NCBI RefSeq assembly: GCF_000009965.1
Contig: NC_006624.1
Span: 2,040,001 to 2,072,000 of the forward strand
Direction: 5' to 3'
Length of the DNA stretch: 32,000 nucleotides
From: Thermococcus kodakarensis KOD1
GTDB taxonomy: Archaea; Methanobacteriota_B; Thermococci; Thermococcales; Thermococcaceae
In this document: positions 1 through 32,000 of the stretch, in pieces
Position numbering within the stretch: position 1 is the first letter of the stretch
Layout: every line of letters starts with the position of its first letter
The notes under the pieces: model-generated
Told to the model about the DNA's origin: nothing
The model's input: only the letters and a program-made list of their open reading frames with translations
Database searches by the model: none
Position numbers and translations under genes: made by a program

Positions 1-176
1 CAGGCCTCGAAGTACAGCTCGGGCTCTTCCTCCATGCTCTCGTGAAGGATCTCATCGAGCTTTTTCTTGGCAGTTTCGAGGTCTTTTTGGTTTTCGGCCT
101 CTATGGCCTCCCTGAAGAGCCTTGCTATCCTCTCCTTCCTGTTGAGGGGCTCGTACTTAATTACCACCTTCCTCAC
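1..176 (-). CDS. Hypothetical protein, N-terminal part only (gene runs off the left window edge)
   Basis: Minus-strand frame open from a GTG at 176-174 to position 1 (VRKVVIKYEPLNRKERIARLFREAIEAENQKDLETAKKKLDEILHESMEEEPELYFEA...). It is absent from the ORF track because it is unterminated. It overlaps the 3' end of the RIO kinase gene by ~20 nt. No family recognised and the start is uncertain. Confidence 0.3.
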   Translation of the reverse strand, partial: MRKVVIKYEPLNRKERIARLFREAIEAENQKDLETAKKKLDEILHESMEEEPELYFEA

Positions 177-1092
177 CCCTGCTCTCCTTCCAGGCTGATT
201 CAAACTCGGGCCAGACCTTTTCAAACTCCTTTTTTACTCCCCACCTTCTCCTGAAGGCGTTCAAAAGGACGGTTATGTCCCTCTTAAGCAGTTCGTAGCT
301 CTCCGGATGGGCCGTGCTGATGTACTGTGCCCAGTCTATTATCAGGATGTCTCCATCTTTAGTCAGGACTATGTTGAACTCGCTCATGTCCGAGTGAACT
401 ATACCAAACCTAACGATCTTGAGGTACTCCTCAAGAACCCTATCGAGTATCCTCTCTGCTTCCTCTCTGGTTAAATCAGTGTCCCTGAGTTCGGCCAGCT
501 CGGTTCCCTCCACAAACTCCATTACGACTACGTGCCTGTTCCAGGCTACCGGCCGCGGAACCCTCGCTATCGGGCTGAGCAGGACGAGGGCCTCGTGCTC
601 CTTCTTGGCTATCAGCCTTGAAACGTAGAGCCAGCTGGTGTGGTGCTTGTCCTGGAAGACGTGGCCGTGGTAGCCGGCCCTTCTGGAAGCTGTCCTCCCT
701 CCTATCCTGTTGAACTTTACCGCGACCTTCTCCCCAGAAGGAGTTATGCCTACGTAAACATCAGCGTCCTTCCCAACACCTATCTGCGTCGTGCTTATGG
801 CCTCTATTACTCCCTTTTTGGCGAGCGCCCTGATTGCCAGCGCGTCGTAGCCGTGTATCGTGAGCTGGTAGCCTATGTAGCCGATGTCGCTCCTCCTGAC
901 GACTAGTCCCCAGTCGTCGAGCTTTCCAAGGCGGAAGGATGCAGTCTCAACGTCCACCCTGGCAAAGCGGGCTATGTCCTCTAAGGGAACCCACCTGTGG
1001 TGGCGCATGTTGAGCTCTACTCCCCTAAGTATCCTGAAGTCCAGGTCCCTGAGTGATGGGTAAGCCTCGAGTGCGAGCAGTTTGCTGACCAT
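157..1092 (-). CDS. rio2: RIO-type serine/threonine protein kinase, Rio2-like (N-terminal winged helix + RIO kinase core)
   Basis: 311 aa. An N-terminal wHTH-like segment (LDFRILRGVELNMRHHRWVPLEDIARFA...) is followed by the RIO core: IGVGKDADVYVG, VAVKFNR (ATP lysine), IVHSDMSEFNIVL (catalytic loop) and IIDWAQ (metal-binding Asp). Confidence 0.85.
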   Translation of the reverse strand: MVSKLLALEAYPSLRDLDFRILRGVELNMRHHRWVPLEDIARFARVDVETASFRLGKLDDWGLVVRRSDIGYIGYQLTIHGYDALAIRALAKKGVIEAISTTQIGVGKDADVYVGITPSGEKVAVKFNRIGGRTASRRAGYHGHVFQDKHHTSWLYVSRLIAKKEHEALVLLSPIARVPRPVAWNRHVVVMEFVEGTELAELRDTDLTREEAERILDRVLEEYLKIVRFGIVHSDMSEFNIVLTKDGDILIIDWAQYISTAHPESYELLKRDITVLLNAFRRRWGVKKEFEKVWPEFESAWKESRGEEGGN

Positions 1093-1181
1093 GTTCTCTC
1101 CCGTAACTGGTTGCCCGCGCCTTTTATAAACTTACTTTGCTATCCAACAAACTTTTAAGCGTTTCATCTTCTCTCGAACCT

Positions 1182-2318
1182 ATGCGGAAGAGACTCCTGT
1201 TGCTGCTCTCCCTCGGCTGGATATTCAACTACGCCCACAGGATGGCGATACCACCCCTTATCCCCATAATCAAGTCGGAACTGGGCGTAACCAACGCCGA
1301 GGCAGGTCTGCTGATGACTGCGTTGCTACTCCCCTATGCACTCGTCCAGGTACCCGCGGGCTATCTTGGAGACAGGCTCGGGAGAAAGCGTCTTTTGGTG
1401 GTGAGCATCGTTGGATACTCCCTCTCTTCTGCGCTCATAGTTTTCGCGCGCCAGTACTGGGAGCTTCTGGCGGTTAGGGCTCTCTATGGGATTTTCTCTG
1501 GCCTGTACTATGCTCCAGCGACGGCTCTCATAAGCGAGGTCTATCGGGAGAGAAAGGGCTCCGCTATGGGGATCTTCATGGTCGGGCCGCCAGTAGGGAG
1601 TGGAATTGCTCCTCTGATAGTCGTACCCATAGCGCTCTCCCTCCAGTGGAGGTACGCCTTTGCTGTGCTCTCTTCCATGAGCCTTCTTGTTGGAGTCGCC
1701 CTTGCCCTCGCCGTCAAGGGGGAAGTCTCGAAGCCTTTTAGGGCCTCACTCTCGATTCCGATGAACGTTCTCCCCTTGAGCGCTGCGAATTTCCTTGCGC
1801 TCGCCGCATTCTTCGGCCTTCTAACGTTTCTGGTGTCATTCCTGGTGCACTCAGGAGTCTCCCTCGGGATTGCCTCGGGTCTTTTCTCTCTGCTTTCGGT
1901 TGTGGGTGTAGCAGGATCTTTCCTCGGTGGCTTGGTCTATGATAGAACGGGAAGGAGAAGCGTCTCGCTGATACTCGTGCTCAACGCACTGCTAACGTTC
2001 CTCCTTGCGGTAACGGCATCTCCCTGGATTATAATCCCCCTCGGGCTTACGTTCTACTCTGTGGGTCCAGTAGTTACTGCCTACACCTCCGAGAAAGCAA
2101 GTCCAGAAAACCTGGGTTCGGTCATGGGTTTCGTCAACATGGTTGGATTCTTCGGCGCGACGGTCGGGCCTTATCTCGTCGGCCTGCTTATAGATATCTT
2201 TGGATACAGGCCTGCTTTCTTGTCTATTCCCGTAATGTATCTGCTTGCGTGGGCAATACTGTGGGTTGAGGGTCTTGTGGAAAGGAAAAAACTTGGAACA
2301 AGCCCGAAAAGAATGTAG
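1182..2318 (+). CDS. MFS-family transporter
   Basis: ~12 hydrophobic segments and an MFS loop 2-3 signature GYLGDRLGRKR. The track ORF begins at a TTG (1137). I prefer ATG 1182 because the TATA-like TTTTATAAA at 1122-1130 would start transcription downstream of 1137. Confidence 0.8.
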   Translation: MRKRLLLLLSLGWIFNYAHRMAIPPLIPIIKSELGVTNAEAGLLMTALLLPYALVQVPAGYLGDRLGRKRLLVVSIVGYSLSSALIVFARQYWELLAVRALYGIFSGLYYAPATALISEVYRERKGSAMGIFMVGPPVGSGIAPLIVVPIALSLQWRYAFAVLSSMSLLVGVALALAVKGEVSKPFRASLSIPMNVLPLSAANFLALAAFFGLLTFLVSFLVHSGVSLGIASGLFSLLSVVGVAGSFLGGLVYDRTGRRSVSLILVLNALLTFLLAVTASPWIIIPLGLTFYSVGPVVTAYTSEKASPENLGSVMGFVNMVGFFGATVGPYLVGLLIDIFGYRPAFLSIPVMYLLAWAILWVEGLVERKKLGTSPKRM

Positions 2319-2369
2319 TATTGTAAATACTCGCTTTAAATCAGGGGTAGAAGAAAAAAGAGAATGGCT

Positions 2370-3563
2370 TCAGCCGTACATTACCTCGTGCATAGCTATC
2401 TGCTGTGCCAGCCTCTTCTCCGAGCCAATGACTTTATCCACGGCCTTGAGGAAGTCGTCCTGCGTAACGTACGTCCTCCTGTCCCTGATGGCGAACATGC
2501 CTGCCTCGGTAGCTATGGCCTTGAGATCTGCTCCGCTCGCCCCCTCGGTTATCTCCGCTATAACGCGCAGGTCAACGCCCTTGAGGTTCATCTTTCTCGT
2601 GTGAACCTTGAGTATCTCGAGCCTGCCCTGGTAGTCCGGGAGCGGAACCTCTATGAGCCTGTCGAACCTGCCCGGCCTGAGTAATGCTGGATCGAGTATA
2701 TCGGGCCTGTTGGTTGCCGCTATGACCTTCACGTTGCCCCTCGGGTCGAAGCCGTCCATCTCAGCGAGGAGCTGCATGAGGGTTCTGTTGACTTCCCTCT
2801 CGCCGCCGGTGGTTTCGTCCATCCTCTTTGCGCCTATGGCGTCTATTTCGTCTATGAATATTATCGTGGGTGCCTTCTCCTTGGCAAGCTCAAAGAGTTC
2901 GTGGACCAGTCTGGCACCCTCTCCGATGAACTTCCTTACCAGCTCGCTTCCGACGACGCGGATGAAAGTGGCGTTGACGTGATTGGCAACTGCCTTTGCC
3001 ATCAGGGTCTTTCCACAGCCCGGCGGGCCGTAGAGGAGAACTCCCTTCGGCGGCTCGATGCCGACCTGTTCAAACAGCTCAGGGTGCTTGAGCGGGAGCT
3101 CTATTGCCTCCCTGAGTTCCTGGAGCTGCTTCTCAAGTCCGCCTATGTCGTTGTAGGTGACCTTGGGCCTTTCAATGACTTCGAAACCGAGGACACTCGG
3201 GTCTTTCTCGCTCGGCAGGAGCTCGACTATCGCCATCGTCCTCTGGTCGAGTGCCACCCTGGCTCCTGGCTTGAGCTTGTCCCTCTCTATCCAAGGCGCT
3301 ATCCTGACAACGAAGCGCGGCCCGTTGTAGTTCTGAACGATAGCCCTTTCGTCGTCGAGCACCTCTATGACGTTCCCCGCAAAGGCCGGCGGCTGTCTGA
3401 GCCTTGACATTTCCATTCTCAGCCTTGAAAGCTCCCTCTCAAGTCTCTCCTTGTCTGCCTCCAGCGTTCTCACCTGTAACTCCAGCTGCCTGATTCTCCT
3501 TTTGAGGAAAGTGACGTAGTCATCGTAACCCTCCGGGTGAACGTCAGTGTTCTCAATACTCAT
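2370..3563 (-). CDS. pan: Proteasome-activating nucleotidase PAN (AAA+ ATPase)
   Basis: 397 aa. N-terminal coiled coil ([29 protein letters not shown]), OB segment, Walker A GPPGCGKT, Walker B IIFIDEID, and a C-terminal hydrophobic-Tyr-X tail (MYG). GAGGTGAG SD lies upstream of the ATG. Confidence 0.95.
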
Positions 3564-3780
3564 GGTATCTCACCTCTAACTTCTCTCCTGATGTATGTCT
3601 CGTTGGGACTCTTTTTAACTCTATCCATCCCAGCAGAAACAGGTTTGGGTTTTGGACAATTTCTATCTAATGCACAAGTTTATCATCCGTTGATTCACAA
3701 TGGTCTTCAAACTCAACTTCGAAACACTTATTAACCTTTTTGACGTTGGATATATTGGCACTACAATGGAGGGGTCAATA

Positions 3781-4530
3781 ATGAGGATTGAAATAAAACT
3801 CCGACCCGCTGAGGTGGGCACAATTCTTCCGTTTAACTACAACTACGAGGTCTATTCTCAGCTGCTTGAGAAGGTCTATCTGGTTTCTCCCGAACTTGGA
3901 AAGGAGGTTGAATCTAGTGGTGTTGACTACTTCACGTTCTCAAGGATAATGGTCAGGAAGAGGGAGCTCATTCCCGAGGCTGGCATTAGAGTTCTCTCCG
4001 ATGACGTTTCTCTCTACGTCTCCTCCCATTCCGCCGATGTCATCCATGCCATCGCCGAGGGCTTTCTCGATGACCCCCTCCTGAAGATTAAGGATGCCAC
4101 TTTTATTGCAGATGACGTTAAGGTTCTGAAGGAGCCCGAACTTAAAGGTCCCGTTCTCTTCTCAACGCTCAGTCCGATCCTCGTTAGGACGGTTAAGTTC
4201 GTCAACGGCAGGATGAAGGTGTGGGACCTCTATCCCGACGATGAAATGTTCTTTGACAAGCTCAGAAAGATAATGCTCATGCGCTATTCGAGCATTTACG
4301 GCAGAATGCCCGAAAACAAGGAGTTCAAAATTGAGGTTCTCAAGTTTAAGCCCGTCCGGATTCTCGTTAGGGATACCTACTACAGGAGCTCCCTTATGGT
4401 CTTCAAGTACTCTGGCTCACCCGAGCTGGCCTGGCTGGGATATGAAACGGGGTTTGGTGAAAAGACTCGCTACGGCTTTGGCATGGTTAAAGTAATTGAC
4501 TCAGAGCAAGGGCAAGAAGGCCAAGAATGA
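3781..4530 (+). CDS. cas6: Cas6-family RAMP protein, stand-alone (no array or other cas genes in window); possibly non-catalytic
   Basis: 249 aa from ATG 3781 (GGAGGGG SD 7 nt upstream; the track ORF starts 81 nt earlier at 3700). The C-terminal glycine-rich RAMP loop GYETGFGEKTRYGFGMVKV is very close to the Pyrococcus furiosus Cas6 C-terminus GYEVGFGEKNSLGFGMVKV as I remember it. The N-terminus (MRIEIKL.P....ILPFNYNY) also resembles it. First His is residue 83. Confidence 0.8.
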   Translation: MRIEIKLRPAEVGTILPFNYNYEVYSQLLEKVYLVSPELGKEVESSGVDYFTFSRIMVRKRELIPEAGIRVLSDDVSLYVSSHSADVIHAIAEGFLDDPLLKIKDATFIADDVKVLKEPELKGPVLFSTLSPILVRTVKFVNGRMKVWDLYPDDEMFFDKLRKIMLMRYSSIYGRMPENKEFKIEVLKFKPVRILVRDTYYRSSLMVFKYSGSPELAWLGYETGFGEKTRYGFGMVKVIDSEQGQEGQE

Positions 4531-5392
4531 ACTCTATGGCCCACACTATTGCGACCAGCTTTGGTTCGTTCACGCGCACTTTTCTCATTATCATCCCCAG
4601 AAAGCTTGGATAAGGTGGTGCCTTTAGCGTCCCGTCAGGCAAGACTTCGGTTCTTCCATGCTTTCTGACTCCAAACCTCACCCCAACTGCTTTTATAACG
4701 AAGTCAAGAAAGTGTGGTATCAGGAGAACCGCCCCGTAGGCTTCAACCTTTCCCACAACGGCAACGAGTCCAATAAGTGCTCCGAGGCTCAGGGTTCCAG
4801 TATCGCCAGGAAATACCCTGGCTGGATATCTGTTCCACCAGAGAAAGCCTAGAGCTGCAGCAGTTCCGATAAGGGCCAGCTCTCTGGCCGTTCCGTCGGT
4901 AAGCACTCCCAGGAAAGCCAGCGCTATCGCGCTCGTCCCGACTTCCAGTCCGTTGAAGCCCGCTAGCATGTTCACCAGGTTCGCTGAGCCCACCACGTAC
5001 AGAAGTGCCACTATGGGATAGATAACTCCGAGATTAAGGGGGAATCCGAATACGTCAACGTATCGGGGAATGTCAAAAAACATTACAGGTGAAGCGACTA
5101 TCAGGGACAGAGCAACCTTGTGGGACTGCTTTAAAGCAGCAAGGTCATCAATAATTCCCACTATCCCGAACAGGAGAAAAACGAGACCGATCTCTGGTTT
5201 GATTAAAGATGACACTGCCCCAATAGATATGAGCAGTGCCAATCCACCCATTTCGGGGACTTCGGGTTTGGTCAGCTTGTGTATATCCCTCCCAACTATC
5301 CTCGCCTTTTTCATGAGTCCGGCGATGTAGGGGGTTAGTACCGCCGAGAGAGTTAAGGCTATAAGGGGAGCCGCCGCTTCCATTACTGACAC
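4487..5392 (-). CDS. aglH: Glycosyltransferase family 4 (MraY/WecA/GPT-like) polyprenol-phosphate HexNAc-1-phosphate transferase, AglH-like
   Basis: 301 aa polytopic membrane protein with IIDDL, NLVNMLAGFNGLEVG and FPGDTGTLSLG motifs typical of the MraY/GPT superfamily. The start is GTG 5392 or ATG 5383. The 3' end overlaps the convergent cas6 by 44 nt. Confidence 0.75.
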   Translation of the reverse strand: MSVMEAAAPLIALTLSAVLTPYIAGLMKKARIVGRDIHKLTKPEVPEMGGLALLISIGAVSSLIKPEIGLVFLLFGIVGIIDDLAALKQSHKVALSLIVASPVMFFDIPRYVDVFGFPLNLGVIYPIVALLYVVGSANLVNMLAGFNGLEVGTSAIALAFLGVLTDGTARELALIGTAAALGFLWWNRYPARVFPGDTGTLSLGALIGLVAVVGKVEAYGAVLLIPHFLDFVIKAVGVRFGVRKHGRTEVLPDGTLKAPPYPSFLGMIMRKVRVNEPKLVAIVWAIEFILGLLALALSQLL

Positions 5393-5436
5393 CGCATTCC
5401 GTTGGAACCCGCAAAAATAAACCCTTCGGTGGTAGT

Positions 5437-6759
5437 ATGGACATCAGACTGGTGGTCTTTGACCTCGACGGCACGCTGATCGGTGCCCCAAAGGCGTTCT
5501 CAGAAGTCAAGGAGGAGCTTAGAAAAAGGCTCCTGGAGAGGGGCATAAGCGAAGAGCTTATTGGAGACCTAACGCCCATGTACGAGACTCTGATCGAGAT
5601 CTCTGAGAAAACGGGTATCCCCTTTGATGAACTCCATTCAATCCAGGTCGAGCTTGAGACCGAGAGGATGAAGGACGCCTTTCTCTTCAAAGGTGTTCGT
5701 GAGTCCCTAGAGTTCTTGAGGGAGAAAGGAATCAGGATGGCGGTTGTAACCAGGAGTTCAAGGGATGCCGCCCTATTTGCCCTCCAGAAAACTGGCATTG
5801 CTGACTACTTTGACGTTATTGTGGCAAGAGAAGATGTTCCCCCAGACCAGTTGAAGCCAAATGGGGGGCAAATAAAGCGGGTTCTGGATGCCCTTGGAGT
5901 TCCCCCCGAGAAGACCTTGGTTGTGGGTGATCACGGCTACGACGTCATAGCCGCGAAAAACGCGGGTGCACTCAGCCTCTTGGTGACGTCCCACGATGCA
6001 GGAAGGATGAGTTTCTCGGTTGAGGCTACTCCCAATTTCGAAATTCCCACTATGGAACACTTTATTCCGTTAATGGGGCGGTTGCTGTCGAGCTACGTCG
6101 TTGTTCCCGCTTACAACGAGGAGAAAACAATAGGCTCGGTTCTCACCGACCTCCTGCGTTATTTCAGGCGTGAAGAAATAGTCGTTGTCAACGATGGTTC
6201 GAAGGACAGAACTGAAGAGATAGCGAGGTCCTTCGGTGTCCACGTTCTCACCCATCTCGTGAACAGAGGCCTTGGTGGGGCGCTCGGTACGGGGCTCGCT
6301 TACGCGGTAAGGAAGGGCGCTAAAATGATTCTTACCTTCGATGCCGACGGTCAGCACTTGATAGGCGATGCATTGAAGGTCATGAAGCCCGTTGCGGAGG
6401 GAAAAGCGGACTTTGCAGTCGGTTCCCGCCTTAAAGGAGACACCAGTCAGATGCCCTTTATCAAAAAGTTTGGAAACTTCGTCCTCGATTTCATAACTGC
6501 ACTGTTTGCGCGTAAGTACGTCAGCGACAGCCAGAGCGGGCTCAGATGCTTCAGCGGTGAGTGTGCCGCGAAGATCAAGATTACCTGCGACAGGTATGCT
6601 GTTTCAAGCGAGATTATAATTGAAGCAGTTAAAAACGGCTGCAGAATCGTGGAGGTTCCGATAAAGGCCGTCTATACCGAGTACTCGATGAGGAAGGGGA
6701 CAAACGTCCTTGAGGGTGTTAAGATAGCCCTCAATCTGCTGTTTGACAAACTGAGGTGA
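5437..6759 (+). CDS. Fusion protein: N-terminal HAD-superfamily phosphatase + C-terminal GT2 (dolichyl-phosphate hexose synthase-like) glycosyltransferase
   Basis: HAD motifs I FDLDGT, II VVTRSS, III KPNG, IV VGDHGYD (aa 1-~200). These are followed by a GT2 core VVVPAYNEEKTI...VVVNDGSKDRT...FDADGQH. GGTGG SD lies before the ATG. Confidence 0.8.
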   Translation: MDIRLVVFDLDGTLIGAPKAFSEVKEELRKRLLERGISEELIGDLTPMYETLIEISEKTGIPFDELHSIQVELETERMKDAFLFKGVRESLEFLREKGIRMAVVTRSSRDAALFALQKTGIADYFDVIVAREDVPPDQLKPNGGQIKRVLDALGVPPEKTLVVGDHGYDVIAAKNAGALSLLVTSHDAGRMSFSVEATPNFEIPTMEHFIPLMGRLLSSYVVVPAYNEEKTIGSVLTDLLRYFRREEIVVVNDGSKDRTEEIARSFGVHVLTHLVNRGLGGALGTGLAYAVRKGAKMILTFDADGQHLIGDALKVMKPVAEGKADFAVGSRLKGDTSQMPFIKKFGNFVLDFITALFARKYVSDSQSGLRCFSGECAAKIKITCDRYAVSSEIIIEAVKNGCRIVEVPIKAVYTEYSMRKGTNVLEGVKIALNLLFDKLR

Positions 6760-6765
6760 GGTATC

Positions 6766-7140
6766 ATGTATGTGGCTCAGATCATAGCACTGTTAGTTCT
6801 CGCGTACCTTCTCCTTAGAATATATCGCTACTACTCAGAAGGACGGCTGGACTGGCAGAGCGTAATATCATGGGCTCTGCTTGTACTGGTGTTTGTAGTC
6901 GTTGCGATCTTCCCAATTCAGGTATCCCAGACGATAAAGGATTTGCTGGGTCTTGGGAGGGGGCTCGATGCCCTTTTTGTGGTATCCATAGGCCTACTGT
7001 TTTTTATCGTCTTTGACCTCTACCTGAAAATCGACAAGACTGAGAGGGAGATAACCGAGCTGACGAGGAAAGTTGCTATAGAACTCGAAGAGATCAACGA
7101 ACGGCTCAAGGCACTGGAAGAAAAAGTTGGAGAGCGCTAA
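6766..7140 (+). CDS. Small membrane protein, DUF2304-like (typical partner of GtrB/Dpm1-type GT2 enzymes)
   Basis: 124 aa with 3-4 TM segments and a C-terminal coiled-coil tail. GAGGTGAGG SD. Starts 7 nt after the GT2 gene. The family name is from memory of this architecture. Confidence 0.55.
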   Translation: MYVAQIIALLVLAYLLLRIYRYYSEGRLDWQSVISWALLVLVFVVVAIFPIQVSQTIKDLLGLGRGLDALFVVSIGLLFFIVFDLYLKIDKTEREITELTRKVAIELEEINERLKALEEKVGER

Positions 7141-7673
7141 AAGTCCTCCCCAAACAGTTCCTCCAGGAAGAGCCTCACCCTTTCCTTTTTGAGCTTGAAC
7201 TGTCTGATCTTCACTATTCCCTTTTCCTGTGCCTCTCTCAGGAGTATCTCGGTGGCCTCGTTGGGGTACATTTCTTCGTAGACTATCTCCCTGATGCCCG
7301 CGTTTATCAGAAGCTTGAAGCAGGTGTCGCAGGGGAAGTGAGTGACGTAAAGCGTTGCCCCTTCTAGGCTTATGCCCTTCCTTGCCGCCATCGCTATGAC
7401 GTTCTGCTCGGCGTGGACTGCCCTGTGACAGTGGCCGTCAACTATGAGACACCCCACATCAATGCAGTGATCCATACCCCTCGGTGCGCCGTTGTATCCT
7501 GTCGCGAGGATGTAGCCATCTTTCACTGCGACCGCTCCAACTCTAAGCCGCGGACAGGTCGCTCGAAGGGATACCAGCTTCGCTATCAGCATGAAGTACT
7601 CGTCCTTGGTCGGTCTGATCTTCTTTATCCTCTCTGCCTTTTCATGATCGAGGATTATCTCTATCTTCGACAT
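7137..7673 (-). CDS. dCMP (deoxycytidylate) deaminase, cytidine/deoxycytidylate deaminase zinc-binding family
   Basis: 178 aa. Zinc motifs HAEQNVI and PCDTCFKLL. ComEB/dCMP-deaminase-like length. Confidence 0.85.
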   Translation of the reverse strand: MSKIEIILDHEKAERIKKIRPTKDEYFMLIAKLVSLRATCPRLRVGAVAVKDGYILATGYNGAPRGMDHCIDVGCLIVDGHCHRAVHAEQNVIAMAARKGISLEGATLYVTHFPCDTCFKLLINAGIREIVYEEMYPNEATEILLREAQEKGIVKIRQFKLKKERVRLFLEELFGEDF

Positions 7674-7679
7674 ACCGCA

Positions 7680-8459
7680 TCACTGGAGGCGTTTGTTGAG
7701 GTTTGTAATATACATCGTGATTCTCGTTATCCTCTCCTCATAGGAGGGATGGGTCTCGACAAAGGATACCCACTTAGGCCCTTGGTCTCTCTCTATACTG
7801 GGTTCAATACTCGGCAGGGCGTTGATCTTTACATCGGCTCTTAGGTCTTCGTAGTACTTCATCTCTTCGAGCGCCCTTTTGAGGCTCATTGGAGTAGGTA
7901 GCAGCCTCAGTGCAGTGTCGTCGGCCATAAACTCTCTCTTTTTCATGAGGCTTATTCTTGAGGCCTCGTAAGAAATGTACAGCAAGGGAGCGATTATCCT
8001 GACCGCAAGGTTTCCGCCGATCATCAGCAGAATAGTCGTTATGAGCATTAGATACCGTCCGTACGTGACCATTGGGAACAGCTTTGTGTCCCCGTTTTTT
8101 ATGTGGCCGAGCTCGTGTGCGGCTACTGCCAGGATTTCATCCTCATCCAGAACCTCAAAGAGCCCCAACGAGAGGACGATATTTCCACCGAAGGAGTATG
8201 CGTTGGGGATGTAGTCATCCTGAAGGTACACAGCTGGGACTTTTGTTCCAGCCTTTTTTGACATCTCCACTATGCCCTCGTGGAGCCACTTCATTTCGCT
8301 TTCATCCAGCGGTATGAGCCCGCTATTAGCCCCACCTCTGTTCGCCATTAGGTACATGGTCACAAGGGCTAGTGCGGCGAGAAGTGTAGCCGCTATTCCC
8401 ACCGCTCCTAGAGATAGGTACAGCAACAGCACCTCGAGGGCTACTATGAGGGGTATCAT
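7680..8459 (-). CDS. Membrane zinc metalloprotease, BlaR1/M56- or M48-like (HExxH)
   Basis: 259 aa. Two N-terminal TM helices, HELGHIKNGD (HELxHxxxxD), two further TM helices and a downstream acidic EFMADD. The gene sits 6 nt downstream of a BlaI-family repressor gene. Confidence 0.75.
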   Translation of the reverse strand: MIPLIVALEVLLLYLSLGAVGIAATLLAALALVTMYLMANRGGANSGLIPLDESEMKWLHEGIVEMSKKAGTKVPAVYLQDDYIPNAYSFGGNIVLSLGLFEVLDEDEILAVAAHELGHIKNGDTKLFPMVTYGRYLMLITTILLMIGGNLAVRIIAPLLYISYEASRISLMKKREFMADDTALRLLPTPMSLKRALEEMKYYEDLRADVKINALPSIEPSIERDQGPKWVSFVETHPSYEERITRITMYITNLNKRLQ

Positions 8460-8465
8460 ACATCA

Positions 8466-8831
8466 TCACTTTTTCATCCTTGAGAGGTAGGCATAGGTCG
8501 CCTCCCTGAAGTTGTTCATTAGGGCATCCAGTATGCTCTTGACGACTTTCTGCTCAAACTCCTCCCTGGTCGTTGTTATTGAGTAAACATACCTCATTCC
8601 ACCCCTTCCGCGCTCCACCGTTCTCTTCAGCAGTCCTTTCTCGCATAGTCTGTTCATCAGTATGCTGACGGTTGATCTTCTGATTTCGGGGTGTTTCCTC
8701 TTCAGCTCTTCATACACCTGCCCAGCAGTCGCGACTTTGAAGCGCCACATAAGCTCCATTATCTCCGCTTCCATCGGTGGAAGAACGGCCTTTATGCCCT
8801 CTTCGGTGAGCTTGAATTCGTGGGGTTCCAT
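8466..8831 (-). CDS. BlaI/MecI/CopY-family winged-helix transcriptional repressor
   Basis: 121 aa. The LPPMEAEIMELMWR...ATAGQVYEEL......RSTVSILMNRLCEKGLLKR pattern is typical of penicillinase-repressor family wHTH. GGAGGAGGG SD. A TATA-like TTTTTATC on the minus strand lies at ~8868-8876. Confidence 0.8.
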   Translation of the reverse strand: MEPHEFKLTEEGIKAVLPPMEAEIMELMWRFKVATAGQVYEELKRKHPEIRRSTVSILMNRLCEKGLLKRTVERGRGGMRYVYSITTTREEFEQKVVKSILDALMNNFREATYAYLSRMKK

Positions 8832-8880
8832 GATGATCCCTCCTCCTATTGGGGAATAGTAAAGAATACGATAAAAACTT

Positions 8881-9876
8881 TTCTAGCAAGCTTTTGGGAA
8901 AAGCTTCACTAAAAAGTTTGAACGTCTTTGTTAGATTGGCTGAGAAATGAGAAATTCTCCTAGTTCACAGGCGGAGTAATGTGGGTTTTCTTCTTTTTAA
9001 CGCCTTTCGGGCGTTATGCTACGAGCAAACCCCTGAAAATTGCTAATTGATGAGAAGAATCACTAAAAAACAGGGCGCTTAAAAGGACATTCCACCTTTG
9101 ATGAAACTTTTCGCCAGCAAGCTTGACCAAAAGCTTATAGCTTTTCTTTGAGGTGGTTTTATTCAGGATTTTCCACTGCTAGCGTGCCTGTTCTTGTAGT
9201 GAGAACATGTTTAGGGGGGAGTTTCCTGGAAAGGTGTTTTCTTTCTTTGACGCCCGAAGGACGTTGATTTAGAGTTAAACACGCGTTAACAGGATGAGTT
9301 TGAGAGTTCTCACATTCGAGACCAGCTGTTTGGTGGGAAAATCACGATGAATTGGGATTCTAAAAAAGAGCTATGAACCTTGATCAAACTTCGCCAGCAA
9401 GCTTTTGGAAAAAGCTTGACTAAAAGGGTTCCCTTCTCCTCAATCTCGCCTGTTAGGGGTGTATGCTCTTATAGAAGGCAAGCTCGCGCGGGTTTAATTC
9501 CAAATCTTCCCGCTAATTGTGATTTTGGCTTTCTTTTTAGTGCTCTTTGGGCACTATACAGTGAGAGAATCCTTTGAATCAGGCCAATTGAAAGTAAACC
9601 CCTTATAAAATGAGCCTGCTTAAAAACGCATACTATTTTTCCGCCAGCGCTGAAGCTTTTGGGAAAAGCTTCACCAAAAGTTTGAATGTCTTTGTGAGAT
9701 TGACTGAGTAAGTAGATTCTCGTGATAAATTTGCAGGGAATTTTGGTTTTTTCTTCTTTTTAACGCCCTTCGGGCGTTATACTGTGAGTAAACCCCCTTA
9801 AAACCGCTAGTTGAGCATTGAGAATCACTGAAAACTCGGTAGTATAAAAAAAGGACATTCCATCTTTGATGAAACT
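8881..9876. repeat. Tandem array of four paralogous non-coding units (A 8881-9109, B 9110-9389, C 9390-9638, D 9639-9876), family unknown
   Basis: Each unit begins with TTC(G)CCAGC plus a palindrome AAGCTTTT-GGN-AAAAGCTT (8888-8906, 9119-9136, 9399-9417, 9653-9671). Each also contains a pyrimidine tract plus a 17-nt hairpin (8999-9015, 9249-9265, 9539-9555, 9762-9778) and ends with an A-rich TATA-like box. A and D align along their full length. There is no credible ORF. Confidence 0.85.
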
Positions 9877-9893
9877 TTGCCCAGCAAAGTTTC
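9871..9893 (-). other. Perfect 10-bp hairpin 2 nt downstream of tRNA-Lys (possible processing/termination element)
   Basis: GAAACTTTGC-CCA-GCAAAGTTTC read directly. It overlaps the partial fifth copy of the array boundary motif. Confidence 0.5.
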
Positions 9894-9895
9894 TA

Positions 9896-9973
9896 TGGCG
9901 GGCCGGGCGGGATTCGAACCCGCGGCCACGGGGTTAAAAGCCCCGCGCTCTAACCAGGCTGAGCTACCGGCCC
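9896..9973 (-). tRNA. tRNA-Lys (anticodon UUU), CCA encoded
   Basis: Manual cloverleaf: acceptor GGGCCGG/CCGGCCC, D stem GCTC/GAGC, anticodon stem CGGGG/CCCCG with loop CTTTTAA, T stem GCGGG/CCCGC with loop TTCGAAT, discriminator G, CCA. Confidence 0.93.
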
Positions 9974-9995
9974 ATACCCGAATCTTTAACCCGAT

Positions 9996-10012
9996 GAAGC
10001 TTTTATAAGCTT
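9996..10012 (-). promoter_or_regulatory. BRE/TATA promoter of tRNA-Lys (AAAGCTTATAAAAGCTTC on the minus strand)
   Basis: TATA core at 10001-10009, centred ~32 nt upstream of the mature tRNA 5' end. This allows a short RNase P-processed leader. Confidence 0.5.
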
Positions 10013-10056
10013 TGCCCTCTGAAGACCAAGGGTTTTATATTGGTGCTCATTAAGCA

Positions 10057-10974
10057 GTGACGGTGGTGACAGTGGCAAAGCTCTCTATAAACCTCTCGGG
10101 TCTGGAGTTTGAGAACCCTCTCATCCTTGCGTCGGGGATAAACGATAAGGTCCCGGAGCAATGGATAAGGGCCCACGAAGAGGGAGCCGGCGGCGTAGTT
10201 ACAAAATCAATTGGAATCGAGCCGAGGAAGGGCTACGACAACCCCACAATCGTCGAACTCCCATATGGGTTAATAAACGCTATGGGCCTCCCAAACCCTG
10301 GATGGAAGGGCTTTCTTGAGATGGTTGAGGGATACAGCTTTGACTTCCCCCTCATCGTGTCCATTTTCGGCGGAACGCCGGAGGAGTTCGCCTTTCTAGC
10401 GGAAAAGCTGAGCGAAGTTGCCGATGCTTTTGAGCTTAATCTGTCCTGCCCTCACGCCAAGGGCTATGGTATGGAGATAGGTCAAAAGCCAGAGAACGTC
10501 TATGCTGTGGTAAAAGCCGTTAAAGACGCCACCGATAAACCAGTCATAGCGAAGCTCACACCCAACATTGACGACATAACCAAGCTCGGCCTAGCCGCTG
10601 AGAACGCTGGAGCCGATGCCGTCTCTGCTATAAACACACTGAAGGCAATCGCGATAGATATCTACGCCAGAAAACCCATACTGAGCAATAAGGTCGGTGG
10701 CTACTCTGGACCTGGCGTTAAGCCCGTTGCCCTGAGGGCTGTCTATGACCTCGCGAGGACGCTTGACATTCCTGTGATCGGAATCGGCGGCATAACGACC
10801 TGGCAGGATGCTGTGGAGTTTCTCTTGGCTGGAGCGTCAGCCCTTCAGATTGGAACCGCAGTTTCCCTTCGGGGCTGGAAGGTGTTCAGAGAGATAAATG
10901 AGGGAATCGAGCGTTACCTTAGGGAAGAAGGGTTTTCGAGCGTAGAGGAGATAGTCGGCTTGGCTCTGGAATAA
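10057..10974 (+). CDS. pyrD: Dihydroorotate dehydrogenase, class 1 catalytic subunit
   Basis: 305 aa. LEFENPLILASG, GAGGVVTKS, NLSCPHA (catalytic Cys), IAKLTPN and IGIGGI motifs. Four in-frame GTGs (10057, 10063, 10066, 10072) and a TATA-like TTTTATATT at 10033-10041 make the exact (possibly leaderless) start uncertain. Confidence 0.9.
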   Translation: MTVVTVAKLSINLSGLEFENPLILASGINDKVPEQWIRAHEEGAGGVVTKSIGIEPRKGYDNPTIVELPYGLINAMGLPNPGWKGFLEMVEGYSFDFPLIVSIFGGTPEEFAFLAEKLSEVADAFELNLSCPHAKGYGMEIGQKPENVYAVVKAVKDATDKPVIAKLTPNIDDITKLGLAAENAGADAVSAINTLKAIAIDIYARKPILSNKVGGYSGPGVKPVALRAVYDLARTLDIPVIGIGGITTWQDAVEFLLAGASALQIGTAVSLRGWKVFREINEGIERYLREEGFSSVEEIVGLALE

Positions 10975-10988
10975 TCGAAAGAATTATC

Positions 10989-11006
10989 TAGTAGGAAAGT
11001 CTACTA
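10989..11006. promoter_or_regulatory. Inverted repeat TAGTAG-N6-CTACTA upstream of vapB (candidate antitoxin operator)
   Basis: Read directly. It lies 18 nt upstream of the vapB ATG and overlaps a TATA-like CTATACTAT. Confidence 0.35.
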
Positions 11007-11017
11007 TACTATGGTGA

Positions 11018-11654
<637 letters not shown>

Positions 11655-11658
<4 letters not shown>

Positions 11659-12374
11659 AGCGCGCGGTCGTCCTCTTCAGCGGTGGGCTTGACAGTACCG
11701 CCTGCCTCTACTGGGCAAAGAAGAACTACGACGAGGTCATAATGCTGACAGTTAACTACGGCAGCAACGAGGAGAAGGTTACCAACAAAGTGGCAGAGTT
11801 CTTCTCGAAGGAGCTGGATGTCCCGCTCAAGATAGTTAGGTTAGACTTCCTCGAGGAGTTCTCGAAGCTCCGCGGGACGACGCTCGTCGGCGGGGAGACG
11901 CCGAAGGTTACCGGGGAAGAGCTTGAAAACATTGAGGTTGCTCAAGAAACTGCCAAAAGCGTCTGGGTTCCCGCTAGGAACGTCGTTCTGATAGCAGTTG
12001 CAGCTTCTCTCCTTGATGCTCTCGGCGGCGGGGACATAGTGGTTGGCTTCAACGCCGAGGAAGGGGCCACGTTTCCGGACAACACACCAGAGTTCGTTGA
12101 GAAAATGAACGAGATGCTCAAGTATGGGACAATGGCTGAGGTAAGGGTGGTTGCACCTCTAATAAATCTGGACAAAAGGGGGATAGCAAAACTCCTGAAG
12201 GAGCTCGGAGCGAAGTACGAGTACTCCAACTCCTGCTACATGCCGAAGGGCTTCACCGAGGACGGGAAGCCGATCCACTGTGGCGAGTGTGAGAGCTGCG
12301 TGAGAAGGCACAGGGGCTTGATAGAGGGCATCGGTGAGGACAAAACCGTCTATGCTGTGGAGCCAAAGATTTAG
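11655..12374 (+). CDS. queC: 7-cyano-7-deazaguanine (preQ0) synthase QueC (archaeosine pathway)
   Basis: 239 aa. PP-loop SGGLDST and a C-terminal Zn cluster [19 protein letters not shown]. The ATG overlaps the vapC stop (ATGA). Confidence 0.9.
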
Positions 12375-12468
12375 AGTTTTGTTTCTGTTGTCTTTAGTTT
12401 TCTGGATTTCGCAGACAGCGTTAGAAGTCTGGATTAGGTATTTAGACAAAAATAAGCAAAAGGAAGAA

Positions 12469-14619
12469 CTAACTCGCAATCTCCATGACTAGAAGGATTT
12501 TCGGCACTGTTATCGTTGTCATTCCGTCGGATACGGTTGTTGGTACGTAGTCAATCAAAAGGTAGAATCTGTCGCATTGCTGTATGACTTCTGCCCAGTT
12601 TTCACTGGAGAATGCTGCCATTATCGAGTAATCAACGAGCTTCTGGGCAGTAATGGGGGAGTAGTATAACCAGAAGTATTCGTCGGATAGGTACAACCCC
12701 CATCCCCTACTAAATCCTGGAGGCAAGTATGCATTGGAAGGCTCTCCAGTGGATTTCGTGGATTCCATGTCCTGCTCTGCGAGAGATTTTAACCGGGGAT
12801 CTTCTTTGTACTGGGGGTACAGGAGTAGGAATTTTTCTTTTGCTATTTCCATAATCTGCCTTATGGCCTCTTCGTTTAAGATGTATGCTTTTTCCTTTAG
12901 CTCCTCCCCGCTCCATGTCCAAGTATCTGTAACTTCTGGTTCTCCTCTTGTGTTGAGCCTCACCTCGTAGAAGGTTATGTTAGCTATTATCTTTGAATTA
13001 TTTTTGATAGCCCATGTCCAATAGTAATTACCTATAGGAATTGGGGGCAAATGCTGGTCAAGAACGAATAGTTCCCCCTCTATTTTGACTGCTACTGCAG
13101 CATGGCCAACTTTGGAGTTTTCGAAACTGATATCCAACAGGTAAACCGGAGACACTCCCGAGTCCAAGAGCATTGCCGCTGTTAATATTGCATAATCTCC
13201 GCAGATACCTTTTTTGTAAACAATAATATCGTTTGGGGCGTAAAGTCTCGTTAGGTTATCATAGAGCTCCTTCTGCTCTGATGTTAGCTTTGACCAGTTG
13301 TACACAAGAGCATCAACGTAATCTGCTTTAGTGTACTCATACTCGATATTCTCATCAATCCATTCCAGAATTGCCCAGGCTTTATCCAAAGTTGTGCTGT
13401 ACTTCGTGAAATCCTTTGTAACTGTTCTGAGCTTTTCCCTGAAATACTTGCTTAATCCTGCCTTAAACGCTTCTTCATTATAGGTGTGCCTCCAATCGTA
13501 TAATGGGTCAGTACCCAATTGCCCCTCATATCCATCGGGTAGGTAATCCCCGTCCGTGTCGGGATCTAAGGGGTCAGTCCCGTATAATATTACCTCCTGC
13601 CCATCGTCTAAGCCATCATTATCGCTATCTGGTTTCAATGGATTTGTTTTGTATGTATTGATTTCTTCCCCATCTACAAGCCCATCTTGGTCGCTATCTT
13701 TATTAAGTGGATCCGTTCCCAACGGTAGCTCCTCAGGATCGGATAGTCCGTCTCCGTCGGTATCTAAGGTCAATGGGCTCGTTTTGTACGTTTTAACTTC
13801 ATCAAAGTCGGAAAGTCCATCTTCGTCTGTATCTTTTGAGAGGGGGTTTGTGCTGAATTCGAGTATTTCTTCTGGGTCTGTTAAGCCATCGTTGTCTGTA
13901 TCCGTCTTGTGAGGATCAGAACCCTTCTTTACCTCAAGTGAATCAGAAACCCCATCTCCATCGGTGTCAGGATTTAGGGGATCCGTCATATAAGCGGTTA
14001 CTTCTTGCCCATCAAGGAGACCATCTCCGTCGCTATCTGGATTCAGCGGATCCGTAGAATATCTATTGATTTCGTCTCCATCATTGACTTCATCTTTGTC
14101 GGTATCCGGATTCGTTGGATTTGTTTTGTATATCTGTATCTCTTTAGTGTCCATTAGCCCGTCCTTATCAGTATCGGTTGCTGTTGGATTAGTTTTGTGC
14201 ACCACGACCTCGCTTTTATCGTCAAGTCCGTCCTCATCACTATCTCCAGAGAGAGGGTTGGTTCCGTATGTTTTGACCTCTTCGCCATCTGAAAGACCGT
14301 CATCATCGGTGTCTTGGCTTAGGGGATTCGTTTTGTACTCTGAGATTTCATCTCCATCGGTGAGCCCATCACTGTCGCTGTCTATTCGGGTGGGGCTCGT
14401 TGCATACAACTTAACTTCTGCTCCATCAGTCAGCCCATCCCCGTCCGTGTCAGGATTAAACGGATCAGTGTGGTACTTTGTCAGTTCCTCCACAATACTG
14501 AGGGAGTCATGGTCGTCGTTTTTTATGGCTGCCCCCGCGACAAAAACAAGCATTATAACGGCCATTTCAACTAGATACCTCGCCAATTTACTTCCTCGAG
14601 AATATCCATCCTTTGTCAC
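12469..14619 (-). CDS. Membrane-anchored/secreted protein: 14 thrombospondin type-3-like Ca-binding repeats + transglutaminase-like Cys-protease core + unknown C-terminal domain
   Basis: 716 aa. N-terminal hydrophobic anchor (MAVIMLVFVAGAAI), 14 copies of [TS]NPLxxD[TS]DxDGLxDGxE spaced ~23 aa apart, then GIC473GDYA...GH506AAV...LD521Q (Cys-His-Asp). GTG start with GGTGAT 3 nt upstream; an alternative ATG is at 14565. Confidence 0.8.
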   Translation of the reverse strand: MTKDGYSRGSKLARYLVEMAVIMLVFVAGAAIKNDDHDSLSIVEELTKYHTDPFNPDTDGDGLTDGAEVKLYATSPTRIDSDSDGLTDGDEISEYKTNPLSQDTDDDGLSDGEEVKTYGTNPLSGDSDEDGLDDKSEVVVHKTNPTATDTDKDGLMDTKEIQIYKTNPTNPDTDKDEVNDGDEINRYSTDPLNPDSDGDGLLDGQEVTAYMTDPLNPDTDGDGVSDSLEVKKGSDPHKTDTDNDGLTDPEEILEFSTNPLSKDTDEDGLSDFDEVKTYKTSPLTLDTDGDGLSDPEELPLGTDPLNKDSDQDGLVDGEEINTYKTNPLKPDSDNDGLDDGQEVILYGTDPLDPDTDGDYLPDGYEGQLGTDPLYDWRHTYNEEAFKAGLSKYFREKLRTVTKDFTKYSTTLDKAWAILEWIDENIEYEYTKADYVDALVYNWSKLTSEQKELYDNLTRLYAPNDIIVYKKGICGDYAILTAAMLLDSGVSPVYLLDISFENSKVGHAAVAVKIEGELFVLDQHLPPIPIGNYYWTWAIKNNSKIIANITFYEVRLNTRGEPEVTDTWTWSGEELKEKAYILNEEAIRQIMEIAKEKFLLLYPQYKEDPRLKSLAEQDMESTKSTGEPSNAYLPPGFSRGWGLYLSDEYFWLYYSPITAQKLVDYSIMAAFSSENWAEVIQQCDRFYLLIDYVPTTVSDGMTTITVPKILLVMEIAS
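13498..14481 (-). repeat. Coding tandem periodicity (~69 nt x 14) from the TSP3-like repeats
   Basis: Repeated DTDGDG/DSDSDG/DTDDDG... codon blocks (gtc.gt.tc on the + strand). The approximate boundaries correspond to aa 47-374. Confidence 0.75.
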
Positions 14620-14738
14620 AGAATCACCGATTGTTAATACCTAATTTCAAATTTAAATTTTTTGTAAATGTTAAACGTTATCTTCTGATTGTTAGCAGTG
14701 CCATGTTCAATTTTGGATGGGCCAAACCTACCGCAAGA

Positions 14739-14747
14739 TTTATAAAT
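14739..14747 (+). promoter_or_regulatory. TATA box (TTTATAAAT) for the tRNA-Phe/tRNA-Gly transcription unit
   Basis: A consensus-like archaeal TATA centred ~33 nt upstream of the tRNA-Phe 5' end, with purine-rich CGCAAGA just upstream. Confidence 0.55.
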
Positions 14748-14775
14748 CCCCTTTGTCTCCCTATTTTTGGAGCGT

Positions 14776-14852
14776 GGGGCGGTAGCTCAGCCTGGGAGAG
14801 CGCCGGACTGAAGATCCGGGTGTCGGGGGTTCAAATCCCCCTCGCCCCACCA
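14776..14852 (+). tRNA. tRNA-Phe (anticodon GAA), CCA encoded
   Basis: Manual cloverleaf: acceptor GGGGCGG/TCGCCCC (one G.U), anticodon stem CCGGA/TCCGG with loop CTGAAGA, T arm GGGGG-TTCAAAT-CCCCC, discriminator A, CCA. Confidence 0.93.
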
Positions 14853-14864
14853 CTTTCTTGCAGT

Positions 14865-14942
14865 GCGGTGGTAGTCTAGCCTGGTCTAGGACACCGGCCT
14901 TCCAAGCCGGTGACCCGGGTTCAAATCCCGGCCACCGCACCA
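14865..14942 (+). tRNA. tRNA-Gly (anticodon UCC), CCA encoded
   Basis: Manual cloverleaf: acceptor GCGGTGG/CCACCGC, anticodon stem CCGGC/GCCGG with loop CTTCCAA, T arm CCGGG-TTCAAAT-CCCGG, discriminator A, CCA. It lies 12 nt after tRNA-Phe. Confidence 0.93.
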
Positions 14943-15037
14943 CAAAACGTTTTTATCACGTTTCTATCCAGCACTTCTTGTTAGGAGTTTCCCGTGTATT
15001 CTTTTCAGTGGATAAGGGTTAGCTGAATACCTTTGGG

Positions 15038-15355
15038 CTATGTTCTCTCAAGTTCATCCCTTACCTCTTCATCGAGGAGAACCGCCAGGATTAGGCCTGC
15101 AAGGAGAGACAGAGTAATAGACGAGGCCGACGGCATCCCAATCGTCCAGATAATTCCAAAGACAAAGTCAAGCAGTGCTATATAAACGGAGAATCTTATC
15201 AGGTTTCTTACTCCTCTGAAGATCCCCACTGCAAGAACACCATGGATCAGACCAATGAGGAGCAGTATCCAGTCCGGGCCCCTTAAGAGAGCTAATCCAC
15301 TGAAGAAAAGGGCGATTAAAAGAAAAGCAAGGAAGAGGGTTGTTCTGGCCTTCAT
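15038..15355 (-). CDS. Small integral membrane protein, unknown function
   Basis: 105 aa with 3-4 hydrophobic helices. The start overlaps the stop of the upstream MFS gene by 4 nt (operon-like). No family recognised. Confidence 0.5.
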   Translation of the reverse strand: MKARTTLFLAFLLIALFFSGLALLRGPDWILLLIGLIHGVLAVGIFRGVRNLIRFSVYIALLDFVFGIIWTIGMPSASSITLSLLAGLILAVLLDEEVRDELERT

Positions 15356-16551
15356 TCTCCGAGCTCCTCCACTGGGAGTCTCATTCTTGAGACCGTTACC
15401 AGTGTCAGGATGCCGAGGAGCGGCATTAATGTGAGCTCAGCAAGGGCGAGCTTCTCGCTGATGGAAGCCAGGGCTTCTGTGACCGATGGAGCTATGGCGT
15501 TTGCAGAGTTTGAGATAAGGCCAAGGGCGAACGAAGCTTTTGGATAGATGCGCTTTGGATAGGTGGCGGGGGCACTCGTCCAGAAAGCCGGCCCCGTCCC
15601 CTGAAGGGCACCAACGAGTACAACGCTCGCGAGAGCCATGGCATAGTTCCCTGCAAGCATTGCCTTTGAGTAGAGGATAAGCCCGATGAAGGCTATTGTG
15701 TAGGATATCATCATGACCTGTACGATGGCTTTGAAGAGTCCCCTTGGAGTGGTGTTCTTCTTGGATAGCTGGAAGCCGACGAAACCCATGGCTATGCTCC
15801 AGAGGGCCTTTGAGACGTTGAGGGTCGTGCTGAGGTTGGAGACCTGGTCTTTTGTCCAGCCGAGGTCGTAGCCGAGGCTCGCGGAGAAGCCGACTATCGT
15901 GAATATCACCCACAGGGCCGGGAAGAAAGTCAGACCAAGGACCCACGTGAAGGGCATCTTCCAGATGTTCACGTCGCTACCCGTCTTCTCATGGATGATC
16001 TCAAAGTCCTCAACGAGAAGCCACCAGAGGAGCAGGACGGCGTACATTATGATTGCAGTTACAACGAAGCCCATCTTCCAGCCAACCGCTTCGACGAGGT
16101 AGCGGGCGCTAATGCTTCCGAAAACCCCGCCCCAGAATATTCCAGAGAGGATTATGCCCTTGGCGAAGGGTCTTTCTGCGACAAAGAAGCGTGCTATCTG
16201 GGTGCTGAAGAGCGGGACAAGGCTGACTACAAAACCCTGGATGAAGCGGAGGGCAACGACGAGGTACCAGTTACCCACGTAGGGTATGAGGAGCTGTGGA
16301 ATCGCGGCCCAGCTGAGTGCTATCGCGACGCTCCTCTTAAAGCTCCCCTCGTAGAGCTTTGTGTGTCCGAGCAGGAAAGCGACGAAGAGACCAAAGACGT
16401 AGGCAACGTGCTGTAGGTCATAGGCCGAGTTGCTTATTCCAAAGTGGCTGATAATATCGGGCTTTGCAACGCCCATCATGCTCAGCGTCCCAAAACCCGC
16501 CGTCATGACGAGCGTGTCCAGTATGACCGTTTTCCACCTTTTATCCGCCAA
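15352..16551 (-). CDS. MFS-family transporter
   Basis: 399 aa, ~12 TM segments in a two-halves organisation. Substrate unknown. Confidence 0.75.
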   Translation of the reverse strand: MADKRWKTVILDTLVMTAGFGTLSMMGVAKPDIISHFGISNSAYDLQHVAYVFGLFVAFLLGHTKLYEGSFKRSVAIALSWAAIPQLLIPYVGNWYLVVALRFIQGFVVSLVPLFSTQIARFFVAERPFAKGIILSGIFWGGVFGSISARYLVEAVGWKMGFVVTAIIMYAVLLLWWLLVEDFEIIHEKTGSDVNIWKMPFTWVLGLTFFPALWVIFTIVGFSASLGYDLGWTKDQVSNLSTTLNVSKALWSIAMGFVGFQLSKKNTTPRGLFKAIVQVMMISYTIAFIGLILYSKAMLAGNYAMALASVVLVGALQGTGPAFWTSAPATYPKRIYPKASFALGLISNSANAIAPSVTEALASISEKLALAELTLMPLLGILTLVTVSRMRLPVEELGE

Positions 16552-16563
16552 TTATATCCCCCC

Positions 16564-16827
16564 TCACATTTTTCCAAGCAGCATTAAGATGCCAAAGACT
16601 ATGAACAGAACGCCAGCGCCTTTGTGAATAACTTCAATCGGTAGAACATCTCCAATTTTATCCCCAATAAGGGCACCTATCAGATTAACGGTCGCTAACC
16701 CCAGGATAGCCCCCAGAAAGGCGGTTTTCCACCCGTACTTTGAGGCGAAGGCTATTGTCGCGAGCTGGGTCTTATCCCCGAGCTCCGCCAGAAAAATAGA
16801 AACGAAGACGGCAAGCAGGTTTTCCAT
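16564..16827 (-). CDS. UPF0016 / GDT1 (TMEM165)-family membrane protein, single-repeat form
   Basis: 87 aa, 3 TM, with the signature ELGDKTQ (E-x-G-D-K/R-T/S) in the first helix. Confidence 0.75.
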   Translation of the reverse strand: MENLLAVFVSIFLAELGDKTQLATIAFASKYGWKTAFLGAILGLATVNLIGALIGDKIGDVLPIEVIHKGAGVLFIVFGILMLLGKM

Positions 16828-16836
16828 GGAACCACC

Positions 16837-18015
16837 TCACAGCTTCGAGAGGGCCTCTTTCATTCTCTCCATGGCCTCTATGAGCTTTTCCTTCTCTGTG
16901 GCGTAGCTTATCCTTATCCAGCCCTCGCCCTGCCTTCCAAAGGCAGTTCCAGGGATAACCACAACTCCAGCGTTCTCAAGGAGCCACTCGGCGAAGTCTT
17001 CGCTGGTCATATCGAGCTCCGGATCAATCTTGGCCCAGATGTAGAAAGCTCCCTTCGGTCTGAAAGGTGTTATGTGCGGCATATCGTTGAGGTACTTGAG
17101 GACGAGCTTTCTCCTCTCGTCGTACACCTGCCTCATCCTTTCGACGGCTTCCCAGCTCCTCTTGTCGCGCAGGGCCGTTATGCCCGCTATCTGGATGAAG
17201 GACGTAACGTTGCCGATGACATAAGCGTGGAGCTTTATCATATCGCGGATGACCTGCTCAGGCGCTATGGCGAAGCCGAGGCGCCAGCCCGTCATGGCGA
17301 AGGTCTTCGAGAAGCTGTTGGCGAGTATCGTGTTGTCCGGGGCGTACTTTATCATTGGGTGGTGTCTGGCTCCCTCGTAGAGGAAGTGTTCATAGGGCTC
17401 GTCGCTGAGGATGTAGATGTTGTAGTCCTGGGCTATATCGGCTATAGCCTTCGCAACGTCCTTCTTCATTATAGCTCCCGTCGGGTTGTTTGGGTAGTTC
17501 ATGACTATCATTCTTGTCCTCTTTGTTATCGCCTCAAGGAGCTCGTCAGGGTCAATGCGGAACTTGTTCTCCTCCCTGAGCGGGATGCGGATTATCCCTG
17601 CCTCGGCTATTTTGGCATCTTCGACGTAGCAGACAAAGGCCGGGTCGGGGATTATCACGTCGTCGCCCTGTTCCAGGATGCTCTCGAAGGCGAGGTAAGT
17701 AGCCTCGTACGCACCCGCGGTGACTATTATGTTGTTCATATCAACATCAACGTTGTAGAACTCCTTATAGTACTCGGCGATGGCCTCCCTAAACTCAGGG
17801 ATGCCTGCGTTGGGGGTGTAATGAGTGTAGCCTTCATCAATCGCCCTCTTGGCGGCTTCTTTTATGACCTCGGGCGTGTCAAAATCTGGCTCGCCGATGC
17901 CGAGTGAGATGACGTTTTCCATCTTGGAAGCCTTCTCAAAAAGCTCCCTTATCTTCGACCTCTGGAGGATGTTTATCCTGCCGGCCATGAAGTACTTTCT
18001 CTTCTTATACCTCAT
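16837..18015 (-). CDS. Class I/II PLP-dependent aminotransferase (aspartate/aromatic aminotransferase-like)
   Basis: 392 aa. IGEPDFDTP, NPTG and SFSKTFAMTGWRLG (PLP lysine) motifs. A consensus TATA (TTTATATA on the minus strand, ~18052-18059). An alternative start is Met10 (17988). Confidence 0.9.
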   Translation of the reverse strand: MRYKKRKYFMAGRINILQRSKIRELFEKASKMENVISLGIGEPDFDTPEVIKEAAKRAIDEGYTHYTPNAGIPEFREAIAEYYKEFYNVDVDMNNIIVTAGAYEATYLAFESILEQGDDVIIPDPAFVCYVEDAKIAEAGIIRIPLREENKFRIDPDELLEAITKRTRMIVMNYPNNPTGAIMKKDVAKAIADIAQDYNIYILSDEPYEHFLYEGARHHPMIKYAPDNTILANSFSKTFAMTGWRLGFAIAPEQVIRDMIKLHAYVIGNVTSFIQIAGITALRDKRSWEAVERMRQVYDERRKLVLKYLNDMPHITPFRPKGAFYIWAKIDPELDMTSEDFAEWLLENAGVVVIPGTAFGRQGEGWIRISYATEKEKLIEAMERMKEALSKL

Positions 18016-18101
18016 CGATGTTCCCCCCGGGCAGTTCGGGAATGATAAAGGCAGTTATATAAACCTATCCAATAGAATCGCCAAAAATGTTGTAAAAACC
18101 C

Positions 18102-18515
18102 CTATAAAACTTCGACTAAGGCGCTTTTTTCAAAGAATCTTTTCACTTCCTCATCGGAACAGTCCTTGATTTCGATCTCTTCGAGACCAAGGCTTCTTAG
18201 AATCTCTTCTGCCTCCGAGTTGTCCCCAAACACTACGAGGTAGTTGGGGCCGTTTTTGGCTCCTACCTCTTTTATTGCTTCCCTTATCTGGTGGGTTCCA
18301 GCCAAGCGGAGGAGCAGCTCCCCCCCAAGAGTTTTTGCGTGGGGGGTGCCCCTTTTTACTGCCCTCTCAGCGAGTACTGCCGCGAAGGCCACCGCTCTCC
18401 AGCACTCAACGCTAACTAGTTGCACATTCGAACCTAAGTAACCGAGTATATCATCAACATTGTGTACATCGACTCTCGCTATATGTATGCTTTTGGTTAC
18501 GGGGATCACCCTCAA
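18102..18515 (-). CDS. cgi121: KEOPS complex subunit Cgi121
   Basis: AKTLGGELLLRLAGTHQIREAIKEVGAKNGPNYLVVFGD aligns well with the M. jannaschii Cgi121 core as I recall it (AKSFWMEILVRASGQRQIHEAIKIIGAKDGNVCLICED). The track start is TTG 18515. GTG 18509 is better spaced from the AGGTGAT SD. Confidence 0.8.
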   Translation of the reverse strand: MRVIPVTKSIHIARVDVHNVDDILGYLGSNVQLVSVECWRAVAFAAVLAERAVKRGTPHAKTLGGELLLRLAGTHQIREAIKEVGAKNGPNYLVVFGDNSEAEEILRSLGLEEIEIKDCSDEEVKRFFEKSALVEVL

Positions 18516-18556
18516 TCACCTGTCTCATCGTTCAGAAATGGGCCTTAAAAGAGTTC

Positions 18557-18573
18557 TTCAAAAAATTTTTGAA
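18557..18573. promoter_or_regulatory. Near-perfect AT palindrome TTCAAAAA-A-TTTTTGAA in the cgi121/cdrS divergent promoter region
   Basis: Read directly. It lies in a 154-bp very AT-rich intergenic region, ~100 nt upstream of the RHH gene. Confidence 0.3.
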
Positions 18574-18669
18574 AATCATAATATCAAAATATTAAAATTA
18601 AGCCACAAAGTATTTAACTACTTAAATCATTAACTAATTCAGCGGCCTGGTGAACTGGGTGGTGCAGGG

Positions 18670-18861
18670 ATGAGCAGAATGAGGATCATCAGCGTCCAGC
18701 TCCCGCAGGGGCTAATAAACGCCATGGATCAGCTCGTCAAAAAAGGCGTTTATCCGAACAGGAGTGAGGTCATTCGTGAGGCCATCCGCGAACTTCTGAA
18801 AAAGGAACTGTACCGCCTGGAGACTGAAGAACGCTCAACGCCGGACTACATCATCAAATAA
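18670..18861 (+). CDS. cdrS: Ribbon-helix-helix (CopG-like) DNA-binding protein upstream of ftsZ, CdrS-like
   Basis: 63 aa. An RHH pattern with beta strand RIISVQLPQGLI, then helices (NAMDQLVKKG, NRSEVIREAIRELL). It lies 58 nt upstream of ftsZ on the same strand. GGTGGTG SD. Confidence 0.7.
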   Translation: MSRMRIISVQLPQGLINAMDQLVKKGVYPNRSEVIREAIRELLKKELYRLETEERSTPDYIIK

Positions 18862-18919
18862 GTGCTAAAATTAGTGATAAAATAATGTTGGAATCTCCGA
18901 TGGGAGAGGGGGTTGGAAA

Positions 18920-20161
18920 ATGGTGTTTAAACTGCTCGAGCAGGCGGGGATAAAAATAGACCTGGACGATGAGCCAAAAAAAGTTCAAACTGCACCTCAG
19001 TTCGATGACGACGATGAGAACGAAATAAGGATAGTTATAGTGGGCGTCGGTGGCTCTGGAAACAACACTATAACAAGGCTTTACGATCTCGGTGTTCAGG
19101 GTGCCGAGCTTATTGCCATGAACACAGACGCGCAGGCCCTCAAGCACGCCAAAGCTCACAAGAAACTCCTCCTTGGAAAGGATCTGACCCAGGGAAAGGG
19201 TTCTGGCGGCGATCCAGAAGTTGGATACCGTGCCGCAGAGGCGAGTGCACATGAGATAGCCGAGACAATTGGGGACGCTGACCTGGTATTCATAACGGCC
19301 GGAATGGGTAACGGAACTGGTACAGGTGCCGCTCCCGTCGTTGCCAGGGTTATAAAGGAGCGCGCCCGCCACAACGGCCGCTTTAGAGAGCCTCTCGTCA
19401 TAAGCGTTGTTACCTACCCGTTTAAGAACGAAGGAAAGATCAGGGAAGAGAAAGCCAAAGCTGGAATAAAGGCCCTCCTGTACTATTCGGACACAGTCGT
19501 AATAATTGAGAACGACAAGCTCCTCCAGCTCGTCCCCAAGCTTCCGATCAACGCGGCATTCCGCTTTGCGGATGAGATTATAGCCAGGATGGTCAAGGGC
19601 ATAACCGAAACTATAAAGCTCCCGTCCATGGTGAACATAGACTTCGCCGACGTTTACAGCATAATGCACAACGGCGGTGCTGCCCTCATAGGTATCGGTG
19701 AAAGCGACTCAAGCAACAGGGCCGTTGACGCCGTCAAGAACGCTCTCCAGAACAAGCTCCTCGACGTGGAGTACGGCAGTGGAGAGAAGGCACTCGTCCA
19801 CTTCACAGTTGGTCCCGACGTCAGCCTCGGTGAAATCAACGAGGCCATGAACATCGTCTATGAGAAGCTTGGCGAAAAGAGCGAAATCAAGTGGGGTGCC
19901 AGGATAGACGAGGACATGGGTAAGATGGTCCGCGCCATGGTCATAATGACCGGCGTCAAGAGCCCGCACATCCTCGGCGGTGAAACAGCCCTCCAGCTCC
20001 CAGTGAAGGAGTCCCTGCTCCCAGCTGAGCCAAAAGCAGGATTCAACTCCTTTGAGGACAAGATATACAAGGTGATATCTCGCAAGTCCGACGAAAAGCC
20101 GGGAAGTGACATGAGGGGATACATAAACAAGCTCCTGGCCGATTTCGACGATCTCAGCTGA
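18920..20161 (+). CDS. ftsZ: Cell division GTPase FtsZ (paralogue with N- and C-terminal extensions; FtsZ2-like by context)
   Basis: 413 aa. GVGGSGNN, tubulin signature [10 protein letters not shown]7 loop NIDFADV, and a conserved C-terminal peptide-like tail. Confidence 0.93.
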
Positions 20162-20187
20162 CTTTTATTCCTTTTAGGGTGAAACCG

Positions 20188-20958
20188 ATGGCAGTCGTAA
20201 TCAGCGTTGCCAATCAGAAGGGGGGAGTGGGCAAGACAACGCTCACGATGAACCTCGGCTTCGCCCTTTCCGAGATGGGCAAGAGGGTTCTCCTGGTTGA
20301 CGTTGACCCCCAGTTCAACCTCACCTTTGGTCTAATCGGGATGAAGGTTCTTGAGCACTCCAGCAGGAACGTTGGAACGCTGATGACAAGGGAAAGCGAG
20401 ATTGAGGAGACCATTGTCCCTGTCAAGGAGAACCTTGATCTCATTCCAAGCCATTTGAACCTATCGGCCAAGGAGATCGAGATAATAAACGCCTACAACC
20501 GTGAGAGACGACTTGAAAAGGCCCTTATCCCGGTACTCCCAGACTACGACTACGTCCTCATTGACAACCCGCCCAGCATGGGAATATTCCTCGTGAATTC
20601 TCTCACCGCGTCGGACTACGTTCTGATACCGCTCGAGCTTAGCTACTTCGGAGTAATCGGCATGCAGCTCATGTTCAACCTGATGAGAATGATCAGGGAG
20701 GAGACCAACGAGAACCTCAAGCTCCTCGGCCTCGTTCCCAATAAGTTTACCAAGCAAACAAAAGTCCCGAAGATGCGCCTCAAGGAGCTGAAGGAGGCCT
20801 ATCCAGACGCTCCAATACTGACCACGATACCAAAGGCCATAGCCCTAGAAAAGGCCCAGAGTGAGGGTAAGAGCATATTTGAGTTTGAGCCGAACGGTAG
20901 GGCTTCTAAGGCCTTCCAAAAGCTTGCCAAAGAGGTGGTTGAAATTGTCGAAGGATAA
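20188..20958 (+). CDS. parA: ParA/Soj-type deviant Walker A ATPase
   Basis: ANQKGGVGKTT (signature Lys + P-loop), DVDPQ and IDNPPS motifs, giving 256 aa from ATG 20188 (GGGTGA SD 6 nt upstream; the track ORF starts at GTG 20179). Confidence 0.85.
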   Translation: MAVVISVANQKGGVGKTTLTMNLGFALSEMGKRVLLVDVDPQFNLTFGLIGMKVLEHSSRNVGTLMTRESEIEETIVPVKENLDLIPSHLNLSAKEIEIINAYNRERRLEKALIPVLPDYDYVLIDNPPSMGIFLVNSLTASDYVLIPLELSYFGVIGMQLMFNLMRMIREETNENLKLLGLVPNKFTKQTKVPKMRLKELKEAYPDAPILTTIPKAIALEKAQSEGKSIFEFEPNGRASKAFQKLAKEVVEIVEG

Positions 20959-21049
20959 ACTCCCGAGGCTTTTTGACGGCTCAATAAACGAGTTGACCCG
21001 CCCTTCTAAGCCCAAGAAAGAGAAAACCACCGATTTGAAGAAGGATAAA

Positions 21050-21271
21050 ATGCAGAAGACTCTCTACATCACCAAAGATATGAACAGAAAGCTCATCGAG
21101 CTCTACGGTGAGGAGGGGAGGAGACAGAGCATAATAGTCGAGGATGCGGTCAACCTGTACTACTACCTCAAGCGGGCCCTCGGCGAGAAGAAGTTCGAGG
21201 AGCTAATGAGCGCGGTCAAAAGGGAAGACCCCGAATTCCTTCGCGATTATCTGAGCAGGTTTAAGCTCTAA
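21050..21271 (+). CDS. Small ribbon-helix-helix-like protein downstream of parA (candidate ParG-like centromere-binding partner)
   Basis: 73 aa from ATG 21050. KTLYITKDMNRKLIELYGEEGRRQSIIVEDAVNLYYYL fits beta-alpha-alpha. An in-frame TTG at 20945 overlapping the parA stop would add a Lys/Arg-rich 35-aa tail. The track start at 20861 inside parA is unlikely. Confidence 0.55.
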   Translation: MQKTLYITKDMNRKLIELYGEEGRRQSIIVEDAVNLYYYLKRALGEKKFEELMSAVKREDPEFLRDYLSRFKL

Positions 21272-21356
21272 TCAGACGCTTCAATTTAGAGGTTTAATAA
21301 AACTCTTTAAAATCAAACCCTGAAAATCACTAAACTGCTGAAATCAGGGAGTTCAA

Positions 21357-21806
21357 TCATTCACAGAAGGTTTCCACAATCCTTTGGATTATTTTGCTCG
21401 TCTTCGCCCTGTCGCTCTTGTAGAGGTAGGGTATCCGTATCACTTCGGCGTTTATCCCGTGCTTTCTCAGTTCCTCCTTCAGCTTTTCACAGTTGAAGAA
21501 CTGGTCTGGGCCGATTGCTATGACGTCAGGGTCTATTCTCTTCACTAGCTCCATGTCTATCGTCCCGGGCGTTCCTATGTAAACTTCATCCACATACCTT
21601 ATCGCCCTTAGAAGTTCGGCCCTGTCTTCTGCTGGGTTTATGGGCTCTCTCCTCTTCTGCATCCTCACGGTCTCGTCGTGTGCAACTATAACGACCAGCT
21701 CGTCACCAAGCTCCTTGGCCTGCTTCAAAAAATGGATGTGGCCGACGTGGAGGATGTCAAAGACTCCCCCAACTAGGACCCTGATCTTCTTCCGCTTCTC
21801 TTCCAT
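21357..21806 (-). CDS. ribL: Archaeal FAD synthetase RibL (cytidylyltransferase-family FMN adenylyltransferase)
   Basis: 149 aa. [15 protein letters not shown] (HxGH nucleotidyltransferase motif) and size typical of RibL. Confidence 0.8.
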
Positions 21807-21807
21807 T

Positions 21808-22329
21808 TCATCCCACCGTGACCTGCCAGATTTTATCCTTCGCGTGGTGGATGTTCTTCACGGCCTTGCCCTTTGGCTTCTCCTTCATCTTCCTGCCGTC
21901 CATGAGGGCTATCCCTATCGCCAGGGGCCTTCCGTAGTTCTCCTCGACCACGAAGACGAAGTCGCCCTCGTTGATGTTCTCGTCTGCGTCAACTATGCCA
22001 GCCGCCATAACGTCGGCACCGTTCAGGATGTATGGAACTGCGCCCTCATCCACAACGACCCTCCTCGGCCACTTCCTCAGGTCTTCTTCGTTAGAGAGCT
22101 CGTAGAGCGCTATGACGAGGGGAAAAACAAGCTCCTTTCTCCTTATGAAGAAGGGCTTCCCGTTCACGAGGAGAATTTCGGTGGTCTTGTCGAACTCAGC
22201 CACTTCCACCCTGTCCTTCTTGTTCAGCATTTTCTTCGCTATCTCCTCGCCGAAGATCTCGCTCATCTCGCGGATTATCTCCTTTATTTCCTTCTTGCTG
22301 AGGGGGTGTTTGACTTTCAACTCCATCAA
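21808..22329 (-). CDS. PUA-domain RNA-binding protein (pre-PUA + PUA, Tma20/MCT-1-like)
   Basis: 173 aa. The C-terminal PUA-like segment [23 protein letters not shown]...GDFVFVV...[11 protein letters not shown]. Confidence 0.7.
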
Positions 22330-22967
22330 ACCACCTCCAGAATTTCCTCATAGAGTCTCCTTGCTGCCTCGCGCGGGTTATTACTGCCGTAGATCGAGCG
22401 CCCGACTATCACGTAGTCAGCACCGGCCTTGATGGCATCACTGGCTTTCCCACCCTGGGCACCCACTCCGGGAGTCAAAATCCTTATCCCCCTCTCGAGC
22501 CTTGAACGGATGTACGAGACCCGCTCCGGCCTGGTCGCAGGAGCTATTACGCCGAAGGGTTCCAGCTCGTTTGCAAGTTCGATCAGCTTGTCGGTGACGG
22601 GCTGAATGAACTCTTTAGCTCCGGGATGGCTCATCTCGACAACGATGATCGTTTTTCCAAGCTCCATAACGGCCTCAACGCTGTCCCTGCCTACGAAGCC
22701 GTGGGCAATTATGTAGTCTGCCCCAGCCTCGAATACTTTACTCGCTATCAGTCTGTTCGTGTTGGGGATATCAGCGAGTTTGAGGTCGGCTATTATCGGA
22801 AGCCCTGTGACCTGCTTGAGCTCGGTGATTATCTTCAATCCGGAACCGATGATGAGGGGCCAGTTTACCTTAATTGCCCAGAGGTAATCTGCTGTGCACT
22901 CCGCTATCTCAAGTGCCCTCTCCCTATCATAAACGTCGAGCGCCAGAATGAGCCTGCTCTCCTCCAT
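22326..22967 (-). CDS. pyrF: Orotidine 5'-phosphate decarboxylase
   Basis: 213 aa. LILALDV, IADLKLADIPNT and the C-terminal VIVGRSI motifs. Confidence 0.9.
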   Translation of the reverse strand: MEESRLILALDVYDRERALEIAECTADYLWAIKVNWPLIIGSGLKIITELKQVTGLPIIADLKLADIPNTNRLIASKVFEAGADYIIAHGFVGRDSVEAVMELGKTIIVVEMSHPGAKEFIQPVTDKLIELANELEPFGVIAPATRPERVSYIRSRLERGIRILTPGVGAQGGKASDAIKAGADYVIVGRSIYGSNNPREAARRLYEEILEVV

Positions 22968-22971
22968 CTCC

Positions 22972-23574
22972 TCACCTCACGAGAGACTTGAGTTCTTCGG
23001 GGATTTCGTCATTCTTTAAGGTCAGGGCAACGTGATAGGCGCTCTTCATGGCATCTGACGGGTTTTCTGCCCATGTCACGACGATTAGGTCTCCATCTGA
23101 GAAGTTCAGGACTTCCTCAATGTTCATTGCAAGTTCTTCCATTGTATCTCTCAGCGGCCTCTCGTCCTCGGGGAAGACAGGTTCTCCGTTTTTAACGATC
23201 AGTATCATGGCCCCCTTTGCGAAGAACCTTATTGCCTCGTCCCTCAGCTCGATGCTCTTGAACTGAGGCGGGTTTTTAACGACGATAGCATAGGCGGGCA
23301 TTCCATCGACTTTCCCAACGAAGTGTGCCTCCGAGAATAGCCCCTTAAGCCTCTCAAGGAGTTTTTTCCCTGTTTTGCTTAGAAAGTGCCCACGCTGGGC
23401 CGAATCTATGACATCAATCCAGTTGAGCTTTTTGAGTAGAGTCCTGACGCTGCCTTCGCCGATGTCGAGAGTTTCGGCGATTGCCTTTCTCCCAATCGGT
23501 TCCCTCAGAAGAAAAATCGTTGCAATGACGTCTTCAAGAGTAAACTCGGGATAAGCTCCCCTCTTCCAGCTCAT
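22972..23574 (-). CDS. Archaeal winged-helix regulator-like protein (possibly DUF4443 family)
   Basis: 200 aa. The N-terminal wHTH-like IGRKAIAETLDIGEGSVRTLLKKL plus a C-terminal domain of unknown function. The family name is from memory only. Confidence 0.45.
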   Translation of the reverse strand: MSWKRGAYPEFTLEDVIATIFLLREPIGRKAIAETLDIGEGSVRTLLKKLNWIDVIDSAQRGHFLSKTGKKLLERLKGLFSEAHFVGKVDGMPAYAIVVKNPPQFKSIELRDEAIRFFAKGAMILIVKNGEPVFPEDERPLRDTMEELAMNIEEVLNFSDGDLIVVTWAENPSDAMKSAYHVALTLKNDEIPEELKSLVR

Positions 23575-23624
23575 TGGTTTCCCTCCAGAAGAAGTGGGAG
23601 GAAGTTATTAAAAAAGTTGCCGAA

Positions 23625-23657
23625 AGGGAGAAAAAGCCCTCAGAGCCACCTGGGCTT
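23625..23657 (-). terminator. Hairpin + U-tract at the end of the MIPS gene
   Basis: The minus strand reads AAGCCC-AGGTGGCTCTGA-GGGCTTTTTCTCCC. The 6-bp stem encloses the TGA stop and is followed by T5. Confidence 0.35.
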
Positions 23658-24788
23658 CAGCCCGGCCCACATCCTCATCTTCTCGTGGGCGATTATCCTC
23701 GGTATGTTCCTGGCCTCCTTAGGTCCGGGGTTCTTCATGTAGAAGGCGTTGACCTCGTAGACGGTTCCGAACTCCTTCTTCTCGATAGCTATCTTTCCGA
23801 GCCTGACGAGGTCAACGAGCAGGCCAGCGAGGGCAGGGCTGTCGTTTATCCTGCCGGTGATGACGAGCTCGTCGTGGGCACCGTTGAAGCTGACGTACTC
23901 GATGTGCATGGCTATGAACTTCTTGTCGCCGAGCGGTTCGAGGAAGCCGGTCGGCTTGATGTAGTGCGGGGCGTTGTAGCCGAGCAGGTCCTCAACGACC
24001 GAGCTCTTGGTGAACTCCTTGCTTCTGTTCCTCTCCTCATCGGTTAAAGCCAGGAAGTCCTGGTTTCCACCTATGTTGAACTGGGCTATGTCGAGGACGT
24101 AGCGGTTCCTCTGGGCGAGGTGGCTGAGAATGTCTGCGGTAAGCGGTGTTGCACCTGTTGCACCGTCGTCACCGAAGATAACTAGGTTGCTCTCCTTCGC
24201 AAGCTCAACGAAGACCGGGTCGTTCGCTATGAGGGTTGGAATGGCATTGACGAAGGCCGCTCCACCGACTTCCTTGGCATACTTGGCGGCTGCATACACG
24301 TAGAACTGTGTCGCTGTGAGCCTCTCCTTGTTGTTCTCCTCGATGGCCTTCTCAAGCTCCTCCCTGCTCTCGAACGGGACGAATGCCTCTGTTGTGCAGA
24401 CGTTCACGAAAACATCAGGCTTAAGCTCCTTCCACTCGTTAACGAGGTGGTCAACAGCCTCCTTAAGCGTCATCTCGTCGTCGAGGCCGGTAGGGGTGAG
24501 CGGAAGGTTCCTGAGGCTTCCGAGGTGGACGCCCTTCCTTATGGTTATTCCCCTGAGGCTCTCCGGGGCATCGGGGTCGTAGCTCTTAACGACTTCATAG
24601 AGGTCCTTTCCAACCTTGTTGGAGTCAACGTCGTATGAACCCACGATCTCGATGTCCTTTATCTTAATCGGAAGCTCATCTGCCAGCGGGACTCCGTAGG
24701 GCTCCATCTTCCCTGCCTTTATCTTCTCAAGCCCGCTCGCGAAGATGCTGGCAACGTATCCCTGTCCGAGTATGACAACCCTCACCAT
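23640..24788 (-). CDS. ino1: myo-Inositol-1-phosphate synthase (MIPS)
   Basis: 382 aa. The N-terminal Rossmann VVILGQGYVAS, and length/sequence typical of archaeal MIPS. Strong GGAGGTGA SD. Confidence 0.9.
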   Translation of the reverse strand: MVRVVILGQGYVASIFASGLEKIKAGKMEPYGVPLADELPIKIKDIEIVGSYDVDSNKVGKDLYEVVKSYDPDAPESLRGITIRKGVHLGSLRNLPLTPTGLDDEMTLKEAVDHLVNEWKELKPDVFVNVCTTEAFVPFESREELEKAIEENNKERLTATQFYVYAAAKYAKEVGGAAFVNAIPTLIANDPVFVELAKESNLVIFGDDGATGATPLTADILSHLAQRNRYVLDIAQFNIGGNQDFLALTDEERNRSKEFTKSSVVEDLLGYNAPHYIKPTGFLEPLGDKKFIAMHIEYVSFNGAHDELVITGRINDSPALAGLLVDLVRLGKIAIEKKEFGTVYEVNAFYMKNPGPKEARNIPRIIAHEKMRMWAGLKPRWL

Positions 24789-24809
24789 CTTCCTTCACCT
24801 CCTTTAGTG

Positions 24810-24827
24810 CTGTAAGATATTTTACAG
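24810..24827. promoter_or_regulatory. Perfect inverted repeat CTGTAA-N6-TTACAG between IPCT/DIPPS and MIPS genes
   Basis: Read directly. It overlaps a TATA-like GTAAAATATC (minus strand) ~30 nt upstream of the MIPS ATG. Confidence 0.35.
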
Positions 24828-24830
24828 TAG

Positions 24831-26159
24831 TTAAATAGTTTTCGGATGTGAAACTTTCTTGACGACGAAATACAGGGTTAGTGCAACCCTAAAGTTCGTC
24901 AGTACGGCAAGGGTCAGGAAGAGTGCCTTTATCGAGGCCGCAATCTGATACAGCAGGAAGAGCATCGTCAGGAATACTCTCTCGTCCCTTTTTCCGGGCA
25001 GTTTTCTGAGGGCCGGTACCTCCTTGTAGGCGTCCCTGCAGAAGGCTCCCCTGAATCTCTCCGTTGAGTAGCTGACCATCACCGAGCCGAGGAGGGCTAG
25101 CAGTGCCACGAAGTACCAGATTGGCTCGTTTATCGTCGCATAGGCCAGCAGTGCCAGGAAGCTTCCGTCAACGTAGCGGTCGAGGATTGAATCAACGTAG
25201 CCGCCGAGCTTACTTGTCCTCAACTGTGCCCTTGCGAGCTCTCCATCAATGCCGTCAAGGATTGAGCTGAGCTGGTAGAGTATTCCCGCCAGCGGAAGGC
25301 TTACCAGTGTCGTCAACGCCGAGATAATGCCGAGTAAGAACGTTACAACCGTCATCTGGTTCGGCGTAACTTTCTCTACCAGCAGTTCACTGACCCTCGT
25401 TGAAATCCTCCTGTTCAGGTGTCTGCTGACGAACCCGTCCCCCGTTCCCTTTACTGCGGTTCTGACGAGCATCCTCCTTGCCCTCTTGATCTCTTCGGGG
25501 GTGTCAACGTCCGTCCAGCCGAGTCCGTCAACGAAGGTCACTGAAACCTTTGCCCGTTCCATAACCTCGCTCAGGGAGTAGTCGCCGTTCTTCTCATTTT
25601 CGAGGATCTCTGTAACCTTGAAAATCTCATCATCGAGGACGAAGAACCCAGTATCAATTGCATCCCATTCCTTGAGCCTTTTCCCGATTTTCCAGACCTT
25701 TTCGTCCTTTACCTGAACTTTCGTTGCCTCCCCAATATCAACCCATCTCGGCTCCCTGTCCGCTATTAGTCCTCGCCCTCTTACTGCCCTCTCGATGAAG
25801 TCCCTGGAATAGACATGGTCGCTCATTGTCAGTGCGAACTTCCCTGAGACTTTCTCCTTGGCAAGGTGAAGGGAATGGCCGTTGCCCTTCTCCGGCTCGG
25901 GGTTTATGATGATTTCAGCGTCAAAGCCGTGCCTCTCTATGAACTCCTGATAAAGGGGTGCGTACCTCTCGTTGGTGACCACAATGAACTTTTTAACACC
26001 GTTTTCCTGGAGCAGCCTTATTGTCCTGTACAGAATCTCCCTCCCGGCTACTCTGACAAGTCCCTTGGGCTTTCTACCCATCCTTGTCCCGAGGCCAGCC
26101 GCTAGGATTACTGCCCTCTCTGGAACCATGGCCATCACCTTTTTAACGGCCCTCTCCAA
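24831..26159 (-). CDS. Bifunctional CTP:inositol-1-phosphate cytidylyltransferase / CDP-inositol:inositol-1-phosphate transferase (IPCT/DIPPS)
   Basis: N-terminal nucleotidyltransferase AVILAAGLGTRMG. C-terminal CDP-alcohol phosphatidyltransferase motif DGIDGELARAQLRTSKLGGYVDSILD plus TM helices. The likely true start is Met11 (26129), with GGTGAT SD. Confidence 0.9.
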   Translation of the reverse strand: MERAVKKVMAMVPERAVILAAGLGTRMGRKPKGLVRVAGREILYRTIRLLQENGVKKFIVVTNERYAPLYQEFIERHGFDAEIIINPEPEKGNGHSLHLAKEKVSGKFALTMSDHVYSRDFIERAVRGRGLIADREPRWVDIGEATKVQVKDEKVWKIGKRLKEWDAIDTGFFVLDDEIFKVTEILENEKNGDYSLSEVMERAKVSVTFVDGLGWTDVDTPEEIKRARRMLVRTAVKGTGDGFVSRHLNRRISTRVSELLVEKVTPNQMTVVTFLLGIISALTTLVSLPLAGILYQLSSILDGIDGELARAQLRTSKLGGYVDSILDRYVDGSFLALLAYATINEPIWYFVALLALLGSVMVSYSTERFRGAFCRDAYKEVPALRKLPGKRDERVFLTMLFLLYQIAASIKALFLTLAVLTNFRVALTLYFVVKKVSHPKTI

Positions 26160-26231
26160 GAGCCGTCAGAAGGACTCAAACGCTCGAGATTAAATTAACC
26201 CTTAGTATTTAAAAATTTTCGGGTGAGCAAA

Positions 26232-26918
26232 ATGCGCGTTGCGGTCCTCTACTCAGGCGGGAAAGACTCGAACTACGCCCTCTACTGGGCGCTGAAGCAG
26301 GGGTTTGAGGTGAAGTACCTCGTCTCAATGGTGAGCGAGAGCGACGAGAGCTACATGTACCACGTCCCAAACATACACCTCACTGAACTTCAGGCAAGGG
26401 CAATAGGGATTCCCCTCGTCAAGGGTTTCACCTCCGGAGAGAAGGAGAAGGAAGTCGAGGACATGAAGGCCGTCCTTGAGGGGCTGAAGATTGATGGAGT
26501 CGTTGTAGGCGCTTTGGCGAGCGAGTACCAGAAGCAGAGAGTAGATAGGGTCGCCAAAGAGCTTGGAATAGAGAGTTTTGCCCCCGCATGGCACAGAGAC
26601 CCTGTGGACTACATGAGGGAGATCATAGGCATCTTTGACGTGGTCATAGTCGGAACAGCGGCTTACGGTCTTGACCAGAACTGGCTCGGAAGAAGGATAG
26701 ATGAGAAGGCCCTGGAAGAGCTGATAAAGCTCAACGAAAAGTACAAGGTCCACGTTGCTGGGGAAGGCGGTGAGTTTGAGACCTTCGTGAGGGACGCGCC
26801 GTTCTTTAGGGCAAGGGTTGTCTTTGACGAGGTCGAGAAGAAGTGGAACGAGTGCAGTTATTCGGGAGTTCTAGAGGTAAGGAGTGCACACTTAGAGCCG
26901 AAAGGCAGTTCTTGGTAG
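26232..26918 (+). CDS. dph6: Diphthine-ammonia ligase-like PP-loop ATPase (Dph6 / MJ0570 family)
   Basis: [11 protein letters not shown]-loop and ~228 aa from ATG 26232 (GGTGA SD 5 nt upstream; the track ORF starts at GTG 26223). Confidence 0.75.
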
Positions 26919-26982
26919 TACAGTTGCCAATTCATGAAAATATTTATAATCTTCTTCTCCTTTTTACGTTGGGTGGTTGTTT

Positions 26983-27744
26983 ATGATAATCATAGAAGAC
27001 CTTGTTAAGAGCTTCGGACCGACGACAGCAGTGAGGGGAATAAGCTTCTCCGTGAACGATGGCGAGATATACGGCCTTCTTGGACCTAACGGGAGCGGTA
27101 AATCGACGACGATGAAGATAGTGGCTGGAATAATACCGCCCACGTCGGGAAAGGTAACGGTAAATGGAATTGACGTTTCTGCTAATCCTCTCAAAGTTAA
27201 GGAAATCGCAGGATACATCCCTGAGACTCCAGCACTTTACGAAAGCCTCACTCCAATGGAGTTCTTCTCATTCGTCGGAAGCATAAGACGAGTTCCCAAG
27301 GAGGAGCTTGAAGAGAGGGTTGAAAAGCTCTCCAGGGCCTTTGGGATAGATTCCTTCCTCGGGGAGCTAATAGGGACGCTCAGCTTTGGTACGAAGCAGA
27401 AGGTTTCGATAATCTCCGCCCTCCTCCACGATCCTGAGGTTCTCGTTCTCGATGAGGCTGTAAACGGGCTCGACCCAAAGAGCGCAAGGATTCTGAAGGA
27501 GCTACTCCTTGACTTCAAGAAACGGGGGAGGAGCATACTCTTCTCGACCCATGTATTAGAGGTCGCGGAGGCGCTCTGCGACAGGATAGGGATCATCTAC
27601 CGCGGCGAGATCGTCGCCGAGGGGACTCCAAAGGAGCTTAAGGAATTCACAAAGGAGGAGAGCCTTGAAGAGGTATTCCTGAAGCTCACCGAGGGCAAGA
27701 GCGAGGTGGAGGGCATAGTAAAAGCCCTAAGGGAGGCGTTCTGA
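26983..27744 (+). CDS. ABC transporter ATP-binding protein
   Basis: Walker A GPNGSGKST, Q-loop, signature LSFGTKQK, Walker B VLVLDEA, H-loop STH. Start is ATG 26983 after GGGTGG. Confidence 0.9.
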   Translation: MIIIEDLVKSFGPTTAVRGISFSVNDGEIYGLLGPNGSGKSTTMKIVAGIIPPTSGKVTVNGIDVSANPLKVKEIAGYIPETPALYESLTPMEFFSFVGSIRRVPKEELEERVEKLSRAFGIDSFLGELIGTLSFGTKQKVSIISALLHDPEVLVLDEAVNGLDPKSARILKELLLDFKKRGRSILFSTHVLEVAEALCDRIGIIYRGEIVAEGTPKELKEFTKEESLEEVFLKLTEGKSEVEGIVKALREAF

Positions 27745-29198
27745 TGAAAGTCCTTGAAGTCCTCTACCGCGAGGTCGTTTACAGGAGGATGAAGGACAAC
27801 CCGCGTTCGGCGGGCAAGATTTCCCTCGGTCTCGGCTCTTCCGGAGACCTGAAAAAGACGCTCCTGTTTCAGACAGCTATGTATGCCGTTTTCGGCCTGA
27901 TGCTCTTCCCTTCGCTCAAAGGAGAGCGTGATGCAGTGCTTGTGATGGCCTCCACGTACGCCATCCTGCCGTTCATAATAGCTTTCTATGCCACGGTTAC
28001 GAATTCTAGTTACATAGCTTCGCTCGACCTTTTCAAGCCCCTCCTTCCGCTCCCGATTAAACTCGGCGGGAGGTATATGAGCGTTCTCCTGCTCCTCGAA
28101 TCGCTCCCAGTGATGGCTTTCATGGTTCCAGGGGCCGTCAGGATTGGGATGGTCGTTTCGGCTACATCCGGGTTGTTAGTACTCCTTTGGTCTGCCGTAG
28201 GCCTGATGCTCGGCCACGTTTTTGGGCTGCTCGTTTACTACTCCTTTGGGAAGACCTCCTCCGGAAGGTTCGCGGACCTCAAGAGTCTGGCTAAGGCACT
28301 GGGAGTCATCCTAATATTCGGCCTCTTCTACGGCTTCAGCTACTTCCAGGATTACGTCCTCCAGAACTACACCTCCATCAAGGAGTCCCTCGGCGGTTAC
28401 GAGTTTATCTACCCGCTCTCCGTACTTTCCGTGGACAGGCCGTCGTTTTCGGCACCGCTCGCTGGAATCTACATCGCTATCCTGGGGGTTGCCTACTATG
28501 TCCTTATCTCCCGCCTCTGGGTGAGGATAAGCGAGGGTTCTTACACAAGTGGAAGAAGGAGGAGAGCGGGCGGACTCGGGGTGTATCCGCCTGAGCTGGC
28601 TCTGATGGTGAAGGATTTCAAGACCGCGCTGAGGAACACACCCGTCCTTACGGGCCTGCTGGTGCCCATAGTTATCCCCATCATAAACGTGGCGGGAATT
28701 TTTTCGAATCCAGATATCGGGGCGTTCGGGGGCAGGCTCGCAACCATAACTTTCGTGGCGGCGCTCGGCTGGGTCTCTGCGGTGTCCGTGGAAACCCTCA
28801 CCAAAATAGAGGTGAAGTCTTTCGAGCTCCTCCTTTCCCTTCCGCTTGAGCGGGGTCGGTTCCTCAGAGGCAAGCTCCTGACTATGGCGGCGATTCCATC
28901 GGCGGTGGGGGTCTTGGCGCTGCTCGGCCTGTCCCTTAAGGGTTTTTCATCCCCGATCTACCTTCCAATGGCCGTCCTCGTCCCGCTGGCAACGTGCGGC
29001 ATCGCCCTCCATGTGTACTACCACGGCACAGAGGGCCTGGCCCTGCCTCAGGGCGGCATTTTGAAGAGCCTGGCAGTGTGGATCCTAAACGCGGTGGTAG
29101 TCGGCATCATAGCCGGTTCTTGGTACCTCTCGTATCCAATCGCCCTTCTCCTGACGGCTGCAATAGATGCCCTCCTTCTCTGGAGCCTTAACAGGTGA
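27744..29198 (+). CDS. Polytopic membrane protein, presumed permease partner of the ABC ATPase
   Basis: 484 aa, ~10-12 TM segments. The start overlaps the ATPase stop (TGATG). No family recognised. Confidence 0.6.
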   Translation: MKVLEVLYREVVYRRMKDNPRSAGKISLGLGSSGDLKKTLLFQTAMYAVFGLMLFPSLKGERDAVLVMASTYAILPFIIAFYATVTNSSYIASLDLFKPLLPLPIKLGGRYMSVLLLLESLPVMAFMVPGAVRIGMVVSATSGLLVLLWSAVGLMLGHVFGLLVYYSFGKTSSGRFADLKSLAKALGVILIFGLFYGFSYFQDYVLQNYTSIKESLGGYEFIYPLSVLSVDRPSFSAPLAGIYIAILGVAYYVLISRLWVRISEGSYTSGRRRRAGGLGVYPPELALMVKDFKTALRNTPVLTGLLVPIVIPIINVAGIFSNPDIGAFGGRLATITFVAALGWVSAVSVETLTKIEVKSFELLLSLPLERGRFLRGKLLTMAAIPSAVGVLALLGLSLKGFSSPIYLPMAVLVPLATCGIALHVYYHGTEGLALPQGGILKSLAVWILNAVVVGIIAGSWYLSYPIALLLTAAIDALLLWSLNR

Positions 29199-29544
29199 TG
29201 TGGAATATTCCCAGCACTTTTTTCTTTCCATAGAGTTCGTTGAAGACTTCGACGGCCTTTTTGGTTGGGAGTTCAAGGACTTCTTTCCCTTTTATGAGTT
29301 CTCTGCTCTCAGGTAGGAGTGACAGCTTTCCGTACATCCCAGTTCCCACAACGAGAACGTCAAAGTCCTCGGTTAGGTATTCTTTCAGTTCCTCGGGGTC
29401 GAGCTTGTGGCTCGTCCCGTGTTTTTGCTTGCTTATTTTCTTCTTCCTGCGCTCGACCTTTCCGCTTGGATAGAGGACGATGTCGTGCTCGTAGGTGGCT
29501 CCATCAACGATTATCTTCCCGAAAGCGGGGTATTCGAGCCTCAT
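29188..29544 (-). CDS. Mth938-domain (DUF498-like) protein
   Basis: 118 aa. FGKIIVDGATYEHDIVLYP...VLVVGTGMYGKL...GIFHITC matches the Mth938 pattern as I recall it. Confidence 0.7.
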   Translation of the reverse strand: MRLEYPAFGKIIVDGATYEHDIVLYPSGKVERRKKKISKQKHGTSHKLDPEELKEYLTEDFDVLVVGTGMYGKLSLLPESRELIKGKEVLELPTKKAVEVFNELYGKKKVLGIFHITC

Positions 29545-29548
29545 GCTC

Positions 29549-30052
29549 TCACCTCAGACTGAGCGCGTCCCTGAGTATCTCCCCGTGGTCAAATGCCAGT
29601 GGGAGGTTCAGGGCTTCCTCTATCGGGAACACGAAGACTTCCTTGGCGTCGTCGCCTGCCTTCAGCTCTCCCTCCCCGATGCAGAGGAAAGCAACCGTTA
29701 CCGTGTGTCCTCTGGGGTCCCTGTCGGGCCTTGAATAAACGCCCACTAGCTTCACTGGCTTCACGTCAAGTCCCGTCTCTTCCTTAACCTCACGCAGAAG
29801 GGCCTCCTCAACGGTCTCGCCGTATTCGACGAAGCCTCCTGGAAGGGCGTAGTGGTCTTTGAAGGGCTCGTTTTTCCGCTTTATCAGGACGATTCCATTG
29901 TTGTACACTATCACGGCATCGACCGTAAGGCCGATACACCTGTGGGTCTCTGCTTCAAAGCCGTATTTCTCTGCCAGCGCCTTTGCTTCGTCTCTAAAGG
30001 AAGATAAGTCGGCCCCTCTCGGGGCCTTAACCAGAAGAACGTACCTGTCCAT
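29549..30052 (-). CDS. NUDIX hydrolase
   Basis: NUDIX box [25 protein letters not shown] start it at ATG 30052 (MDRYVLL...) because the 12 upstream codons of the track ORF ([12 protein letters not shown]) coincide with a canonical C/D box sRNA. Confidence 0.85.
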
Positions 30053-30058
30053 TGAAAC

Positions 30059-30116
30059 CACCTCAGGGAAGTCCCTTCTCATCATCATTCAGCGTGCTGA
30101 CGTTTCATCATCGGTG
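30059..30116 (-). ncRNA. C/D box sRNA (2'-O-methylation guide)
   Basis: The minus strand reads CACC-G-AUGAUGA(C)-AACGUCAGCACG-CUGA(D')-AUG-AUGAUGA(C')-GAAGGGACUUCC-CUGA(D)-GGUG. It has two exact 12-nt spacers, a 3-nt D'-C' loop and a 4-bp terminal stem CACC/GGUG, 58 nt in total. Confidence 0.85.
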
Positions 30117-30136
30117 TTGGGAGTTGGAAGAGGGGG

Positions 30137-31079
<943 letters not shown>

Positions 31080-31081
31080 CT

Positions 31082-31429
31082 ATGAAACGCCTGGGAGTTG
31101 TTTCTCACTACGCGAAGCAGGGCTTTCTCATAGTTAGGACGAACTGGGTGCCGTCGCTTAATGACCCAGTTGTCGACAAGGAACTGAAGCCCGTCGGAGT
31201 AGTCAAGGATGTTTTTGGTCCGGTTAATTATCCCTATGTCGCCGTTAAGCCTCGGGTTAAAGATCCCGAGAAGTACGTTGGTGCCCTTCTCTACGTTGGC
31301 AGGCGGGAAAAAGGTGGCAAGAAGGCCCCCCAGAAAGGAAAGACTAGCGGTAAAAACAGATCTCCAAAGAAGGCTAGAAAAGGTAAGACTGGCAAGCGTT
31401 CCGGCCCCACCCCCAGGAGAAGGGGGTGA
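31082..31429 (+). CDS. gar1: H/ACA RNP protein Gar1 with Lys/Arg/Gly-rich C-terminal tail
   Basis: 115 aa. Gar1 barrel pattern [16 protein letters not shown]...[28 protein letters not shown]. It lies immediately upstream of tfb, as in other Thermococcales. Confidence 0.85.
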
Positions 31430-32000
31430 GAGGGATTAGCCCGAAGAGGGTATGCCCTATTTGCGGTTCGACCGAATTTATATACGACCCGCGAAGGGGA
31501 GAGATAGTCTGTGCCAAGTGCGGCTACGTAATTGAGGAGAACGTAGTGGATGAGGGGCCGGAGTGGAGGGCGTTCGAGCCAGGTCAGAGGGAAAAGCGCG
31601 CCAGAACAGGGGCGCCCATGACGTTGATGATCCACGACAAAGGCCTTTCTACGGATATAGACTGGCGCGACAAGGATATACACGGGAACCAGATAACCGG
31701 CATGTACAGGAACAAGCTTAGAAGGCTCCGCATGTGGCAGCGCAGGATGCGCATCAACGACGCCGCCGAGAGAAACCTTGCATTCGCCCTCAGCGAGCTT
31801 GACAGGATGGCCGCCCAGCTCCGCCTGCCGAGGCACCTTAAGGAGGTCGCCGCTTCCCTCTACAGGAAGGCGGTCATGAAGAAGCTCATCCGCGGCCGTT
31901 CAATAGAGGGTATGGTCTCTGCCGCACTCTACGCCGCCTGCAGGATGGAGGGCATTCCAAGAACGCTGGACGAGATTGCATCGGTATCCAAGGTCTCAAA
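31426..32000 (+). CDS. tfb: Transcription initiation factor TFB, N-terminal ~190 aa (continues beyond window)
   Basis: Not in the ORF track (unterminated). The frame opens at GTG 31426, overlapping the gar1 stop (GTGA). Zn ribbon CPICGS...CAKCG, B-reader/linker EGPEWRAF, and the first cyclin fold ([21 protein letters not shown]...[17 protein letters not shown]). Confidence 0.93.

Follow-up and report, generated by a model that had tools for sequence, protein, structure and literature searches.

Why a gene of the Cas6 family should stand by itself among housekeeping genes, and what it does there, is the question raised by this part of the Thermococcus kodakarensis chromosome. The window analysed here is the whole stretch of 32,000 nucleotides from 2,040,001 to 2,072,000 of the single 2,088,737-bp contig, and the gene, cas6nc (TK2253), occupies positions 3781 to 4530 on the + strand (genome 2,043,781) with 249 codons plus stop. 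Its product carries the glycine-rich loop GFGEKTRYGFGMVKV (residues 224 to 238; positions 4450 to 4494, +), most positions of which are invariant in the orthologues and which is common to the catalytic Cas6 enzymes, and its only histidines are residues 83 and 89. The gene is divergent from that of the proteasome-activating AAA ATPase PAN (2370 to 3563, −; AAA and proteasomal ATPase OB domains) and convergent with an aglH-like GT4 (Glycos_transf_4) gene (4487 to 5392, −), with which it shares a 3′ overlap of 44 nt (4487 to 4530). On the cas6nc side this overlap takes in the last strand's end and a variable acidic tail (residues 243 to 249, pLDDT of <50). TRF run over the window gives no repeat array, and all other cas1, cas7, and cas6 matches of the genome lie at 375 to 392 kb. 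An earlier reading made from the letters alone (the sequence-only reading) had described just this situation, namely, a 249-aa Cas6-family protein with the loop and with no His before residue 83, encoded between pan and aglH with a 44-nt convergent overlap in 32 kb free of arrays and of further cas genes, and its description stands.

The gene starts at ATG 3781 and not at 3700, since all 50 of the 50 orthologues inspected, from six genera, open with MR[IV]E[IV][KR]. The longer open reading frame of 276 aa that begins at an in-frame ATG 27 codons upstream (3700) is ruled out by these N termini, and the region from 3700 to 3780 is one into which automated callers could over-extend the gene. PAN and cas6nc are separated by a divergent intergenic region of 217 bp (3564 to 3780), which contains putative A/T-rich TATA-like stretches at about 3727 to 3741 and 3750 to 3756 and, 5′ of cas6nc, a putative Shine-Dalgarno-like motif, GGAGGGG, at 3768 to 3774. 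The computed molecular weight of 28,761 (water included) compares with 28,743 listed for TK2253 (“Unknown”), and the neighbor matches TK2255. Peptides of TK2253 have been recovered in T. kodakarensis pull-downs with His-RPA2 and GAN (PMC2962436, PMC3152336), so the protein is made; we take this copurification as evidence of expression only and not of partnership.

The protein passes the cut-offs of TIGR01877 (8.6e-44; 150.4 bits against a curated cut-off of 58.65) and of both Pfam Cas6 domains, Cas_Cas6_C (2.3e-30) and the Cas6_I-A N-terminal domain (1.9e-16), with PF01881 at 106 bits and PF21350 at 60.5 bits. In a phmmer search of PDB sequences, the best match was the P. furiosus “Cas6-related” protein 3UFC (PfuCas6nc; 4.9e-89), followed over the full length by P. 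horikoshii PH0350 (PhCas6nc; 3QJJ, 3QJL, and 3QJP; 9e-86), and the catalytic Cas6 proteins were much farther away (Methanocaldococcus-type Cas6-1 5YI6, 2.4e-38; PfCas6 3PKM, 3e-27). An AlphaFold (AF2) model built with 17 orthologues in the input (pLDDT of 92.1, pTM of 0.87) has two tandem ferredoxin/RRM domains followed by the C-terminal glycine-rich loop; its top structural matches are all Cas6, and it superposes on 3QJJ and 3UFC with TM scores of 0.92 to 0.95 and an rmsd of 1.6 Å. It is near certain that the gene is the Thermococcus orthologue of the known, crystallized Cas6nc; the kind of protein is not new. The P. horikoshii paralogue, non-catalytic, to which the sequence-only reading had referred turns out to be exactly the relevant one, PH0350. 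Published reviews describe this protein as an “inactive homologue (PhCas6nc)” of PfCas6, with wrap-around binding of unstructured repeat RNA, mainly at the first ~10 nt (PMC3652601, PMC3727216, PMC3902920).

The canonical active site of Cas6 is absent from the T. kodakarensis protein. With residue numbers taken from the alignment of 3PKM with the T. kodakarensis PfCas6 orthologue (6.9e-95; chain numbering minus 5), Tyr31, His46, and Lys52 of PfCas6 lie in the motifs LIY, LH, and PKLFTYS. The counterpart of this segment in cas6nc is formed by codons 29 to 49 (3865 to 3927, +), where MAFFT and BLASTP concur in placing Leu29, Glu44, and Asp49 opposite the three catalytic residues, so that a His/Tyr/Lys triad, for which the alignment was checked, is not found. 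An earlier hand alignment had put Val43 and Asp49 at the His and Lys positions; Asp49 is indeed opposite Lys52, while the residue opposite His46 is Glu44, Val43 being off by one through a 1-residue indel, and Tyr31 is lost as well. Across the orthologues, the His46 position is occupied by Glu or Gln, the alignment of 49 unique orthologues contains no conserved His column, and His83 and His89 are not conserved and are absent from the Pyrococcus proteins. The suggestion of a stand-alone, probably cleavage-deficient, Cas6-like RNA binder is supported by the replacement of all three canonical catalytic residues together with the orthology to PH0350 and 3UFC, and judging from these orthologues and from the reviews, the protein is likely to be non-cleaving. 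The loss of His alone is no proof of inactivity, as two Cas6 proteins of Sulfolobus solfataricus that lack the general acid and base are active (PMC3727216).

T. kodakarensis has a CRISPR-Cas system elsewhere on its chromosome. A k-mer scan located three arrays, at 373.1 to 374.1, 469.0 to 470.6, and 833.5 to 836.0 kb, with the repeat GTTGCAATAAGACTCTAAGAGAATTGAAAG; the T. kodakarensis repeat reads GUUGCAAUAAGACUCUAAGAGAAUUGAAAG. A single cas cluster lies beside array 1, with cas6 genes at 375.5 and 391.7 kb, cas1 at 383 kb, and two DevR-type cas7 genes at 381 and 389 kb. The arrays, the cluster, and the two cas6 genes agree with the published description of CRISPR in this organism, in which three arrays, one cas cluster, and two Cas6 proteins are given and the third, distant paralogue is unmentioned (PMC3737340). 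The PfCas6 orthologue is the gene at 391,651 to 392,238. The other one, at 375,541 to 376,314 (L003:1492-2265, −), stands in a type I-A-like cluster beside cas4, csa3, and HD, retains the His, has Leu at the Tyr31 position, and gives weaker Cas6 profile scores (TIGR01877, 2.7e-25). The gene under study is away from any array or cas operon, the nearest array being ~417 kb distant when counted over the contig ends of a chromosome assumed to be circular. That it might simply be the only cas6, serving arrays just outside the window, is ruled out by this census of the complete genome, which places two further cas6 genes and all three arrays far away.

A six-frame search of 97 Thermococcaceae genomes recovered an intact, full-length orthologue (56 to 96% identity) in 93 of them, whereas Cas1 was found in 77 of 97. 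The orthologues are separated from all other Cas6 matches by a gap in identity (56 to 100% against at most 40%), and none was found in other families of the phylum. The four genomes without an intact copy comprise two incomplete ones, one that is 90% complete and gives a paralogue match only, and G025, a complete genome with a split gene. The pan-cas6-aglH arrangement, whose conservation the sequence-only reading had proposed to check, holds fully on one side only: the convergent pair with aglH is present in 6/6 genera, and PAN is the divergent neighbor in 4/6, being absent from this place in Pyrococcus (g3) and in g4. A wider block, RIO-MFS-PAN-cas6nc-aglH-(HAD-GT2)-TK2256-dcd-htpX, is found in four genera. 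In a maximum-likelihood tree, each of g2 to g5 forms a clade of its own at 100% support, and the distribution of genus labels takes no more than the minimum number of changes, which is consistent with vertical descent. Rooting with the catalytic paralogues was tried and given up, as the outgroup branches were saturated (length of 10), and we claim no root or order of events. In G025, an inversion of ~23.7 kb broke the gene near residue 148, leaving the N-terminal half (L054:3123-3566, −) with PAN and MFS as neighbors and the C-terminal half (L055:2890-3195, +) with aglH and TK2255. This strain appears to be a natural disruptant, and the gene is thus dispensable in at least one strain.

Constraint on the protein is strong. 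There are 69 residues that are invariant across six genera, among them the glycine-rich loop, the PFNYN, TFSRI, STLSP, and WDLYP motifs, and 13 Arg/Lys residues, and all 69 are kept in each of five held-out orthologues. Nei-Gojobori estimates of dN/dS range from 0.01 to 0.08. Our data show that cas6nc belongs to the core chromosomal genes of the Thermococcaceae, is inherited vertically, lies fixed beside aglH, and is under strong purifying selection.

The relation of the gene to CRISPR-Cas can be judged from genomes in which nothing else of the system was detected. The sole TIGR01877 match is Cas6nc in G020 (complete), in G038 and G092 (both 99% complete), and in G057 and G080 (both 95% complete). 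No Cas1, DevR-type Cas7, PF03787 RAMP, or Cas3 above the cut-off was found in these five genomes, nor any Csf2-type Cas7 in G020, G038, G080, and G092, by searches that recover these cas genes in positive-control genomes and whose negatives at the whole-genome level hinge on a loose first-pass filter. Matches to the type-6 repeat numbered 0 in G080 and 1 (weak, with 3 mismatches) in G038, against 55 to 258 in congeners with Cas1; G038 and G080 are draft assemblies, in which arrays or cas genes could be unassembled. Remnants persist in the other three: at least 11 repeats in G057, two stubs of 2 repeats each in G092, and in G020 a remnant array of 6 repeats whose 5′ segment is intact, which means that a repeat ligand is still available there. 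Large helicase open reading frames of 847 and 916 aa, both scoring under the Cas3 cut-off, occur 2 to 3 kb from the residual mini-arrays of G057 and G092 (G057:C45:1376-2338 and G092:C5:115475-116443) and may represent a conserved array neighbor rather than Cas3. Selection on cas6nc was estimated for three of the five with close relatives. The unsaturated G080/G076 pair gives a dN of 0.002, a dS of 0.18, and an omega of 0.010, G076 having Cas1 and 63 type-6 repeat matches; the values for the likewise unsaturated G092/G089 and G020/G073 pairs are a dS of 0.30 with an omega of 0.028 and a dS of 0.53 with an omega of 0.077, respectively.

Three further genomes, G015, G083, and G084, possess Cas1 and have Cas6nc as the only TIGR01877 match, and G015 has Cas3 and Cas4 as well. 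In the complete genome G015, cas1, cas4, and cas3 (HD plus helicase; TIGR01587, 233 bits) form a cluster at L056:9552-13350. No array lies within 10 kb on either side of it, and a search for a hidden Cas6 at this locus yielded only flanking open reading frames of 262 and 488 aa that lack a Pfam or NCBIfam match.

We also looked in T. kodakarensis for RNA other than CRISPR transcripts that might carry the binding motif. The 12-mer at the repeat's 5′ end occurs 76 times in the arrays and twice elsewhere in the genome, as exact copies of GTTGCAATAAGA at 231,202 and 505,233 (− strand), where ~0.25 would be expected by chance. With these two extra 12-mers, no genome-wide enrichment of the motif outside the arrays was found and no alternative ligand was identified. 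Within the window, the 5′ 13-mer with up to 3 mismatches gave 6 matches against 6.5 expected, none of them in the tandem array at 8881 to 9893.

The reading that we favor, with a probability of about 0.6, is that Cas6nc is a non-cutting, sequence-specific clamp for single-stranded RNA that acts in trans and has a role at least partly independent of crRNA processing. By analogy with the Pyrococcus orthologues, single-stranded RNA with the 5′ ~10 nt of the type-6 CRISPR repeat (GUUGCAAUAAGA...) would be clamped in the interdomain cleft of the protein and left uncut, and the protein may act in trans on transcripts that contain repeats and perhaps on some other RNA of the cell. That the gene is intact where other CRISPR-Cas machinery is undetected argues that its selected role does not depend wholly on canonical crRNA processing. 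Action in trans on distant arrays, an idea already put forward in the sequence-only reading, may occur but is not the whole story given the conservation without other detected cas genes. A tentative extension is that a Cas6 was exapted at the base of the Thermococcaceae as a housekeeping, sequence-specific binder of single-stranded RNA, with either a main ligand outside CRISPR or a role for CRISPR transcripts that does not involve the Cas effectors; if true, this would explain how cas6nc outlives the loss of a whole CRISPR-Cas system.

A less probable alternative, and the main rival, is that Cas6nc is an accessory dedicated to CRISPR, binding in trans nothing but CRISPR transcripts, either the 5′ part of the repeat in pre-crRNA or the 3′ handle of intermediates cut by Cas6. 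It could then compete with the catalytic Cas6 or take part in a hand-over from it, protect the intermediates, or tune 3′ trimming or loading, and its presence without detected cas genes would reflect recent cas loss or incomplete assemblies. Such a dedicated role would fit the specific binding of CRISPR repeat RNA by the orthologue reported in the reviews, the 5′ segment GTTGCAATAAGAC common to the complete repeats that were read in G000 and G020, the recovery of type-6 repeats in all genomes probed but G080 and G038, the small arrays that remain in 3/5 of the genomes without detected cas genes, and the lack of motif enrichment outside the arrays of T. kodakarensis. It is harder to reconcile with a gene that is commoner than Cas1 (93/97 against 77/97), that resides in a stable housekeeping block outside the cas loci, and that shows an omega of ~0.01 to 0.03 on short branches to G080 and G092, where no cas genes were detected, and also with the undetectable type-6 repeats of G080 and G038.

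It is unlikely that Cas6nc is an active endoribonuclease with a non-canonical, His-less site like that of the S. solfataricus Cas6 proteins, cutting CRISPR repeats or other RNA through conserved Lys and Arg residues. Enzymes of this type exist (PMC3727216), the N-terminal domain has Lys31, Arg55, Arg59, and Arg61 as invariant residues, and the Cas1-bearing G015, G083, and G084 have no TIGR01877 match besides Cas6nc. However, the Cas6 search in these three genomes covered the TIGR01877 type only, and an overlooked processing enzyme is therefore likely; moreover, published accounts of the Pyrococcus orthologues call them non-catalytic or without activity on repeat RNA, and Lys52 has given way to an acidic Asp49 and His46 to Glu or Gln. 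It is very improbable that the gene is a slowly decaying leftover, without function, of an old cas6 duplication. The inversion in G025 has split it without obvious consequence, but decay is already contradicted by the selection data (dN/dS of 0.01 to 0.08), as well as by the 69 invariant residues, the open frame kept intact in 93/97 genomes, and the protein seen by mass spectrometry. We retain the non-cutting RNA clamp as the best account of the gene.

The protein kind is already known, and taken as an annotation alone the gene adds one more ordinary orthologue of it. What is new here is the family-wide picture, that is, the status as a core gene, the conserved position, and the strong purifying selection, together with the survival of an intact cas6nc where other cas genes are undetected and its natural disruption in one genome. 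We found no published statement of this picture; the primary papers on the Cas6nc structures lie outside the literature covered, and no priority is claimed. Nor did we find an in vivo function assigned to Cas6nc in the literature, though its crystal structures date from 2012. Near-universality, a tree that follows the genera, constraint, and survival without detected CRISPR-Cas make this a concrete and testable case of a domesticated Cas protein, and with T. kodakarensis being genetically tractable and a natural disruptant apparent in G025, its role is open to direct test.

Among the known systems, the His-less Cas6 proteins of S. solfataricus (4ILL, 3ZFV) resemble Cas6nc in missing the canonical general acid and base, but they are active enzymes and only distant structural matches (TM of ~0.5 to 0.6; 11 to 12% identity). 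PfCas6 (PF1131; 3PKM, 3I4H) has the same fold as our model (TM of 0.83/0.88), shares the motifs PFN/PYN, FT[FY]S, TLSPI, DLxP, KPxR, and GFGEK..GFGMVKV, and by published description binds the repeat at its 5′ end in the same wrap-around manner. It differs in having only 31% identity and in possessing the Tyr31, His46, and Lys52 that are lost in cas6nc, and genes of its type are found at cas loci, whereas cas6nc is found in a housekeeping block. The closest catalytic-type relative by sequence, nearer than PfCas6, is the Methanocaldococcus-type Cas6-1 (5YI6; 33% identity), in which the HMMER alignment shows Tyr, His, and Lys retained at the triad positions. PfuCas6nc (3UFC), for which no RNA complex is among the PDB matches, is 57% identical to the T. 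kodakarensis protein; the gene of G006 (L038) reads as the 3UFC chain by eye and likewise adjoins aglH. The Pyrococcus proteins differ from that of T. kodakarensis in a His before the WTFS strand (SPHG[YF]WTFS), opposite which T. kodakarensis has Val48; the Thermococcus protein also has an acidic C-terminal tail of 7 to 10 residues, and PAN adjoins the T. kodakarensis gene but not the Pyrococcus copies. With PhCas6nc (PH0350), nevertheless, the protein shares 56% identity (Foldseek), the same length class, the same glycine-rich loop, and the same loss of the Tyr/His/Lys triad, and the Pyrococcus copies are also convergent with aglH at 5/5 loci, including the one that encodes 3UFC.

Follow-up and report, generated by a model that had tools for sequence, protein, structure and literature searches.

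A tandem array of foldback repeats behind tRNA-Lys(UUU) in Thermococcus kodakarensis belongs to an apparently undescribed repeat family associated with tRNA 3' ends

Background

The window analysed here is a 32-kb stretch of the Thermococcus kodakarensis KOD1 genome (offset 2,040,000). Its source is fixed by the exact tRNA coordinates, compared with Table S8 of Jaeger et al. (2014; PMC4247193). A gap at 8832-9895 separates the gene for a BlaI-type regulator (8466-8831) from the gene for tRNA-Lys(UUU), TKt43. What is this gap made of? A sequence-only reading had described four head-to-tail units and taken them for small-RNA genes of a family that it could not assign.

Four tandem units behind tRNA-Lys(UUU)

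The gap is free of credible ORFs, as that reading had it: the longest is 65 aa and without conservation. It is also AT-richer than its flanks (GC 0.41-0.45 vs about 0.50-0.55), although the contrast is smaller than an earlier hand count had given. The array lies just 3' of tRNA-Lys(UUU), whose encoded CCA immediately precedes it, and is read on the minus strand. It consists of four tandem units which, in order from the tRNA, are of type I (D), type II (C), type I (B) and type I (A). The boundaries first drawn by eye lie within about 5-20 nt of the profile-defined ones (Table 1). A and D are alike, as had been noticed, but at a measured identity of 67% rather than the three quarters first estimated. 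B and C had both been described as keeping only the shared modules; C is a separate unit type with a type II profile and not a divergent copy, and B is of type I like A and D.

Table 1. Features of the array and its surroundings (window coordinates)
Feature	Position	Strand	Evidence or remark
tRNA-Lys(UUU), TKt43	9896..9973	-	ARAGORN; Rfam 74 bits; coordinates agree with Table S8 of PMC4247193
Palindromic BRE/TATA promoter of tRNA-Lys, AAAGCTTATAAAAGCTTC on the minus strand	9993..10012	-	Repeat finder
Unit D, type I, adjoins the tRNA	9645..9895	-	nhmmer E = 4e-38, profile positions 1-308; fold z = -5.4
Unit C, type II, starts GCGCTGGCGGAA	9400..9644 (approx.)	-	Type II profile match 9650-9381, E = 2e-19
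Unit B, type I, subtype also found after tRNA-Arg in T. nautili	9119..9399	-	nhmmer E = 4e-20
Unit A, type I, 67% identical to D	8887..9114	-	nhmmer E = 2e-20
Terminal hairpin H1 of D, GAAACTTTGC-TGG-GCAAAGTTTC	9871..9893		2 nt after CCA
T7 run in D	9846..9852	-	44 nt past the tRNA 3' end; earlier read as a plus-strand TATA box
Central hairpin P4	D 9762..9778; C 9539-9555; B 9249-9265; A 8999-9015		
Distal terminal palindrome H5	D 9653..9671; C 9399-9417; B 9119-9136; A 8888-8906		
BRE/TATA-like CCAAAAG-TTTGAATG (9674-9688) and orphan TSS 9712	9674..9712	+	Table S6 of PMC4247193
BRE/TATA-like CCAAAAG-CTTATAGC (9127-9141, right arm of palindrome B) and orphan TSS 9165	9127..9165	+	Table S6 of PMC4247193
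Predicted BRE/TATA AGAAAAG-TTTTTATC of the BlaI-type regulator gene	8870..8884	-	Function putative

The boundary palindromes are where the sequence-only reading had placed them: the match is exact in A and D, has one mismatch in C and is a variant in B. Chance expectation is 0.01 matches per window. The 17-nt hairpins are likewise present in all four units, and the hairpin of unit C does carry a double compensatory change. In unit D an outer stem, P3, surrounds P4, with 9790-9795 pairing with 9745-9750. The whole of unit D folds far better than shuffled sequences on both strands (z = -5.4 and -5.0), and a 32-mer holding its terminal hairpin has an identical copy after tRNA-Arg(CCG) in T. nautili.

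What had been described as A-rich, TATA-like boxes at the unit ends turned out differently. Three of the four are runs of T6-T7 on the tRNA strand (9846-9852, 9362-9367 and 9065-9070). Archaeal RNA polymerase terminates at oligo-T; from this behaviour, the run closest to the tRNA is likely to be the oligo-T terminator of the tRNA-Lys transcript. At the other end of the tRNA gene, the promoter is itself palindromic and similar to the unit-boundary palindrome; the primary TSS is published at 9979 (PMC4247193). The predicted promoter of the BlaI-type regulator directly follows unit A. Its sequence is identical in T. peptonophilus, and T. stetteri has the variant GGGAAAAG-TTTTTATG.

Distribution and linkage to tRNA genes

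The type I repeat is about 290 nt long. Many Thermococcus genomes and MAGs, as well as contigs from vent metagenomes, contain it and the related type II repeat as non-coding units of 228-323 nt. The boundary is carried by other tRNA-proximal loci across the genus, a point which the earlier reading had marked for checking. A census gave 52 near-full type I units, 29 of which start 0-7 nt after a tRNA CCA in the orientation of the tRNA; at least 19 anticodons are represented among these. Type I units that are not at a CCA are mostly the second or third units of arrays. A genome scan with a 22-mer returned 11 matches, none of them outside Thermococcus. In eight cases the match is found 6-9 nt past a tRNA, and the other three belong to second units. 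When metagenomes were scanned without bias for the distal-end motif, 18 contigs had a same-strand tRNA 3' end 255-277 nt upstream; the tRNA-linkage test for this motif counted 20 loci, including three genomic ones.

Single MAGs can hold several dispersed units (loci L010 and L015; L016 and L017; L013 and L018), and L125 has units at two loci. Sites other than tRNA genes are also used: one unit lies 169 nt after the C/D-box sRNA sR36 (L075) and another begins at the stop codon, TAG, of a protein-coding gene. Many tRNA genes are without a unit, such as tRNA-Phe/Gly in the KOD1 window, tRNA-Leu in T. stetteri, tRNA-Glu in T. gorgonarius and tRNA-Leu in Palaeococcus. In P. furiosus, Palaeococcus pacificus, T. 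gorgonarius and T. sp. AM4, the orthologous regulator has no units within 20 kb of it; this check covers the neighbourhood of the regulator and says little about those genomes as a whole. It should be noted that short-read assemblies are broken by the units.

Structure of the units

Every unit forms a long, imperfect palindrome. Its terminal hairpin has 10-bp arms, and its subterminal inverted repeats, of about 18 nt, covary between the two ends. Taken as terminal inverted repeats, the unit ends extend over about 38 nt, and the subterminal arms covary from one unit subtype to another. The conserved central stem-loop has two tiers, the 6-bp stem P3 and the 7-bp stem P4, with an internal loop of about 10/10 nt between them and a triloop on P4. 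It is followed by the distal palindrome at the unit end. The mean duplex energy of a subterminal arm is -19.0 kcal/mol with its own partner vs -14.5 kcal/mol with the partners of other units.

A plain MAFFT alignment offsets the two stem classes of the central domain by one column. Pairing of P3 and P4 was measured by an anchored stem search with a partner-shuffle control. P4 is 97% paired over 21 distinct stems (61% with shuffled partners), which upholds the hairpin covariation first proposed from the four units, and P3 is 96% paired over 30 distinct stems (66% with shuffled partners). Whole units fold with a median z of -4.9, and z is below -3 in 43 of 51.

Turnover of unit content

Close relatives differ completely in unit content, and which unit is present does not depend on the identity of the tRNA. 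Median identity is 0.50 between units at the same tRNA vs 0.48 between units at different tRNAs, and the best cross-tRNA pairs are 0.76-0.79 identical. Unit D of KOD1 and the tRNA-Lys unit of T. peptonophilus are 0.36 identical; the flanking regulator is 96% identical. Loci L006 and L008 have an identical regulator and differing units. Among non-orthologous unit pairs the best identity is 79% and the median 46%, and no near-identical copies at different loci were seen.

Transcription

Table S6 of Jaeger et al. (PMC4247193) lists orphan TSS at 2049165 and 2049712, which are positions 9165 and 9712 on the plus strand of the window. They fall inside units B and D. Before each of them CCAAAAG leads into an 8-nt TATA-like box, the first base of which is 31 nt from the TSS. 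The BRE/TATA-like sequence is formed by, or lies next to, the right arm of the palindrome, and the TSS is 29 nt (B) or 41 nt (D) downstream of the last base of the palindrome. An archaeal promoter has an A-rich BRE, then a T/A-rich box, and a TSS about 23 bp past the TATA box; this arrangement is seen here in two of the four units only. Plus-strand transcription, which had been considered alongside the minus strand for all four, is matched by published starts in B and D, but A and C have no TSS among the orphan TSS of Table S6. The palindrome had been proposed to act as a constant RNA handle; because the TSS lies downstream of it and 31 nt from the BRE/TATA-like sequence, it is putative promoter DNA instead.

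Both array RNAs are rated in the same source as conserved in T. kodakarensis only. Among the unnamed orphan TSS reported there for KOD1, 23 of 53 are no more than 1.2 kb downstream of a tRNA vs 1.2 expected. The link between these other starts and the repeat family is positional, as the KOD1 sequence read here is the 32-kb window.

Nature of the array

The gap consists of four copies of a Thermococcus-wide, 230-320-bp non-coding foldback repeat. On balance, this repeat is probably MITE/ERIC-like and non-autonomous, and small RNAs arise from it as by-products. The repeats lodge at tRNA 3' ends, and occasionally behind protein genes or other small-RNA genes, and are oriented like the gene that precedes them. 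Units would be gained, lost and swapped between tRNA loci via their conserved termini; the agent may be a hairpin-recognising enzyme, or recombination between the conserved ends. The termini can be viewed as back-to-back BRE/TATA-like half-sites, like the strong tRNA promoters of these organisms. They would recruit the transcription machinery and yield short inward transcripts, namely the two mapped orphan sRNAs. Units that are T-rich on the tRNA strand would supply oligo-T stops to the tRNA transcript. Family membership, position, conservation of structure, turnover and the geometry of the TSS are observed. We infer that the units have promoter and terminator activity, that they are mobile by a mechanism of this kind, and that their RNAs lack a trans-acting function.

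The flanks and the surroundings were inspected for traces of transposition. No target-site duplication was recognised at the right flanks by eye, in an inspection that was not exhaustive; left flanks consist of CCA plus 0-6 nt (TA, TC, TT, CA and others). About 1 Mb of sampled loci contained neither a transposase nor an autonomous partner, sought as inward-facing terminus pairs enclosing a transposase-like or other element-borne gene. One pair of termini was widely spaced, 3.3 kb apart in L125, but it was rejected as an autonomous partner: a partial unrelated unit lies there between ordinary host genes. These negative results count against the MITE/ERIC-like reading, as do the ceiling of 79% identity between copies at different loci and the conserved internal stem-loop.

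A bolder version of this reading can be offered tentatively, and it is rather doubtful. The repeats could be a new kind of element in archaea, one that targets the 3' ends of genes for tRNAs and small RNAs in a structure-dependent and strand-specific manner, with a sense ssDNA or RNA foldback and recognition of the terminal hairpins. It would also drive the frequent tRNA-bounded chromosomal inversions and be the source of many orphan sRNAs. Near-identical termini of 30-40 bp behind differing tRNAs would then be the missing homology for Thermococcales inversions, and the units would account for a large share of the 'species-specific orphan sRNAs'.

The strand asymmetry of the units bears on a different, unlikely explanation, namely that they are a host-selected 3'-end module serving the upstream, highly transcribed RNA gene. 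Possible roles would be a multi-stop terminator or insulator, a structured 3' trailer guiding tRNA 3' processing, or a co-transcribed structured RNA that is freed at the CCA. In favour of this, units start 0-7 nt from the CCA and run in the direction of the tRNA, and they also follow sR36 and begin at a protein-gene TAG stop. T runs of five or more number 81 on the sense strand vs 30 on the antisense one. The tRNA-sense strand is also favoured by G-U/G-T wobbles, in 37 of 48 for the subterminal helix and 35 of 51 for whole units, and the structure is kept by compensatory change. The wobble asymmetry may reflect selection acting on the sense strand in single-stranded form, as RNA or ssDNA, which the foldback-repeat reading leaves unexplained. 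However, many tRNAs have no unit, up to four units per array would be superfluous, and close relatives have had their units replaced. The position of the terminator varies, because a T run of five or more occurs in the first 90 nt of only 21 of 51 units; such early runs would also cut the sense transcript before most of the structure is made.

The sequence-only reading itself is distinctly improbable: four paralogous small-RNA genes, each equipped with a promoter and an oligo-T stop, whose variable bodies would work in trans. It can draw on the two mapped TSS with BRE/TATA, on the variable sequence between conserved modules, and on the consensus promoters reported upstream of most orphan sRNAs (PMC4247193). 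Against it, the proposed handle is upstream of the TSS, two units have no listed start, and the first oligo-T of D comes about 35-50 nt from its TSS, before the conserved hairpin. Conservation of both RNAs, rated as confined to T. kodakarensis, also counts against such genes, and no plasmid or virus, as a conceivable target, shows any likeness. What is conserved are symmetric palindromes in the DNA, and their place goes with that of the tRNA. A dispersed structured repeat fits better because position and orientation are tied to the tRNA and because the whole foldback of about 300 nt is conserved.

It is very improbable that the array is a remnant of att sites of tRNA-targeting plasmids or viruses, or a recent neutral tandem duplication: Thermococcales integrative elements do integrate at tRNA genes (PMC5495485) and the units are head-to-tail, but no tRNA 3' fragment is duplicated in the units, PLSDB, INPHARED (BLAST) and IMG/VR give no match, A and D are only 67% alike with C of another type, and the same unit types follow at least 19 other anticodons in other species.

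Comparison with known elements

The family is unassigned, in agreement with the earlier reading. Only tRNAs score in an Rfam scan of the window. With E up to 10, the region 8700-10100 gives chance-level matches only, and none falls on units in 11 other loci; RtT, HgcC-G and the archaeal C/D and H/ACA sRNA families do not reach the gathering threshold. The whole array has no BLASTN match among the plasmids of PLSDB or the phages of INPHARED, and the terminus motif has none in IMG/VR. The literature on Thermococcus MITEs and repeats, including searches with the palindrome strings, returned nothing describing the family. It has apparently gone undescribed hitherto.

Several identities were considered and rejected. 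The sRk48/52 and sRk49 repeat RNAs of P. abyssi have one copy in T. kodakarensis and other features. An origin with oriC/ORB repeats was dismissed, as the motifs are not of that kind and cdc6 is not in the vicinity. C/D-box sRNAs are excluded by box spacing and the negative Rfam result, and decayed tRNA pseudogenes by the single T-arm-like 15-mer in unit C, which does not fold. The units are not an operator array for the BlaI-type regulator, as in other species they follow the tRNA and not the regulator. CRISPR arrays consist of near-identical direct repeats of 24-48 bp and unique spacers of similar length; TRF and a repeat finder detect no such periodicity here, and the units are 230-280 bp long and 60-67% alike.

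The units resemble MITEs, in particular the Correia elements (CREE) of Neisseria. They are short (below about 600 bp) and non-coding, have terminal inverted repeats and are dispersed in many intergenic copies; their termini would act as promoters, and transcripts may fold back via the inverted repeats. Unlike for MITEs and CREE, neither a target-site duplication nor a partner transposase was found, and the copies are much more divergent, at 79% identity or less between loci. Each terminus of a unit is a perfect hairpin in its own right, and an internal stem-loop is conserved. Position at the tRNA 3' end is strict and orientation fixed, and the host is an archaeon. A simple MITE does not need conservation of an internal stem-loop.

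ERIC/IRU and REP/BIME sequences of enterobacteria are extragenic imperfect palindromes at gene 3' ends. ERIC structure is kept by compensatory change, and BIMEs are mosaic palindrome clusters of alternating orientation. The Thermococcus units share the imperfect palindromes at gene 3' ends, the compensatory change and the mosaic clustering of palindromic modules. They differ in having no sequence likeness, a length two to ten times that of REP, no RAYT-type enzyme identified, and a strong tRNA bias that is not known for ERIC or REP. The 178-bp repeats of E. coli tyrT (RtT RNA, RF00391) are also tandem units downstream of a tRNA from which small RNAs arise. However, those repeats copy the tRNA 3' end and are found at one locus, whereas the units contain no tRNA fragment, follow many tRNAs and have no Rfam match.

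Hairpins at both ends and the lack of a visible target duplication recall IS200/IS605 PATEs and integron attC arrays, as do the strand asymmetry, which suggests a single-stranded form, and the head-to-tail arrays beside a fixed site. In contrast to these, the units have true inverted repeats past the hairpins, a variable left flank without a defined 4-5-nt target, no TnpA or IntI gene found nearby and no ORFs between them.

Implications

The family adds an archaeal, hyperthermophilic counterpart to the structured intergenic repeats of bacteria. We know of no described mechanism for its preferred site, which is directly behind the CCA and in the direction of the tRNA. Its termini would give a single structural cause for the 23 of 53 unnamed, mostly species-specific orphan sRNA starts mentioned above, a link which is positional. 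The repeats may also provide homology for tRNA-bounded chromosome rearrangements. Inversion breakpoints have been mapped to pairs of different tRNA genes that are too dissimilar to recombine in vitro (Cossu et al. 2017; PMC5495485); conserved termini behind many tRNAs are an obvious, testable inversion substrate. The supplement of the same study notes 'strictly conserved sequences immediately following' two tRNA-Gly genes.

The tandem array of KOD1

Four tandem repeat units lie 3' of the tRNA-Lys gene on the minus strand, bordered on the right by this tRNA and pyrD and on the left by a regulator gene. Every sequence feature that the sequence-only reading listed in the array is found where it was placed. 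The largest ORF of the region has at most 65 aa, and GC content, about 0.50-0.55 in the flanks, falls to 0.41-0.45. If one mismatch is allowed, there are three copies of the 19-nt palindrome (0.01 expected). A and D share 67% identity. D, B and A are type I repeats (~290 nt). C matches the profile of the related type II repeat (E = 2e-19); elsewhere, type II units usually lie behind a type I unit. Logan short-read assemblies of KOD1 which carry the regulator gene (L001, L002; at least 14 samples) break off within palindrome A (~8904), 73 nt upstream of the gene, suggesting that repeats or hairpins break assemblies.

Features of the array and its neighbourhood (window positions)
Feature	Position	Strand	Remarks
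Cas6 gene	3700-4530		Cas6_I-A N-terminal and Cas6 C-terminal domains
BlaI/Penicillinase_R-type regulator	8466-8831	-	paired with M48 peptidase; left border of array
Unit A	9114-8887	-	type I
Unit B	9399-9119	-	type I
CCAAAAG and TATA-like octamer, unit B	9127-9141	+	made by right arm of boundary palindrome
Unit C	~9644-9400	-	type II
Unit D	9895-9645	-	type I
CCAAAAG and TATA-like octamer, unit D	9674-9688	+	just outside palindrome
tRNA-Lys(UUU)	9896-9973	-	ARAGORN and Rfam; equals TKt43 (2049896-2049973, -) of Jaeger et al. 2014 (PMC4247193, Table S8) to the base at an offset of 2,040,000
tRNA-Lys promoter	9993-10012		palindrome AAGCTTTTATAAGCTT
AT-rich stretch	12800-14800		GC about 0.43-0.47
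716-aa protein	12469-14619		seven bacterial TSP3 repeats, transglutaminase-like DUF553 domain
tRNA-Phe	14776-14852	+	ARAGORN and Rfam; TKt44 (2054776-2054852, +) in Table S8 of PMC4247193, exact to the base
tRNA-Gly	14865-14942	+	ARAGORN and Rfam

Structure of the units

Read in the orientation of the tRNA, a type I unit begins with a terminal hairpin whose 10-bp arms covary between two forms (G-AAACTTTGC/GCAAAGTTT-C, C-AAACTTCGC/GCGAAGTTT-G). This is followed by CATCAAAG and by a subterminal segment, the inverted repeat of the segment preceding the distal palindrome. These pairs covary across subtypes (GTGATTC/GAATCAC, GTAGCTC/GAGCTAC, GGAATGTC/GACATTC, GTGGCTC/GAGCCAC, ATGGTTC/GAACCAC); mean duplex energy is -19.0 kcal/mol for an arm with its own partner vs -14.5 with arms of other units. 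The central domain consists of an outer stem, P3 (GGGTTY/RAACCC and variants), an internal loop of ~10/10 nt, and an inner GC-rich stem of 7 bp, P4, closed by a triloop. The far end is the distal palindrome AAGCTTTT-NNN-AAAAGCTT or a repeat copy of the first hairpin type. P4 is 93% Watson-Crick and 4% G-U paired over 21 distinct stems (shuffled partners 61%, maximum 70%); for P3 the values are 94% and 2% over 30 distinct stems (shuffled partners 66%, maximum 72.5%). The P4 loop is GAA in 15 units and the complement, TTC, in 10, so the centre flips without loss of the palindrome. A whole unit folds into a rod (median z -4.9; below -3 in 43 of 51), unit D of KOD1 scoring -5.4 and -5.0 on its two strands. 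Small GC-rich hairpin modules, GTTGAGGCTTCGCCTCAAC, GGGGCTTCGCCCC and GGGACGACAGTCCC among them, lie between large units at six loci (L009, L012, L014, L018, L019, L075); the resulting mosaic arrays recall BIMEs.

Linkage to tRNA 3' ends

The strand that counts for the units is that of the tRNA. Ahead of the orthologous regulator, T. nautili and its relatives (L006-L008) carry another tRNA, Arg-CCG, in the opposite orientation, and the array modules run 3' of this tRNA in its own orientation. Right behind CCA, the 32-mer TAGAAACTTTGCTGGGCAAAGTTTCATCAAAG is identical after tRNA-Arg(CCG) of the T. nautili group and after KOD1 tRNA-Lys (minus strand). A 22-nt core motif, scanned against one genome per prokaryotic species, gave 11 loci, every one in a Thermococcus MAG: in six the motif starts 6-9 nt past a tRNA (Ile, Met, Arg-GCG, Glu twice, Leu), two lie behind intron-containing tRNA-Trp, and three are within the second unit of an array. 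As an independent test, metagenome contigs were scanned with a motif from the distal unit end. About 33 of the 120 matches listed are true by profile search; at least 18 contigs (20 loci with three genomic ones) have a same-strand tRNA 3' end 255-277 nt upstream, and in at least four further contigs the tRNA is 526-841 nt upstream, as for a second or third unit.

Searching with a type I profile made from ten units yields 52 units of nearly full length. More than half (29/52) start 0-7 nt past a tRNA, with at least 19 anticodons represented. There are exceptions: one unit starts on the stop codon (TAG) of a Cbf5-like gene, one follows a putative small RNA (H/ACA-like in appearance, without Rfam confirmation), one is separated from the C/D-box sRNA sR36 upstream by 169 nt that include small GC hairpin modules, and one has an unassigned context. 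A partial type II-like unit also lies between two ordinary protein genes with no tRNA near (L125, 10310-10510); the family is thus not strictly limited to RNA-gene flanks. The tRNA-Phe and tRNA-Gly of the window carry no unit.

Turnover and rearrangement

Units behind the same tRNA in different organisms have a median identity of 0.50, vs 0.48 behind different tRNAs. The only mutual best matches among same-tRNA units are a Glu/Glu pair; the top cross-tRNA pairs (Leu-CAA/Trp, Arg-CCG/Arg-GCG) reach 0.76-0.79, and no copies above 79% identity were found at different loci among the units compared. In T. peptonophilus the regulator is 96% identical to its KOD1 counterpart, and the regulator promoter and last palindrome are conserved, yet there is one unit vs four, only 36% identical to unit D. 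L006 and L008 share the regulator protein and the adjoining tRNA and differ in their units; at this position the tRNAs of T. stetteri and T. gorgonarius are bare. Replacement of unit content thus outpaces the divergence of species. The unit flanks inspected showed no recognisable target duplication, and no partner transposase was found around the sampled loci.

The tRNA preceding the regulator/M48 peptidase pair (window 8832-9000 and L003, L005, L006-L008, L142) varies: KOD1 and T. peptonophilus have Lys, T. stetteri has Leu-CAA, T. gorgonarius has Glu-UUC, and the T. nautili group has Arg-CCG in opposite orientation. This marks the spot as a recurrent rearrangement breakpoint at tRNA genes. 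This is in line with Cossu et al. 2017 (PMC5495485), where inversion breakpoints at pairs of dissimilar tRNA genes are described, the reason being left unexplained. The nearest hint of the family found in print is in the supplement of that paper, where two tRNA-Gly genes of T. nautili are said to have 'strictly conserved sequences immediately following' them.

Transcription

According to Jaeger et al. 2014 (PMC4247193), two orphan sRNAs start within the array, at 2049165 and 2049712 of the + strand (window 9165 and 9712). Each start site has a TATA-like octamer, with CCAAAAG before it, whose first base is 31 nt away; this agrees with the geometry given in that study (TATA box median 23 bp, BRE 33 bp). 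Judged by this geometry, the boundary palindromes are predicted to serve as promoter DNA, with RNAs beginning downstream. The terminal hairpin arm and flank (GCAAAG-TTTCATCA) resemble tRNA promoters at sampled loci (GCAAAG-TTTATAAA). The palindrome in the tRNA-Lys promoter is close to the unit-boundary palindrome AAGCTTTT-GGG-AAAAGCTT, and repeat D10 joins 9648-9660 to 9992-10004. An A-rich tract read as a + strand TATA box in the sequence-only reading is instead a T7 run on the tRNA strand, 44 nt past tRNA-Lys.

KOD1 has 53 orphan start sites without a name, and 23 of them lie within 1.2 kb downstream of a tRNA 3' end, vs 1.2 expected under uniform placement. Six are antisense at 184-293 nt and four same-strand at 67-85 nt; several tRNAs (TKt34, TKt35) have antisense sites 26 nt past the 3' end, and clusters recur at set distances behind at least 14 tRNA loci (Tables S6/S8, PMC4247193). 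The positions at 184-293 and 67-85 nt are those expected if the termini of a first unit fire inward; the link is one of position, the KOD1 sequence covered being that of the window.

Nature of the family

The best-supported reading, which we hold to be somewhat probable, is a dispersed, structured, non-autonomous repeat family colonising tRNA 3' flanks. Its promoter-like termini would drive inward transcription, yielding orphan sRNAs as by-products. Its main rival, a 3'-end module selected by the host or a co-transcribed structured RNA, is unlikely. In its favour, units abut CCA exactly and are co-oriented with the tRNA, T runs of five or more are enriched 2.7 times on the sense strand (81 vs 30), and wobbles favour that strand (37/48 for the subterminal helix and 35/51 for whole units). 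The wobble asymmetry is weighed lightly because strand-biased deamination could produce it, and a selected module fits poorly with units that are patchy, redundant and quickly replaced. Trans-acting sRNA genes, as first proposed, are less likely still: RNA starts downstream of the palindrome, which leaves the supposed handle untranscribed, two of the four units lack a listed start site, in unit D the start site is soon followed by an oligo-T, and both RNAs are rated conserved in T. kodakarensis only (PMC4247193). Integration scars or neutral local duplication are very improbable, as units contain no tRNA fragments and had no plasmid or virus hits in PLSDB, INPHARED or IMG/VR, and the family sits behind many other tRNAs.

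No Rfam family corresponds to the units, and a search confined to open-access papers, without repeat databases of the ISfinder kind, gave no description of them. The family is placed among structured intergenic repeats, a known kind, with a notable preference of target.

Other features of the window

The window contains a Cas6 gene. No CRISPR array was found in a tandem-repeat scan of the whole 32 kb, nor in a repeat search of 8700-10100. A second AT-rich stretch houses the TSP3/DUF553 protein and adjoins tRNA-Phe/Gly.
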